DNA from: a virus
Lineage: Duplodnaviria > Caudoviricetes
IMG/VR virus record: IMGVR_UViG_3300043432_000149
Location: 1 to 47,949 of that record
Reading direction: 5' to 3' (one strand)
Length of the DNA stretch: 47,949 nucleotides
The first letter of the stretch is position 1, and each line of letters starts with the position of its first letter. The notes beneath the pieces were generated by a model. The model saw nothing but the letters and a program-made list of their open reading frames with translations. It was not told the origin of the DNA and did not search any database. Below, piece by piece: positions 1 through 47,949 of this stretch. The position numbers and the translations under genes are program-made.

Positions 1-100
1 CAGGCCGTCCACAAGGACAAAGAAGCCGACCCTGCCCAGTCCAGACGAACATCCGACCGCACTGCTCGCACTTCCTCTTCGATCGTATCGATCCCTTCAT
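1..100 (-). CDS. 5' fragment of a CDS running off the window, possibly the tyrosine integrase (MKGSIRSKRKCEQCGRMFVWTGQGRLLCPCGRP...)
   Basis: ATG at 100, open to the window edge; CxxC...CxC N-terminus; lies at the end of the early-left operon where the integrase is expected. No catalytic domain is visible. Confidence 0.35.
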   Translation of the reverse strand, partial: MKGSIRSKRKCEQCGRMFVWTGQGRLLCPCGRP

Positions 101-258
101 GCAAAATACAATGCCACGCTCGCCCTCTGGAAACCCAGAGGACCGCGATGGTATCGATGTTTGCGTGGTGCGGATCATAATTGCAGACCTGTGGCTTTGG
201 TTACGCGCGGGAGGGTAAAAATTCAGGGGTGGATTCTGTGCCCCATCAGCCCGGACCG

Positions 259-492
259 CTAGGGGCGGGAGAACGGGATTAGCTTGGCGCGGCAACTTCG
301 GCAGAGCCCAAGCGGTTCCTTGAGGGCACCAGGATCAATCGCGGCCTTGATCCCGATGGATGCCAGGCCTTCAATCAGCCAGTCGGCGGCTTCCGCTTCT
401 CCACAGATCTCAAGGGCTCCAAGCGCCATCTCCATGAACTCGGCGGGCGTTTTGGGGTAATCGCGATCGTAATCGAATTCGTTTTTGGTCAT
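259..492 (-). CDS. hypothetical protein, 77 aa, C-terminal CxxC
   Basis: ORF track; AAGGA RBS upstream of ATG. Confidence 0.6.
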   Translation of the reverse strand: MTKNEFDYDRDYPKTPAEFMEMALGALEICGEAEAADWLIEGLASIGIKAAIDPGALKEPLGLCRSCRAKLIPFSRP

Positions 493-537
493 GTCCTTGC
501 CGGCCCACCAGCTATGTAGCGGGCCGCCTCCATTGTT

Positions 538-1395
538 TTAGGCTCGACCTGAGATAAAAAGGTCTTGCTGTTGCAGCCCAAGCGCCCGCTCGTAGCGGCG
601 TCGGCGGCTATGGAAGTCGTCAAAATCGAGCTGCGCCGCTTCCTTTGCTCCTCGGCTCCGCTTGAGAAGGCGTGCGCAGGCGGAGCAAGACAGGACCACT
701 TGATCCACGGCGGCAAGATGGCGACCGAACCAGCGGAGCCACTCGGTTCCCCCGATACGCTGCGCCCGTTCATCCACGACGCGGTTCTTCATGCACATCG
801 GGCAGAAGCTCTGCGTGCATTGCGAGATCGCGAACCGAATCCGCTGCTGAGTGTCCTTGGTCGGCTTCCTGTCAGGCTGCCAGGACTGCATCGTGTCGAT
901 GATCGGCTCAAGCCTGTGGTCGAGCATCTCCGAGAACGCGCCAGCGAGGAGCTTGAAGTCTGTCTCCGTGAGCTGGATTGGGCCAACAGGGGAAACAGGA
1001 ACGGCCGCCGCTTGCTTCGCGCGGAAGTACACGTCCAAGACCTGTTCGTAGATGTCCCAGGCCAGATCGTCATGGAACATCTTGATCAGCAGGAAGTAGC
1101 CGCGCTCTGTGACGAGGTAAACCTTATCCGGGACGCCGCCATTTTCGCGGCCCAAGCCAAGGTTCCGAATTTCGGAAGCTTGCCGAAGCTCGAAGAAATG
1201 GACGCCTTCGACAGCGCGCCCATTATTGCGCAACTCCCGCAAGTTTTTTGAGGCCCTGTCGCTGGTGCGCCCATGCACTTCATCGATCATCTTCAGTGTC
1301 ACGACACGCTGACCGCTGTACTGAATCGGGGTAGCAGGCAGAACCTTGGAGAGGTCCGGCTTGCTGGGGTCATTGATTGGGGTTACGTTGTCCAT
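538..1395 (-). CDS. ORF6N-domain phage antirepressor-like DNA-binding protein
   Basis: Motifs YSGQRVVTLKMIDEVH, EGVHFFEL, YLVTERGYFLLIKMFHDDLAW typical of ORF6N; AGGAG RBS; Cys-rich C-terminus. Confidence 0.8.
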   Translation of the reverse strand: MDNVTPINDPSKPDLSKVLPATPIQYSGQRVVTLKMIDEVHGRTSDRASKNLRELRNNGRAVEGVHFFELRQASEIRNLGLGRENGGVPDKVYLVTERGYFLLIKMFHDDLAWDIYEQVLDVYFRAKQAAAVPVSPVGPIQLTETDFKLLAGAFSEMLDHRLEPIIDTMQSWQPDRKPTKDTQQRIRFAISQCTQSFCPMCMKNRVVDERAQRIGGTEWLRWFGRHLAAVDQVVLSCSACARLLKRSRGAKEAAQLDFDDFHSRRRRYERALGLQQQDLFISGRA

Positions 1396-1465
1396 CGATC
1401 AATCTCCTATGGGTTGGTTGAAGCCCCTGCGCTGCGGAAACAGCCGGGGCTTCGTTGTTGTCAGA

Positions 1466-1816
1466 TCAGCCCACCGAAGCCGCGTTGAATGCCTGGCCTG
1501 CGGTGGGTTCTTGTTTGCGCTTTGAGTGGATGGCCTCCAGTTGCTTAAGGAACCCCTCTGTCGCCTCTCGTGCACGGTCCAGGTAGTCTTCCGCCTTCTT
1601 GTAGGCCAGGAGCAGATCGAGCGGGATCGAGTCGAAGCCGGCGTATTTGAATACGTCAACGACGCAGTAGAGGCCGAAGTGATCGATCTCGCGCTCAAGG
1701 TGGTCGATGTACCAGGCGAGCGGATCAATGCCGGCTTCGACTGCGCCGTAAGGGGTGTAGATTTTTTGTTTTTGGGGTTCCAAGCGACCATCTGAAATAA
1801 CGCTGGCGTGCTGCAT
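1466..1816 (-). CDS. 116-aa unknown protein, paralog of 34521..34835
   Basis: Start MQHASV with GAGGAG RBS; shares AVEAG.DP.AWYIDH.E...DHFGL and ...L.RAREAT with the second copy. Confidence 0.75.
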   Translation of the reverse strand: MQHASVISDGRLEPQKQKIYTPYGAVEAGIDPLAWYIDHLEREIDHFGLYCVVDVFKYAGFDSIPLDLLLAYKKAEDYLDRAREATEGFLKQLEAIHSKRKQEPTAGQAFNAASVG

Positions 1817-1831
1817 TGACACTCCTCTTTG

Positions 1832-1888
1832 TTGGTTGAATGTAACCAATCTTGAGGAATGTTTAATGGTTAAATTCAACCAAGTCAA
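1832..1888 (-). promoter_or_regulatory. promoter TTGACT-N17-TAAACA with two 18-bp palindromic operators (T/A)TGGTT-N6-AACCAA at 1832-1849 and 1866-1883
   Basis: AT-rich intergenic region read directly; lies immediately downstream of an XRE gene. Confidence 0.6.
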
Positions 1889-2268
1889 GCGCCGTCTTCT
1901 GCGAACCGCTTCTGGAACTCCTCGATCCGCTTGATCTTCTCCTGGAGCAAGGCAACCTCCGCTTTCAGTTCTCGATGCAGCCTCCCTTTCCTGAACGCCT
2001 CGTAGCGCTGACTGGCCGATCCGGTGGGCTCTGACTGCCGATGGTCCTTCTGGGATTCCCACCTGATGATCTGCCCCTTCGAGATGTCGAGCAGGTCGGC
2101 CATGTCCTGCTGACTCAACCCCGCCACTTCGCGCCACGCCTTGAGCTTCTCTCCGAACTCCGGCTGTGGGCCGGTTGGTGGTGGCGCTGGAATCTTCTCC
2201 ATGTCGATGTCCTCCATGGCTACTTTATAGCAGCATGTAACCGGAGGCTCGATCGTTGCCTGGCTCAT
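1885..2268 (-). CDS. XRE-family HTH transcriptional regulator
   Basis: FGEKLKAWREVAGLSQQDMADLLDISKGQIIRWES; ATGA overlap with the upstream gene. Confidence 0.85.
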   Translation of the reverse strand: MSQATIEPPVTCCYKVAMEDIDMEKIPAPPPTGPQPEFGEKLKAWREVAGLSQQDMADLLDISKGQIIRWESQKDHRQSEPTGSASQRYEAFRKGRLHRELKAEVALLQEKIKRIEEFQKRFAEDGA

Positions 2269-2651
2269 GCCCCCGCCCCCTTCCCCCTGCCCTCCCGGAT
2301 GCGGGCGGCGATCCGCTTCACGTCGCTTCTGGCCACTTCCAGCCGGTCGATCAGCCCTGGCTCGTGCGCGTCGGCGCTCCATGCCCGGTCCAGATCCAGG
2401 ATCGCGGCCTCGGCAACTTGTGCGCGGCGGATGGCGATGGGCATGGCTGTTCGAGCGGCGGCCAGCAAGCGCTGATCCTGCGGCTGCTCAATCCGGGAGC
2501 CGTCGGCGGCTCGCAGCCCCCAGCAGCTCAGGCCATCGATGCCGATGTGGTCCGGGCAGCCAGCATATTTCCATGGGGCGGGCGTTGCGGCCTCGGCCAG
2601 CGCGAGATCGGCAGCAAGATCGTGGTCGTAGTCGTGTTCGGTGGCGATCAT
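2265..2651 (-). CDS. Ead/Ea22-like phage early protein
   Basis: LALAEAATPAPW...LLAAARTAMP pattern; overlap-coupled. Confidence 0.55.
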   Translation of the reverse strand: MIATEHDYDHDLAADLALAEAATPAPWKYAGCPDHIGIDGLSCWGLRAADGSRIEQPQDQRLLAAARTAMPIAIRRAQVAEAAILDLDRAWSADAHEPGLIDRLEVARSDVKRIAARIREGRGKGAGA

Positions 2652-3019
2652 GGTTTGATTCCTTTCTCCGCCGCGAGGGCGAGCAGGGCCGCCTTACAGG
2701 CAGCTTCGAATATGGTAGATGAGTGCTCGGCTGCGAGCTCCCCGTGTTGATCGTAAAACTCGGCCATGTGCGCGTGGTGCGCGTCGTGTTTCGCTCTCCA
2801 TGGATAGGACGTGCTGCCGTATCCCCATCCCCGCCGCTCCATCTCCTCGACGACCAGCCCGAGGCCGGCCCAGGTAGTGGAGTAGCGTTCGTTCGATATG
2901 TGGGCGAGGTCGCCTGGCTGGGAGATGTCCATGGTGGGCGTGATTCCAAATAGCGTCACAGCCACCGCCCGATCCAGCTCCGGGCCGGGCTTGAGGTTGC
3001 GGATTTGGTCGGGGGTCAT
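2648..3019 (-). CDS. phage ABA-sandwich (BC1872-like) protein
   Basis: GPELDRAVA...YSTTWAGLGLVVEEM...AACKAALLA pattern. Confidence 0.65.
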   Translation of the reverse strand: MTPDQIRNLKPGPELDRAVAVTLFGITPTMDISQPGDLAHISNERYSTTWAGLGLVVEEMERRGWGYGSTSYPWRAKHDAHHAHMAEFYDQHGELAAEHSSTIFEAACKAALLALAAEKGIKP

Positions 3020-3174
3020 TCGCCGTCCTCCACGTCTGGGATTTCTCCGCCAGCCTCGGTTATGCGCTTTTCGAGGCTGAACATTCGCTCCTCGATGCGC
3101 ATTGTCCGTTCATCGGATCGGTCGCGTTCCCAGCGGATATATTTGTATTCGTCGATCATTTGCTGGAGCGTCAT
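3016..3174 (-). CDS. 52-aa hypothetical protein (MTLQQMIDEYKYIRWERD...)
   Basis: Translated by hand; ATGA overlaps at both ends. Confidence 0.6.
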   Translation of the reverse strand: MTLQQMIDEYKYIRWERDRSDERTMRIEERMFSLEKRITEAGGEIPDVEDGE

Positions 3175-3392
3175 CGCGCGGCGCTCGCTTTCGGTAGGCT
3201 GCCCAGGTTGGTGGTGGCGTGGCGCTTGTAATTGAGTGCGATCCGTCCGGCGCGCGTGGCGCCATCAATCGGATCGGGTTCTGGCGGTGGTGGCAGTCGG
3301 GGCGGCATCGGGACACCTGCGAACGGCAGGCCGCCGTCCAGGGCTCCCATGAGGCCGAGAAGGGCGGCAAGCTGGAGAGTGGAGCGCCTCAT
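3171..3392 (-). CDS. 73-aa hypothetical protein with hydrophobic N-terminus and Pro-rich middle
   Basis: MRRSTLQLAALLGLMG...; overlap-coupled to both neighbours. Confidence 0.5.
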   Translation of the reverse strand: MRRSTLQLAALLGLMGALDGGLPFAGVPMPPRLPPPPEPDPIDGATRAGRIALNYKRHATTNLGSLPKASAAR

Positions 3393-3961
3393 GTTCCGGC
3401 GCTCGCTTTCTGGGCCGGGAACAGGGCCTCGGCCTGCCTGATTGCTTCTTGTGGATCCACGCCTTGCCATACCAAGGCCTCGGCTTCGCGGCGGCGCTGA
3501 AGGCCCAGAAGCACTTCCCCCCCAGCCTTGCGCCATTTGCGGAGCTGATCGGGGATGCTCTCGAAGTCGCGTGCGCAGAGGTCGCCAGCCAGTCCGGTGG
3601 ATGCCTTGAAGGGCGCTCCGCCGAGGTTGAAGGCCAGGTCGATGAGTGCGCCGATCTGGGGCGCGGTGAGTTGAGATGTGAGATTTGCGCCGAGCTTGCC
3701 GTAGACGACGGAGGAAGCCGCCCGTATGTCGGCATCCAGCCAGGCGTCGGCTTGATCCTGCGTGATCGAGCCATCGGATGCCACCTTGTCATCCACGCGC
3801 AAGAGATGGCCGGTCCCGCAAGTCGGATTCCCCTTGAAGGAACCTCCGGGCGGGGCGGGCTTCCCGGTGGCATCGTCATAGAGATACAGGCGCGTGCCTT
3901 CGTAGTGTCGGATCAGGATGAGGGCGATTTCTCGCGCGGTTGGTGTGGCGGTTTGGCTCAT
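3389..3961 (-). CDS. GH24 (T4/P21-type) lysozyme
   Basis: IRHYEG..LYLYDD...TCGTGH, ALIDLAFNLG, GLQRRREAE motifs; GGAG RBS. Confidence 0.9.
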   Translation of the reverse strand: MSQTATPTAREIALILIRHYEGTRLYLYDDATGKPAPPGGSFKGNPTCGTGHLLRVDDKVASDGSITQDQADAWLDADIRAASSVVYGKLGANLTSQLTAPQIGALIDLAFNLGGAPFKASTGLAGDLCARDFESIPDQLRKWRKAGGEVLLGLQRRREAEALVWQGVDPQEAIRQAEALFPAQKASAGT

Positions 3962-4191
3962 GTCGTTTCTCCAAAGAGCGGAAGCTGTTCTTCGGTAATG
4001 GCTGGCCTGGCGTCGGCCTCCGCCTGGCAGTGTCCGCACAGGGGCGCGGCTGCGATGGCGGCGGGCGTGGTGGCGGCCTGTGGCCTGAAAAGCCCCGCGT
4101 TGCAGCCGGGAGCGGGGCAATCCCATGTGTAGATCGGCTCCATGCCGGGGAAGCTAATTTCCCGGCGGATGCCGGATGGGTCAAGGCGCAT
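3958..4191 (-). CDS. small Cys-rich hypothetical protein
   Basis: CPAPGC...CGHC; overlap-coupled. Confidence 0.55.
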   Translation of the reverse strand: MRLDPSGIRREISFPGMEPIYTWDCPAPGCNAGLFRPQAATTPAAIAAAPLCGHCQAEADARPAITEEQLPLFGETT

Positions 4192-4384
4192 GGCTGGCCT
4201 CCTCCCTTACCATCGACAGGCTCATTGAACGGATAAATCCGCGAGTCTGCTCATTCACATACGTCGTTTGGCTGCATGGAGGGCAGGTTGCCCAGAGGCG
4301 GCCGTCTCTGAGCAGGAGGAGATCATCGGCCGGCACGCCGCACACGAGGCAACGGACGATATTTCTGATAATGGCGTCACCCAT
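4181..4384 (-). CDS. zinc-ribbon hypothetical protein
   Basis: CLVC...CPPC; GGAGG RBS. Confidence 0.55.
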   Translation of the reverse strand: MGDAIIRNIVRCLVCGVPADDLLLLRDGRLWATCPPCSQTTYVNEQTRGFIRSMSLSMVREEASHAP

Positions 4385-4853
4385 GGCCCACCTCCTCCCC
4401 GATCCCGGCGGCGCGGAGGGCCTCAAGGAGGACGTAAGTTGGCCCGATCCCTGCGCATCCGATCGCGTCCTCGACCATGTATTTGTCGCCGTAGCGCACC
4501 ACGGCATACCCATCATGGAGCGTCTCCATCCTCCGCCCCACCTCCGCGGGGGGCTCGAGTTCGGCTTGTCGTGCGCTCATTCGCCCGATCTCGCGGGTGA
4601 AGTCGAGGCTCACCTGCTCCAGTTCCCTCACACGCGCCTCCAGCCGCTGCACCGCCGCCGCTCGCTCGGAGGCGATGCGCTCGGTCACGGCGCGGGCCTC
4701 GCGCTCTAGGGCCAACTCGGCGCCGGCCTTGGCGAGGTGGGCGTCTTGGGTGGCGATCTCGGCGCGTGCCCGCTCCAGCTCCACCTGCAGGGCGCGGCGG
4801 CTGGCGGGGTGCGGGGTCACGCGGCTTTCTTCTTGGGTCATGCTGGCTTTCAC
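4377..4853 (-). CDS. coiled-coil hypothetical protein
   Basis: GTG start overlapping the upstream stop; E/R/A-rich heptads. Confidence 0.6.
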   Translation of the reverse strand: MKASMTQEESRVTPHPASRRALQVELERARAEIATQDAHLAKAGAELALEREARAVTERIASERAAAVQRLEARVRELEQVSLDFTREIGRMSARQAELEPPAEVGRRMETLHDGYAVVRYGDKYMVEDAIGCAGIGPTYVLLEALRAAGIGEEVGHG

Positions 4854-5356
4854 GCTGTCCTCTCCTTCTGCTTTTCGATCCGCTCCCGCGCGACAATCGC
4901 AAGCGCGAGGGCCTGCCATTCGTCGGCCTTGATCCCGTGGAGCGGGCCGTGTTTGGCCTTGTTCCCGATCGCTTTGTCCTTGCCGCCGTAGAGGTCGATC
5001 ACTCGCTGGCGGATCGCGGCGTCGTTGATCCCCGCGATCTTGTGGCAAAGCGCCTGCTTGATCTCCGGCCTCTTGATCAGAAGCACTTCGGCCGAGTCGC
5101 CGGGGTAGTGGTCGCGGCGGCGGGCCTCTTCGAATCGGCCGATCCATCGCACCGTTTCGAAAGTCTCGGCTCCGACTGGAGCGCCGTAGCTGGCCACCAT
5201 CTCGATCGCCACATGCTCGACGGGGAGAAGCTCGAAGGCCAGGCGGTTGAGCAGGTCCGGGTTGCTGGTGATTCCGTGGAGGAGGACGCGGCCGTGGTCG
5301 TCTGTGACCACGTACGCGCTCTCCTCGGTGCCTGGATCGATTGCCAGGATCCGCAT
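4850..5356 (-). CDS. RuvC-like Holliday junction resolvase
   Basis: MRILAIDPG, VAIE, ADEWQALALA RNase H-fold motifs; next to recT. Confidence 0.75.
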   Translation of the reverse strand: MRILAIDPGTEESAYVVTDDHGRVLLHGITSNPDLLNRLAFELLPVEHVAIEMVASYGAPVGAETFETVRWIGRFEEARRRDHYPGDSAEVLLIKRPEIKQALCHKIAGINDAAIRQRVIDLYGGKDKAIGNKAKHGPLHGIKADEWQALALAIVARERIEKQKERTA

Positions 5357-5359
5357 CGG

Positions 5360-6142
5360 CTACTCCTCGCCTGGCTCGCGGTTGTCAAGGGCGGCCTCGA
5401 GCGCGTCCGCTCTGGAGCTCGGTGGCTCGGCTCCGCTTTCGAGAGCGGCCAGCAGCGCCTCGGGGTTCTGGTCCTCTTCGGCGGCCGCTTCGGCTTGCTC
5501 GATGGCGGCAAGCTCTGCGGAGATCGGCAGCAGCTTCACGAGTCGGCGGATCACGGTCTTTTTCGCCATCTCTTCCCAATGGTCGCGCCAAGGGCCGCTG
5601 TTCCCGGCCTTGCTTTTCTTGCGGATGCCCTCGATCTCGGATTTGGTCATCACCTCGCGCTGCACGCCTCCGTCCTTGAGCCGGGCGACGGCGTACACGT
5701 AGAGCACTTTTGCTCCTTCGGTCGGAGCCAAGCTTGGCTCGTGCTCGATCTTTGGATCGTCTCCGAGCTGATAGCGGAAGCGGTCGCCCTCGTGGACGAC
5801 GTGAGCCTGGATGCTCACGATCTGGCCAGAGCGGCGGGCGAGGTCGATCAGGCCGCGATAGCCCGGAACAAGCGTGGCGGTCGATCCATAGGGGATGATG
5901 TAGGCGGAGCCAAGGATGCCGGACGGGTCGAGGCCGAGCTGGCAAGCCTGGCTCACGGCCTGGAAGAGGCTCTCCTGGCTGCAAGAGAGCAGCTTTGGGT
6001 CACGGGCGCAGGCAAGGAGGACGCCGCGCATGAAGCGGTCGACGCTCACGTGTTTGGGGAGCGCCTGCAGGTAGAGAGCGCGGCGGGTCTGGAGGCCCTG
6101 CTGGATGGACTTGATGGGGGAAAGTGCGATTGCGGTTGACAT
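5360..6142 (-). CDS. recT: RecT-family single-strand annealing protein
   Basis: ACQLGLDP..LGSAYIIPYG, GYRGLIDLARRSG, GPWRDHWEEMAKKTVIRRLVKLLP. Confidence 0.95.
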   Translation of the reverse strand: MSTAIALSPIKSIQQGLQTRRALYLQALPKHVSVDRFMRGVLLACARDPKLLSCSQESLFQAVSQACQLGLDPSGILGSAYIIPYGSTATLVPGYRGLIDLARRSGQIVSIQAHVVHEGDRFRYQLGDDPKIEHEPSLAPTEGAKVLYVYAVARLKDGGVQREVMTKSEIEGIRKKSKAGNSGPWRDHWEEMAKKTVIRRLVKLLPISAELAAIEQAEAAAEEDQNPEALLAALESGAEPPSSRADALEAALDNREPGEE

Positions 6143-6144
6143 GA

Positions 6145-6996
6145 TTACTCCTCGAAATTGAAGCGGAGCGTTCGCGCCCCGTGTTTATTGGCTTTCCAGC
6201 TCGCGCGCCAGCCTTTGCCCTCGATGCCTTCGGCGTCGGCGATGATTGCGCGGAAGCTGTTTTCGATTTGCGATTTCTGTTCTTCGGCCTTGGTGATCTG
6301 GGCGGCCAGCACGCGCCGCTCTTGCGCCATGGCGTCCACCTCGGGCGTGGATTCGAGCCAAAGAGCCGTGGGGCGCTGATATGAGTCCGAGATCCAGGCG
6401 CGCGCCTCGTCGGAGCCGTCGATGCTGGGCGACTCCTTGCTGATGATGTGCCGATCCCACCAGGCGCAAAGCCGATCCAGCACCTTGGCTTCGAGCCTCT
6501 CGCGGCGGATCACGGTGTAGATCGTCGGCTCCTCGCCCGCGATCGACGCCACGACATCGACGCGATCGAGCCCGGTGACGGCCATCTGCTGGATCGCCTG
6601 CGGCAGATACTCCGGATCGATCTGGTCCGTGCCAGCGTCTCCCCAAAATCGGCGCGTCCGGCTGGACGGAGCCTTGCACTCGACAAGCCAGCGGTGGCCG
6701 GCCTTGCTGGCGATAGAGTCCGGCGTGGCCAGGATGCACGGCCTGGCGGGGTGGATCAGCGTGCCGGGCTGCTGCAGGTCGCAGCCCATGACGCGGGCAT
6801 ACCAGGCGAGGATCGCGGGCTCCAGAGCATTGCCTCGGTCGATGTCCCAACTCCCGAAGGAGCTTTGGATCAGGCCGAGCCTTCGAGCCCAGAGCTTCCA
6901 GGGCGAGCAGTAGCGACTCACGCCAAGAGCGGTGGCGGCTTCGCTTGCGCCGAGGCCCTGCTCTCGGATCTGGAGTTGCTCAGGTGAGAGACTCAC
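6145..6996 (-). CDS. YqaJ-like viral recombinase exonuclease
   Basis: R..GLGASEAATALG, GNALEP, ATPD, LVECK, YLPQAIQQMAVTG. Confidence 0.93.
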   Translation of the reverse strand: MSLSPEQLQIREQGLGASEAATALGVSRYCSPWKLWARRLGLIQSSFGSWDIDRGNALEPAILAWYARVMGCDLQQPGTLIHPARPCILATPDSIASKAGHRWLVECKAPSSRTRRFWGDAGTDQIDPEYLPQAIQQMAVTGLDRVDVVASIAGEEPTIYTVIRRERLEAKVLDRLCAWWDRHIISKESPSIDGSDEARAWISDSYQRPTALWLESTPEVDAMAQERRVLAAQITKAEEQKSQIENSFRAIIADAEGIEGKGWRASWKANKHGARTLRFNFEE

Positions 6997-7289
6997 GACC
7001 AGCTCCCCACCTGCAAGACGCCACCAGCCACAGGAACTCGGACGCCAGTTCGGGCCTGAGCCCTGGCCTCATCCATCGCCTGCTCCGCGAGGGCCACGTC
7101 GGTGGCCATGGCGCGCTGAATCGACTCCAGGAATTGACCACCAATTGCCGTGTGGGCGGCGGCGAACATGCAGGCGTGGCCATGCTGCCCGAGCTGCCCG
7201 GCAAGCAGCACCAGGGCCTTGCGCTGCTGGTCGAGGATGGCGATTGCCTCCGAAACGAGGCGCGATTGTTGCAAAATCTCAAGGCTCAT
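6993..7289 (-). CDS. hypothetical protein, 98 aa
   Basis: AAGGAG RBS; overlaps the yqaJ start. Confidence 0.6.
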   Translation of the reverse strand: MSLEILQQSRLVSEAIAILDQQRKALVLLAGQLGQHGHACMFAAAHTAIGGQFLESIQRAMATDVALAEQAMDEARAQARTGVRVPVAGGVLQVGSWS

Positions 7290-7352
7290 GTTCGAATCTC
7301 CTTGCCCCGGCGGCTACCGGGGCGGCTTTGTTGTGCTGTCGGGCGGCCGGGC

Positions 7353-7547
7353 TCAGATGAGCCCGGCCGTTCGTGTTTCAAGGGACCGGCGGCTCGACTG
7401 CGCCCGCTCCAGGGCCACCCGGAGCGGCTCCTGGATGCTCCAGTCTCCAGCGGTGTTCTCCAGGGCGCGCTCGATGCTGGCCTCCAGCGTGCGCAGCTTC
7501 GAGAGTCGGGCGCGGTCAGAGTGCAGTTCGAGGGTGGCTGGGCTCAT
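7353..7547 (-). CDS. hypothetical protein, 64 aa
   Basis: GGAG RBS; ATGA overlap. Confidence 0.55.
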   Translation of the reverse strand: MSPATLELHSDRARLSKLRTLEASIERALENTAGDWSIQEPLRVALERAQSSRRSLETRTAGLI

Positions 7548-7690
7548 GGCTTTGCTCCATTGATCGGCACGTCAGCGGCCTTGAGGGCCTGCTGGAACGC
7601 GCGGGCGGCTTCGAGGAAGGCCGGCCAGTCCTTGGCGAAGGCGACGCGGGCGGCCAGGTCTTGCAGGTCGCTGAGGGCGGTGGCGTTCAT
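7544..7690 (-). CDS. hypothetical protein, 48 aa (MNATALSDLQ...)
   Basis: ATGA overlaps at both ends. Confidence 0.55.
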   Translation of the reverse strand: MNATALSDLQDLAARVAFAKDWPAFLEAARAFQQALKAADVPINGAKP

Positions 7691-7899
7691 GCCGCCGCCC
7701 CTTCCAGATACCGCGCGGGGATCGGCAGTCCGAGCCGGCGCATCGTCTCCAGCGCCATGGCCGTCACCTCGGCGGGCGGCTCGCAGCTTGCCGGGCGGGG
7801 TAACTGCTCCCGGAGCGGGGTCCACTCCGAGCGGGAGAACAGGTGGTCGGCTAGGGCTTGCCTGTCGCCGGTTTCGAGGTAATCCAGGATCGCGTTCAT
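7687..7899 (-). CDS. first gene of the PL operon, 70-aa hypothetical protein
   Basis: AGGAGG RBS; directly downstream of PL. Confidence 0.6.
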   Translation of the reverse strand: MNAILDYLETGDRQALADHLFSRSEWTPLREQLPRPASCEPPAEVTAMALETMRRLGLPIPARYLEGAAA

Positions 7900-7950
7900 T
7901 GCTCATCCTCCTGTCGGCGGCGCGGGGTGCGCTCGCTCATCACAAGAAAG

Positions 7951-8005
7951 AGTATAGGGATTGATAGTCCCTATGTCAAGAGCAATGAGGATTGGCCGTC
8001 CTTAT
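7951..8005 (-). promoter_or_regulatory. early leftward promoter PL (TTGACA-N17-TATACT) with two 21-bp operators at 7954-7974 and 7985-8005
   Basis: Near-consensus sigma70 hexamers at 7979-7974 and 7956-7951; operators ATAGGGATTGATAGTCCCTAT and ATGAGGATTGGCCGTCCTTAT. Confidence 0.85.
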
Positions 8006-8018
8006 TTTTCGCGACAAC

Positions 8019-8042
8019 AAAAAAGCCCGCTCATGGGCGGGC
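8019..8042 (-). terminator. intrinsic terminator for leftward (cI/PIN) transcription
   Basis: GCCCGC/GCGGGC stem followed by T6 on the minus strand. Confidence 0.6.
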
Positions 8043-8226
8043 GGGGTAGGCCAAAGAAGGCGCGTTTCGAGATCCTCGGCTGAGGTGCCATAAACTCGGG
8101 GCTCCCGAGCCTTGCACCCATTCAAAATGCCGATTTCGGATCCTCAGCAGCCCGAGGCAAAAGAAAAGCCCCAAAGGTTGACGGGGCGGGGCGGCGGATC
8201 GAGAATGGGGAGAGGAGGCAAACGCC

Positions 8227-8469
8227 ATGACCAGAACTGAGTTGCATGAACTGATCGATCGAATCCCTGAAAACCTGCTGGCTGCCGTCGAGTTGGCCGC
8301 ACGAGATGCCATGATCGCGGCTATCCCTGAGGAGGAAGAAGAGGTCAGTCCCGAGGAGGCTGCGGCCATTGACGAAGCGCTGGAGGAACTGAAGAACGGC
8401 GGACGGGTCTATACTACCGAGGAGCTGAGGAGGGAGCTGGGACTTGAGCCAATCCGTTCAATGGTCTGA
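8227..8469 (+). CDS. putative antitoxin of a RelE-type module
   Basis: Acidic 80-aa protein ending ...GRVYTTEELRRELGL, upstream of relE; GGAGG RBS; TTGACG-N17-GAGAAT upstream. Confidence 0.75.
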   Translation: MTRTELHELIDRIPENLLAAVELAARDAMIAAIPEEEEEVSPEEAAAIDEALEELKNGGRVYTTEELRRELGLEPIRSMV

Positions 8470-8644
8470 TAGATCAAAGCGCGACATGAAGCCGCTGCCT
8501 GCGTCGGCGCAGAATAAGATCACCTTGGCGGTCTACCGCTTCGCTGAAACGGAACGAGGCGACATCCTCAAGCTCAAGGGCCGCGAGGACCAATACCGCC
8601 TCCGCGTGGGCGACTACCGCGAGGGCGGGGCGGGTGCGGACTGA
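8444..8644 (+). pseudogene. C-terminally truncated RelE/ParE-family toxin
   Basis: GDILKLKG...YRLRVGDYR, then the sequence diverges and stops 7 codons later, losing the usual final beta-strands. Confidence 0.75.
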
Positions 8645-8648
8645 AGCG

Positions 8649-9080
8649 CTACAGGCGGAATCGACGACCCTGGATGACGGCGGGCATCAAATGGTCAAAA
8701 TCTGCATCGGTGGTGATCAGGTGCGCGCCAGTCGCCTTTGTGGCGGCGGCTATCCATAGATCGTTCTTGCCCATAACGCGGCTTCCGGCAGGGTGGGCAT
8801 GGGAGACAGCATCAATCTCAACGTAGGCATCAATCACCGCTCGACTGTTGATGTCGACCATTACCAGTGACGACAACGCGGCATCAAGGGCGGCTGCCTT
8901 CGGGCCTCCCCAGCTATTCCTTCGGGCCAACGATCTGATTTCCCCTTCCGTGACGACGCATGCCATGGGGCGGCGCGCGCCCTTGTTGGCGTCTATGAAG
9001 CTGGCTATTTCTTGCCCGACGGCGCCACGACGAGCCACCATCATCACGATCGCGGAAGTGTCCAGGAGGAGCCCGCTCAT
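8649..9080 (-). CDS. PIN-domain (VapC-like) ribonuclease
   Basis: LLLDTS, VTEGEI, MGKNDLWIAA, LITTDADF acidic active-site motifs. Confidence 0.9.
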   Translation of the reverse strand: MSGLLLDTSAIVMMVARRGAVGQEIASFIDANKGARRPMACVVTEGEIRSLARRNSWGGPKAAALDAALSSLVMVDINSRAVIDAYVEIDAVSHAHPAGSRVMGKNDLWIAAATKATGAHLITTDADFDHLMPAVIQGRRFRL

Positions 9081-10027
9081 CCGTTCAGTTCCCTGAGCGC
9101 GTCCAGCAGTTCCTCTTCGGTCTCCTCGCCCGGCCAATCACCCCACGGCGGGCCTCCGAGCGTCGCTTGCGGAAGGGGCGGCGCGGGGGCGATCTGTCGC
9201 CTCGATCTGGGCGGGACGGCAAACACTGCGTCTCCAGGCCCGGATTCTTCTTCTATGGATTCGGCATGTATTGCCCAGAGCTTTCCGGATCGCCTAAATA
9301 GGCCAAGACCTTCAGCAACTACGCTGTGGCCCCAAAGCCGGCGGAGCCTTTCTGGGTCGTGACGCCCTGTCCACGCCTGCACGATGTCGCCGTTCTGGAG
9401 CCGGAGGACAACATGAGAACTCGACGCCGAGATGGTATCAAGGATCGCCAGCGTGCGAACCGGCTCAGGGTCGGGCGTCTCTTGAGACAGGCGCAAGAGC
9501 CGCTCCCTGTCCTGTCCCCTGAGCAGGAGGGGCTTCGTTCTCGCCCCAATCCTGCCGAAGTCCAGGGATTCAAGGCCAGAATTTGCGAATGTCGCAAGGT
9601 TTGCGCACGTCTCTAGCAGGGGCTTGTCGGCCAAAACGAGATCGTCATTCCCGGAAAGCGCAGCCTCCAGGATGTCTACGAATAGCTCGATCGTTGTGGC
9701 GGATCCGAGAGCGGGAGGCGCCGCGCTCTCGAATAAACCCGGATCGAGCATGTCGGCAATCGGGCCTTGCCGAACCTCATCCAGCGTGAATGCCTCGACA
9801 TAAAGGGTTTGTGGGGAATTTCTTGACAACCCGACGATGTCGATGCCTGCGGCCCTGGTAAGCCAACCGGGTCTCGTTCCGGATTTCGTGCTCTGCCCCT
9901 CTGCCAAAAACCGGAGTGCCTGCTCTCCGCCAGCAATGAGGGACTGAATTAGCACCAGGAGCGCGCCGCCAGGGAGGCGGACGCCGGCGCTGTCGGGTCC
10001 GTTGATGATGATCGGGTGCTGTTTCAT
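9077..10027 (-). CDS. 316-aa PIN-partner protein of unknown function
   Basis: GGAGG RBS; ATGA overlap with the PIN gene; acidic C-terminal tail WGDWPGEETEEELLDAL. Confidence 0.75.
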   Translation of the reverse strand: MKQHPIIINGPDSAGVRLPGGALLVLIQSLIAGGEQALRFLAEGQSTKSGTRPGWLTRAAGIDIVGLSRNSPQTLYVEAFTLDEVRQGPIADMLDPGLFESAAPPALGSATTIELFVDILEAALSGNDDLVLADKPLLETCANLATFANSGLESLDFGRIGARTKPLLLRGQDRERLLRLSQETPDPEPVRTLAILDTISASSSHVVLRLQNGDIVQAWTGRHDPERLRRLWGHSVVAEGLGLFRRSGKLWAIHAESIEEESGPGDAVFAVPPRSRRQIAPAPPLPQATLGGPPWGDWPGEETEEELLDALRELNG

Positions 10028-10129
10028 GCGTACCTCCTTCCTGCGGTTCTGCCGAATTCTTCAATATACCACTTCGTCAACCCACCCGCCCCTACCTGTT
10101 GCGGATGAGCTGGATCATGCGGGGGAGGG

Positions 10130-10750
10130 CTACTTCTGCGCCGTGGCCTTGAAGTAGATGACAAACGGAGCAACCACCCTGAACTCCGCTCCTGCATAGA
10201 TCCGATTGCCTACCACGAGAACCTGAACCCCGGCCGCAGACTGAAGCCTGCCAAGTTCAAGGCGACGGTCAACAACGGCCGCAACCTCGTCTCCAATTTT
10301 GGCCGGGAAGCTCGGAGTGATGAGAACCTGTCCGCCGATGCGGTACTCGCCGAAATCCTCATCGAGCCTTATCCAGCGGGCCATTGGGTCATTAGACAAA
10401 TTGGGCGACTCATCGAGAGACAGGACAGCGATCTCTTGCATTAGTTTGTCTGGCTGGGCATCCACCGGGAACCTCCCTGACCGGATTACAGGTACCTTTG
10501 GCCGTGCATCTTTCGTTTGTAAGTTGCCACCAAAAAGCCAAGATACATCTACGCCCAAGGCACTGCAAACAGGGGCAAGTTTTCGCACGTCCATCCAGGT
10601 TTCACCGCGCACGAACTTCGATAGGTGGTTGTAATCCGTTTCCGCGTCGGCAGCAATCTGGCGCCAAGAACGCGGGTTCCCGCCCCTCCCCTTTGTGTCC
10701 TTGTCTCGGGCTTCGGAGATGCGCTCTCGAACTATTTTTTCAATGTCCAT
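10130..10750 (-). CDS. cI: CI-like immunity repressor (HTH plus degenerate S24-like beta domain)
   Basis: SWRQIAADAETDYNHLSKFVRGE...ALGVDVSWLFGG; divergent from a cro-like gene. Confidence 0.8.
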   Translation of the reverse strand: MDIEKIVRERISEARDKDTKGRGGNPRSWRQIAADAETDYNHLSKFVRGETWMDVRKLAPVCSALGVDVSWLFGGNLQTKDARPKVPVIRSGRFPVDAQPDKLMQEIAVLSLDESPNLSNDPMARWIRLDEDFGEYRIGGQVLITPSFPAKIGDEVAAVVDRRLELGRLQSAAGVQVLVVGNRIYAGAEFRVVAPFVIYFKATAQK

Positions 10751-10784
10751 GCCATGAGCGTATTCATCGACATTTCCAGAATCA

Positions 10785-10849
10785 ATAGGGATTGAGAGAG
10801 CTATACTCATCGGTTCCTCTTGACAATCAGGATTGTCAATCCTTATTCT
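10785..10849 (+). promoter_or_regulatory. rightward promoter PR (TTGACA-N18-TATTCT) with operators at 10785-10805 (half-site match) and 10826-10846
   Basis: ATCAGGATTGTCAATCCTTAT palindrome lies between the hexamers; same family as the PL operators. Confidence 0.8.
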
Positions 10850-10855
10850 TGGTGC

Positions 10856-11095
10856 ATGGACATCAAGAGCGAAATCAAACGGAGCAGGGAATCTCTGGGG
10901 CTGACCCGGAACGCGCTTTCTGTGCGACTGGGCCTGGACAACACCTACATCCGCAAAGTCGAGGCCGGAGAGATCGATCCCGCGCTGGCGACGCTTCGCA
11001 AGCTCGGGCGCTTCTTTCGCTCCCAGGGCAAGCCGTTCAGCGACCAGCTCGAGCAACTCTTGGGGCTCGCCCCCGCCCTGGAGCCGACCGGATGA
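10856..11095 (+). CDS. cro: Cro-like XRE regulator
   Basis: IKRSRESLGLTRNALSVRLGLDNTYIRKVEAG; first gene after PR. Confidence 0.8.
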   Translation: MDIKSEIKRSRESLGLTRNALSVRLGLDNTYIRKVEAGEIDPALATLRKLGRFFRSQGKPFSDQLEQLLGLAPALEPTG

Positions 11096-11124
11096 GGGGG
11101 CGAACCACCACCAAGGAGAAGACG

Positions 11125-11295
11125 ATGCACCACTGCTGTTGCCTGTACGACCCGAGCCGGCCGCCTGGACCTGATCCGGGGTGGGTGTGGCAAGCGGGAC
11201 ACATCCTGAAGCTTTACGTGCCCCATGGCGACACGAGGCAAGAGCTGCACGAGCACGTCCCTCCGCAGTGGGCGTGGAGGCCCGTCAAGTCATGA
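11125..11295 (+). CDS. 56-aa hypothetical protein
   Basis: AAGGAG RBS; MHHCCCLYDP... Confidence 0.45.
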   Translation: MHHCCCLYDPSRPPGPDPGWVWQAGHILKLYVPHGDTRQELHEHVPPQWAWRPVKS

Positions 11296-11312
11296 TCCAG
11301 GCCTCTCGACCT

Positions 11313-11564
11313 TCACCAGACCTCGGACGTCGGCGTCTCCATGTCGCCTTGCCTGGCGAGCGACCAATCGATGGTTGCCCCGAGCAGCTTGCGCCACAGG
11401 ATGCAGCCAGTCACGGCGCCGCCCTTCCTGTTTTCTTCGGTTTGCGGATTCTTGCCTTGGGCAACGTAACCGCTCACCCACATCACGCAGCCGTCCTTGA
11501 GACACTCGCTCTTCAGAATCGGGCACACCTTGCCGTCGAACTGCTTGTCCATCTCGAACACCAT
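11313..11564 (-). CDS. 83-aa Cys-containing protein, antisense to the PR operon
   Basis: AGGAGG RBS; CPILKSECLKDGCVMW motif. Confidence 0.6.
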   Translation of the reverse strand: MVFEMDKQFDGKVCPILKSECLKDGCVMWVSGYVAQGKNPQTEENRKGGAVTGCILWRKLLGATIDWSLARQGDMETPTSEVW

Positions 11565-11665
11565 ACAAATCCTCCTGAGAGCCTCGATGCCGGTCTTTGC
11601 CTGCGAAGCGGGCCGGCTTCGGGTCTCTCTAAATCCTAACTCTAACCCCGCAAAGCGCCTCTGTC

Positions 11666-12232
11666 ATGCACAAAAACGCCTCAGTTCATGCGCATAAAGG
11701 ACCGTCCGCATCCGAGATCGAGCAGGCCAGAGGGCTCGCCGATGCGGTGGATGCTGCATCGAAGCGCGCCATGCACAAGTATTTCGGCGACAACGGCGCA
11801 GTCCTCAAAGAGGCGCTCGGCGAGGCGCTCGACACCAGCAAGGGGAGCATCAGCCGCCAGACCCAGATCCGCGACCTGCCTGTGCAGTACCGGATACTCG
11901 GCGCGCTCAAAGTGCTCTGCCCGGAGCTGTGGCGCGCGATCCTGGACGCCTCTGGCGATGAGATGGGCATCGAGTGGCGGCCGAAGTCCGCCGTGCAGCC
12001 CTCGCTCGAAGGCGTGCTGGAGGCCATCACCGCCAAACAGATCGCGGCGTCCGAATCCGCTGCCATCGAGTACGCCGCCGCGAAGGACAACCGCATCGAG
12101 CCCATCGAGCTGGACTGGTGCGAGGAGGCATGGCGACACGAGGACCACCTTCGTGAGGCGATGCGCTCGAAGTTGCGGGCGATGGCCCAGGCCGGCGGCG
12201 CGCCGATCCAGCTTCGGAGGGCACAGCCGTGA
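11666..12232 (+). CDS. CII-like phage regulatory protein
   Basis: Position after cro; HTH-like segment; AAAKDNRIEPIE resembles the DGRI motif of the phage CII family. Confidence 0.55.
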   Translation: MHKNASVHAHKGPSASEIEQARGLADAVDAASKRAMHKYFGDNGAVLKEALGEALDTSKGSISRQTQIRDLPVQYRILGALKVLCPELWRAILDASGDEMGIEWRPKSAVQPSLEGVLEAITAKQIAASESAAIEYAAAKDNRIEPIELDWCEEAWRHEDHLREAMRSKLRAMAQAGGAPIQLRRAQP

Positions 12233-12402
12233 GCGTCATCGAAGCCCTCATTGACCTCCTTCTGGAAGTGATCGACTCCGAGCAGTTCCCCGGCGCGCTG
12301 CTGGTGGTGGGCCTACTGCTGGCCCTCAGCGTGTCGGGCGGCTGCCAACTCCGGTGCAGCGTCGAGCCGAGACCGAGCGCGCTGCCGGCGGAGGCTCCAT
12401 GA
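12229..12402 (+). CDS. 57-aa membrane protein
   Basis: GTGA/ATGA overlaps; GALLVVGLLLALSV hydrophobic segment. Confidence 0.55.
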   Translation: MSVIEALIDLLLEVIDSEQFPGALLVVGLLLALSVSGGCQLRCSVEPRPSALPAEAP

Positions 12403-12584
12403 GCAAGCAGCGAGAAATCCCCGAATGGATTATGATCCGGGGCAATCAACTGATTTGCGATCGGTGCGGCGCAACCCGCCCGCTTCATCTTCCTGCCGCC
12501 TTCGACGATGCCATCATGCAGGGAAGGGCGTTTTCGCTGGCCCACGAGCGATGCCCGGCACCGCCGGCGGAGGCGCAGCCATGA
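12399..12584 (+). CDS. 61-aa zinc-binding hypothetical protein
   Basis: CDRC...HERC; GGAGG RBS; overlaps. Confidence 0.6.
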   Translation: MSKQREIPEWIMIRGNQLICDRCGATRPLHLPAAFDDAIMQGRAFSLAHERCPAPPAEAQP

Positions 12585-12907
12585 CCGCCAACTTCACTGC
12601 AGGCTGCCTTTACGGCATTCCGTGCCGATTCTCTGCCCCCGGAGGCTATCCATTTCCAGGCTCCAGGCTGGCCACTCTCATCTCCTTGACTCTGGATCAG
12701 TCCGCAATCCAGCCAGCGACAGAGCCCCTTTTCGCTGAGGCCAACGGCTCCGGAGCGACCAACGCTTCTATACCTACCGACTCCGGAGCCGGCAACCTCA
12801 ACCGGGCCGAGGCCGGCCAGATAGCTGAGGCGGAATCCGCCGGGCGCGCGATTTATAGTGGCTCGCCGTCCGGCGGCCGACCTCAACCGGGGGGGGCTCG
12901 CCGATGA
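12581..12907 (+). CDS. 108-aa ORF overlying structured RNA hairpins
   Basis: GGAGG RBS and ATGA overlaps at both ends; protein has no recognisable motif. Confidence 0.45.
   Translation: MTANFTAGCLYGIPCRFSAPGGYPFPGSRLATLISLTLDQSAIQPATEPLFAEANGSGATNASIPTDSGAGNLNRAEAGQIAEAESAGRAIYSGSPSGGRPQPGGARR
12734..12891 (+). repeat. two tandem hairpin units, GCTGAGGC...ACCTCAACCGGG (12734-12806 and 12824-12891)
   Basis: Shared flanks with different internal stems: CGGCTCCGGAG/CTCCGGAGCCG and CCGCCGGG/TCCGGCGG. Confidence 0.6.
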
Positions 12908-13632
12908 ACCGCCGGGAGCTAGGTAGGGCGCTCAAGCGCGATCGGGAAGCCGCCGGCCTGCTGCCGAGGCAGATGGCAACCGCCGCGCGGATGTCGCTCG
13001 GTGGTCTGCTCGACTGTGAGTCGGGGCAAGGCGAGGAAGCGCACCTCATCAAGTACGCCGAGGCTCTGGCGAAGATCACGCGCCGGGAGCAGCGGGCGCT
13101 CAAAAAAGCTGGTGCCGTATCTCAGATGGGAGAGGGGGGCTCAACATGCAAGCCGCGAGGCCAGCAGGAGCCGGAGGACGCCGGTTCGAGTCCGGCCGGC
13201 ACCGTCAAAATCCACGGAGGCGTAGCTCAGATGGTAGAGCATCGGCCTAACACAGCCGAGCGCGCCGGTTCGGATCCGGCCGCCTCTGGGGTAGCGCGGG
13301 ATAGCTCAAGGGTGGAGCAGCAGGTCCATAGCCTGCCGGCCGCTGGTTCGAGTCCAGCTCCCGCCATCGAGCCAGCGGAGACGCCCGTTCAAATCGGGCC
13401 GCCGGTGCAGGTCCAACCCCTGCCCGGCGTAGGCCAGCAGGTTGCAGACACCGCCCTGGCTCCAATCCAATCTGAGATCACGGAGCAGCTCAGGCCGACA
13501 AAGACGCGGCGGGTTCAGGGTGCCCGCCGCGCCTCCGAGATCTCGCGTTTTTCCGTGGCGCGGGAGCCGCGCGTGCTCGGGCCGGTCCGGGCGGATTATG
13601 TGCCGCTCTCGGCCAGGGAGCTCGAGGCATGA
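12904..13632 (+). CDS. XRE-like HTH protein whose C-terminal part is encoded by tandem tRNA-like elements
   Basis: LGRALKRDREAAGLLPRQMATAARMS...ESG HTH, then GGVAQMVEH and GSSPA peptides, which are translated D- and T-arms. Confidence 0.6.
   Translation: MNRRELGRALKRDREAAGLLPRQMATAARMSLGGLLDCESGQGEEAHLIKYAEALAKITRREQRALKKAGAVSQMGEGGSTCKPRGQQEPEDAGSSPAGTVKIHGGVAQMVEHRPNTAERAGSDPAASGVARDSSRVEQQVHSLPAAGSSPAPAIEPAETPVQIGPPVQVQPLPGVGQQVADTALAPIQSEITEQLRPTKTRRVQGARRASEISRFSVAREPRVLGPVRADYVPLSARELEA
13111..13204 (+). ncRNA. tRNA-like element 1: full cloverleaf, anticodon loop replaced by a 25-nt insert capped by a GCGA tetraloop
   Basis: Acceptor GGTGCCG/CGGCACC; D-arm TCTC-AGATGGGA-GAGG; stem GGCTC/GAGCC; T-arm GCCGG-TTCGAGT-CCGGC. 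Confidence 0.75.
13216..13288 (+). tRNA. tRNA-like element 2 with an 8-nt anticodon loop (CTAACACA); no encoded CCA
   Basis: Acceptor GGAGGCG/CGCCTCT; D-arm GCTC-AGATGGTA-GAGC; stem TCGGC/GCCGA; T-arm GCCGG-TTCGGAT-CCGGC. Confidence 0.7.
13295..13366 (+). tRNA. tRNA-like element 3, Met(CAT)/initiator-like, loop TC-CAT-AG; no encoded CCA
   Basis: Acceptor CGCGGGA/TCCCGCC with a 1:72 mismatch; D stem GCTC/GAGC; stem GCAGG/CCTGC; T-arm GCTGG-TTCGAGT-CCAGC; discriminator A. Confidence 0.7.
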
Positions 13633-13811
13633 GCGTTTCAATCCCCTCTCGCGGGGCATGCAGCCGCGACAACCCCAACCGGGCGCCAGGCGCCCAAAAG
13701 CAGAGCGGCGGGAATCCGCCAAGACCGCCCGCCGCTCAGAATGGTGCCGAATGCGAGGAAAATATAACACTGCCCGTACTGCCGAGCAAGAGCCGGGGTG
13801 GCGCGTGCTGA
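13629..13811 (+). CDS. 60-aa bridging ORF overlying the CRISPR-like repeat and its antisense promoter
   Basis: ATGA overlap upstream; stop overlaps the start of the primase gene; begins VSIPSRG, which is the translated repeat. Confidence 0.35.
   Translation: MSVSIPSRGACSRDNPNRAPGAQKQSGGNPPRPPAAQNGAECEENITLPVLPSKSRGGAC
13635..13670 (-). CRISPR. solitary CRISPR-like repeat, GTCGCGGCTGCATGCCCCGCGAGAGGGGATTGAAAC (36 nt); not an array
   Basis: GTC start, CCCC-GCGAGA-GGGG hairpin directly followed by the 8-nt ATTGAAAC handle; single copy; no cas genes seen. Confidence 0.7.
13761..13789 (-). promoter_or_regulatory. antisense sigma70-type promoter TTGCTC-N17-TATATT with extended -10 TG, pointing at the solitary repeat
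   Basis: -35 at 13789-13784, -10 at 13766-13761; predicted start near 13754, about 85 nt before the repeat. Confidence 0.6.
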
Positions 13812-16081
13812 CGGAACAGGATGTTCTCGGACCCCTGCAAGCCGTGAAGGGTGCGGGGGATTGCAAGTGGACGGCGAAGTGCCCAGCGCACGAGGACGAC
13901 CGCAGGAGCCTGTCCATCTGCCTGGACGGCGGGAAGTGGCTCTTTAAGTGCTTCGCCGGCTGCTCGTTCTCCGAGATCATCGGCCGCATCGGGATTTCCG
14001 CCGCCGAGTGTTTCCCCGAAGACGAGAGGCGGGGGCGGGAAAAGAAGCCAATCCACAAGGCTGCAGCCAAGAAGGCCCCGATCCAAGAGGTCAAGAAGGC
14101 GGCGAAGGCGCCCCAGAAGCTGGGGAAGTTCGTGTGCGCCTATGACTACACGGACGAGGCCGGCGCGCTGCTGTACCAGAACTGCCGGTTCGAGGATCCG
14201 AAGGACTTCCGCCAGCGGCGCCCCGATGGCCAAGGTGGGTGGATCACCCCTTGGGGCCTCGGTGATGTGCGGCGCGTGATCTATCGCCTGCCAGAGGTCC
14301 GGCTCGCCATGAGCCTCGGCGCTCCGATCTGGATCACGGAAGGCGAAAAGGACGCTGATCGGCTGCAGAGCCTCGGGCTGACCGCCACCACGAGCGGGGG
14401 AGCCACGACCTGGCGCCCGGAGTTTGCCGACCTGCTGCAGGGGGCTGACGTGGTCATCGTGCCGGACCAGGACGTATCGGGCCGGATGTACCGGGACGCC
14501 GTCGGCAGCAGCCTGCAGGGCAGGGCAAAGCGAGTGCGGGTCGTGGAATTGCCGGTCGAGTTCCGGCAGAAGCACGGCCTGGACGTGTCTGATTGGCTCG
14601 ACGGAGGAAAGCGACTCGCGGATCTCCTCGAGCTCGAAAAGCAGGCGGCCGAGTGGTCTCCTGAAAAAAAAACGACTGGCGCCGACGCCATCCTGGCCCG
14701 CGGCGGAAAGCTCATGGAGGCGCCCTTGACCGATTACGGCAACGCTGAGCGACTCGCAGAGCTGGCCATGGATGACGACGGCGAGCCCCTCGTGCGGTGG
14801 TGCGAGGCGCGCGGGCAGTGGCTCGCGTGGGACGGAAAAGCCTGGCGATGGGACGAGACCGGGTCGGTCGAATCCCTGGCAAAGCGCACAGTGCGGCGCT
14901 TGCGAGAGGTCGCCGAGGCGATGAACCGCGATGGTATCGCGGACTTCGCTCTAAAAAGCGAAGCTCTCCCGCGGTTGCGGGCGATGATCGAGCTCATGCG
15001 GACAGAGCCGGGGGTTCCCGTCTCGATGGACCAGCTCGACGCCGACGACTGGACGCTGAATTGCCGCAACGGCGTGGTGGACCTGAGGAGCGGGAAGCTG
15101 TTCCCTCACTCCAAAGATCGGCTTCTGACCAAGATGGCGGAGGCCTCGCTCGTTCCTGGTGCATCTCGGACTCGGTGGATCGAGTTCTTGGGCTACATTA
15201 TGGGCGGCGACCAAAGCCGGGTGGACCTGCTGCAGCGCGGGATCGGCGCCAGTGCAAGCGGCGCGCCGTGGCAATACCTGATCTTCCTGTACGGGAGCGG
15301 GGCCAACGGCAAGAGCGTGTTCCTGGAGGTGGTCTCCAGGATTCTGGCGAGCTACGCCGGAGAAGCTGCGCAGGGGCTCCTGCTGCAGAAGAAGAACGAG
15401 GCTCACCCCACCGAGGTTGCTGACCTCATGGGGAAGAGGTTCGTGACCTCGGAAGAGATGGACCAGTCGAGCGTTCTCGACGAAGGGCGCGTCAAGCGGC
15501 TGACCAGTGGCCGGCCGATCAAGGCGCGCTTCATGCGGGAAGACCTCTTCGAGTTTCGGCCGACCCACAAGCTGTGGTTCGCCGTCAACCACAAACCGCG
15601 CGTTCGCGGCCAGGATGAGGGCATCTGGCGTCGCATCAAGCTGGTTCCCTTCGAGGTGCAGATCCCGCCGGAGAAGCGCCGCGACTTCGAGGAAGTGGTC
15701 CAGGGGTTCCTGCAGGAGCGGGACGGGATCTTTGCCTGGATCGTGGAGGGCTGCCTCAGGTGGCAGAAGGAAGGGCTGGGGGCCTCTGAAGCGGTAGATG
15801 CCGCGCACGAGCAGTACCGGACCAGCATGGACGATTTCGGTCAGTTCCTGGAGGACTGCGTTGCGATCGCTCCGGACGCTACGGCGGACTTCTGCAGGGT
15901 GCGCAGCTCGGACCTCTATGGAGCCTATGCGAAGTGGTGCGAGGAAGGCGGAGTCCGGAAGCCCATGTCGCAGACTGCCTTCTCGTTGCGCATGACGGAG
16001 CGCGGCTTCCAGAGCGAGAAGAAGGGGTGCGTGTGGTGGACAGGGATCACCCTGCAATCCAAGCGGGAGGATGCGCCATGA
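13805..16081 (+). CDS. primase-helicase: zinc-binding domain, TOPRIM, and P4/D5-family SF3 helicase
   Basis: CPAHED...KCFAGC; ITEGEKDAD; PDQD; TDYGNAER; Walker A GSGANGKS; GIWRR; likely GTG start at 13805. Confidence 0.93.
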   Translation: MLTEQDVLGPLQAVKGAGDCKWTAKCPAHEDDRRSLSICLDGGKWLFKCFAGCSFSEIIGRIGISAAECFPEDERRGREKKPIHKAAAKKAPIQEVKKAAKAPQKLGKFVCAYDYTDEAGALLYQNCRFEDPKDFRQRRPDGQGGWITPWGLGDVRRVIYRLPEVRLAMSLGAPIWITEGEKDADRLQSLGLTATTSGGATTWRPEFADLLQGADVVIVPDQDVSGRMYRDAVGSSLQGRAKRVRVVELPVEFRQKHGLDVSDWLDGGKRLADLLELEKQAAEWSPEKKTTGADAILARGGKLMEAPLTDYGNAERLAELAMDDDGEPLVRWCEARGQWLAWDGKAWRWDETGSVESLAKRTVRRLREVAEAMNRDGIADFALKSEALPRLRAMIELMRTEPGVPVSMDQLDADDWTLNCRNGVVDLRSGKLFPHSKDRLLTKMAEASLVPGASRTRWIEFLGYIMGGDQSRVDLLQRGIGASASGAPWQYLIFLYGSGANGKSVFLEVVSRILASYAGEAAQGLLLQKKNEAHPTEVADLMGKRFVTSEEMDQSSVLDEGRVKRLTSGRPIKARFMREDLFEFRPTHKLWFAVNHKPRVRGQDEGIWRRIKLVPFEVQIPPEKRRDFEEVVQGFLQERDGIFAWIVEGCLRWQKEGLGASEAVDAAHEQYRTSMDDFGQFLEDCVAIAPDATADFCRVRSSDLYGAYAKWCEEGGVRKPMSQTAFSLRMTERGFQSEKKGCVWWTGITLQSKREDAP

Positions 16082-16089
16082 TCTGCGCA

Positions 16090-16360
16090 AACCTTCCAAC
16101 CCTCCAAAACCCTCCACGGAAAAACCTCAATGTTTGCAACAGCATTGGAGGGTTGGAAGGTTTGGAGGGTTGTCTGCATCACCGCATATGCGCGCGTGAT
16201 GTCGTTGTGTGTGGGACGGTCAAAATGTTTTGCCGTTCACCCAGACAACCCTCCAACCCTCCAAGGGGGTCAATTTTCGTTGAAAAACAGCAACAGAATC
16301 ATGGGGTTATAAATCTGGAGGGTTTAGCTCAAACCCTCCAAAACCCTCCAAAACCCTCCA
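16090..16360. repeat. iteron cluster, probable replication origin: 12 copies of AACC(C/T)TCCA (8 forward, 4 inverted)
   Basis: Forward at 16090, 16098, 16108, 16247, 16255, 16332, 16342, 16352; reverse at 16146, 16154, 16163, 16316; AT-richer than flanks; directly after the primase gene. Confidence 0.8.
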
Positions 16361-16391
16361 CTTTCGGCCGGCCATCGGCCCGGAGGCCAGA

Positions 16392-16694
16392 ATGATCGTT
16401 CTGGCTCACATCGAGGAAGTGGAACTGGCCTCGACTGAGGGCCGGACGGTTTTGGGCGTGGAGGCCACCTGCCCGAGGTGCTCCAGGTCGGCGCGGAGCT
16501 TCGGATATTCGGACCGCAGCATCCGCCGCTGCCTGAGGCTCTTGCGAGAGGAGTGTCCCCGCGGCGAGCGCAACTTCTACACGGACGACGAATCGGAGCT
16601 GGATCGCGCCAACGACCCACGCTCCCTGAACAAGCGGATCCTGGCCGGCCTCGACCGGGAATACGGACCGCTCACAACAGAAGAGAGGTGCTGA
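16392..16694 (+). CDS. hypothetical protein with CxxC
   Basis: GGAGG RBS; CPRC...LREECPRGERNFY. Confidence 0.7.
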   Translation: MIVLAHIEEVELASTEGRTVLGVEATCPRCSRSARSFGYSDRSIRRCLRLLREECPRGERNFYTDDESELDRANDPRSLNKRILAGLDREYGPLTTEERC

Positions 16695-17666
16695 ATGGCA
16701 GTTTATTTCATCAAGGCGGTTCCGAGCGGAAATATCAAAATTGGATACTCGCTCAATCCACAAAGCCGGATGGCCCAACTCCAAACCGGATCCTTCGAGA
16801 GGCTCGAACTGCTGGGATGGATCCATGGGGACATGGCCCTCGAGCAGGAGATCCACGCGAAGCTTGCCCAATTCCGCATGAACGGGACCGAGTGGTTCTT
16901 GAACTGCGCAGAGGTCAACGCGGAAATTGCGGCACGAATGACAAAGACGCGCCCGCCGCGCATTTACTTTGCTGGGAAGGTCCGGCCTGGATCAAGCGAT
17001 TACCGAACAAGGTTATTCAGTCGCCTGGGATCCGGCCAGGACTCGGGTCCAATGGTCGGCAGCTCCAAAAGATATAAACTGCGGATGCTTAACGGATGTG
17101 ACTTCGAGATCGATTACGTTGGGCCATTCGCTATTCGCAATCTAGAGTTCGCCGGAGACATTATTTGTGACGAGCACGGACCTGGATTCACGCACCTCGA
17201 TCGATTTGATGAGATCCATGGACCTAACACTCATGGATGCGGCCTTGTTGCCGCTACCAATGAGCTTTCAGAGAAATTCAATTCGAGCACCAAGGGTGAC
17301 ATTGGCGGAATTGGGGACCAGACGAGGCGGCTGCTGGTAGAGACCACAGACGAGCACGGGTATCCCAGCCAGTTTGGCCGGGATGTTTTGGTTGCCCGCT
17401 GCCTGGAGCAAATACGCTTTGCCGATCGTATTCACGCCTTCATTGATTCGTTCGATTGCTACGGGACAATCTTCGAGCTTGGATACGCGGCCGCGCTTGG
17501 GAAGCCCACATGGATCCATGTCGATTCGCGACTAGCAGGCCGCATTGAAGCTCTTTGCGGAGAACTTTGGTTTGCAATGAATGCTCCCAAAGTGACCGTC
17601 GTATCGGACGACCCATACTCCTTCAGTATGGATGAGGCTGAACCTGTCGAGGCTTCAGCTCAATGA
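16695..17666 (+). CDS. GIY-YIG/T5orf172 domain fused to a nucleoside 2-deoxyribosyltransferase-like domain
   Basis: VYFI...IKIGYS.NP..R...LQTG...EWF at the N-terminus; IYFAG...IRFAD...GTIFELGYAAALGKP at the C-terminus. Confidence 0.75.
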   Translation: MAVYFIKAVPSGNIKIGYSLNPQSRMAQLQTGSFERLELLGWIHGDMALEQEIHAKLAQFRMNGTEWFLNCAEVNAEIAARMTKTRPPRIYFAGKVRPGSSDYRTRLFSRLGSGQDSGPMVGSSKRYKLRMLNGCDFEIDYVGPFAIRNLEFAGDIICDEHGPGFTHLDRFDEIHGPNTHGCGLVAATNELSEKFNSSTKGDIGGIGDQTRRLLVETTDEHGYPSQFGRDVLVARCLEQIRFADRIHAFIDSFDCYGTIFELGYAAALGKPTWIHVDSRLAGRIEALCGELWFAMNAPKVTVVSDDPYSFSMDEAEPVEASAQ

Positions 17667-18154
17667 CCTTCCAGGCGGACAAGGCGCGGGGCGCCCTGGT
17701 TGAGGCGGTACTGATCGAGTATCACACCGGCCGCGGCTGGAAGGCGGAGCGCATCGACGTGGCGGAGCAGCTGCAGGGCGCCGGGGATCTGCGCCTCACC
17801 TGCCCCGTCACGCTCCGGGCGTCGGATCTGGAGGTCAAAGCCTCGTTCGGCCGCAACCCTCACTGCCTCATCGAGCTGGCCAGCTACGGCGGCCACGCCC
17901 TGACCCGGCACTCTGGGCTGATGTCCACCACGGCCGAGCAAATCGTGTTCGTGCGCTGGGTCATCCGAGAGGGCTACCTCTTCGACGTGGCCGAACTGCG
18001 ATCGCACCTCGGCGAGTGGACGAAGGCCTGGAATCCCCGCAACTTGCGCGACCAGGGCGCCCGCACATCCCGCCAGGTGCTGCCCGTGCCCTGGACGGAG
18101 CTGGCCCGCGCAGGCCGGACCATCACACTGCGCCAGATCGAGGCCGCCCCATGA
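17663..18154 (+). CDS. putative PD-(D/E)XK nuclease-like protein
   Basis: E...GD...LEVK pattern. Confidence 0.5.
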   Translation: MTFQADKARGALVEAVLIEYHTGRGWKAERIDVAEQLQGAGDLRLTCPVTLRASDLEVKASFGRNPHCLIELASYGGHALTRHSGLMSTTAEQIVFVRWVIREGYLFDVAELRSHLGEWTKAWNPRNLRDQGARTSRQVLPVPWTELARAGRTITLRQIEAAP

Positions 18155-18333
18155 CCACCACCAAGCCCATGCTGTACCGCTGCCGCCTCTGCCGCCGGGA
18201 GGAGCAGCACCCCTACCGCTACGAGCCGCGCCACTGCCCCGTGGACGGAGCGCTGATGCTCATCGACATCGGCGAGACCTCCGCCATGAGGCAGGCTCGG
18301 GGCGTACGTGGCAGCCAAGACCCGCTTTCGTAA
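18151..18333 (+). CDS. 60-aa zinc-ribbon protein
   Basis: CRLC...CPVD; ATGA overlap. Confidence 0.55.
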   Translation: MTTTKPMLYRCRLCRREEQHPYRYEPRHCPVDGALMLIDIGETSAMRQARGVRGSQDPLS

Positions 18334-18351
18334 CAACAGGAGACCGAGACC

Positions 18352-18849
18352 ATGGCCACGGCCACCATCAGGCCGCCCGAATCAATCATCGAACTGCTCA
18401 ACGAGGTGCGGCGCGAATACCATCCCGAACTGCTCGACGCCAGCTTCATCGTCCTGACTCGCTCGCCAGCCGCCCAGAAGGGCGGAAAGACGGTCCTGGG
18501 CTCGGTGAAGAAGGCCAGCGCGGAGGCTCAGGGCCTGGCCGGCGAGGGCGCGGACTACATACTCACCTTGAGCCTCAACGACTGGAACGCCCTCAGGGAT
18601 CGCCAGCGCCGCGCACTGCTGGATCACGAACTGTGCCACTGCGTTGGCGAAGAGGACGAAGAGACTGGCGAGATGAAGTGGAAGCTCCGCGGCCACGACA
18701 TCGAGGAGTTCACCGACGTGATCAGGCGTTGGGGCGCTTGGCCGGAGGACATCATCCAGGCTGTTGAGACGCTGCAGCAACTCGACCTGTTCGCGGTGGA
18801 TGAGCCAGCCAAGGACAAGAAGAAGGAAGCCGTGGGGGCTGGGCGATGA
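18352..18849 (+). CDS. putative phage metallopeptidase
   Basis: ALLDHELCH (HExxH) and LRGHDIEEF motifs. Confidence 0.85.
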   Translation: MATATIRPPESIIELLNEVRREYHPELLDASFIVLTRSPAAQKGGKTVLGSVKKASAEAQGLAGEGADYILTLSLNDWNALRDRQRRALLDHELCHCVGEEDEETGEMKWKLRGHDIEEFTDVIRRWGAWPEDIIQAVETLQQLDLFAVDEPAKDKKKEAVGAGR

Positions 18850-19016
18850 CCCAGCGCATCGAGCAAATCCGATGCGCGTGCCGGTCGCTGATGGAGCAAC
18901 TCGAGCATGAGGAGCACCGGGCGCCCGATTCCCCGATCGTGCTCGAGGCTCTGCACCAGCTCCAGGGGATCTCGGCTCAGGTAAGGGAGGGGGCAATGGA
19001 GGAATCGCATGGATAG
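18846..19016 (+). CDS. 56-aa hypothetical protein
   Basis: Translated by hand (MTQRIEQIRCAC...); overlaps both neighbours. Confidence 0.5.
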   Translation: MTQRIEQIRCACRSLMEQLEHEEHRAPDSPIVLEALHQLQGISAQVREGAMEESHG

Positions 19017-19602
19017 CGGATTCATCACGCGAGACAGCGGCGTCCGCGAGGAGTTCAAGACCGGCTCAAGGCGCGACACACGCGAAGGGAAAGGGCGGTT
19101 CGATTTGATCCCGCCAGGACCTCTCCGCCGCCTGGCGCAACTGTATGAGCGCGGCGCCCAGAAATACGGCGACCACAACTGGCAAAAAGGCCAACCGCTC
19201 TCGCGCTACCTGGACAGCGCCTATCGGCACCTGGTTGCCGTGGCCGAGGGCCAGGAGGACGAAGACCATCTGGCGGCCGTGGCATGGAATGCGTTCTCGC
19301 TGATGTGGACGCAGGCCAAGATCCGCGAAGGCAAACTGCCCCCAGACCTGTACGACCTGCCCGGCGCCGAGGATTCATCTGTCGCAACTAAGAAGCGGAT
19401 CCGCGTCGATCTGCATGCCCCATCTACCGCCAACCCCTACGAGCGGATCGCCGACGAGATGGAGCCAATCAGCGACGATCAACTGCGCGCCCGCTTCGAC
19501 GCCGCCCGAAAAGCCGCCAGGCAATGGCCGCCGCAGGGCGCCTACTTCGACGAACCGCAGGATGGGCGCGTGAAGGGCGCGGAAGGGAGCCTGCACGAAT
19601 GA
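19009..19602 (+). CDS. dATP/dGTP diphosphohydrolase-domain (DUF5664-like) protein
   Basis: GKGRFDLIP, GAQKYGDHNWQKG, SAYRHL, EDHLAAVAWNA. Confidence 0.85.
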   Translation: MDSGFITRDSGVREEFKTGSRRDTREGKGRFDLIPPGPLRRLAQLYERGAQKYGDHNWQKGQPLSRYLDSAYRHLVAVAEGQEDEDHLAAVAWNAFSLMWTQAKIREGKLPPDLYDLPGAEDSSVATKKRIRVDLHAPSTANPYERIADEMEPISDDQLRARFDAARKAARQWPPQGAYFDEPQDGRVKGAEGSLHE

Positions 19603-20252
19603 GCGGATCTTTCGAAATCATCGCCGGCCCGATGCGCGCCGACTCTGCCGTCATCGCGCCCTGGACCCGCACCTGGGGCAAAACCGGCGCCGCCATCGCG
19701 CTATGCTGGGAGGCCGAAAAGCAGCACGGCCCCGGCGCAGCCATCGCCATCCAGCCGGGCAAGAACACGCGTGACGGCGGGGAGTTCGTGGCACGATCAG
19801 GCGAACGCTACCCGGCTACGGTGCTCAAGGACGCCTACCAGATCACGGGCGCACTGGTTCGATCCGCGGCCCGCCTGGTCGTCATCGAGGAGGCCCACCT
19901 CTGGGATCACCCCCAGATCCTGATCGGCGCCTGCGCTGCCCTCCGAGCTCGCGGGATGCGCGTGATCCTGCTCGGCGTGCCCGAGGACCACATGGGCGCC
20001 GCCTTCGAGTGGTGGCAGCTCGCGCAGGGCGTCGCCGATCGTGTGCATCGCCTCACCGGCCGCTGCCAGTGCGGCAGGCGATCGACGCGGACGTTCCGGC
20101 ACGGGCTGAGCAACGCGCGAGTGCTGGTGGACGACCTGGGCCACTACGAGGGCGTTTGCTGGGTCTGCTGGCTGTTCTGCCGGCTGGCCAGAGCACTCCG
20201 GTCGCTGTGCCGAGTCGAGGGGCAGTACGAGGAGAGGGTGGTAATTCGGTGA
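19599..20252 (+). CDS. divergent thymidine kinase-like protein
   Basis: IIAGPM...GKT, VVIEEAH, CQCG...TRTFR, YEGVCWVC; P-loop interrupted by an insertion. Confidence 0.65.
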   Translation: MSGSFEIIAGPMRADSAVIAPWTRTWGKTGAAIALCWEAEKQHGPGAAIAIQPGKNTRDGGEFVARSGERYPATVLKDAYQITGALVRSAARLVVIEEAHLWDHPQILIGACAALRARGMRVILLGVPEDHMGAAFEWWQLAQGVADRVHRLTGRCQCGRRSTRTFRHGLSNARVLVDDLGHYEGVCWVCWLFCRLARALRSLCRVEGQYEERVVIR

Positions 20253-20599
20253 GGCAGTACGAGCAGGTCAACAAGCAGTTCCGGAGCACGCTGTCGGCCG
20301 TCGGTCATGAGGAGCTGGCTCTGCAGCTGCGGATCATGCGCTCGCAGCTCGGGGCCGCCTCCGAGGATCTGGCCGCCCGGTATGGCCCAGGCCACCGCTC
20401 CGCCAAGGCCACCCAGAAGGCGATCGCCAGCGTGGATCGCCTCACCGCCATCCTACGCGAGCAATGGGGCGATGAGTCCCACCGATTCGGGGCACTCTAC
20501 AGCCGCCCGTATGGCCAGAACTCCAGGCGACTTCACGGGGCAACAAACCGCAATGCCGATGAATACGGTGGATTGAAGAAATATGATAAAAGTTCTTGA
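20249..20599 (+). CDS. hypothetical protein, 116 aa
   Basis: GTGA overlap; helical composition. Confidence 0.55.
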   Translation: MRQYEQVNKQFRSTLSAVGHEELALQLRIMRSQLGAASEDLAARYGPGHRSAKATQKAIASVDRLTAILREQWGDESHRFGALYSRPYGQNSRRLHGATNRNADEYGGLKKYDKSS

Positions 20600-21269
20600 C
20601 TCAGTGCAGTTTTCGGTGGTAATTTATCCCCATCATCCAGAGGTGTCGGAAAAGGATGATGCGCGGCTACCCCAAGCGGGTAGCCGCTCGCGTTTCCAGC
20701 TGCAGCACGCGACATTGACCGCCGACAAGCTTAGGGGCGCCACCCACGCATGGTGGACCGGGTCGGCAGACCGAGAGCAGGTCCGGCTGTGGCGCGAATT
20801 GCGCGGCGACATGTTGGCGGAATGGATGCGCCACAAGGGCGAAGATGAGTCCGAGATCGTGGACTCCTGGCTCGGTGGCGGCGACTTCGAAGCCGTTGCG
20901 GAGTCTCTCGACGTCAAGCGCCGCACGGCGTTCACCTGGGTCGGGCAGTTCCTGCGGGCCAGCAGCTACATCTACTGGAAACAAGATGCGCAGGTTCACT
21001 GCGACGAGTCCCATCGCTCCGCAGGCGGAGACGGTCGCACCCCTCCAATTGGCCGCCGCGAACACTCCGCCGGATCGTGTCCCACCTGCTCGATTTTGCG
21101 GCTGGCGACGTGGGACGGCTGGATTGTGCTGGGAGTTGGTAAAGCAAAGGTTGATGGGGCGAGCGATGGAGCGAATCCAACAAAATCCGACACCCTGGGA
21201 ACCGACAGCCAAACAGCGGATGCTCCTGGAAGCCGCGAAGACTCCAGGGCTCGGCAGGTCGATCGCTAA
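20583..21269 (+). CDS. possible late-gene regulator with an HTH-like segment
   Basis: FEAVAESLDVKRRTAFTW; lies just before the terminase genes; 3' end overlaps terS, so boundaries are uncertain. Confidence 0.4.
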   Translation: MIKVLDSVQFSVVIYPHHPEVSEKDDARLPQAGSRSRFQLQHATLTADKLRGATHAWWTGSADREQVRLWRELRGDMLAEWMRHKGEDESEIVDSWLGGGDFEAVAESLDVKRRTAFTWVGQFLRASSYIYWKQDAQVHCDESHRSAGGDGRTPPIGRREHSAGSCPTCSILRLATWDGWIVLGVGKAKVDGASDGANPTKSDTLGTDSQTADAPGSREDSRARQVDR

Positions 21270-21612
21270 ACTATGCGAAGAGGCAGGAGTCGATCGGTCC
21301 TCGTACTATGAGTGGTCCCAGGATCCTAACTTCACTGCCGCCTGGGAGGCCAATTGGGCGCTTGCCATCCGTCGCGAGATGCCGGGCGTCATCGCGGCCC
21401 AAATGGACAAGGCCCTTGATGGGGACACGGCGAGCGCGCGGTTCCTGGCCGAGATGATCACGCCTCCGAAGGTGCGCCACGAGCACACCGGCAAAAACGG
21501 CGGACCCGTCGAGCACGCGCTGCTCACTCCCGAGCAATGGGCGGAGCGCGCCCAACAGAGGGCGGCCAAGGCGCAGTCGACGCTGGCGCAACTCGAGGAT
21601 GAAAATGAGTGA
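21166..21612 (+). CDS. terS: terminase small subunit (HTH type)
   Basis: SIAKLCEEAGVDRSSYYEW, GDTASARF, EHTGKNGGPV; directly upstream of terL. Confidence 0.8.
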   Translation: MERIQQNPTPWEPTAKQRMLLEAAKTPGLGRSIAKLCEEAGVDRSSYYEWSQDPNFTAAWEANWALAIRREMPGVIAAQMDKALDGDTASARFLAEMITPPKVRHEHTGKNGGPVEHALLTPEQWAERAQQRAAKAQSTLAQLEDENE

Positions 21613-23045
21613 ACTTTGCAACGCAACGCGCTCAATTCCTGGTCGAGCAACTCGACCTGGAGCGCGCCACTGGGGTCGAGGGGGCCGAGTGGGAAGCGTT
21701 CCAGCTCGCACACCTCAGCGACGACAGCCTATTTCGGATCGAGGTCAAGAGTCGGCAGATCGCATGGTCCTGGCTGTGCGCGGCTGAAGCGGTCGCTCAG
21801 GCTGTCCTCCCGAGCCGCCAGTCCAGCATCTTCGTCTCCATCAACCAGGATGAGGCGAAGGAGAAAATCAGGTACGCGCGCCAGATCCTCGAATCCATCG
21901 AGGGCATCGCGCTCCCCCGCTTGGTTCGGGATAACGAACTCGGCATCGAGCTCTCGAACGGCGCCCGACTCCTGAGCCTGCCAGCCACGCCGCCGCGCGG
22001 CAAAGCGAGGTTCAGGGTCTACCTGGACGAGTTCGCGCACGTGGCCCGAGATCGCGAGATCTACACGGCGGTCCTGCCGGTCATCTCCAAAGGCGGCTGC
22101 GTCCGGATCGGATCAAGCCCGCTCGGCGCGAGCGGGATGTTTTGGGAAATTTTCGGCCAGCAGATCCAGGCCTATCCGGGGTATGCGCGAAAGCAGACGC
22201 CTTGGTGGGAAGCCGCGGCATTCTGCGTAAATGTTCGGGCGGCACGCAAGCTGGCGCCCGCGATGGCAGCGGCCGTTCGGGTCGATGCCTTCGGCACGGA
22301 TCGCATCAAGGCGATCTACGCCAACCTGCCCGAGGAGGACTTTCGGCAGGAGTACGAGGCCGAGTTCGTCGACGAGTCCACAGCCTGGATCTCCTGGGAA
22401 GAGATCAAGCAGTCGCATGATCTGGGCCTGGCGTGCCCCGTCGAAACGGCTCGCGACGGGCAGATCCAGGCAGCTACGCGGGCCATCGACGAGCTTCGAA
22501 AGCTAATCGACGCCGGCAAAGCCGAGGCTACGCTGGCGGCCGGAGTGGATGTGGGGCGAACCCGCAACGCAACGGAGCTGCTCGCGGTGGGCTGCAGCAC
22601 GGCCGGTAGTTTTCCGCTGCGGCTCATGGTGACGCTCGACGCGCTGCCCTTCGAAGACCAGCTCACCGTCATCGAGCACGCCATGGAGCGGCTCCCGATC
22701 GTCCAGCTCTACATCGATCAGAACGGCATCGGCCGCAACCTCTCAGAATCTCTCGAAAAGCGATTCCCGTCGAAGGTCGCCGGGCAGAACTTCACCGCAC
22801 AAACCAAGGCCCTCTGGGCGACGGATGCCAAGATGCTCATCCAGCAGCACAAGACGCCGCTCCCTGTGAGTCGAGATCTGGACTATCAGATCCACAGCGT
22901 CAAGCGCATCGTCACGCCGTCCAAGAACCTGGTGTTCGACACGGCCCGCAATGAGCGGCACCACGCCGATAAATTCTGGGCCTGGGCTCTCGCCCTTGCT
23001 GCAGCCCGAGCTCCGCAGCGTCAATCCCCCGCAGAGGTGTGGTGA
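21609..23045 (+). CDS. terL: terminase large subunit (Mu gp28-like)
   Basis: KSRQIAWSW, VYLDEFAH, FRQEYEAEF, GVDVGR, IDQNGIG, HADKFWA. Confidence 0.92.
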   Translation: MNFATQRAQFLVEQLDLERATGVEGAEWEAFQLAHLSDDSLFRIEVKSRQIAWSWLCAAEAVAQAVLPSRQSSIFVSINQDEAKEKIRYARQILESIEGIALPRLVRDNELGIELSNGARLLSLPATPPRGKARFRVYLDEFAHVARDREIYTAVLPVISKGGCVRIGSSPLGASGMFWEIFGQQIQAYPGYARKQTPWWEAAAFCVNVRAARKLAPAMAAAVRVDAFGTDRIKAIYANLPEEDFRQEYEAEFVDESTAWISWEEIKQSHDLGLACPVETARDGQIQAATRAIDELRKLIDAGKAEATLAAGVDVGRTRNATELLAVGCSTAGSFPLRLMVTLDALPFEDQLTVIEHAMERLPIVQLYIDQNGIGRNLSESLEKRFPSKVAGQNFTAQTKALWATDAKMLIQQHKTPLPVSRDLDYQIHSVKRIVTPSKNLVFDTARNERHHADKFWAWALALAAARAPQRQSPAEVW

Positions 23046-25360
23046 TGGGCGTCATCGACCGAATGCGCCTCGCAGCCAAGGCCGCCGTGGGCATCTTTAC
23101 GGGCGCGATCCCGGAAGGCGTCGCTGGCGAGATGCTGCACCGCATCGTTCCCGCCGGTATGTCCGCCCCGCCGCCCCGCACGGCTGGCGAGTTCCTGAAG
23201 GCTTACTCCACGATGCCCTGGCTCCGCGCCGTGACACATCGCATCGCGACGGCCGTTGCATCGACACAGTGGACGCTTTCCACGATCCGCCGCAAGGGCA
23301 AGGTGCGCCGCGACCTGGTCAAGATGATCCGCGGGTTCGGCCCCAAGGAGCGAGCTGCTGCGCTGGCGCAGTACCGCAAGGCCGCCGAGTTGGAGCTTAT
23401 CGAGCAGCACCCGCTGCTGGAACTGCTGTACGGCTCCAACCCGCTGCTCACCGGCCTCACGATCCGCAAGCTGACCCAGATCTACATCGAGCTCAACGGC
23501 GAGTGCGGCTGGATCAAGGAGCGCAACGCGGCGGGCGCCCCCGTCGGCGTGTGGCCGATCCCGGCGCACTGGGTGCGATCCACGCCTACCGTCGATCAGC
23601 CGTTCTATGAGGTGAGCTGGGCCGGCTGGCAGGGACAGATCCCGGACACAGAGATCCTCTGGTTCTCGGATCCGGACCCCTACGACCCATACGCCCGCGG
23701 CATCGGCACGGCCCAGAGCCTGGCGGACGAGCTCGAAACGGATGAGGCCGCGGCCAAGCACGTCAAGAGCTGGTTTCTGAACCGGGCGCGCCCCGACCTG
23801 CTCATCTACGGCCCCGGGATCCAGAAGGACGAGGTCGAGCGCCTCGAGCAGGGCTGGCTTCGAAAGAACCAAGGCTTCTGGCGCGCCTACAAGCCCTACT
23901 TCCTGAACCGCGAGGTGAAGGTCCACGAGCTCTCCCAGAGCTTCGAGAACATGCAGCTCACGGAGCTGCGCAAGCACGAGCGCGACATCATCATGCAGGT
24001 GTTCGGCGTGCCACCCGAGATCCTGGGCGTGCTGCAGGACTCGAACCGCGCCACCGTCGAAACGGCGGACTACCTGTTCAGCCGGTGGGTGCTCGTGCCC
24101 CGCCTGGAGTTCATGCGCGAGACGCTGCAGGCTCGCCTGGTGCCCGAATACGACGAGGGGCTGATCATTGACTATGTGTCACCTGTCGCCGAGGACCGGG
24201 ATTTCTACCTGCAGGTCGCCAAGTCCGCGCCCTGGTCGCGGATGGTCGATGAGTGGCGCGAGATCCAGGGTCTGGCTCCGCTCCCGGACGGCAAGGGACA
24301 GGTGTTCGTGATGGGCACCGGCACCCAGCAAAATCCCCCAGCGGTCGGCGAAACACCGGCCGTCGCTGTTTCCAGCGTCGGTCAGGACCTGGCCGCGCAG
24401 GACGCCACAAAGTCGATCCAGATCAAGCAGATCGTGGACTCCTCGGCCACCATCGACGCCATCGCGCGATCGCTGGAGCCCGAGATGCGCCAGCGGTTCC
24501 TCGACGCCATCGAAGCCGTTCGGGCCTCGGTGGACTACGCCGCGGTCGAGGCCGCTCTGGTCGCTGGCGATGTGGCGAAGGCGCTGGCTCTGCTGCAGTT
24601 GCCCGGCCTCGAGAAGGCGCTGGGCGATGCAATCGACGCGGCCGGAACTGGCATCGGCATGGCTGGGGTGGTTGCTCTCGGAGCGAAGCGCGGCGGCGCA
24701 GTTGCTGCTCAAGCACTCGGTGCGGCCCTGGGGCAAACGCTCGCCTTCGACATGACGAACCCCCAGGCCATCGCGGTGGCGCGGGCGATCGCGGGCGAGC
24801 TGGTGACGAACGTGAGCGCCGAAACGCGCGCGGCGATCAACGGCATGGTGGAGTCCGCCTTTTCCGATGGGCTCTATCCGGCGCGCCTCGCGAAGCTGAT
24901 CCGGCCCACCATCGGACTCACGACGCGACAAGCCGAGAGCCTGAGGAAATTCGAGCTCGACGCGTGGGCCGAGCAGCTCCAGCTGCATCCAGGGGCGACG
25001 CCCGAGCAGGTCGCGACTCTGGTCGCTGAGAAGGTCGCAAAACAGTCCGAGATCATGCTCAACCGCCGGGCGATCCTCATCGCTCGCACCGAAACGCTCA
25101 AGTGCTCGAACGGGGGCCAGTCGGCGCTCTGGAATCAGGCCGTCGGCAAGGGTCTGCTCGACCCGAAGAAGACCCGCAAGGTCTGGATCGTCGCGGCCGA
25201 TGATCGGCTCTGCCCGATCTGCGAGGACATGCCGCTCATGCCCGAGAACCAGCAGGTGCGTCTGAACCAATCGTTCACCACGGGCGACGGCGCCAAGGTC
25301 GAATACCCGCCAGCTCACCCTGATTGCCGCTGTTCCGAAGCGCTGGCCTTCGACAAATAG
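23045..25360 (+). CDS. HK97-type portal protein fused to a C-terminal MuF/SPP1-gp7 minor head domain
   Basis: Portal motifs (IMQVFGVPPEILG, SNRA); RAILIARTE...KVW...CPIC...PPAHPDCRC at the C-terminus. Confidence 0.9.
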   Translation: MGVIDRMRLAAKAAVGIFTGAIPEGVAGEMLHRIVPAGMSAPPPRTAGEFLKAYSTMPWLRAVTHRIATAVASTQWTLSTIRRKGKVRRDLVKMIRGFGPKERAAALAQYRKAAELELIEQHPLLELLYGSNPLLTGLTIRKLTQIYIELNGECGWIKERNAAGAPVGVWPIPAHWVRSTPTVDQPFYEVSWAGWQGQIPDTEILWFSDPDPYDPYARGIGTAQSLADELETDEAAAKHVKSWFLNRARPDLLIYGPGIQKDEVERLEQGWLRKNQGFWRAYKPYFLNREVKVHELSQSFENMQLTELRKHERDIIMQVFGVPPEILGVLQDSNRATVETADYLFSRWVLVPRLEFMRETLQARLVPEYDEGLIIDYVSPVAEDRDFYLQVAKSAPWSRMVDEWREIQGLAPLPDGKGQVFVMGTGTQQNPPAVGETPAVAVSSVGQDLAAQDATKSIQIKQIVDSSATIDAIARSLEPEMRQRFLDAIEAVRASVDYAAVEAALVAGDVAKALALLQLPGLEKALGDAIDAAGTGIGMAGVVALGAKRGGAVAAQALGAALGQTLAFDMTNPQAIAVARAIAGELVTNVSAETRAAINGMVESAFSDGLYPARLAKLIRPTIGLTTRQAESLRKFELDAWAEQLQLHPGATPEQVATLVAEKVAKQSEIMLNRRAILIARTETLKCSNGGQSALWNQAVGKGLLDPKKTRKVWIVAADDRLCPICEDMPLMPENQQVRLNQSFTTGDGAKVEYPPAHPDCRCSEALAFDK

Positions 25361-25369
25361 GAGACTGTG

Positions 25370-26497
25370 ATGAAGAGATTCATGGATCTCGCCGAATGGC
25401 GGGAGAAGGCGAAGGCTGGCGCAGCACCAACGGGCGTGATCCTCCGCAAAGAGTTCGTGCCCGACGAAGTAAAAGTTGTCGAGGGCGCCGACCGTGTGAT
25501 CCGGTTCGTGATCTCGACGGGCGCCGTGGACCGCTCGTCGGCGACTGTGAACCCTGACGGGTGGCTGCTCGACAGTTACAAGAAGAATCCCGTGGTACTC
25601 TGGAGCCATATGTACCGGGAACCGCCCGTTGCGCGATCCATCGACATCGCCGTGAGCGCTGGGCGCCTGGTGAGCGATGCGGAGTTCGTCACGCGCGAGA
25701 TCTACCCCTTCGCCGACACCGTGTTCCAGATGCTCAAGGCCGGCTTCCTGCGGGCATGCTCGGTTGGCTTTGATCCCATCAGCTCGGGCTACAACTCCGA
25801 GCGGCACGGCATCGACTTCTTCAAGCAGGAGCTGCTCGAGTACAGCGTGACGCCCGTGGGATGCAACCCTGAAGCCCTGGTTGAGGCAAAGAGCGTCGGC
25901 ATCGACGTGGAGCCGCTCAAGGCGTGGGCGGAGCGCGCTCTCGACGAATGGGGCGGCGAGAAAGGCATTTGGATCCCGCGATCCAGGCTCGAAGCGGCAC
26001 GCAAGGCGATTGCACCCAAGACGTTCCAGATTCTCGGCATCAAGGATGACGGCGCGCCGGAGATCGGAGGCGATGCCGGCGAATGCCCGATGGGCTCGGA
26101 GTGCCCGATGGAGGAGGACGCGGAATCGTGCCCCAACGGCGAGAAGTGTGACAAGAAGGCCACACCGGCCCCCGAGAAGGCCGCGCCCGCGTCCCTGAAT
26201 CTGGTGCTGGATCTCGGGCCGCTCAAGGCAATGCTCGAAGAGAAGCTCGGCGGATTTGACGCCAAGCTCCGCGAGGCCATGACCGCCGCGCAAAAACTTG
26301 CCCTCCCGAGCGGGGCAACGCTCGCGATCGACGGCCAAGTGCTTGCTGGCGATTTCACGTTGGAGGTAGCGCCAGACGATCCAGGTCCGCAGGAAAAGCT
26401 TTTTCAGTTCGATCCCGAGGAACTGCGCGGCGTGGTCAGCGACGCGCTCCACGCTGAGATGACCACCATAACCGGCAAACTTTACGACAGGAGCTAG
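25370..26497 (+). CDS. HK97-family prohead protease with a C-terminal extension
   Basis: YKKNPVVLWSH, ACSVGF, ELLEYSVTPVGCNPEAL. Confidence 0.9.
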   Translation: MKRFMDLAEWREKAKAGAAPTGVILRKEFVPDEVKVVEGADRVIRFVISTGAVDRSSATVNPDGWLLDSYKKNPVVLWSHMYREPPVARSIDIAVSAGRLVSDAEFVTREIYPFADTVFQMLKAGFLRACSVGFDPISSGYNSERHGIDFFKQELLEYSVTPVGCNPEALVEAKSVGIDVEPLKAWAERALDEWGGEKGIWIPRSRLEAARKAIAPKTFQILGIKDDGAPEIGGDAGECPMGSECPMEEDAESCPNGEKCDKKATPAPEKAAPASLNLVLDLGPLKAMLEEKLGGFDAKLREAMTAAQKLALPSGATLAIDGQVLAGDFTLEVAPDDPGPQEKLFQFDPEELRGVVSDALHAEMTTITGKLYDRS

Positions 26498-26503
26498 AAT
26501 CCC

Positions 26504-27688
26504 ATGGCTACAGCAACGACCATGAACGCCGAGCAGCTGCGCGGGTTCATTCAGGATGTGATCAAGGGCGTGCTTGACCCGCTCAGGGAACGGATTGAGC
26601 GCCAAGAGGCTGATTGGAAGAAGGAGCTGCAGCAGCGCAGGCAGCCCGAGACGCCGCGGGCCGAGAAGGGCTTCGACGCCGTCCGGGTGATCCGGGCGCT
26701 TGCGGTCAGCAAGAACGACCCGGAGCGTGCCGCGTCCTGGGCCAAAAAGCAGTGGGGCGACGACGCCGTGACGAGGGCGCTCTCCGCCTCCGACATGACG
26801 GCCGGCGGCTTTCTGCTGCCCGCGCCCCTCAGCGAGGAGGTCATCGAGCTTCTGCGGCCGCGCGTTGTGGTGCGCAAGCTCGGCGCCCTGACGATCCCGA
26901 TGGACAACGGGACCACCACGATGCCGAAGCTGACGGCCGGATCCTCGGCCAGCTACATCGGGGAGAACCGCAACATCGCCAACACGGCGCCGACGGGAGG
27001 GCAAGTCAAGTTCGCGGACAAGAAGCTCGCTGCCCTGGTGGTTTTGTCGAACGATCTGATCCGCACGAGCTCGAGCAAGGCGAACACGGTCGTGCGGTCG
27101 GATCTGATCCGGGCGATGTCCCAGCGCGAGGACAAGGGGTTCATCCGGGACGATGGCACCGAGGACAAGCCGAAGGGCCTGCGCTATTGGGCGCCGGCAG
27201 CCAATCAGCTCGCGGCCAACGCGACCGTGAACCTGGCGAACGTGACCTACGATCTGGGGCGCATGATTCTGGCGCTCAAGAACGCGGACGTTCCGCTGTC
27301 GAATCCGGGCTGGATCTTTGCGCCTCGCACCGAGATGTACCTGATGACGGTACGGGATGCGAACGGGAACTATGCGTTCCGGGACGAGATGATGACGGGC
27401 AAGCTCTGGAGCTTCCCGTACGCGACCACCACGCAGGTCCCGATCACGCTCGGCTCCGGGTCGGACTCCGAGATCTACTTCGTCGATTTCGACGACGTGG
27501 TGATCGCCGAGGCCAGCACCCTCATCATCGACGCCTCGAGCGAGGCCGCGTACTACGACGGCTCCGCCGTGCAGGCCGCCTTCTCCAAAGACCAGACGGT
27601 GATCCGGGCGATTGCGCGCCACGACTTTGGCGTGCGCCACGACGCGAGCGTTTGCGTGCTCACCGGCGTCACCTGGGCTCCGAGCTAA
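26504..27688 (+). CDS. HK97-fold major capsid protein
   Basis: AGGFLLP, KKLAALVVLSNDLI, DGTEDKPKGL, RHDFGVRH. Confidence 0.95.
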   Translation: MATATTMNAEQLRGFIQDVIKGVLDPLRERIERQEADWKKELQQRRQPETPRAEKGFDAVRVIRALAVSKNDPERAASWAKKQWGDDAVTRALSASDMTAGGFLLPAPLSEEVIELLRPRVVVRKLGALTIPMDNGTTTMPKLTAGSSASYIGENRNIANTAPTGGQVKFADKKLAALVVLSNDLIRTSSSKANTVVRSDLIRAMSQREDKGFIRDDGTEDKPKGLRYWAPAANQLAANATVNLANVTYDLGRMILALKNADVPLSNPGWIFAPRTEMYLMTVRDANGNYAFRDEMMTGKLWSFPYATTTQVPITLGSGSDSEIYFVDFDDVVIAEASTLIIDASSEAAYYDGSAVQAAFSKDQTVIRAIARHDFGVRHDASVCVLTGVTWAPS

Positions 27689-27762
27689 TCGGGCAGGGCG
27701 CCGGCTCCGGCCGGCACCCCTCTGCCCAACCCGCATCCCGCAATCACGGAGAAAGACACACC

Positions 27763-28287
27763 ATGAATCCCCACGACATCGGATCCCGCATCAAGGGGGT
27801 CACTGCGCTTACCCCGGCCGTTATCACGGCCGCGGCCGGCAACGACAACACCGAACTGAACGGCATCGTCGTCAATCGGCTCCTGGCAGGCCGCGGTCTC
27901 GCGAAATCCGCCAAGCTGATCATCCAGTTCGTCACCTCGCTCACGGCCGACAAGACGCTCACCATCACCGCCAATGCCCAGGACGGCGCGGCGTCGAACC
28001 TCTCAGACGCGGCCGACTATGCGGCTGTTCGGGCCAGTTACGACGTGTCGTCCGCGGCGCCGCCCACGGCTGTGACGCTGTCGAGCGGCAACTTCCCGGC
28101 CACGGCGGTTAAGACGGGCGCGGCCAGCGGCGTCTCTGGGCAGGTCGAGATCGACTTCGACCTGTCGGCGGCCAAACAGTACATCCGCTGCCAGGTGACG
28201 TTCGATCTGTCGCACTCCGGAACCGATACGGTCGCCTATTCGGCTGTGTGGGTGTTCGGCGGACAGGACGTTTTGCCGGCCACCTAA
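27763..28287 (+). CDS. putative capsid decoration/cement protein
   Basis: GGAG RBS; beta-rich 174-aa protein directly after the capsid gene; ..KQYIRCQVT.. Confidence 0.6.
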   Translation: MNPHDIGSRIKGVTALTPAVITAAAGNDNTELNGIVVNRLLAGRGLAKSAKLIIQFVTSLTADKTLTITANAQDGAASNLSDAADYAAVRASYDVSSAAPPTAVTLSSGNFPATAVKTGAASGVSGQVEIDFDLSAAKQYIRCQVTFDLSHSGTDTVAYSAVWVFGGQDVLPAT

Positions 28288-28304
28288 ACCGGTTTACGCA
28301 ACGG

Positions 28305-28330
28305 GGCGGCTTCGGCCGCCTTTCTTTTTT
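28305..28330 (+). terminator. intrinsic terminator
   Basis: GGCGGC-TTCG-GCCGCC followed by a T-rich run. Confidence 0.85.
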
Positions 28331-28343
28331 GGAGGCAGTGTCC

Positions 28344-28970
28344 ATGAGCGATTGGTGGAATCTGGGCAAGCGCCCGATCCTGGAGAGCGAAGCCCCGACC
28401 GCGCACGCGAGCTCTCACGTTCCGGGCGCATCGGACCCGATCGCGCTGCTGCTGTCGGCGTTCCTCGGCATGCCAGCGGCGGCGGACGATGACGCGATCG
28501 TGGCATCCGTGAACCTGACGAACACCACGCTCACGATCGCAGGCCAGCCGGACGTCCCGCGCAACATCACGATCACCGTCACCGACACGACGCCCGGCAT
28601 CACGGCCGGAACCGTCACCGTCACCGGGCAGGATGCCGGCGGCGCGACCGTGACGGAGACGCTGGACCTGTCGAGCGCCCTGACGCTGACCGGCACGAAG
28701 ATCTTCGGCAAGGTGGTGAGCGCCGTGGTTGCTGGCGCTACGGCGCTGGGCGGGGCTGGCGACGAGACGATCAAGATCGGCTGGGGCAACAAGATTGGGC
28801 TTCCCACCCAGATCTCCGCCTCTTCGGCCGTCAAGCACGTCTACCTCGGTGGCGTGCGCCAAGCGACTCCAACGATCGCCACGGGCGCCCAGACCTCCTC
28901 GGTGGATGTGAGCTCTGGCACCTACAACGGCTCCAAGGCGCTCCACGTCTACTTCGACATCGCGGCGTAA
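28344..28970 (+). CDS. virion structural protein, Thr/Gly/Ala-rich
   Basis: GGAGG RBS; QPDVPRNITIT motif; lies in the head module. Confidence 0.65.
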   Translation: MSDWWNLGKRPILESEAPTAHASSHVPGASDPIALLLSAFLGMPAAADDDAIVASVNLTNTTLTIAGQPDVPRNITITVTDTTPGITAGTVTVTGQDAGGATVTETLDLSSALTLTGTKIFGKVVSAVVAGATALGGAGDETIKIGWGNKIGLPTQISASSAVKHVYLGGVRQATPTIATGAQTSSVDVSSGTYNGSKALHVYFDIAA

Positions 28971-28973
28971 AGC

Positions 28974-29843
28974 ATGGCCATCACCATCCTCACATACCCG
29001 TCGAGCACGGACCTGACGACGCTGGCTGGGCTCAAGGCTGCGCTCCAGATCACGGCGAGCACCTACGATGCCCTGCTTTCAAGCAAGATCCGAGCGGCGT
29101 CGGACGCGATCCTGTCGCACTGCGGCCGGGACTTCGCCCGCGCCAAGATCGAAGAGACCGCGAAGGGCTACGGCGACACGCGGCTGATGCTCTCGCTGAC
29201 GCCGATTGGCTCGGTGGTTTCGGTGGCACAGGATAGCTCGCCCATCACGGACTACGTCGTCGAGAACGCCAAGTCCGGATTCCTCTACCGGCGCGTCGGC
29301 TGGGACTGGACGGTACAGCTTGGATGGTCGCTCTCCGGGACTCCGGTTCCGGGGAGCGAAGAGGCCGTGTTTGTGGCGACCTACTACGGCGGCTACCTGC
29401 TCCCCGGCGACGACATGATCTCGAAAACCACGATCTCGGCGGCGAACGGGGACAACAGCTTCAACGACAGCGCGGCCGGCTTCCCGCTCCTGGCGCCAGG
29501 CGACAGGATCCGCGTGTCGGGCTTCGCGACCGCGGCGAACAACGGCGCCTTCATCGTCGTCTCCCGGACGGCGTCGAAGGTGGTGGTGAGCGGCGGAACG
29601 CTGGCCACGGAGGCGGCCGGCCCGAGTGTGTCGGTGGCGGTGCGAAGCCTTCCCTACGACGTGGAGGAGGCCTGCATCGAGACGGCGAAGGCGTGGTACT
29701 TGCAGACGAGCCGCGACCCTGCGGTGGCCAGCCGCTCGGTGGGCGATCTGTCGGTGAGCTACCGGGCGCCAGGCAGCGACATCGGCGAGAGCCTGCCAAT
29801 CGAGGCGATCAAAAAGCTGCGTAGCTGGGTGAGGTTCGAGTGA
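28974..29843 (+). CDS. head-tail adaptor (gp6-like) with an inserted beta-domain
   Basis: LTTLAGLKAAL...ILSHCGRDF...YYGGY [insert] LPYDVEEAC...SVGDLSVSY. Confidence 0.75.
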   Translation: MAITILTYPSSTDLTTLAGLKAALQITASTYDALLSSKIRAASDAILSHCGRDFARAKIEETAKGYGDTRLMLSLTPIGSVVSVAQDSSPITDYVVENAKSGFLYRRVGWDWTVQLGWSLSGTPVPGSEEAVFVATYYGGYLLPGDDMISKTTISAANGDNSFNDSAAGFPLLAPGDRIRVSGFATAANNGAFIVVSRTASKVVVSGGTLATEAAGPSVSVAVRSLPYDVEEACIETAKAWYLQTSRDPAVASRSVGDLSVSYRAPGSDIGESLPIEAIKKLRSWVRFE

Positions 29844-30157
29844 TGGATCCCGGATTCCTCGCCATGATGCCCGACAGCGTCACCATCGAGCCGCTCTCCA
29901 GCCGGGACACCTACGGCAAGCCCGCCTACGGAACGGGCGTCGCCTACCAGGCGCGCGTCGTCCGCAAGCGCAAGGCGTACCGGCGCAAGGACGGCACGGA
30001 GGCGGCGTCAAGCTCGGTCGTCTACCTCGGCGGCGTCTCGGGCGCAACCGAGCAATCCAGGATCACGCTCCCTGACGGCTCCCAGCCCGTGATCGGCGCC
30101 GTCAACCTCTACCCCGACGAGAGCGGCGCGCACCACGAAGTCATCTACCTGGAGTGA
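29840..30157 (+). CDS. head closure (stopper) protein
   Basis: D.YGKPAY...RITLPDG; position in the neck module. Confidence 0.65.
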   Translation: MMDPGFLAMMPDSVTIEPLSSRDTYGKPAYGTGVAYQARVVRKRKAYRRKDGTEAASSSVVYLGGVSGATEQSRITLPDGSQPVIGAVNLYPDESGAHHEVIYLE

Positions 30158-30160
30158 GCA

Positions 30161-30616
30161 ATGGCCGCGAACTTCACTTTCCGGGGCCTCGACGAGCTCC
30201 GCGCCGTCGTCAAGAAATACGGTGACAGGGCGCCGAAGGCAGCGGCTCGTGCCATGTACCAGGAAGCGGAAAAGATCATGGCGAAGGCCAAGCCGCTGAC
30301 GCCCGTGGACACAGGCAACCTCCGGGCCTCGGGCCATGTCCAGCCCCCCGAGTTCAAGCGCGGCGCGGTGACGGTTCGGCTCGGCTTCGGTGGGACGGCG
30401 GGCGTTACGAAGCGCGATTCCAAGAGCAAGTTCGCAGGCAAGGAGGACGTTTACGTGGGATATGCCGTCTACGTCCACGAGGTTCCGGCGAAGCACAACC
30501 CAGGGACGCAATGGAAGTACCTGGAGACGCCGTTCATGGAAGCGGCCGGCGACATGGACAAGCGCCTCGCCGCCGAGGTCCGCGCTGAACTCGAAGCGCT
30601 CAAGAGAGGCAGATAG
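30161..30616 (+). CDS. HK97 gp10-like neck protein
   Basis: AKPLTPVDTGNLRAS, YAVYVHE, KYLETP. Confidence 0.85.
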   Translation: MAANFTFRGLDELRAVVKKYGDRAPKAAARAMYQEAEKIMAKAKPLTPVDTGNLRASGHVQPPEFKRGAVTVRLGFGGTAGVTKRDSKSKFAGKEDVYVGYAVYVHEVPAKHNPGTQWKYLETPFMEAAGDMDKRLAAEVRAELEALKRGR

Positions 30617-30618
30617 CG

Positions 30619-31014
30619 ATGCCGCAAGATCCCGTTCTCGACGTGGCCACGAAGCTGCAGACGGCCGGCGTGGGCACGCTCGGTAGCTCCATCTTCGTTG
30701 GCCCGATCCGGGGCGTATCAGCGGCCGTACCCATCGCGGCCGTGTTCATCGTCGGCACGGGCGGCCCGAGAGCGGAGCGCACCCTCGGACGCACCACCGA
30801 GATCCGGCGGCCAACGGTGCAGGTGATGATTCGCGCGGCCGACCACGCGGCCGGGCTGACCAAGGCTCGGGCAGTCCGCGCGGCGCTGCACAACGCGACG
30901 ATCTCGGGCTACGGCGACGTGGAGGCGCTGCAGCCAGACCCCATCTACGTCGGGCTCGACAGCCAGGAACACGAGCTCTTCAGCATCAACTTCATGCTCT
31001 TCTACCAACCGTGA
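30619..31014 (+). CDS. tail terminator / minor capsid-type protein
   Basis: PTVQVMIRA...FSINF; position before the tail tube genes. Confidence 0.7.
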   Translation: MPQDPVLDVATKLQTAGVGTLGSSIFVGPIRGVSAAVPIAAVFIVGTGGPRAERTLGRTTEIRRPTVQVMIRAADHAAGLTKARAVRAALHNATISGYGDVEALQPDPIYVGLDSQEHELFSINFMLFYQP

Positions 31015-31021
31015 GGCGCCC

Positions 31022-31717
31022 ATGAGCTTTTCACCCGGCAACCTCGCCAACATTTTCGCCAACGGCTACGATCTGACCAGCTTCTTCAGCGGCCACGATC
31101 GCAGCGGTTCCGCCGTCGTCTCGAAGGTCACGACCTACGGCAAGATTCGCGAGGTCTATCTCGCCGGCGGAGTCCGCGATGCCCAGATCGAGCACAGCGG
31201 ATTCTGGGACGGCGACGAAACCGCCCTCGACGACATCATGCGCGCCTGCCTCGGCGCCGAAACTGGCTGGCTCTACCTGCCCGTCGGCGACGGTCTCGGG
31301 AACTACTGTTCGGGCGCCGTCACCATCGCCACGAAGTACACGAAGAAGAGCGGCACGGAGGGCGCCGTGCCTTTCACGGTGAGCGGCCAGGCCACGGGAG
31401 GCGATGATGCGGCCCTGGTGCTGCACGCCCACGCAACCCGGAGTACCTCGGGCAACGGCAGCTCGATCGACAACAGCGCGGCCACCACGAACGGCGGCGT
31501 CGGGTTTCTCCAGGTCACGGCCGCGACAGGGTCGGGCGCCATCAAGATCCAGGACTCCACGGACAACTCGACGTGGACGGACCTAATCGCGTTCGCCGCG
31601 GCGTCCGCCGTGGGCGCGCAAAAAATCGAAGTCACCGGCACGGTCAAGCGCTACCTGCGCGTGACGTGGGCGCCGGGAACCTCAATCACTTTCATCGCGG
31701 CCTTCGGACGCCGCTGA
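31022..31717 (+). CDS. tail-tube-like protein with an extra C-terminal domain
   Basis: Shares D.TS, KVTT.GK.REVYLAGGV.D and WD with the next gene. Confidence 0.65.
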   Translation: MSFSPGNLANIFANGYDLTSFFSGHDRSGSAVVSKVTTYGKIREVYLAGGVRDAQIEHSGFWDGDETALDDIMRACLGAETGWLYLPVGDGLGNYCSGAVTIATKYTKKSGTEGAVPFTVSGQATGGDDAALVLHAHATRSTSGNGSSIDNSAATTNGGVGFLQVTAATGSGAIKIQDSTDNSTWTDLIAFAAASAVGAQKIEVTGTVKRYLRVTWAPGTSITFIAAFGRR

Positions 31718-31727
31718 GGGTAGAACC

Positions 31728-32147
31728 ATGCCCCTGACTCCTGTTGTTGGCATCAACGGCGTATTCAAGCTCGACAACGCGAGCGACTCGCTCACCGACA
31801 TCACCAGCTACATCACCGGTATCGACGATTCCGACGAGGTCGGCGTGCCGAAGGTGACGACCATGGGAAAGACCCGCGAGGTCTACTTGGCTGGCGGCGT
31901 CGGCGACGGAACGTTCGACGTGGAGTTCATCTGGGACGCGACGATCGACGCGATCTTGCGCCACGCGGAAGGCCGCTCGAAGACCTACGAGTATGGGCCT
32001 GCCGGCTCCACCACTGGCCTGCCGAAGGCCACGGGCGAGGTGATCGGTAAGAGCTACAAGATCAGCCAGAAGGCCGGGTCTGACGCGATCACATGCTCGA
32101 TCAGCCTCCAAAAAACCGATACCCAAACCCATACGACCTGGTCGTAA
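31728..32147 (+). CDS. major tail tube protein
   Basis: 139 aa, directly before the chaperone; LTDITSYI...YEYGPAG. Confidence 0.7.
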   Translation: MPLTPVVGINGVFKLDNASDSLTDITSYITGIDDSDEVGVPKVTTMGKTREVYLAGGVGDGTFDVEFIWDATIDAILRHAEGRSKTYEYGPAGSTTGLPKATGEVIGKSYKISQKAGSDAITCSISLQKTDTQTHTTWS

Positions 32148-32155
32148 GAGGCACC

Positions 32156-32542
32156 ATGGCTACGCTCCCGATTCTCTCCGTCGATCAAATCCTTTCCGCC
32201 CCCGACCGCGACGCCAAGCTCGTCGAGGTGCCCCAGTGGGGCGGCGCCGTCAAGATCGTTCCGCTCTCCAAGGGCCTGCAGCGGGCCGTCCGCGAGAAGT
32301 CCAAGAAGTGGGAGATCAAGGACGGCCGCCGCGTGCACGAGCTCGACGCGGACGCTTTCGAGCGCAATCTCTGGCTTGAGAGCGTCGCCGAGCCCAAGTT
32401 CACCGAGGCGCAGTATGACGCACTGAAAGACAAGAATTTCGCGGCGCAGGAGGTGGTGCTGCGCGAGATCCTGGCGATCAACGGCATGGCGGAGGGGGCT
32501 GTGCGCGAAGCACAAAAGAGCTTTCCTCCGGGGCCTGCATGA
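32156..32542 (+). CDS. tail assembly chaperone (G-like)
   Basis: ILSAPD...VEVPQWGGAV; ends ..AQKSF. Confidence 0.8.
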   Translation: MATLPILSVDQILSAPDRDAKLVEVPQWGGAVKIVPLSKGLQRAVREKSKKWEIKDGRRVHELDADAFERNLWLESVAEPKFTEAQYDALKDKNFAAQEVVLREILAINGMAEGAVREAQKSFPPGPA

Positions 32543-32714
32543 GCCTGGGAAATACCCGGAGGAGGCGGAAGAGGGGTTCGAGTTCCGCCTCGCCGGGCAC
32601 CTCAAGATGAGCGTCAAGCGCCTGCGCCGCGAGGTCAGCGCGGGCGAGTTCGTCAAATGGGCCGGGTGGTTCCAGGCGGAGGCCAGCTACATCGAGAGCC
32701 AGCGGAAGGGGTGA
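32523..32714 (+). CDS. frameshift extension (T-like) of the tail chaperone
   Basis: +1 frame open from TTC at 32523: FEFRLAGHLKMSVKRLRREVSAGEFVKWAGWF. Confidence 0.65.
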   Translation, partial: FLRGLHEPGKYPEEAEEGFEFRLAGHLKMSVKRLRREVSAGEFVKWAGWFQAEASYIESQRKG

Positions 32715-32782
32715 GCGGTGAGAGGTTGATCGTTCAGAATCGCTGGGGGTAGGATTTTTGATCCATCAACCGGAGGTTCCGA

Positions 32783-33544
32783 ATGCGGCTTCTTCTTTGT
32801 TCTTACCTACTTTTTCTTCTGTGCGCGCCGGCTTGGTCCGGCGAGTGGACCGGGTTCAGGGATGCCACGCTGGGCGCGGACATCTCGCAGCTCGGCGGCT
32901 TTCGTCAAGCCAGAGGCGACCTATTTGCACGCGTATCCGATGTTGACGCTGTCGCTTCTTTCGGCCTGTCAGCGGTCCTCTACGAGGTATCCGGGGCTAA
33001 GATCGTAGCTGTGCTCTTCTTTGCGAAAGATGAGGAGGCCGCAACCGCGCTTCGCGGGCGCCTGAGCAAGTCTTATGGGGCGCCCATTCAAATGAACGAG
33101 CAGCTCACAGCATGGACAGGAGAACAGACCCAAATCGTGGGGCTAGTGAAGGGCGGGGTCATCGGCTTCAAGCTCCAACGGCGTCCGCTGGAGCCGCCCA
33201 CTCCAGTTCCAGATGCCGAGGCCAGCAACGACAACGGGCTCGGGGAATGGATGGAGGATGAAGCCAGGAAGGATGCAGAGAAGGCCAGGATCCAGGCTGA
33301 GGCTGAGGCGAGGGCTGAGGCTGAGGCGTTGGCGGCCCGACAACATCAGGCGGAAATAGACGCGCAGACTGAAGAGATCACGAATAGAGTCATCGCTGCC
33401 CAGCAAAAACAGCTTGCGGAAGAAGCGGCAAAGACGCGAGCTTGCGGCGTTGGCGCTCACTGGAAACCGATGGGCGGCAGCGTGGTCTGGTGCGTGGATG
33501 TAGGCGGGACGAGCGTTCCTAATTATTGCTGCGCCCGGCAGTAG
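32783..33544 (+). CDS. secreted/periplasmic moron protein
   Basis: Signal peptide MRLLLCSYLLFLLCAPAWS; GGAGG RBS; upstream TTGATC-N18-TAGGAT. Confidence 0.7.
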   Translation: MRLLLCSYLLFLLCAPAWSGEWTGFRDATLGADISQLGGFRQARGDLFARVSDVDAVASFGLSAVLYEVSGAKIVAVLFFAKDEEAATALRGRLSKSYGAPIQMNEQLTAWTGEQTQIVGLVKGGVIGFKLQRRPLEPPTPVPDAEASNDNGLGEWMEDEARKDAEKARIQAEAEARAEAEALAARQHQAEIDAQTEEITNRVIAAQQKQLAEEAAKTRACGVGAHWKPMGGSVVWCVDVGGTSVPNYCCARQ

Positions 33545-33549
33545 CAAAG

Positions 33550-33574
33550 CAAAAGCCCCGGACGGCCGGGGCTT
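33550..33574. terminator. terminator hairpin between convergent genes
   Basis: AAGCCCCGG-ACGG-CCGGGGCTT with an A-run on the 5' side. Confidence 0.7.
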
Positions 33575-33590
33575 GGGAGGATGGCGGCGG

Positions 33591-33761
33591 TCAGGCTTGC
33601 CAAGGTGCTTCGCCTTCAGCTTCGACGGCGTCGGCCAGTTCGTTCGCGACCTTGTGCGCTTGCCTGGTGATCGCCTCGGGCTGGCTCATGTCAGCTCCGC
33701 CCGCGATGAGCGCACCTGTAATTTGCGGCAAGCTCTGGGCGATAAAATCCGATCGAATCAT
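33591..33761 (-). CDS. 56-aa small protein (MIRSDFIAQSLPQI...LADAVEAEGEAPWQA)
   Basis: Translated by hand; GGAGGAGG RBS; paralog of the next ORF. Confidence 0.7.
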   Translation of the reverse strand: MIRSDFIAQSLPQITGALIAGGADMSQPEAITRQAHKVANELADAVEAEGEAPWQA

Positions 33762-33830
33762 GAATCCTCCTCCTGGAGGCCCGAGAACCAGAAGAGACCC
33801 CCTCCTTTGGGGAGGGGGCGGCGTTTAGCC

Positions 33831-33983
33831 TTACAGCCAGGGCGCTTCCCCGCTCGCTTCAAGCGCATCCGCGAGCAACTTTGCAACACCTACGGATTGC
33901 TGAGGCGTCAGGGGCTTCCCTGTCGTCCAAGCGGTCGTCCATATTTGAACTGTCGCTTGAGCGATGTATACTCCTCTGGTCAT
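33831..33983 (-). CDS. 50-aa small protein (MTRGVYIAQATVQI...LADALEASGEAPWL)
   Basis: GGAGG RBS; paralog of 33591..33761. Confidence 0.7.
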   Translation of the reverse strand: MTRGVYIAQATVQIWTTAWTTGKPLTPQQSVGVAKLLADALEASGEAPWL

Positions 33984-34074
33984 CGGGACCTCCGAGTTGA
34001 GGTTGTCGGTTCTAGAAGCCCCGCGTGGTTGATGCCACCGGGGCTTTCTTGTTGGGTGACTCCCAACAAGAGAG

Positions 34075-34119
34075 AATATAAGACTTAGTGTTGACTTTGT
34101 CAATTGCTGATTGTAAATT
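34075..34119. promoter_or_regulatory. overlapping divergent promoters (minus TTGACA-N17-TATATT; plus TTGACT-N17-TAAATT) sharing the palindrome TTGACTTTGTCAA at 34091-34103
   Basis: Read directly; a near copy TTGACAAAGACAA at 34402-34414 overlaps a further TTGACA-N17-TAAACA promoter. Confidence 0.7.
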
Positions 34120-34139
34120 CTTTCATGGAGGAACTGTTC

Positions 34140-34427
34140 ATGGAAGAAGCCAACCAGTGGCAACAGCTTTTGGCTGGGTATCGGACTGCCCGGACAATGA
34201 CACAGGGTCAGCTTGCCGAATTGCTGGGCGTCACCATTACCCAGATCAATAGATGGGAAAATGGGCGCGGCACCCCTGGAAAGAAGAGCCAGCAGCGGAT
34301 TCGAGAGATGCTGGAAGGCCGAAAGGGGCCAGATGCAGAGCAAAAGCTAGATGCTGCACTAGCTGACCTGAGAGAAATAAAAGAAATGCTTCGTCAGATA
34401 ATTGACAAAGACAAAACAAAGCCTTAA
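34140..34427 (+). CDS. XRE-family HTH regulator
   Basis: RTARTMTQGQLAELLGVTITQINRWENGRGTP; GGAGG RBS. Confidence 0.88.
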   Translation: MEEANQWQQLLAGYRTARTMTQGQLAELLGVTITQINRWENGRGTPGKKSQQRIREMLEGRKGPDAEQKLDAALADLREIKEMLRQIIDKDKTKP

Positions 34428-34520
34428 ACAGAGAGAGTTAGCGCATAAAACGCCATACCCCCGCACTGTTTGCACCAGCCGAGGGCGTGGCCCGACCCCC
34501 ACTTAGACTGGAGATCGAAC

Positions 34521-34835
34521 ATGAGTCAGTCTGCCTCATCTGCCCGTCCCCTGCAAATCGTCCCCCGCGTGGGCAGCCCGTCGGCCGCTGTCGAAGCTGG
34601 CCTTGACCCATTCGCCTGGTACATCGACCACGCCGAGGACCAGCTCGATCACTTTGGGCTCTTCTCGCTCGTCGAGGCTTTCCGCGAAGCCGGCTTCAGC
34701 TCCATCCCGATCGAGATGCTCGACATGGAGCGCCACATTGAAGAGCTGTTGGAGCGCGCCCGCGAAGCCACGGCCGACTTGATCGGCCAGCTCTCCGCAC
34801 TCCATGCGAAACGTCAGCGCCGCAAGGTGGACTGA
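34521..34835 (+). CDS. 104-aa unknown protein, paralog of 1466..1816
   Basis: GGAG RBS; AVEAGLDPFAWYIDHAEDQLDHFGL. Confidence 0.75.
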   Translation: MSQSASSARPLQIVPRVGSPSAAVEAGLDPFAWYIDHAEDQLDHFGLFSLVEAFREAGFSSIPIEMLDMERHIEELLERAREATADLIGQLSALHAKRQRRKVD

Positions 34836-34890
34836 TAGTCCACATCGACCGGGCGCGCTTTTGACTCAATGTGGACTGGTAGTCCATATT
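34825..34890 (+). promoter_or_regulatory. promoter TTGACT-N18-CATATT with two CI-type 21-bp operators at 34825-34845 and 34869-34889
   Basis: AGGTGGACTGATAGTCCACAT and ATGTGGACTGGTAGTCCATAT fit the PL/PR operator pattern. Confidence 0.65.
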
Positions 34891-35082
34891 TTCGCATGAG
34901 GTGCGAAAAGATTTTTTTCTTCTCCGGCTACATAGCTGGAAAGCGGAGTCCGAAGGGGCATGGTTCCTAGGCCGGCCCTTTGGACTCCCTGTTTTCGAGA
35001 AGCCGCATTTCGCGGCCACCCGATACCACACGCCCCGCAAAGGCCGTGGTGTCGGTCCACCCCAGTTCCATTGGAGTGTACG

Positions 35083-36111
35083 ATGTCGAAAGTAATGAAG
35101 AAGCCCACCGATCCGCAACAGCCAGAGGAAGGATCGTCACGGGACTATGACTATGCAGCCATTGGGCGCGGGACCGTCCGGCTTGCTGGCCGCGAGTTCG
35201 CATGTGCCATTCTTGGTGCTCGGGAGCGACCGCGCGTTATCTTCCAGCAGGCCGTAGAATCGGCCTTTGCCCTCAGCAAGAGGGGGCTTTCTGATCAAGT
35301 GGACAAGCTGCCTCATTTTCTGGCTTCTGAGAACCTAAAACCCTTTATTGACAGTGAGTTAATTAAGTCTCTAAGAACTTGGCGCGTTCGGATGCCGGAC
35401 GGCACGCGAGGCAAGCAGATCGTTTACGCCTTCGACGCCAAGCTGGTGCCCGCCACGGCCCAGGTTTACATCAAGGCCATGATGGCCGGAACGCTGCACC
35501 ACAAGCAGAAGGCGATCGCTGACCAAGCCTTGAAGTTCCTGGTGGATCTGGCGACCGAACAGATCGAGGCCATGGTCGATCGCGCTTGCGGCTACGACAC
35601 TCAGGAGCTTTACGCGGTTGGCGAGTTGCTCAAGATCCTGGTTTCCCCCGAGGCAACGAAGTGGGCTCCAATGTTCCCGCGCTACTTCTTCGAGCCGATC
35701 TGCAAGCTCAAGGGCTGGAGCTTCAACCGCCAGATGCGGTTCCCGATGGCGATGGGCCAGGTGATCGTGGATGTGATCTATTCCCGCTTCGACCACCCGG
35801 CCGTTCTGGAGACGCTGCGCGCCCACAACCCGAAGGACGAGGGCACGGGCAAGCGGGCGCACCGGCACCACCAGAACTGTACCGAGATCGGCCGCTCTCG
35901 CCTCAGCAGCCTGATCGAGATGGCCTCGCGCCATGCGGCCGGGTGCATTGACCGGGGGCAGAATTGGGATGAGTTCATGGCCTTGTGGGACTTCATGCAG
36001 CCCAAGCCCGACGATTCCGGCTACCTCTTCCCGCCGCCCGAATTCAATAAGGCGCTGATCCTGGAAGATGCCCGGAAAAAGGCCCTCAACAGCGCACCGA
36101 GCCAGAACTGA
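35083..36111 (+). CDS. P63C-domain (Mx8 p63-like) antirepressor-type protein
   Basis: FLASENLKPFI, IEAMVDRACGY, KWAPMFP..FF..ICKLKGW, RHHQ..TEIG. Confidence 0.8.
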   Translation: MSKVMKKPTDPQQPEEGSSRDYDYAAIGRGTVRLAGREFACAILGARERPRVIFQQAVESAFALSKRGLSDQVDKLPHFLASENLKPFIDSELIKSLRTWRVRMPDGTRGKQIVYAFDAKLVPATAQVYIKAMMAGTLHHKQKAIADQALKFLVDLATEQIEAMVDRACGYDTQELYAVGELLKILVSPEATKWAPMFPRYFFEPICKLKGWSFNRQMRFPMAMGQVIVDVIYSRFDHPAVLETLRAHNPKDEGTGKRAHRHHQNCTEIGRSRLSSLIEMASRHAAGCIDRGQNWDEFMALWDFMQPKPDDSGYLFPPPEFNKALILEDARKKALNSAPSQN

Positions 36112-36152
36112 AAGGAGGCGGCCCGCCGGGCAACTGGCGGGCCTGCATTGCC

Positions 36153-36602
36153 ATGCTGAACGAAGAACAGATCCAGCAGATAACAAAGGAAGCATTCCGG
36201 AAGCTTCAGGACGATGGAACGCTCGACCAGATCCGGCGCCGGCTCGAATTTCTTGCGATTGATGCGCAGCTCCAGGGAGACCTCGGCTTCATGGATAAGC
36301 TTTGGGAGAAATTCCTGGACGCGCAGATCTATGGCACGACCGCGCAAAGTCTTGATGCGCTGCGAAACTGTCGCCGCTGGTCCGATCGGGTGCTGGAGCA
36401 GCTCGAATGGCTGGAGCGCGACGCAGCCAGCCGGCTTGCCAAGAAGAAGGGCGAAAAGCGACTGCAGTTGGCGCGCGTCCTGGATGCGTTCCAATACCAA
36501 CTAGAGCGGGTGCGGGCGCTTCGCAAGGCATTCCGCTCCGTTCATGCCGAACTCGAAAACGCGGGCATCAGCGAACTCGAACGAGAGCTGAACGCCGAGT
36601 AG
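36153..36602 (+). CDS. helical hypothetical protein, 149 aa
   Basis: ORF track; same strand as P63C; followed by a terminator hairpin. Confidence 0.6.
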   Translation: MLNEEQIQQITKEAFRKLQDDGTLDQIRRRLEFLAIDAQLQGDLGFMDKLWEKFLDAQIYGTTAQSLDALRNCRRWSDRVLEQLEWLERDAASRLAKKKGEKRLQLARVLDAFQYQLERVRALRKAFRSVHAELENAGISELERELNAE

Positions 36603-36637
36603 CCCGAATTCTCCGGTTTGAAACCGGAAAAACCCAG

Positions 36638-36660
36638 AGCCCCTCCCGCGAGGGGCTTTC
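36638..36660 (+). terminator. terminator-like hairpin closing the accessory island
   Basis: AGCCCCTC-CCGC-GAGGGGCT-TTC. Confidence 0.55.
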
Positions 36661-36711
36661 GCATTCTCAGCCCCCCCCCCTTGGGGCCTTTCGCTTTTCA
36701 GGAGCACTCCC

Positions 36712-39708
36712 ATGGTCATGGTCGGCGTCATCGAGTCAGCCATCACGCTCGGCACGGGCGATTTCAGCAAAAGCATTGACGTGGTGACGGGCGGCCTCAA
36801 GCGGATGCTTGGGGCCATGGAGGAGTTCGCTTTGAGCTCGCTCAACGCGAGCATGGACTTCAACCGATCGATGGCCAACGTTGGCAGTCTGATCCCTGGC
36901 AACACCGCCCGCGTGCTGGAACTGAAGGGTGCCGTACAGCAGATGGCGGAGCAGACCGGCAAGAGTACAGGGGAGTTGGCCGACGGCATGTACGAGATGA
37001 TCGGGGCCTTCGGGGATTCCTCGGACTCGATCGCCCGTCTTCGCACGGCCACAGACTTGGCGTCCGCCGGCCTGGCGGACACGAAGGATGCAATGGCTTT
37101 GATTGCGGCCGAAACCCGCGCCTACGGCGACACGTCGAGCGAGACGGCCGCGAAGGTGGCGGATCTGGCAACGATGGCTGTCAATCTCGGCCAAACGACC
37201 CTTCCCGAACTTGCCGCAGCCATGCCCCGAGTGACCGCGCTGTCCTCGCAAATGGGCGTCTCGTTTGAAGAAATGAACACCATTATGGCGACTTTTACAG
37301 GCGTCACGGGCAATGCGGCCGAAGTTGGCACCCAGATGCGCGGCATGCTCCAGGCCCTGGCAGCGCCGAGCGAGGACATGAAGGTTCTTTTTGCGGAATG
37401 GGGGGTGGAGACCGGGAAGCAAGCCGTCGAGATGATGGGGCTGCAGGGAGCGATCGAGGGCATCAACGCCAAGGCAGAAGAGTTGGGCGCCGGGGGGCTG
37501 CAAAAGCTTGTTGGTTCGATGGAGGGCCAGACGCTCGCCATGGCCGATTCGGGGGCAACGGCAGCCAAATACGTGCAGAACCTTGAGGCGATGAAGAACG
37601 CGTCAGGGGCGACAGCAACGGCTCTCGCCGAGCAAAACAACGGCATCGCCAGCGCAACCTTTTCCTGGAACAAGCTGAGCGCTGCCGGCGAGGTGTTTAG
37701 CCAGAATGTTGGCCAGGTGCTCGAACCAGCATTCACTGTGATCTGGGATGCCATGCGTGAAGGCGTCGATGCTGCAGGCGCATGGCTCGCTACGTTTCCG
37801 GAGCTGACGGGCACAATCAAGGCGTTCGCTGAAGGTGCCGTTGGTTATGTCAAGGGGACGCTCGTTCCAGGCATCGTTGAGGCATGGCCCGGCATCAAGC
37901 AGGGGTTCGTAGACGTATGGGAGGGAATCAAGGCCTTCATCGCGGGAGACACGAAGACCTTCGACACCATGGCAGCGAACACTGGCGATCGAATCGCTCA
38001 TGGATTGAAGACCGCCATCGAGGGCGGCTACGACGCGATCAAGGCGTCATTCGCGACGCTCCTGGACGCCCTTGGCGCCAGCGTCGGTGCATGGCTGGCT
38101 GATCTTCCAAGCAAGGCATACGCCGCAGTTGCCCCAGATTCCGCAATGATCCCGCGCACGGCCGAGCAGCAGATCGGAGATTGGCAGGACTACGAAAGCG
38201 GCCCGCACGCCCTGGGCGGCTATATCTCGGGGGCGGGAACCAGCACCTCGGATTCGATCCGCGCTTGGCTCTCTAATGGCGAGTACGTTGTCAACGCGGC
38301 CGCCACAGCCAAGAATCGGCCGCTGCTGGAGGCCATCAATGCGGGACGCTTTGCGGAAGGCGGCATTGTGGGGAGTGCGGCGGATCCAACCGACAGGATC
38401 TGGTCGATTCTCAACCCGAGCACAGAGTCTGGAACTAAAAACGATACCGACTTCATCAAGTTTTTCGATGAGATGAGTTCGTCTGCTGCCGATGCGGCCA
38501 AAGCTTTTGATGCGATAGGGAGGCCCATTGAAGCGGCAGGCCGCGAGATGTTGAGCTACATCAAGTCAGCCGACGAGATGAACAGCGCGACGCTGAAGGC
38601 GGCCGGGTGCGTCCAGGACTTCGCTGGGTCGGCGCAGGATGCTGCTCAGTCTTCGGAGCAAGTGGCGGCGGCGATGGGGCGCGCGATGGATCCCGTCAGT
38701 TCCATGATGCAGCAGATCGCGGAGACCGACGCCAAAATGAAGAGCATCGGCTACGGGGAAGGCGCGAACCCTCTCCATCCGGACGTCGCATCGGTCCATT
38801 CACTGGACGGGCTGAAGCTCGTCAACAACTCCTTCGCCAACACGGTGTCGGAGAAAATCAAGGCTGTTCTGGGCTCGTTCTCGGTGAAGCTCGATGGCAT
38901 GTTCGCGGGTCTGCCGGGAGCGCAGAAGATGTTCGACCAGATGAACCAGGGCGCGCTCCAGGCGCAGTCTGGCAACACCTTCTTCGACTTCGGCGCCCTC
39001 AAGTCCATGCAGGAGGGCAACCTCCGTCTGCTCGCCGTCATGGAAAAAGGCGGCGAAGCCCTCAACAGCGAGTGGCTGGATTCCCTGCTCGGCACCTCCG
39101 CCTCGTGGGGCGACTCGCTCGCAAGCCAGAGCTCGGTCATCGGCCAAGCCACCGAGGCGCAGAACCAGCTCCAGGCAGCTACCCAGAGCATGATCGAGCC
39201 GCTCCAGACCGCATCCATGGGCCTGGCGGAGTCGGCGGCGGCATCTGCGGCGGCGGCATCCTCGGGCGCCACGTTCGGGCAGGTGATGGCGATCTCCTCG
39301 CAGATGGTGGCCCTCGGCGCTGGGCAGATGGCGGGGGCCTTCGCCGCCTCCTCGATGAGCATGGGGCTGGCGGCGGCCGGCACGCTCTCCATGATCGATC
39401 AGCAGCTCGCGCGGTACGGCGACGTGACGACCGAGCTCGGCAAGCAACTCGCAGGCGGCTACGGCATCACGGGCGCCGTCGTCTCGGGCGATGCGTCGGG
39501 GATCGGGCACGGGGCGTCCTTCACCCCGCCGCCCGGATGGAGCGGCTTCTCTGGGGCGCAGGGGCTTGGCGGCGGGACCAAAGCGCTGTCGCCGGGCTTT
39601 GGCCAGCAGCCGAACATCATCGTGCAGATCGACGGGGAGGCGGTGTTCCGCGCGGTGCAGAACCATGCCGCGACCTACGTCAGCCAGAACCCCGGGATGT
39701 GGGTCTGA
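36712..39708 (+). CDS. tail tape measure protein (TP901 family)
   Basis: FNRSMANV, AVNLGQTTLPELA; GGYISGAGTSTSDSIRAWLSNGEYVVNA motif; 998 aa, Ala/Gly-rich. Confidence 0.93.
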   Translation: MVMVGVIESAITLGTGDFSKSIDVVTGGLKRMLGAMEEFALSSLNASMDFNRSMANVGSLIPGNTARVLELKGAVQQMAEQTGKSTGELADGMYEMIGAFGDSSDSIARLRTATDLASAGLADTKDAMALIAAETRAYGDTSSETAAKVADLATMAVNLGQTTLPELAAAMPRVTALSSQMGVSFEEMNTIMATFTGVTGNAAEVGTQMRGMLQALAAPSEDMKVLFAEWGVETGKQAVEMMGLQGAIEGINAKAEELGAGGLQKLVGSMEGQTLAMADSGATAAKYVQNLEAMKNASGATATALAEQNNGIASATFSWNKLSAAGEVFSQNVGQVLEPAFTVIWDAMREGVDAAGAWLATFPELTGTIKAFAEGAVGYVKGTLVPGIVEAWPGIKQGFVDVWEGIKAFIAGDTKTFDTMAANTGDRIAHGLKTAIEGGYDAIKASFATLLDALGASVGAWLADLPSKAYAAVAPDSAMIPRTAEQQIGDWQDYESGPHALGGYISGAGTSTSDSIRAWLSNGEYVVNAAATAKNRPLLEAINAGRFAEGGIVGSAADPTDRIWSILNPSTESGTKNDTDFIKFFDEMSSSAADAAKAFDAIGRPIEAAGREMLSYIKSADEMNSATLKAAGCVQDFAGSAQDAAQSSEQVAAAMGRAMDPVSSMMQQIAETDAKMKSIGYGEGANPLHPDVASVHSLDGLKLVNNSFANTVSEKIKAVLGSFSVKLDGMFAGLPGAQKMFDQMNQGALQAQSGNTFFDFGALKSMQEGNLRLLAVMEKGGEALNSEWLDSLLGTSASWGDSLASQSSVIGQATEAQNQLQAATQSMIEPLQTASMGLAESAAASAAAASSGATFGQVMAISSQMVALGAGQMAGAFAASSMSMGLAAAGTLSMIDQQLARYGDVTTELGKQLAGGYGITGAVVSGDASGIGHGASFTPPPGWSGFSGAQGLGGGTKALSPGFGQQPNIIVQIDGEAVFRAVQNHAATYVSQNPGMWV

Positions 39709-40910
39709 TGGGATTCACCCTCGATTTCAAGGTGGCGTGGGGTTCGCTCCCGCTGGCGGCCAGCCCCTCGTTCTCCAGCGTCGGGAGCCGCATCCTGTCG
39801 CTGAACACGGCGCGCGGCCGGTCGTTCCGGCTCGACCGCTCGCAGGCTGGGACGTGCAAGGCGGTTTGCCTCAACACCGATGGAGCGCTGGATCCGGACT
39901 ACCCGAGCGGCCCCCACTACGGCAACATCAAGCCGGGGCGCAAGGCGCAGGCGCTGATCACGGTGAGCGGCAACACCCACGAGCTGATCACGCTCTTCCT
40001 GCAGAGCCTGCCGCGCGTGTTCCCCGACCAGGTGAGCGACGTGGTGACGCTGGCGGGCGCCGACGGGTTCGTTCGGTTCGGCAAGCCGAAGATCACGACG
40101 GAGAGCAATTACCCGGAGGAGCTCTCCGGGGCGCGCATCACGCGGGCGCTCAACGCCGTATCGTGGCCCGGCACCAGCCCGGACGCTCACCGAGCCATCG
40201 ACGCGGGCACGTCACTGATCCCGTCCGTCGGCGTCAAGGGCCGCTCCGCAATCGAGCATATCCTGCACTGCGAGCAGTCCGAGCTCGGTCGGTTCTTCAT
40301 CTCGAAGTCGGGCGCCGCCGTCTGGCTGGCGCGCCACACGCTGCTCACGGAGTCCGTCTACACCGAGCCGCAGATCGTTTTCTCGGACCCGGCCGAGGAC
40401 GGCGATGTGGGATTCGTCGAGATCGAGCCGGAATACAGCGACGATCTGCTGTACACGAAGATCGTGGCCTCGCGCGTGGATGGCGATGAACAGAGCGCGG
40501 AGGACTCGGACGCCGCCGACGAATACGGACCTTCGACGCTGGATCGCGGGGAGCTGCTGCTGACCTCCGACAGCGAGCTCGAGGACCAGCTCTACTACAC
40601 GCTCTATCGCCACAAGCGGCCGGTCACTCGTTTTCGCAAGATCCGCGTGTGTTCGTCGGTGTCGGACGCCGTGCTCGACCAGATCCTGGGGCTGGAGCTC
40701 GGGTACCGCGCGACCGTAAAAAAGACGCACCCGCGCCTCGGCTACACAAAGACGCAGGACGTGCAGATCGAGCACATCGCGCACCAGATCGACGCGGACG
40801 AGCAGATCGTCTGGACCACCTTCCAGCTCTCCGACGCCGACACTAGCACCTATTACCGCCTCAACCACGCCACGTACGGCACGCTGGGCGACTGGCCCTG
40901 GGGATTCTGA
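39708..40910 (+). CDS. tail tip / baseplate hub protein
   Basis: Starts MGFTLDF overlapping the tape-measure stop; RGRS...AGTC...LDP, EQSELGRFFISKSG. Confidence 0.7.
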   Translation: MGFTLDFKVAWGSLPLAASPSFSSVGSRILSLNTARGRSFRLDRSQAGTCKAVCLNTDGALDPDYPSGPHYGNIKPGRKAQALITVSGNTHELITLFLQSLPRVFPDQVSDVVTLAGADGFVRFGKPKITTESNYPEELSGARITRALNAVSWPGTSPDAHRAIDAGTSLIPSVGVKGRSAIEHILHCEQSELGRFFISKSGAAVWLARHTLLTESVYTEPQIVFSDPAEDGDVGFVEIEPEYSDDLLYTKIVASRVDGDEQSAEDSDAADEYGPSTLDRGELLLTSDSELEDQLYYTLYRHKRPVTRFRKIRVCSSVSDAVLDQILGLELGYRATVKKTHPRLGYTKTQDVQIEHIAHQIDADEQIVWTTFQLSDADTSTYYRLNHATYGTLGDWPWGF

Positions 40911-40912
40911 CC

Positions 40913-41494
40913 ATGATCGAGAGCATCGAAACTATGCTGGCCCTCGCCGCGGCGCGCGGGCGCAAGAACCTGCAGCCGGGCAACGGAACACCCACGATGG
41001 ATCTCTACTGGCGGATGCAGGGGCGCCCGGATCGGCTGGCGGGAATGGCCAGCGCCTTCGCGGTGCAGGCCAAGCTCAACCACAGCCGATGGATCGCGGA
41101 GTGCTGTTTCTGCCACAACGCGATGCTGGTGGCCCTCACGGATCCTCGGTGGTGGTGCTCCAACGCGAAGTGCAGGAACGGCGGGCCGAGCGGCGCAGCT
41201 GGAGCGGCCATCCCGATCGAGATCCCGGCGCCCTGGGACATCATGCGGATCGAAGCTCTGCTTGTTCTGCGGCCGGCGCCCGAGGCCAGGAACTGGGAGC
41301 CGGGCACCACCGTGGCGCAGCTCGTTGCTGAGAACGCGGATCCGCCTGTTGTGCGTGGCCGCGCCATGCCCCCGATCGACATCGGCAAACTCCCAGCCGC
41401 ATGCCAGGAACTGCTCTCGCGCTGGCGCCTGCTGTTTGGCGCCGAGGCGGTTGCTCAGGCCCTGGCCCGGCCGCCCGAGGAGTGGATGCGGTGA
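40913..41494 (+). CDS. Cys-rich tail-region protein
   Basis: NHSRWIAECCFC...WWCSNAKCRN...RNWEPGTTVAQLVAEN. Confidence 0.65.
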   Translation: MIESIETMLALAAARGRKNLQPGNGTPTMDLYWRMQGRPDRLAGMASAFAVQAKLNHSRWIAECCFCHNAMLVALTDPRWWCSNAKCRNGGPSGAAGAAIPIEIPAPWDIMRIEALLVLRPAPEARNWEPGTTVAQLVAENADPPVVRGRAMPPIDIGKLPAACQELLSRWRLLFGAEAVAQALARPPEEWMR

Positions 41495-42540
41495 GCGGCT
41501 GGATTACGGCCAAAACCTTCGTCGACCTGGAGCTGATGGCGGCGCGCTACTACCGCGACATCGCGGACGATTGCGACTATCTCCACGGCGATCAGGATGG
41601 GCAGGAGAACATCGATCTGGGCTCCTGTAATCTCTCGGTCGCTCAGGGCATCGGGGCACAGGAGCGGTTCGACCAGCTCGAGATCGGAGCACTGCCCGAC
41701 ACGGCTACAGGCCTGGTGGTGTTCGCCGGATACAAGGCCACCAGCACCAGCACGGGCGAGGCCTCGAAGCTGATTTTCTCTCTGCGGGATCCGAACACCA
41801 GCACGCTCGAGGATCTCGCCAGCATCAGCTTCATCAAGGCCGCGAGTTTGGCGGGCCGCGGCGCCTTGGAGATCAACACCTATTCGGGTGGGTCGGCACG
41901 CTCGCCGGTATCCATGCGCATCGACCACCACAGGCGGATCGGGGTTGGTGTCTCGTCGCCGGCTTACACCGTGGATGTGGAGGGCGACTGCAACGCGACC
42001 GACGGCTACGAGGGGCTTTCGACCTGGGGGGAGATCACGCCGGGCACCGCCTACCACAAGGGCGACGCCGAGGTGACGGGGCATTGGAAGAGCACCGTCG
42101 GCATCGGGACGGCACCGCTCCAGGCCAGTACGGGGGCACCGCTCAACCGGAACCTCAACGCCGACAACCTGCAGGGCGTGGGCTGGCCGGGCGCCGGCAC
42201 GAGCTCGACTGGTACGGCGACTGTGTCGTCCAAAGATCCGACCGAATACACGATCGCCTCCGTGGCGGCGCCGAGCGCAGGCCTCTACGAGATCACGGGA
42301 GAGGCCACGCTTTCGCCAGCTGCTGGCGACCTCGGAGCCAAGTTCTACCTGAAAACCACTGGCGGCGATCGCTGGGTGGACTGCTCGTGCGGCACATCGA
42401 GCGAGAAGACGCAGGTGATGGCCGTGTCGGAGTATCAGGCGACGAACGGCGAGACGCTGTACTTCAAGATCAAGAAGACAAGCGGGACAGGCTCCAGCAC
42501 GGCCGCTGGCTCAATCCGGATCCATAAGGTGTCGCCATGA
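41491..42540 (+). CDS. tail fibre-like protein, paralog 1
   Basis: RIGVGVSSPAYTVDVEGD; APLQ...NLNADNLQG motif. Confidence 0.7.
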   Translation: MSGWITAKTFVDLELMAARYYRDIADDCDYLHGDQDGQENIDLGSCNLSVAQGIGAQERFDQLEIGALPDTATGLVVFAGYKATSTSTGEASKLIFSLRDPNTSTLEDLASISFIKAASLAGRGALEINTYSGGSARSPVSMRIDHHRRIGVGVSSPAYTVDVEGDCNATDGYEGLSTWGEITPGTAYHKGDAEVTGHWKSTVGIGTAPLQASTGAPLNRNLNADNLQGVGWPGAGTSSTGTATVSSKDPTEYTIASVAAPSAGLYEITGEATLSPAAGDLGAKFYLKTTGGDRWVDCSCGTSSEKTQVMAVSEYQATNGETLYFKIKKTSGTGSSTAAGSIRIHKVSP

Positions 42541-43676
42541 GCTGGACGGCCGAATACATCTACGTCGATGGCGAGAATCCGGACGCCGACAACCTCAACT
42601 ACTACGTCCGCGACAAGCTCAAATACCTACATGGCGACGGCGAGAGCGTCACGGCGAGGGACAAGCTGCTCCTGGCTCCTGGCTTCCAGGCGACCGCGGC
42701 CGCGCTCTACCTCAAGCGCACGTATTCATCGAGCGGAGCGACCTATCGATTTGTTGGCGAGAAGACCGACTCCCCGACCGCGCTGGCGAACGGGCAGAAG
42801 CTCCGCCTGGTGCTGAAGATGCGCCCCAGTGCAGGACTCACGGAGCGGCTTGGGCTGTTTGAGGTGGAGCGGACCGGGACAGGGGCGGGCAAGATCTCCT
42901 ACTACCCCTACCTGGCCGGCACGCTCGCCACCGTGCCGGCCTTCGTCCTCGACTCCGCGGGCCGTCTCCTCATCGGCCGCGCTTCTGGCAGCTATGCCCT
43001 CGACGTGGACGGCCCTATCCGGGCGGCCGCGTACCTGATCGGCGGCAGCGCGATCGGGCAGTGGATCCTTGCCGGCCGAACGATGACGTTCGACGGCGAC
43101 GCTGAAGTGACGGGCGCCCTCATCGCAGGCGGACACCCATGGGGCGATGGAGCTGCCCAGGCGCCGTTCCAGTGCGAAAGCCAGACGAAGAACACCAACT
43201 TGAACGTGCCGACGCTCCGCGGCTACGGGTGGCCAGCGAAGAAAACGGCCGCGACGCCGGCGCCAGTGCCCATCTACGAGTCATCTGGCGATCCGTCTAC
43301 GCTCGTTTCGCGGACTGTAGACAGGGCCGGCTTCTACAGCGTCACGTGCGAGGCGAGCATGCCCATCACCGTCTCCAGCGGATTCCCAGGGCTCGGGCTG
43401 TTCGCTCCAGGTGAGTTCGAGAGTGGAGAGAGCGTGATCGGCATATTCGCCAGCTCGAACGTGATTGGCGACATCGTCCACGCAAAGAACGTGTATCGCG
43501 TTCGGGTTGACACGCCGTCGGCCACGCTGTCCACGCGGGTCCGCGTGTTTGGTCAGGCCGTCGGCGCCGTCAGTGGGTCTCTCGTTGCGCGCTGGTTGGC
43601 CCCTGTTCGGATTATCCAGGTTGCAAGTTCGAATATCGGCGTCTCTGAAGGCTCCCCCACTGTCACTATTACGTAG
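42537..43676 (+). CDS. tail fibre-like protein, paralog 2
   Basis: YLHGDG; GRLLIG...YALDVDG; APFQ...NLNVPTLRG. Confidence 0.7.
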   Translation: MSWTAEYIYVDGENPDADNLNYYVRDKLKYLHGDGESVTARDKLLLAPGFQATAAALYLKRTYSSSGATYRFVGEKTDSPTALANGQKLRLVLKMRPSAGLTERLGLFEVERTGTGAGKISYYPYLAGTLATVPAFVLDSAGRLLIGRASGSYALDVDGPIRAAAYLIGGSAIGQWILAGRTMTFDGDAEVTGALIAGGHPWGDGAAQAPFQCESQTKNTNLNVPTLRGYGWPAKKTAATPAPVPIYESSGDPSTLVSRTVDRAGFYSVTCEASMPITVSSGFPGLGLFAPGEFESGESVIGIFASSNVIGDIVHAKNVYRVRVDTPSATLSTRVRVFGQAVGAVSGSLVARWLAPVRIIQVASSNIGVSEGSPTVTIT

Positions 43677-43685
43677 GGTATTAAT

Positions 43686-44090
43686 ATGCCGTTATATGCT
43701 GCCGGAGTTGAGGCGTTCGGGCGGGCTGAAATAAATTGGCCCAGCGATGATGTATTGGTATTGCTTATCGACACGGCCTACTACACAGTAAATCTCGATA
43801 CTCACGACACACTGGCCGATATTCCATCGGGAGCTCGCGTTGCGTCAGCGGCCTTAACTGGGAAAACGGTCAGCGGGCGCGTATTCGATGCAAGCGATGT
43901 TTCAATCAATGGAGTGACCGGCGACTCTGCCGAAGCGATTCTTATCGCCCTCAACACCGGAGTCGAGGCAACATCGACTTTGATTTTCTATACCGACTCT
44001 GGGACGGGGCTCCCGACCTTGTCGTTCTCAAATGAAACAGCAAATATTGCCTGGTCGAACGCGTCAAATAAGATATTCTCAATAGGCTAA
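43686..44090 (+). CDS. conserved minor tail protein, 134 aa
   Basis: INWPSDDVLVLLID...LTGKTV...FDASDV...IAWSN; lower GC than flanks. Confidence 0.7.
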   Translation: MPLYAAGVEAFGRAEINWPSDDVLVLLIDTAYYTVNLDTHDTLADIPSGARVASAALTGKTVSGRVFDASDVSINGVTGDSAEAILIALNTGVEATSTLIFYTDSGTGLPTLSFSNETANIAWSNASNKIFSIG

Positions 44091-44094
44091 TGCG

Positions 44095-45186
44095 ATGGCA
44101 TTTGTAAACACATATCGACCGCATCCTGGCGACATCGCGACAGCGGATGATTTCAATTTGCTCATGGGCCTGCTTATGCACTTGCGGGGGCAGGAATCCG
44201 GGCAGACCGAAATCGATTCCGGCGCGCCATTCCAGGTGAGCGATTACATCGAGAGCACGCACGCCACGGCGCTCGACATTCGCAAGCGCTACGAGACCGG
44301 CGACGTTCCTGAGTTCCACCTGTTCGCCGAGATGGTCGATGAGTCCTCGCTCGAAGACGGGTTCCATCTCGACATTGTCGGGGAAATCGGCGTCACGGGA
44401 GGGGCGGTCGAGCAGTATGGCGCGATCGTGGCGGAGCGCGTGGACTTTGCATCCGGGAAGCTGAAGCTGCAGACGCTCTATGATACAGCGTTCGGCGATC
44501 TCGGGACCGCCCTGTGCGTGGATGAGGCCGGGAACGTCGGCGCCCAGACCGAATATCCCGAATTTCTGCTCGACATCCCGGCCGGCACGCTGAACATTTC
44601 GGGCGATTTCTACCAGGACGGCACCCTGCTGACGGACTGGACACTGACCGGCGGCACGCCCGACAAAGTGTCGAGGACCGGAAGCGCGCAGCTCTTCGGC
44701 TCCTTCAAGAGCACGCTGGCCAGCGGCGCGCCGTATCCGGTGACATCGACCACCGAGTGCCCGAACGTGGACGCGGACCTGCTCGATGATCACGCCTGGC
44801 ACGCTGGGCTCTACCAGGCCGGCACGGTCGACAGCGTCGGCTCATCGGACAAGGCGTCCACGGCATCGGTGGACCTCGACAAGGCCGGCAAGTGGCGGCT
44901 CCGCGCGGCCGGCTGGTGCATCAACTATGCCTCTGGGGATCAAGGCCGGACCTGGGAGGCGCGGATCAAAACGTCGGGCGGGACGCAGATCGGCGAGACG
45001 GCCGATTTTACCTTGAGCCAGTGGAGCGCAGTTGAGGAGCGGAGCGAGCAAAAAACGTTCCTCATCACGGGCGATTACACGGCCGCCGGCGTGACGACAG
45101 TGCGCGTGGAGCTCAAGGTGGTGAGCGGGACCGGCTCCACGAACTACTGCGAGTGCAAAATCGAAGCCACCTGGGAAGGGGCGTAG
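44095..45186 (+). CDS. tail fibre-like protein, paralog 3
   Basis: GDIATADDFN; GNVG...PEFLLDI; APYPVTSTT...NVDADLLD. Confidence 0.7.
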   Translation: MAFVNTYRPHPGDIATADDFNLLMGLLMHLRGQESGQTEIDSGAPFQVSDYIESTHATALDIRKRYETGDVPEFHLFAEMVDESSLEDGFHLDIVGEIGVTGGAVEQYGAIVAERVDFASGKLKLQTLYDTAFGDLGTALCVDEAGNVGAQTEYPEFLLDIPAGTLNISGDFYQDGTLLTDWTLTGGTPDKVSRTGSAQLFGSFKSTLASGAPYPVTSTTECPNVDADLLDDHAWHAGLYQAGTVDSVGSSDKASTASVDLDKAGKWRLRAAGWCINYASGDQGRTWEARIKTSGGTQIGETADFTLSQWSAVEERSEQKTFLITGDYTAAGVTTVRVELKVVSGTGSTNYCECKIEATWEGA

Positions 45187-46239
45187 ATGGGCGACTATAA
45201 GCGCGATTCCGAGGGACGGTGGATCAAGACGCCATCGGGGCTTATCGTGCCCTCCACGTTCGGCGCCCACCTGTTTCTGGCCGGGCCGCTCTCGGGCGCC
45301 GATGCGACCCCGACGCTGCGCGCCATCGACTCCAGCGACCTGCCGGAGGCCACGGACAGCGCGCGTGGCGGGATCGTGCTGACCGAGGACCTGGACGGGA
45401 GTGCCACGGCGCCGCAGGTGAAACAGGCCCGCGGACTTCGGAGTTCTGGCGGAGTGCGCTATCCCATCGGAGCCCTTCCCAGCGGCGGGTTCCTCCGAGT
45501 CGTGAGCGGCAGCATCGTGGGCTGGCCACTGTCGGCTGGTGGCGGATCCCTCCCCGCTGGCCATGATGTCTCCGCTCTCTCCAACGTCGTCTCCCACTGG
45601 CAGATCCTCGATGCGGTCCAGGGCAGCACGAGCGTGCCCGATGCGCTCGGAGCACACAACGGCACGGCGGCGGCCTCCATCAAGACGACAGGGCGCCCCT
45701 GGTATGGCTCCGAAGGCCAAGCGTCCCTCGCCCAGCTCGTCGACCTGGCCAACTCCTCCGCCCTACAGGCTGAGCTCCGCGATGCCTCCTGCGCCTTCAT
45801 GTGCTGGGCCATGGTCGAGCGGCCGACATCCGACACAGTGCTGTTTGTCTGCAACGCCAGCGGCGAGACCTCGGCCACGAACCACCTGCTCCAGGCCGCG
45901 ATCATGAGCACGGGCGTGATGCGCATGTACTGGGAGCACAGCAGCGGCACGGACGTGTCCGTAAGTGGCCCGAAGGTCGCGGCAGGTCTGCGGCATCTAT
46001 GCTGGGCGCGCGAGCACAACACGGGTAGCGGCACCAGCACGGCGCACCTCTGGATCGACGGGATCCGCGTGCTCAGCACGAGCGGACTCACGAATCCATC
46101 GGGAGGGGGCTCGACGACAGGCAAACTCTGGGAAATCGGCGCGGACGTGTGTCTCTCGGACTGCCTGCTGATCTCCGGCTCGATCCCATCGGATGCTCAG
46201 GTGCTGGCCCAGTACCAGCGTGGACATGGCAGCTACTAA
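45187..46239 (+). CDS. LamG/concanavalin-like domain virion protein
   Basis: VSHWQI...DALGAHNGT...FMCW...HLCW...LWIDG...VLAQY pattern. Confidence 0.6.
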   Translation: MGDYKRDSEGRWIKTPSGLIVPSTFGAHLFLAGPLSGADATPTLRAIDSSDLPEATDSARGGIVLTEDLDGSATAPQVKQARGLRSSGGVRYPIGALPSGGFLRVVSGSIVGWPLSAGGGSLPAGHDVSALSNVVSHWQILDAVQGSTSVPDALGAHNGTAAASIKTTGRPWYGSEGQASLAQLVDLANSSALQAELRDASCAFMCWAMVERPTSDTVLFVCNASGETSATNHLLQAAIMSTGVMRMYWEHSSGTDVSVSGPKVAAGLRHLCWAREHNTGSGTSTAHLWIDGIRVLSTSGLTNPSGGGSTTGKLWEIGADVCLSDCLLISGSIPSDAQVLAQYQRGHGSY

Positions 46240-46253
46240 AGCAGGGAGGGACC

Positions 46254-46613
46254 ATGAAAATCGAAGACTGGGGGCAGGCCATCGCTGGCCTGCTCGGAGC
46301 CGGCGGCCTGGGTGCGGCCATAAACAGGTGGCTCACGCTGCGGAACAAGCGCGAGGAATCGGTGGACAGCCGCTTCGAGCGGCTGATCGACGAGCTCCAG
46401 GCGCAGCTGCAGCGGGCGCACGACGCGGCCGATCGGCTGCAGGCCCGCGTGGACGAGCTCACCCGCGCCCAGGCGCAGGACGCGGCCCGCCTTGCGGAGC
46501 TTGAGCGGGTGGTTGCCGAGCAGCGCCGCGAGATCGGCCACCTCGCCCAGAACGCTTGCCAGACGGAAACCTGCGACAGAAGGAGAGAACAGCATGTTGC
46601 GATCCATTCTTGA
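46254..46613 (+). CDS. membrane-anchored coiled-coil protein (holin or lysis accessory-like)
   Basis: GGAGG RBS; AIAGLLGAGGLGAAI followed by a coiled coil. Confidence 0.6.
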   Translation: MKIEDWGQAIAGLLGAGGLGAAINRWLTLRNKREESVDSRFERLIDELQAQLQRAHDAADRLQARVDELTRAQAQDAARLAELERVVAEQRREIGHLAQNACQTETCDRRREQHVAIHS

Positions 46614-46770
46614 CCTTGCCCACGAGATCTACGAGCGCGCCACGAGCGAGGCCCTCTATGCCTACGCCGACAAGATCGCGGCGCTCGACGACAACAACAC
46701 CGGCGTTGACGACTGGCTGGCCAAGGGCCTGCGCAAGATCGCCGACAAACTCAAGGCAAGGGGGCGCTGA
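46594..46770 (+). CDS. 58-aa hypothetical protein
   Basis: AGGAG RBS; DDNNTGVDDW motif. Confidence 0.55.
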   Translation: MLRSILDLAHEIYERATSEALYAYADKIAALDDNNTGVDDWLAKGLRKIADKLKARGR

Positions 46771-46772
46771 GC

Positions 46773-47120
46773 ATGGGACTCTACCCGGTACGCCCCAAGA
46801 TCTTCGATGACCTGGACGAGACCCCGCGAGCCATCACCACGGCAGCCACAATGCTGGCCGGAGTGGCAGCTCGCAACCCAGGCACCGAGGACGTCTACAT
46901 CCTCTTCTTCAACGAGCTGCTCTCGAACGTGGAGCTGGGCACCACCGATCCGATCGGCTTCCTCTGGGTGCCCGCCGACGGGTGGAACGATCGCTCTTGG
47001 CCACATCCGCTCGAAGCGTTCACCGCGCTCTCGGTGGCGGTCGCTCTTCACCTCGATGGCACGGGCGTTCCAGCCACGGACATCGAGGCCGAGATCGATT
47101 ACTGCCAGGGGGTGGTGTGA
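46773..47120 (+). CDS. hypothetical virion protein, 115 aa
   Basis: ORF track; VELGTTDP motif. Confidence 0.6.
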   Translation: MGLYPVRPKIFDDLDETPRAITTAATMLAGVAARNPGTEDVYILFFNELLSNVELGTTDPIGFLWVPADGWNDRSWPHPLEAFTALSVAVALHLDGTGVPATDIEAEIDYCQGVV

Positions 47121-47803
47121 TGGGATTGATCCAGAGACGGCAGCCACTGCGGATCATCGGAGCTTACGACAGCTCGTACGGTAAGTTTTTTATTCCCGGA
47201 TGGGAAGCCTCGAACCTTACAGATGGTTTCTTTTCTCCTTTAGCTGAGAGCGCTCCCATCGCGATTGCCTGGCCCGTGCGATTTGATCGCGCTGTGTATT
47301 GCGCTACAGCCCGCATTCCGGTGATGGTGGCCGCCTCCCCTGGCGCGGCCATTCGGATCGGGCTGGCCCACGATAGCGCAGGCACTCCTGGCCGGCTCGC
47401 GTATGATCACGGAATCACGGCAGTGACCACCACTGGCGCAAAATCCTGCACCGTCGCGACCACGATTAAAGCGGGCCTCTACTGGCAGATGCTGGCAATC
47501 AATGCGGAGTGTGGGGTGGTGGGCGAGGCGCCGGCTCTCGATCTATTGACCTTCCAGGAGCCCCAAGGCGTCGGTGGCTTTACCATCATGCCAGTAATCC
47601 CGCCCCTCCAGCGATTCTGGAATGCCATTCCGGGCTCTGCGGGGGGGCTGCTCAACAGCCAGCACATCCTCACCTACGGCGCCAGCTGGACAGCGGACGA
47701 TCCCTTCCCATCCGATACATCGACGATGGGGTGGTACGCGAGCCCGACCAACCAGTACACGATGATTCCGCCCGTATGGTACGAGCAAGCCGCGACGCCG
47801 TGA
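47120..47803 (+). CDS. hypothetical virion protein, 227 aa
   Basis: Starts MGLIQRR overlapping the previous stop; IRIGL...GTPG...TTTGAK...AGLYW. Confidence 0.6.
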   Translation: MGLIQRRQPLRIIGAYDSSYGKFFIPGWEASNLTDGFFSPLAESAPIAIAWPVRFDRAVYCATARIPVMVAASPGAAIRIGLAHDSAGTPGRLAYDHGITAVTTTGAKSCTVATTIKAGLYWQMLAINAECGVVGEAPALDLLTFQEPQGVGGFTIMPVIPPLQRFWNAIPGSAGGLLNSQHILTYGASWTADDPFPSDTSTMGWYASPTNQYTMIPPVWYEQAATP

Positions 47804-47814
47804 AGGAGGTCCTC

Positions 47815-47949
47815 ATGCCCACGATCTTCTCTCGCCTATCCCTGCTCGCCGCGGCGCTGCTCGTGCTCGTCGCGTGCGGGCCCCTCCGCCCACCGCAGTG
47901 CCCACCCTTTTGCCTGCCTCCGCCGGTCACGGCGACGCCAACCGCAACC
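47815..47949 (+). CDS. lipoprotein, partial (runs off the window)
   Basis: AGGAGG RBS; MPTIFSRLSLLAAALLVLVAC lipobox, then Pro/Thr-rich. Confidence 0.6.
   Translation, partial: MPTIFSRLSLLAAALLVLVACGPLRPPQCPPFCLPPPVTATPTAT

Follow-up and report, generated by a model that had tools for sequence, protein, structure and literature searches.

In the early region of a temperate-type phage, upstream of its primase-helicase gene, we found an interval that is real, unusual, and seen in a single phage, and that is tentatively best read as a putative tRNA-decoy cassette accompanied by an independent type III Racr candidate. The window analyzed was the entire virus record of 47,949 bases, whose features are listed in Table 1. 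The original prediction had regarded about 1 kb of this DNA, from two hairpin units to an antisense promoter, as possibly one RNA-level anti-defense or regulatory system. Its RNA-mimic reading of the single parts proved sound, since the cloverleaves are tRNA-shaped while breaking the rules for decoding and the repeat belongs to a real type III family. As to their association, indirect evidence points to a mosaic rather than one system.

Table 1. Features of the early region, with positions in the window, strand, and folding z-score.
Feature	Position	Strand	z
Repressor-like gene	10130-10807	minus	
cro-like HTH	10820-11095		
Upstream anchor, 188-aa regulator in cII position (CII/YdaT-like as a lead only)	11666-12232	+	
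ORF-A, 108 aa, without family or codon-position GC signature; overlaps ORF-B at ATGA	12581-12907	+	
Hairpin unit 1 (GCTGAGGC ... ACCTCAACCGGG)	12734-12806	+	-4.64
Hairpin unit 2, end motifs as in unit 1 (GCTGAGGC, ACCTCAACCGGG)	12824-12891	+	-3.13
ORF-B, 242 aa: residues 1-71 an XRE-type HTH, middle tRNA-encoded and disordered, tail (~53 aa) conserved	12904-13632	+	
Cloverleaf t1: CAT in loop AACATGC (A32, A33), long variable region, no CCA	13111-13204	+	
Nested 34-codon ORF (predicted), from t1 anticodon loop to TAA in t2 anticodon loop	13146-13250	+	
Cloverleaf t2: 8-nt anticodon loop CTAACACA, G for A58, no CCA	13216-13288	+	
Cloverleaf t3: CAT anticodon, C33, unpaired C1:C72 (initiator-like), no CCA	13295-13366	+	
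Two T-arm-like minihelices (13383-13399, 13400-13429) within closing stem 13369-13462	13383-13429	+	
Complement of 13107-13131 (t1, 5' part), predicted to form an alternative long-range helix	13466-13490	+	
Long hairpin (13473-13545) and T5 (13548-13552), likely RNA-conserved in ORF-B homologs	13473-13552	+	-4.15
Degenerate third copy of unit end motifs (GCTCGAGGC ... ACCCCAACCGGG), flanking the CRISPR repeat	13620-13683	+	
ORF-C (P0006), 60 aa, without family or codon-position GC signature; overlaps ORF-B at ATGA	13629-13811	+	
Solitary 36-nt CRISPR repeat, type III-associated family, ending in hairpin and ATTGAAAC	13635-13670	-	
Small 6-bp hairpin	13681-13695		
15-bp hairpin (13703-13737) with weak U-tract, terminator-like, between antisense promoter and repeat	13696-13737	-	
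Primase-helicase (Toprim and D5_N, phrog_6088); start ATG 13751 or GTG 13805	13751-16081	+	
Probable antisense promoter: -35 TTGCTC (13789-13784), 17 nt, TG and -10 TATATT (13766-13761)	13761-13789	-	

The three predicted cloverleaves were readily recovered. ARAGORN made three calls across the 48-kb window, all inside the cassette, and none on 10 triplet-shuffled genomes, and the Rfam tRNA model matched t2 (53.8 bits) and t3 (52.3 bits) above its gathering score. Over the four stems of each cloverleaf, 61 of the 63 pairs were intact, the exceptions being a C-A pair in t1 and C1:C72 in t3. The anticodon loops, in contrast, all depart from that of a decoding tRNA (7-nt loop, Y32-U33, R37), t1 having A32/A33, t2 an 8-nt loop, and t3 C33. 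The 27 host tRNAs from the fetched loci were normal, with Y32, U33, and a 7-nt loop in every case and R37 and A58 in 26; CCA was encoded in 22 of the 27, versus none of the three cloverleaves. Because the stems are intact while the loops are abnormal, we infer that t1-t3 are under selection for tRNA shape, not for decoding. Even the best of the host tRNAs matched t2 or t3 at only 55-58 positions, and the T stems and most of the D arm that t1 and t2 have in common suggest a duplication. The D and anticodon arms of t1 also contain a Shine-Dalgarno-like run and an ATG. Rfam hits to YrlA (28.2 vs 69 bits) and tmRNA (21.9 vs 47 bits) were below threshold, stemmed from the tRNA arms, and were discarded. 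A contig from run X1 spans 11000-15000 with zero differences and may itself be the source of the record; over 13101-13251, however, the sequence is also reproduced exactly by a 151-nt contig of another study (X3), and thus t1 and its junction to t2 are not an assembly artifact.

The cloverleaves are embedded in ORF-B, where the XRE-like HTH noted previously was seen again with weak but consistent signals: Pfam HTH_31 matched at E=1e-4, below the gathering score; an AlphaFold model from two sequences placed helices over residues 3-71 (block pLDDT 80-90); and the best Foldseek rows for the model were XRE/HipB proteins, none at E<=0.001. Confidence was confined to residues 1-71 and the last few, residues 73-210 having a pLDDT below 50. 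An Aca-like role for this HTH was not borne out, as ORF-B matched no Aca family in Pfam, PHROGs, NCBIfam, or PDB, and the only palindrome pair found, ATCTNAGAT, which occurs exactly twice, near both cassette ends, lies within ORF-B and not at a promoter. The consensus promoter scan listed no promoter-like site upstream of ORF-A or ORF-B.

Among 4577 candidate proteins of 133-424 aa, the homologs of ORF-B formed one cluster of three Logan proteins (P0001-P0003), which share 47% identity with ORF-B in the HTH and 79% in the tail and are 89 residues shorter; the exact ORF-B sequence was absent from the protein collection. Their middle comprises ~40 residues versus ~130 in ORF-B, too few for three cloverleaves, and since homologs with the same termini are too short to hold the cassette, it is an accessory. 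The ORF-B frame stays open through the cassette for 120 codons, as it does in 5.9% of 5000 shuffles, and afterward rejoins the homolog tail in register. The tail is likely constrained as an RNA hairpin, because six of the seven changes in hairpin 13473-13545 (one being a deleted codon) fall at unpaired positions, with a binomial P of 0.024 that assumes minimal codon changes; three of these six hit lone unpaired bases within or bordering a stem. One-base changes account for 16 of 17 distinct substitutions in the tail. Against such a constraint, the identity of the tail is also inflated by recent exchange, given that P0002 and P0001 differ only there. The residues RFS are invariant in all four proteins.

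A lack of protein selection on ORF-A and ORF-C is supported by their flat codon-position GC (0.61/0.66/0.66 and 0.62/0.66/0.67, vs 0.66/0.46/0.83 in the primase). The original prediction saw no recognizable fold in the ORF peptides apart from the HTH, but ORF-B also has its conserved C-terminus. Similarly, the ATGA overlaps between ORF-A and ORF-B and between ORF-B and ORF-C are in place, whereas the simple overlap chain proposed to run into the primase would break if the latter starts at ATG 13751.

The remaining structural elements of the original prediction, namely two related hairpin units with common starts and ends (z -4.6 and -3.1), further minihelices within a closing stem of z -3.6, and two additional hairpins beside the repeat, were all present, and neither hairpin unit was equaled in stability by any of 200 shuffles. 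Of 11 segments folded between 12734 and 13760, nine reached z <= -2.1, the exceptions being t3 (-1.4) and the repeat (-0.5), versus 1 of 28 control windows from the primase and structural genes. The 12-nt motif ACC(T/C)CAACCGGG has only three sites genome-wide at no more than one mismatch (12795, 12880, and 13672), all of them in the interval; the third adjoins the CRISPR repeat, with a degenerate upstream motif at 13620. That the repeat flanks and the upstream hairpins have these motifs in common is a hint of some connection between the parts. The pairing of the 5' part of t1 with 13466-13490 ranked second in duplex energy among 4784 windows, seven queries having been tried, and in the whole-region fold this helix dominates in cis, with pair probabilities of 0.72-1.0, and would displace the 5' strand of the long hairpin. 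The same fold is predicted to leave t1 and t3 unformed, at pair probabilities of about 0, and the t2 acceptor stem at only ~0.5, so that the cloverleaves would need co-transcriptional or post-cleavage folding.

On the minus strand, the CRISPR-like repeat proved to belong to a family whose core pattern recurs at 65 loci in bacterial genomes, mostly in arrays; 300 shuffles gave no repeat-like match. It matches a known repeat in both sequence and hairpin, and it retains the 8-nt tag. The closest array repeat, from a Myxococcota MAG, agrees at 33/36 positions by gapped count and at 86.8% over 38 columns by blastn, whose 41.0 bits are borderline to the SRUFinder cut-off of 41.1, although the scoring may differ. 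A scan of 36 hand-chosen ORFs from 11 of the loci found RAMP and Csm6-HEPN in four, Cas1 in four, and RT and Cas_APE2256 in one; from the RAMP, Csm6-HEPN, RT, and Cas_APE2256 genes beside the arrays we infer that the family is type III, and Cas10 was not seen within the flanks of these 11 loci. The repeat is solitary, with no second copy in the phage genome (next best ungapped match 22/36) and no cas match among the 30 phage ORFs scanned; a local candidate for a degenerate second repeat ranked 559 of 6388 and was rejected. It is not intergenic but lies inside the called ORF-C, though that ORF has no coding signature. The SRU tables of PMC10651486 may include this repeat.

The sequence preceding the repeat bore no likeness by eye to 34 array leaders. 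No second-site target of its guide was found in the phage genome (best, 7 mismatches in 25 nt), and none of 1246 spacers matched the phage over more than 18 nt, so that no host was indicated. In type III systems, Cas6 cuts at the hairpin base leaving an 8-nt tag and host nucleases trim the 3' end; thus, a single repeat is enough for a guide. As the repeat is antisense to the early operon, this guide would be fully complementary to the phage mRNA at ~13595-13634, which carries an exact anti-tag. That geometry holds for any antisense solitary repeat and is no evidence of selection.

The antisense promoter proposed upstream of the repeat is plausible only. Its extended -10 (TG-n-TATATT) is one of just two such sites in the genome, but the -35 box agrees at 3/6 positions and the consensus scan did not list the promoter. 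Because the terminator-like hairpin separates the two, the repeat would be expressed only by read-through. The closest primase homolog, P0009 (82% identity), has an N-terminal extension that keeps Y5-N6 and E12-Q13, located over the -10 and -35 boxes, at equal spacing, while four of the five residues between them differ. Conservation of the promoter, a genuine start at 13751, or the two together would account for this pattern.

The interval is mosaic. Besides the genes of Table 1, the phage carries small ORFs and terminase, portal, and capsid genes. The upstream anchor, labeled cII in the original prediction, does occupy the cII position, whereas its identity as CII is a lead only (best TM 0.49-0.57 to the CII-family cluster). 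Its nearest relative (89% identity) diverges after 12574; its remaining 236 nt contain no match at >=80%, and it has a different gene at the place of ORF-A. Relatives' DNA of the interval was found neither in the viral contigs scanned, where six distant primase loci were all devoid of tRNAs, nor in the metagenome contigs scanned, nor in plasmids; GenBank phages gave DNA matches at tRNA level only and no protein matches. Eleven motif matches among the viral contigs were unrelated to the interval, and three among the metagenome contigs were due to chance. Among 401 genomes of the phylum of G001, ORF-B had no match and a distant primase was present in 38; one of 30 fetched loci had a tRNA call, a weak test given flanks of ~1.5 kb.

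From these sequence features we tentatively favor, as plausible though far from secure, an explanation in which this variable stretch of the early operon holds separately acquired RNA decoys against host defenses, namely the three in-frame tRNA shapes and the antisense type III repeat. Judging from their shape, the cloverleaves would be cut from the early transcript by RNase P and 3' nucleases of the host, and the non-decoding tRNA shapes, two of them with the Met anticodon CAU, would tie up or misdirect nucleases that target tRNAs, while the open frame would let translation reach the ATGA-coupled downstream genes. From the OOP-like antisense promoter at the primase start, read-through of the weak terminator would yield a repeat-bearing RNA, which Cas6 may process into a crRNA mimic able to titrate type III subunits of the host as a Racr does; with a guide antisense to phage mRNA and a perfect anti-tag, Cas10 would stay off. 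Against the decoy explanation, normal loops might be expected in decoys for an anticodon nuclease, and those of t1-t3 are abnormal; the whole-region fold is predicted to leave t1 and t3 unformed; and the repeat lies inside a called ORF, has a borderline bit score, and is preceded by a terminator-like hairpin. It is quite unlikely, in our estimation, that the phage goes further and uses two host RNA machines, the type III complex and RNase P acting on tRNA mimics, as switches on its replication operon. In such a scheme, the antisense repeat RNA in host Csm/Cmr would guide Cas7 to cut early mRNA upstream of the primase while the anti-tag silences Cas10, so that the phage would sense and titrate type III and throttle replication without triggering immunity; RNase P would excise the nested tRNA mimics only once ribosomes no longer cover them, and the decoys would be released when a tRNA-targeting defense shuts translation down.

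Solitary repeats downstream of promoters are described as Racrs for I-C, I-E, I-F, and V-A, and SRUs inside called ORFs are treated as probable false positives, in the available part of PMC10651486. The present element is similarly one phage repeat without cas genes or a second repeat, and a candidate promoter lies within 250 bp upstream. It differs in being of a type III family, function having been tested only for I-C, I-E, I-F, and V-A in that part of the source; in lying inside a called ORF antisense to the early operon, with a guide that complements the phage's own mRNA; and in the intervening terminator-like hairpin, with no acr neighbor identified. In the accessible text of 10.1101/369744, Csm3 is reported to cut anti-tag RNA without activating Cas10. 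Viral CRISPR mini-arrays and crlRNAs (PMC11656645; 10.1101/2024.10.29.618823, accessible parts) likewise borrow a repeat to use host Cas proteins, but a mini-array has two repeats around a spacer, whereas here there is neither a second repeat nor a second-site guide match in the genome. PMC13692257, the available part of which concerns type VI-B, was set aside as a parallel. The part of the literature that was covered described neither an in-frame nesting of non-decoding cloverleaves within a phage regulator gene nor an antisense type III repeat acting on a phage's own mRNA.

The P4 CI RNA lies upstream of a replication gene, and there is a lesser but real possibility that the present interval, situated between the cII-like gene and a replication gene, is a cis-regulatory switch akin to P1 C4, P4 CI, and lambda OOP, in which tRNA-like RNAs processed by RNase P, together with alternative hairpins, would control transcript termination or decay upstream of the primase. 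The conserved hairpin followed by T5, the invariant RFS residues, the predicted cis displacement of the hairpin's 5' strand by t1, and the repeated end motifs flanking the cassette all accord with it. P1/P7 C4 and P4 CI are also structured RNAs in early-operon ORFs and RNase P-type substrates (PMC8198154, PMC5499578, in part), but they have no T loop in the available part of PMC5499578, whereas t1-t3 have full T arms, give no Rfam C4 match at E<=10, and show no significant antisense pairing to flanking repeats. In trans, t1 gained only -4.4 kcal/mol on 13466-13490, equaled by 60 of 215 control windows, and trans-antisense action of t1-t3 was rejected; for pairing of the repeated motifs with the cassette, 7-68 of 79 control windows were as good, and their pairing with the T or D arms was likewise rejected. 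From lambda pO, a short antisense RNA is transcribed near the origin in the direction opposite to pR (PMC3985674, in part), and the candidate leftward promoter at the replication-gene start here, with its predicted short terminated antisense RNA, resembles it, although here read-through would lead into a CRISPR repeat and cII is not the target. We consider it rather unlikely that t3, and perhaps t1, are working nuclease-resistant Met tRNAs that replace cleaved tRNA-Met or fMet, the host adding CCA, as might be suggested by the CAT anticodons, by the unpaired C1:C72, A73, and Rfam score of t3, and by a phage PIN/VapC protein with a weak match to a tRNA(fMet)-specific VapC model (E=0.04). Initiator tRNAs have an A11-U24 pair and three G-C pairs, whereas t3 has C33, no A11-U24 pair, and two of the three G-C pairs; moreover, t1 has A32 and A33, t2 is without a 3-nt anticodon, and encoded CCA sets most of the host tRNAs apart from all three. 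Phage tRNAs with nuclease-evading anticodon-loop changes provide the precedent (PMC10264068, in part; T5 tRNAs against PARIS and retrons), and t1-t3 resemble them as phage-borne tRNA folds with altered anticodon loops, but those tRNAs decode, whereas t1-t3 break U33 or loop size, have no encoded CCA, and lie within a protein gene that reads through them.

It is also unlikely that neither part functions any longer, the cloverleaves being what is left of a captured tRNA cluster and the repeat having strayed in by integration. The homologs without a cassette, the solitary copies of the repeat family inside or against unrelated phage genes (L126 and L025), and the open frame given by ~6% of shuffles would be in line with this; however, neutral decay would strike stems, and here the stem pairs hold while the loops have drifted, all tested segments but t3 and the repeat are more stable than nearly all controls, and the repeat retains hairpin and tag. 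A single RNA-level anti-defense system under an Aca-like HTH, as first proposed, seems very unlikely. The tight clustering of the elements, the three-copy motif joining the upstream hairpins to the repeat, and the palindrome pair near the cassette ends speak for it. Against it stand the ORF-B homologs lacking the cassette, the divergence of the cII-like gene's relative at ORF-A, the absence of both an upstream promoter-like site and an Aca match noted above, and the opposite strands of the elements, because of which the tRNAs and the repeat cannot share a transcript. Nor do the elements co-occur in two other viral records with this repeat family: L126 carries a solitary repeat antisense inside an ORF and L127 a repeat with a degenerate upstream repeat end, and within 4 kb neither has a tRNA call or a homolog of the early proteins of the window.

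Pseudogenes of phage tRNAs usually receive little attention, and features overlapping ORFs tend to be lost from the output of gene callers and repeat finders. The in-frame cloverleaves, kept in shape and non-decoding, offer a compact test of whether such elements serve as decoys or as signals for processing. As a candidate type III Racr, the repeat can also be tested, and it is of a type outside those functionally tested in the available part of PMC10651486, and its antisense position predicts self-cleavage without Cas10 activation, which would be directly assayable.

As listed in the table below, a predicted 34-codon ORF is nested across two of the cloverleaves lying in-frame within ORF-B, the XRE-type HTH gene. 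Its Shine-Dalgarno-like pairing was shown to be the strongest of those measured in the interval between the cII-position gene and the primase-helicase gene, and the sequence GGGGGGCTC was found upstream of this small ORF as well as before the ORF-B start. In addition, the two occurrences of the GGCGG(G)AATCCGCC hairpin, together with the single complement in the ORF-B tail, make alternative pairings possible.

Coordinates of the features in the window
Feature	Position	Strand	Location
34-codon ORF (predicted)	13146-13250		start in t1 anticodon loop, stop in t2 anticodon loop
GGCGG(G)AATCCGCC hairpin	12829-12841, 13707-13720
Complement of the hairpin	13590-13597		ORF-B tail
Accessory block	8227-10027		left of repressor
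Lysozyme gene	3389-4126	minus	leftward early region

The accessory block holds a RelB-like antitoxin gene and a short ORF judged by eye to be RelE-like, as well as a PIN/VapC gene with a partner of 316 aa. No integrase was recognised among the scanned ORFs of the window (1-47949). Directly 3' of the primase, at 16081-16360, AAACCCTCC-type repeats are clustered in direct and inverted orientation, and, judging from the sequence, they probably constitute the replication origin. The same repeats give rise to spurious miRNA matches.

Solitary copies of the window's CRISPR repeat family were also observed in bacterial genomes. In an Acidobacteriota genome (L025:5990-6026), such a copy is preceded by an array-type leader and directly abuts a phage Mu F-like head gene on its other side, and is considered a candidate prophage SRU or ectopic integration; arrays built of a near-identical repeat occur at another locus, L030. 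Four further bacterial copies (L012, L057, L062, and L071) are likewise solitary: another repeat was absent from the surrounding 6 kb, or from the sequence as far as the end of the contig.

Among viruses, one copy (L127:4001-4100) is accompanied by a degenerate repeat end upstream and lies upstream of an ORF resembling, by eye, a small terminase gene; this locus is a probable viral mini-array. The copy in a 106-kb virus (L126:4001-4025) shares the identical geometry with that of the window, being solitary and antisense within an ORF.

Follow-up and report, generated by a model that had tools for sequence, protein, structure and literature searches.

Solitary CRISPR repeat units (SRUs) that viruses carry behind promoters act as RNA anti-CRISPRs (Racrs) against type I and type V systems (PMC10651486). 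Racr candidates were described for all CRISPR types but VI, from a search confined to intergenic regions, and the term "type III" has no occurrence in the main text of that report (PMC10651486). Inhibitors of type III CRISPR are few, with three protein families described before AcrIIIA1 (PMC11662646). In type III-D2, Cas6 cleavage of a 37-nt repeat yields an 8-nt tag, and no second messenger is made when the target pairs with it (PMC13294483). Neither a tested type III Racr nor a phage-borne anti-tag was found in the literature that we searched, which included few subscription papers. Like the SRUs that gave RacrIF1 and RacrIC1 (Camara-Wilpert et al. 2023, PMC10651486), the unit described here is a lone repeat in a virus without detected cas genes. 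We propose, with a probability of about 0.45, that it is a Racr-like type III RNA decoy: a read-through RNA that would be cut by Cas6 into a self-safe guide.

The window analysed here is a whole virus record of 47,949 nt from a tailed phage. In an ORF scan, genes for terminase, portal, capsid, tail, tape-measure and RecE/RecT proteins were present, together with repressor, cro-like and antirepressor genes and a P4-family primase-helicase. No integrase was found among the 70 ORFs scanned or at the record ends, and no terminal repeat was seen in the record, which may therefore be partial. The best-matching metagenome, which may be the source of the record, is from freshwater, and a freshwater-sediment run of a separate study contains identical 151-nt pieces at 13101-13251 and 13781-13931; the sequencing runs that match the phage stretch include no RNA dataset. 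In the host search, the terminase was at most 32% identical to those of named phages, and matches of the primase, at about 35-43%, were scattered across several phyla. Elsewhere in the window, a 148-nt inverted repeat (1610-1757 and 34574-34721, 74% complementary) joins two regulatory regions 33 kb apart, a phage-lysozyme gene (3389-4126, minus strand) lies in the early leftward operon far from a holin-like gene (46149-46613), and a PIN-domain gene (8649-9137, minus strand) is found near the repressor.

The repeat and its two functional parts, as predicted, are the following.

13635..13670, minus strand: solitary CRISPR repeat unit of 36 nt (37 with the preceding T), from the sequence, a model search and folding
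13635..13642, minus strand: 8-nt handle ATTGAAAC, the predicted 5' tag after Cas6 cleavage, with the cut site placed after PMC13294483
13600..13634, minus strand: guide-like tail, antisense to the last 12 codons and the stop codon of a gene for a helix-turn-helix (HTH) protein, from the sequence

The unit is built of a 4-bp C/G stem, a 6-nt loop and the 8-nt 3' handle, which reads as an anti-tag on the plus-strand mRNA. The initial annotation had drawn a minus-strand promoter, two hairpins and this 36-nt unit, all of which we recovered at the same positions in the sequence and the folds.

By sequence criteria, 13635-13670 (minus strand) is a true CRISPR repeat, beyond chance. A covariance model derived solely from array repeats (10 sequences, no solitary unit) scored it at 21.2 bits with an E-value of about 0.001, the next site in the window having an E-value of 0.26; these E-values are rough. 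The Rfam family CRISPR-DR10 aligned to it over the full length at 24.6 bits, which is below the family's cut-off of 39. A Markov estimate for the chance occurrence in this genome of the 13-nt end combined with the 5' stem arm, a motif chosen post hoc, was 4e-6. When up to three mismatches were allowed, the repeat matched once in the window and never in 100 shuffles. Folded by itself, the repeat has an ordinary energy (z -0.33), and within transcripts modelled from 13754 its stem pairs with a probability of 0.85-0.99.

The earlier description of a single unit without cas genes was confirmed by this one match and by a scan of 70 phage ORFs that returned no cas family, in a record that may be partial. 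Within 200 nt on either side, the best local match to the repeat scored 8 and no second model match lay nearby, and the layout of viral mini-arrays, with two repeats, the second of them sometimes degenerate, around a spacer, was not seen. The locus thus agrees with the definition of an SRU in that no cas gene was detected and no other repeat, whole or partial, lies within 100 bp. The guide-like tail likewise has no second copy in the window, where the next best match is 23/35 and the longest other copy 11 nt. A second occurrence of ATTGAAAC at 43899 was rejected; it has no stem, lies inside a conserved coding gene and is within chance expectation. The same sample was sequenced in a second run, and a 151-nt contig from it covers 13551-13701, including both junctions of the repeat, with 0 differences; this speaks against an assembly chimera, although the shared sample makes it no independent one. 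Runs X1, X3, X4 and X5 have gaps over the repeat; they were available as contigs only, and these gaps are hence uninformative on its absence. The stretches 13625-13634 and 13655-13664 (plus strand), around the two ATGs on either side of the repeat's 3' part, are alike at 9 of 10 positions with one gap, which is perhaps a microhomology trace of insertion; this likeness was noticed post hoc.

The initial annotation had looked for support to a near-identical array repeat in a host, and none was found. The exact 22-23-nt core of the repeat is absent from the viral and metagenome contigs searched (0 in each), and the exact 22-nt core has one match in 185,579 genomes, a unit that is itself solitary (L007) in a metagenome-assembled genome of Myxococcota (G001). 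Allowing two mismatches in 121 genomes of the order of G001 returned only this same unit, and a GTCG-anchored family pattern matched 0 viral contigs. A relaxed family pattern retrieved 37-nt arrays in 9 of 301 genomes of the same phylum. G001 itself has arrays of a related 37-nt repeat with spacers of about 39 nt. SRUs are recognised by near-identity to an array repeat (SRUFinder, 41.1 bits); here the closest array repeats agree with the phage repeat at 30-31 of 36 positions with gaps needed, and no array in the sequences searched contains the exact 22-mer. The stem and the whole handle are intact, and the differences from the arrays lie in the 5' half and the loop. The retrieved arrays have loops of 8 or 5 nt at a constant repeat length of 37 nt, and a 6-nt loop occurs in none of them, whereas both lone units have one, that of L007 again in 37 nt. 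This pattern suggests an array family that has not yet been sampled.

We scanned 69 ORFs from regions of five family-bearing genomes for cas genes. Type III-D RAMP families (Csx10, Csx7, TIGR03986) were matched in 2 of the 5 genomes, several of them below curated cut-offs, and GGDD-bearing Cas10-like ORFs lie in the same two clusters. CAPP primase-polymerase genes with Cas1 and RT-like genes were found in three. Cas6 was present in four of five genomes tested, the exception being G001 (no match to PF10040). In G001, the III-D cluster and the arrays are on separate contigs. Indirectly, then, the repeat family is likely type III-D, and it need not be restricted to the one phylum sampled. The array-only model and the array genomes together uphold the view that the phage carries a real CRISPR repeat of a family accompanied by type III-D genes and Cas6. 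In three genomes (L075, L078, L081), arrays of the family directly adjoin CAPP primase-polymerase, RT-like and Cas1 genes.

The repeat lies among the following plus-strand genes.

12904..13632, plus strand: 242-aa ORF with an N-terminal HTH, a conserved C-terminal tail and a linker of tRNA-like genes, from homologues and coding bias
13110-13206, 13215-13289 and 13295-13366, plus strand: three tandem tRNA-like genes, in frame inside the HTH ORF, from tRNA and fold searches
13629..13811, plus strand: 60-aa ORF over the repeat, with flat codon GC and no homologue
13751..16081, plus strand: P4-family primase-helicase, from a profile scan, a gene caller and a relative

Judged by its sequence, the 242-aa ORF is a real gene, because a 153-aa relative shares both the N-terminal HTH and the C-terminal tail and both parts show coding-type GC bias. 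The ESM Atlas placed the protein in generic HTH clusters only (0.89-0.90), viral and metagenome contigs contained no relative of the gene, and in three relatives known as proteins the linker is about 90 aa shorter. The tRNA-like genes have odd anticodon loops, two being read as CAT by ARAGORN and one having an 8-nt loop, and encode no CCA after the discriminator. Further T-arm-like hairpins continue the linker to about 13470 (z -2.9), and the tRNA-like region lies 270 nt from the repeat. The loops have no nearby complement longer than 9 nt, and seed pairing of the P4 CI/C4 type was not found. These genes may serve to divert defences that cut tRNAs or may be sites at which the early mRNA is processed, or they may have nothing to do with the repeat.

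The repeat starts 2 nt past the HTH stop codon (13632) and ends before the primase ATG (13751), under the called 60-aa ORF. This ORF is probably incidental; a role as a conserved leader peptide was considered and rejected, as it shows neither codon-position bias nor a homologue. The repeat would thus lie backwards in a 120-nt gap of an early operon and be effectively intergenic. The primase probably starts at ATG 13751 and not at 13805, since the gene caller and an 82%-identical relative (P0003), with a similar 18-residue extension, both start there. The promoter then sits inside the first 13 primase codons; the repeat does precede the primase, as first described, with its supposed promoter within primase codons. 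The close relatives (the P0001 cluster and P0003) are known as proteins only, and comparisons with them give minimum numbers of nucleotide changes. Among the primase relatives with DNA context, six loci at 27-38% identity, none has the repeat or the tRNA-like genes.

Three elements precede the repeat on its own strand.

13761..13789, minus strand: sigma-70-like promoter with extended -10 box and predicted start at about 13754, from a matrix score
13696..13737, minus strand: strong hairpin (13703-13737) with a UGCUUUU tail, terminator-like, from folding and a terminator scan
13681..13695, minus strand: small G+C hairpin, from folding

The promoter comprises a -35 box TTGCTC (13789-13784), a 17-nt spacer, the dinucleotide TG (13769-13768) and a -10 box TATATT (13766-13761); it overlies primase codons 4-13, its predicted start falls on the primase start codon, and it lies 90 nt upstream of the repeat on the right strand. 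It ranked fifth in the window by a sigma-70 matrix and is one of two TGnTATAWT sites; a strict consensus scanner did not list it (8/12 matches). As derived from the P0003 protein, the codons under both boxes need 0 changes inside the boxes, and those of the spacer need at least six changes in 17 nt, by which the TG would be lost. Box conservation is weak support for a promoter, as constraint on the protein would also explain it. An imperfect inverted repeat across the -35 box and spacer (13770-13789) is a possible operator for an HTH protein.

The 13703-13737 hairpin (-24.6 kcal/mol) stands between this promoter and the repeat. The proposal that the repeat has its own antisense promoter is doubtful: the site is plausible, but it might just as well serve a short countertranscript over the primase start, ending at this terminator-like hairpin before the repeat. 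From this arrangement, the promoter may yield two RNAs, a terminated countertranscript of about 60 nt and a read-through product that carries the repeat.

Alternatively, the repeat may be a neutral relic, a fragment drifting in the gap after the HTH stop codon, with the promoter and hairpin forming a plasmid-like primase countertranscript that has nothing to do with CRISPR. Besides the terminator-like site upstream of the repeat, this reading would account for a unit that is one nucleotide short and in its 5' half divergent from all arrays seen, and no conservation could be demonstrated in our searches of viral and metagenome contigs. Against it, the stem and handle are perfect and an unrelated element keeps the same 25 nt, in a match that was, however, selected by the query. 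We regard it as the least probable of the readings considered here.

The decoy, which we prefer, would work as follows. Antisense transcription would start at about 13754 and partly read through the 13703-13737 hairpin, and a host Cas6 would cut the product to leave AUUGAAAC followed by about 35 nt. This guide would be loaded into a host III-D complex in competition with immune crRNAs, occupying Cas6 as well as the effector. Its only known match is the tag-protected mRNA of the phage itself. As this mRNA carries the complement of the tag, a complex loaded with the guide would bind at the end of the HTH message, and might cut there, without setting off Cas10 signalling. With a target marked as self in this way, the decoy would be cheap for the phage. 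In type III-A and III-B systems, pairing with the tag does not prevent target cutting. Cuts directed by the guide would fall within the final 12 HTH codons, some 120-150 nt 5' of the primase start. The earlier idea that the mRNA would be cut just ahead of the primase holds in that the cuts would lie upstream of it; knock-down of the primase would not be automatic, since its ribosome-binding site stays on the downstream piece. The terminated RNA of about 60 nt would be antisense to that ribosome-binding site and the start codon, and may tune replication separately. The full complementarity of guide and handle to the phage mRNA, also put forward initially, would hold for any repeat placed antisense and does not speak for design.

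In favour of the decoy, an unrelated integrated element, in a host genome with the repeat family, carries a second lone unit, L007, that likewise runs antisense to an early-type operon, and the Racrs of types I and V provide a precedent for SRUs behind promoters (PMC10651486). On the other side, a matching host III-D system is an assumption, and the hairpin may stop most transcripts before they reach the repeat. In one survey, stand-alone type III repeats at host loci were for the most part considered non-functional (10.1101/2023.03.03.530964). General annotation identified no acr gene near the repeat.

The unit L007 (L007:6975-7071, corresponding to about 46000-46100 of G001:C333) shares 25 nt with the phage repeat and lies antisense just ahead of an excisionase-integrase pair beside a tRNA-Sec gene. 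No virion genes were detected among 40 ORFs scanned in this element, and tblastx of the window against G001:C333 gave short low-complexity chains only, which show no relatedness. No promoter-like site occurs within 300 nt of L007, so a promoter is not a shared trait of the lone units. Directly behind its handle, 17 nt repeat the excisionase start exactly, the two copies being 71 nt apart; none of 2000 simulations produced a duplication of this kind, whereas 13 of 139 real 400-nt windows of that contig contain one. Read from its sequence, the L007 guide would anneal to the beginning of the xis mRNA, where no anti-tag is present.

The duplication resembles a recombination scar and raises a second explanation of the phage unit, namely that a host spacer targeting the mRNA recombined with its protospacer and so brought the repeat into the phage. 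The anti-tag would then lie beside the old target, where a host crRNA would bind without Cas10 activation; the benefit would arise in cis without any phage RNA, and the promoter would serve a primase countertranscript. Such an origin would fit the geometry, which matches a type III repeat-spacer unit superimposed on its target, as well as the lack of a promoter-like site at L007 and the terminator-like hairpin that parts promoter from repeat in the phage. Recombination between spacers and phages is on record (Varble et al. 2019, cited in PMC8616872). Yet no host spacer matching the phage was found among about 74 array units of G001 (blastn), nor in a 20-kb search of five family-bearing genomes, which also gave no hit at the guide-like tail. 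The phage window itself shows no clear duplication (longest 11 nt), and the frequency of 17-nt duplications in the L007 contig weakens the scar. In cis only 8 nt would be needed, yet the stem is intact. We consider this origin unlikely.

The orientation of the lone units, which is mixed, also counts against it. Of nine lone or mini loci of the family, the phage unit and L007 included, four are antisense to their neighbours, three sense and two unclear, as assigned by eye from ORF lists; the count excludes L034, which is the first repeat of an array, and array loci. No orientation bias is demonstrated among them. Three viral loci (L010, L011, L015) were set aside because they probably match by chance. 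A 106-kb virus carries a lone family repeat (L062:2501-2537, minus strand) that lies in sense orientation just 5' of a GroES-like gene and is followed by a partly similar 20-nt stretch. Two viral loci are mini-arrays of the same repeat family, antisense to their flanking genes (L065:2501-2618, minus strand; L064:2488-2524, plus strand), and L065, like the phage window, has a stop codon 5 nt from the end of its last handle.

A guide that covers a conserved gene end could also be used as one. The processed RNA would then be a working crRNA with two effects: silent cutting of the early mRNA of the phage itself, by which lytic genes or replication would be damped, and full Cas10 signalling against sibling phages in which the conserved gene end lacks the anti-tag. 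At the end covered by the tail, the relatives P0001, P0122 and P0123 differ by at least 3 of 36 nt as derived from protein. Viral mini-arrays mediate competition between viruses (PMC11656645), and the repressor, cro-like and antirepressor genes would suit damping of the lytic genes, with lysogeny an assumption in a possibly partial record in which no integrase was found. L007 points both ways, since its tail matches the excisionase start, and such a target without an anti-tag would risk self-activation. A cut 5' of the primase ribosome-binding site need not lower the primase. We judge this use of the RNA to be just as improbable as capture by recombination.

The decoy, capture, working-crRNA and relic readings are not mutually exclusive. 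Through an antisense guide that Cas6 processes from the conserved gene end, a captured repeat could use the host III-D machinery to mark the phage's own mRNA as self, trim it silently and trigger Cas10 against tagless siblings, and L007 would apply the same trick to its excisionase message; we rate this self/non-self device as somewhat more doubtful than capture or a working crRNA alone, and as less so than a relic.

As a decoy, the locus would be a compact candidate for a type III RNA anti-CRISPR. More generally, a transcribed operon that carries a repeat in reverse orientation would hand an RNA-targeting system a guide together with the mark that labels its target as "self", an arrangement that could act as a decoy, allow escape from a host spacer or exclude sibling phages. 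If true, self/non-self units would be missed or discounted by SRU searches restricted to intergenic regions.

Antisense countertranscripts control replication genes in plasmids R1 (CopA/tap) and pT181, and the CI RNA of phage P4 lies upstream of the alpha primase. The phage locus resembles the plasmid systems in having a promoter that faces the start of a replication gene and a terminator-like hairpin about 60 nt on, and P4 CI in having tRNA-like RNA inside an ORF upstream of a P4-family primase. These systems contain no CRISPR repeat, and no Rfam family of this kind matched the phage window.

The Racrs have an essentially intergenic position and a predicted promoter within 250 bp upstream (PMC10651486). 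The phage unit, for comparison, lies between the HTH stop codon and the primase ATG but under the called 60-aa ORF, and its candidate promoter is of rank 5 by the sigma-70 matrix, absent from the strict scan and separated from the repeat by the terminator-like hairpin. The Racrs tested belong to types I-C, I-E, I-F and V-A, whereas the phage repeat family is III-D-associated, and RacrIF1 keeps Cas6f on its hairpin, whereas the active piece of the phage RNA would be the handle with its downstream tail (PMC10651486). Unlike the Racrs, the phage unit is antisense inside a transcribed operon, and neither a near-identical host repeat nor an acr neighbour was found.

Viral crRNA-like RNAs (Cracrs) also consist of a single repeat with a guide-like tail and are predicted to reprogram host Cas proteins (10.1101/2024.10.29.618823). 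Cracrs come from types I and V-A, have partial matches to host cas or creT promoters and act on DNA as repressors of transcription; the terms "type III" and "antisense" do not occur in the available text of that study (10.1101/2024.10.29.618823). The only match found for the phage guide, in contrast, is its own RNA. Viral mini-arrays would likewise borrow a host effector against related viruses (PMC11656645). Unlike these, the phage unit has no second repeat and no acquired spacer; its guide is the end of its own gene, and the anti-tag would spare self. By these comparisons, the unit appears to be a variant of the viral solitary repeats that is type III-D-like, antisense and self-tagged, with a predicted function.

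Follow-up and report, generated by a model that had tools for sequence, protein, structure and literature searches.

What are whole tRNA-like cloverleaves doing inside an open protein-coding frame of a phage? The window, meaning the whole stretch of DNA analysed here, is an entire viral record, a single contig of 47,949 bases. The original prediction described three tandem cloverleaves with altered anticodon loops within a 242-codon frame for an HTH protein, and proposed that they were kept for tRNA shape rather than for decoding. The three cloverleaves are present, 11 and 6 nt apart, and all the stem pairs named for them form (Table 1). The locus is larger than that account, which missed a fourth, permuted module.

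Table 1. Positions in the window of the features discussed in the text.
Feature	Positions	Strand	Basis or remark
PIN-domain (VapC-like) gene	8649-9137	minus	Pfam PIN, E 1.4e-9; coupled to 316-aa gene behind repressor
Repressor	10130-10810	minus	faces cro-like gene
Cro-like HTH_3 gene	10820-11095	+	Pfam
Sigma-70-like promoter	10820-10849	+	9+/12 consensus matches; ahead of cro-like gene
242-codon gene: XRE/Cro-type HTH, tRNA-derived linker, conserved C-terminal segment	12904-13632	+	
HTH domain coding part	12904-13110	+	AlphaFold, Pfam, GC3
Element 1, tRNA body	13111-13204	+	ARAGORN, folding
Element 2, tRNA body	13216-13288	+	ARAGORN, Rfam, folding
Element 3, initiator-like tRNA(CAU)	13295-13366	+	ARAGORN, Rfam, folding, viral C33 scan
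Element 4, circularly permuted tRNA-like module	13369-13462	+	folding, ARAGORN after reordering, X5 relative
Element 4 closing stem	13369-13378 with 13451-13462	+	
Element 4 variable region	13379-13382	+	
Element 4 canonical T arm	13383-13399	+	
Element 4 acceptor 3' strand	13400-13406	+	
Element 4 capping hairpin	13407-13423	+	
Element 4 acceptor 5' strand, then UA	13424-13429, then 13430-13431	+	
Element 4 degenerate D region	13432-13450	+	with A14, G15, G18, G19
3' arm of possible 22-bp long-range helix with 13107-13131	13466-13490	+	folding; borderline against chance
Conserved C-terminal 53-codon segment	13471-13632	+	79-83% identical to P0001/P0002; GC3 0.83
Single CRISPR-repeat-like unit, candidate solitary repeat	13635-13670	minus	Rfam RF01323, 24.6 bits, E 0.008, below gathering
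Primase-helicase, D5 type	13805-16081	+	likely GTG start overlaps stop of 60-codon frame

The reading frame and its protein relatives

The frame is open from end to end and overlaps its neighbors by ATGA on both sides, as predicted, and 8 of 8 stop triplets fall out of frame. Openness taken alone is weak evidence, since 10.5%, 6.8% and 4.1% of 5000 dinucleotide shuffles, for three lengths, were open by chance. Among control tRNAs, six of 43 lay inside start-to-stop frames that are not gene-like, and translated tRNA arrays do give rise to false long proteins (P0005-P0007, P0009).

The 153-residue protein P0001 belongs to a cluster of three (P0001-P0003), the sole homologous cluster among 4577 candidates and one found again by a profile search of 1.84 billion proteins. 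It lacks the tRNA-derived middle, matching residues 1-61 of the window protein at 46% and the last 52 residues (190-241) at 79%, with a linker of 40 residues against 128 in the window. By eye, both linkers start with KAGA and both hold TALAP, which places the window cassette between these words. In the C-terminal segment, V/I and L/I swaps and a gap of one codon are among the differences. GC3 is 0.80 for the HTH part, 0.83 for both the C-terminal part and the primase, and 0.68 for the cassette, while the flanking 108- and 60-codon frames show no coding GC3 signal. In a relative assembled from run X4, all seven of the listed HTH substitutions are synonymous (a 237-nt piece with 11 differences, four of them near its ends and without listing). 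By homology, GC3 and substitution pattern, then, the 242-codon frame looks like a real gene, and the claim that the elements lie within a genuine HTH-protein frame holds up. P0001 has in residues 62-101 its own Pro/Ser-rich insert of 27 residues, in which the peptides GPSPAGS and VQPPP resemble translated T-arm hairpins; this insert may be a tRNA remnant.

An AlphaFold model built from four sequences gives a five-helix HTH domain at pLDDT 85-94 (about 90) for residues 1-60, with residues 75-233 nearly all below 50; the linker is predicted to be disordered, and this four-sequence model assigns no confident fold to the conserved C-terminal segment. The best fold matches of the HTH domain are regulators of the XRE/ClgR/HipB type (E about 0.007), and Pfam HTH_31 matches below its cut-off (E 0.0011). 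The protein collection lacks the full 242-residue protein, holding from this contig just a 75-residue C-terminal call, and no HTH-only relatives of 30-132 residues were found. Searches of viral contigs with the ORF, P0001 and the homolog alignment, and of metagenomes with the alignment, returned no confirmed relative; a DNA pattern for the C-terminal segment had 0 matches in viral contigs and two chance matches in metagenomes. The single genome match proved to be an unrelated histidine-kinase-like gene, and blastn of the region against annotated phages matched generic tRNAs alone.

Four tRNA-shaped modules

ARAGORN finds elements 1-3, with scores of 106.7, 115.1 and 116.0, and no other tRNA in the whole contig. 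Pseudogene-like or undetermined calls had been expected of such programs; ARAGORN flags a possible pseudogene for element 2 alone, and Rfam passes elements 2 (53.8 bits) and 3 (52.3 bits) above the tRNA gathering threshold but not element 1, which draws just a partial match to a tmRNA model at 21.9 bits. None of the three encodes CCA after position 73, as had been noted.

Element 1 has U10 and perfectly paired acceptor and T stems. Its anticodon loop, 25 nt long as first described, amounts to a 7-nt loop plus an in-frame insertion of 18 nt (six codons) that looks like a second copy of the neighboring stem and variable region. The loop holds CAU at 13145-13147 and the GCC-GCGA-GGC hairpin of the earlier description; the hairpin was rejected as a significant GNRA feature, as 11% of 5000 shuffled loops were equally stable. 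Three of eight ways of leaving out 18 nt put CAU at the anticodon position, and because purines persist at 32-33, element 1 is probably dead for decoding. Element 2 has 21 of 21 stem pairs, G73, a 4-nt variable loop and the 8-nt anticodon loop CUAACACA; apart from a single surplus loop base and G1-U72, it is built like a normal tRNA. Neither element has the 7-nt anticodon loop, and on sequence grounds the two probably do not decode normally, element 2 being likely either non-decoding or a +1 reader. A role for element 2 as a +1 frameshift suppressor was considered. An apparent YrlA match at 13172-13244 was discarded as a tRNA-dimer false positive, of the kind that Chen 2014 (PMC4201824) warns of.

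Bacterial initiator tRNA-fMet combines an unpaired 1:72, A73 and a CAU anticodon with three G-C pairs at 29-31 and A11-U24. Element 3 has the unpaired 1:72 (C1/C72), A73 and CAU, but A29-U41 plus two G-C pairs in its anticodon stem, and C11-G24 in a D stem of elongator type. All 20 of its 20 stem pairs form, and the invariant A21 is replaced by G. The loop, UC-CAU-AG as originally read, is 7 nt long yet carries C33 in place of the U33 of canonical decoding tRNAs, together with G38. A pattern scan for CAU tRNAs with C33 gave 43 matches (38 distinct) in 42 viral loci. Stems are intact in 39 of the 43 (at least 6 of 7 acceptor and at least 4 of 5 anticodon pairs), 21 encode CCA, seven begin YGCGGGR like element 3, and none has its G38. 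The bodies of these tRNAs are very different from each other, while their non-CAU neighbors in the same loci have U33 in 57 of 59 cases and C33 in two. C33 might also arise by drift, and selection for it stays conjectural. The closest annotated match to element 3, 77% alike, is the tRNA-Met of Pseudomonas phage PfAn1, with C33, C38 and CCA, and the ARAGORN score of element 3 equals the median of 103 calls in viral loci. Judged by these comparisons, element 3 is probably functional and probably decodes. We found no literature on C33 in phage tRNA(CAU) in a search of mostly open-access papers; the supplement of PMC10264068 may list cases.

In element 4, what would be the 3' half of a tRNA comes before the 5' half. 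The stretch 13369-13465 folds as a four-way junction (z -3.79, 0 of 200 shuffles), and of the six canonical T arms in the genome, four lie in the cassette. A descriptor for the permuted order (T arm, acceptor-like stem-loop, D arm) has one match in 48 kb. When the halves are reordered to tRNA order, ARAGORN makes a default call at 107.5 with a GGC anticodon, against 0 of 300 controls; the cut points were picked after the fold had been seen, and the controls were cut likewise. That would-be anticodon lies buried in the closing helix, and element 4 cannot decode as written. The closing stem has 10 bp with a 2-nt bulge and extends 6 bp past what a tandem duplication would give. Element 4 is not part of a tRNA dimer, since the space upstream is too short for a 5' half and a T arm is missing downstream, and blastn against annotated phages gave no full-length match. 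A 12-nt inverted repeat (13340-13351 with 13367-13378) would unfold the T arm of element 3 and the closing stem of element 4; by eye, it is lost in the relative from run X5.

In build, element 4 resembles YrlA RNAs (RF02553; Chen 2014, PMC4201824), with, in order, a variable region, a T arm, a closed acceptor-like stem-loop and a D region, all set on a closing stem, and with G15 and C48 available for a Levitt pair. It is not a member of that family: RF02553 has no match on 13362-13480; within 13051-13520 the Ro60-binding motif GNCGAAN0-1G occurs once, at 13068, where the HTH domain is encoded; Pfam scans of the window ORFs (69 scans, some repeats) found no Ro60/TROVE; and the D stem is degenerate, in a module that would be translated in frame. 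With the permuted tRNAs of algae and archaea and with two-piece tmRNA, as covered in Soma 2014 (PMC3978253), it shares the 3' half coming first, an intervening piece in the acceptor loop and a junction in the anticodon arm. Unlike them, it lacks a bulge-helix-bulge (it has the 2-nt bulge alone), belongs to a bacterial virus and has its GGC buried.

Slot exchange, genome setting and competing folds

Two contigs from one study bear on how stable the cassette is, one from run X4 (428 nt, depth 4.8) and one from run X5 (151 nt, depth 2.3); as assembled contigs from runs that are probably DNA, they are silent on expression. The X4 contig is about 95% identical to the window and diverges at 13125 into a different tRNA in slot 1, of Thr(CGU) type, with a paired anticodon stem, a 7-nt CU-CGU-AA loop and A for G18 in the D loop. 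In the 30 letters shown of this tRNA, the gene's frame alone of the three is stop-free, by eye. The X5 contig matches 13377-13437 at 60 of 61 positions; the T arm and acceptor strand in its slot 3 differ from those of element 3, yet they end at that element's distance and in its frame. Run X5 also contains a piece sharing the HTH variants of X4. The frame appears kept in both fragments over the 30 letters shown of each new tRNA, and it runs through the cassette-free P0001-P0003; no full-length relative came up in the searches. The ordinary Thr(CGU) loop in slot 1 of X4 shows that loop alteration is not constant at this locus. Slot contents appear to turn over at about 95% flank identity, on the little data that two short, low-depth contigs of one study provide. 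The sequencing run that best matches the window is a freshwater metagenome, possibly its source, and a freshwater sediment run from a separate study has 13101-13251 identical letter for letter.

The gene layout is that of a temperate siphophage, with an antirepressor, RecE/RecT, primase-helicase, terminase, portal, HK97-type capsid and tail genes; the ORFs that were scanned included no integrase. The promoter ahead of the cro-like gene is the only sigma-70-like one on the + strand from 10700 to 14000 and is likely the early rightward promoter. From 11666 to the primase start at 13805, the stop of every frame overlaps the next frame. Six relatives of the primase (27-38% identity) have zero tRNAs within 5 kb, and the upstream 188-residue gene as a query gave a single weak match. 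A Myxococcota/Planctomycetota lead from a neighboring cargo gene (Atlas) was too weak for naming a host.

The 108-codon frame just upstream (12581-12907, +) folds at z -2.39; the motifs ACCTCAACCGGG and CTCCGGAGC recur in it, and a G8 run closes it. Against X4, 12 of its 17 listed changes alter a residue, so it is not under protein constraint, though translation would stay continuous; one extra G in the G run of X4 would fuse it to the HTH start. Probably it acts as a structured RNA or DNA site, with translation serving for coupling alone.

Other features were noted in passing. A nucleotide-metabolism cluster on the + strand (16695-20252) of this temperate-type phage, with T5orf172 fused to a nucleoside 2-deoxyribosyltransferase-like domain, a dATP/dGTP diphosphohydrolase and a thymidine kinase-like gene, hints at a modified base. 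A phage lysozyme gene (3392-4126, minus) is placed next to the recombination genes, within the early region that reads leftward rather than among the late genes, and a RelE-like toxin gene with an acidic upstream partner (8227-8644, +) converges on the PIN gene. On the minus strand, 3 nt past the stop of the HTH gene, the CRISPR-repeat-like unit, the sole one in the contig, consists of a hairpin plus a ATTGAAAC end. It sits in the 60-codon frame (13629-13811), the link between HTH gene and primase; its 3' handle is followed by the antisense of conserved C-terminal codons, and a terminator-like hairpin lies on the minus strand at 13704-13721. It matched no array in viral contigs or plasmids. 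By analogy with the solitary repeats described in PMC10651486, it is a candidate repeat of the Racr kind.

Two results concern alternative structures. If 13107-13131 paired with 13466-13490, the resulting 22-bp helix (-30.2 kcal/mol) would surround the cassette, and element 1 would come unfolded. Self-complement aside, the 5' arm pairs equally well at two other places in 19,170 scanned windows, and two of 57 control windows had a better long-range match, so the long enclosing helix is borderline. The G20 of element 1 was not counted as an adaptation to this helix, G20 being common in tRNAs. Equilibrium folding of 13100-13495 predicts element 2, at pair probabilities of 0.44-0.95, but not elements 1 and 3, at 0.11 at most, in models that ignore tertiary contacts and folding order; the low predicted probability of element 3 counts against its easy processing.

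Readings of the locus

We lean, with modest confidence, toward a dual-coding, exchangeable tRNA cassette carried in the early lytic mRNA and excised by host tRNA processing, with element 3 as its payload. Its observed basis is the cloverleaves, the open frame, the cassette-free homolog and the other tRNAs in the slots of a relative; the comparison draws on few relatives, a three-member protein cluster and two contigs. The cassette would be transcribed from the early promoter at 10820, and each transcript would meet one of two fates, translation into the HTH-linker-C-terminal protein or folding and cutting by RNase P and 3' nucleases. RNase P and 3' trimming with CCA addition are the established maturation pathway of tRNAs, and the host would add CCA to those released here. 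Ribosomes must enter the cassette, because there is no stop after the HTH part, and would be handed on to the primase through the 60-codon frame. The need for the C-terminal segment and for primase coupling would hold the frame open, and an incoming tRNA or indel would have to avoid in-frame stops and stay a multiple of three, a rule that would explain the 18-nt insertion in element 1 and the frames of the relative. Element 3 would be the likely payload as an initiator-like tRNA(CAU), with elements 1 and 2 as likely non-decoding derivatives. The C33 loop of element 3 would help it evade an anticodon nuclease, whether of host or prophage origin, and stand in for the host tRNA that is cut.

Such a cleavage-resistant substitute is plausible. 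Nuclease-insensitive phage tRNAs have been described (van den Berg 2023, PMC10264068), and in the reports on the T5 tRNA-Lys against PARIS (PMC11464382) and tRNA-Thr against P2-OLD (PMC12445682), rescue comes from resisting cleavage and replacing the host tRNA. The window resembles these cases in its anticodon-loop changes and in having reported target classes (CAU here, Thr in the relative). The reported tRNAs differ in being free-standing and decoding, and their nucleases have been tested or predicted; a 7-nt loop is absent from elements 1 and 2.

A different account, doubtful but deserving of weight, would have the array kept for tRNA shape, with elements 1, 2 and 4, and perhaps 3, acting either as RNase P/Z sites that adjust how much HTH protein and primase is made, or as decoys to which defense nucleases aimed at tRNAs would bind. 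The fully paired acceptor and T stems of elements 1 and 2, with the changes in the anticodon arm, fit it, and it is at its strongest for element 4, which is non-decoding, folds well and is kept at 60 of 61 positions beside a different slot-3 tRNA; YrlA RNAs mimic tRNAs, and RNase P is reported to cut one of them (PMC4201824); the long helix could turn element 1 off. As an account of the whole array it is opposed by the canonical loop in slot 1 of the close relative and by the recurrent, intact type of element 3, and two of its supports are no better than chance or nearly so, the element 1 loop hairpin and the long helix with its two better controls in 57. The original argument for shape over decoding can thus stand at most for elements 1, 2 and 4. 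Its decoy role found no support: the phage tRNAs tested in PMC12445682 and PMC11464382 work by replacement, and the former paper argues against competitive inhibition. Processing of the early mRNA at tRNA-shaped sites, also part of the original prediction, is a likely consequence. It is rather improbable that the elements are a recently captured, decaying cluster in which the loop damage is young, the RNAs have no function and the protein tolerates any linker. A single inserted base would account for element 2, and an 18-nt insertion for a large part of element 1; G1-U72, U10 and the degenerate D region of element 4 look like early decay, no element encodes CCA, and slots turn over at about 95% flank identity. 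Against this, repeated and precise replacement by whole tRNAs, with edges and frame unchanged, is difficult to account for unless it brings a benefit, element 3 is of a recurrent type and scores at the viral-locus median, and the closing stem of element 4 is 6 bp longer than tandem duplication gives. Highly improbable is an incidental frame, in which the HTH part or a separately started C-terminal peptide alone matters and the tRNAs are ordinary intergenic genes: the 75-residue gene call, the spurious long frames of tRNA arrays and the chance openness of 4-11% speak for it, but no stop follows the HTH part, P0001-P0003 unite both ends in one protein, two fragments carrying other tRNAs retain the frame, and HTH-only relatives of 30-132 residues were not found.

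A bolder extension of the dual-coding reading is a long shot: the linker would be a cartridge slot for tRNA-shaped counter-defense RNAs, into which the phage would exchange entire tRNAs and mimics, including a Ro60-independent permuted one, as long as the frame stays intact; the C33/G38 tRNA would be the antidote to the phage's own PIN nuclease, whose gene neighbors the repressor; and folding of the cassette and its cutting by RNase P would both set free nuclease-proof RNAs and throttle the HTH protein and the primase. The PIN gene and the 316-residue gene (together 8649-10027, minus) are possibly a prophage defense pair; PADLOC had no match on the pair, and look-alikes of the 316-residue gene fall in unnamed clusters, mostly of Myxococcota/Planctomycetota. 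Enteric VapC is reported to target tRNA-fMet (PMC10264068), and by that analogy alone element 3 might protect the phage from its own nuclease, an unsupported link.

The closest arrangement in print is selC (tRNA-Sec) nested in the selB frame of Alphaproteobacteria, for which regulation through the nested tRNA is a prediction (Mukai 2021, PMC8124441). Both have a whole same-strand tRNA in an open frame, an overlap between the stop of that frame and the start that follows, a length that tends to keep frame, a CCA that is often not encoded and an either-or model of translation against tRNA processing. In the selC case a cellular gene carries a single cognate tRNA, within its C-terminal extension. 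The phage HTH gene of the window has its three tRNAs and the permuted module in an internal linker, with a conserved segment beyond them; it also has an empty-state homolog, and a close relative has other tRNAs in the slots. Our search, of mostly open-access papers, found no literature on whole-tRNA nesting or in-frame tRNA cassettes in phage genes. New here are the four-module cassette in an internal linker, the cassette-free homolog, slot exchange at 95% identity and an in-frame permuted mimic.

Annotation pipelines forbid overlap of tRNA and protein genes, and the gene caller here retained just the 75-residue tail. If the dual-coding reading is true, phages can nest several tRNAs, along with a permuted mimic, in a conserved protein-coding gene, nested tRNAs are exchanged faster than flanking codons change, and tRNA supply is tied to early gene expression, either-or for each transcript. 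The window and P0001 make a natural filled-versus-empty pair for the nested-tRNA regulation model, and the recurrent C33 variants of tRNA(CAU) are a direct lead to an enzyme that reads U33.
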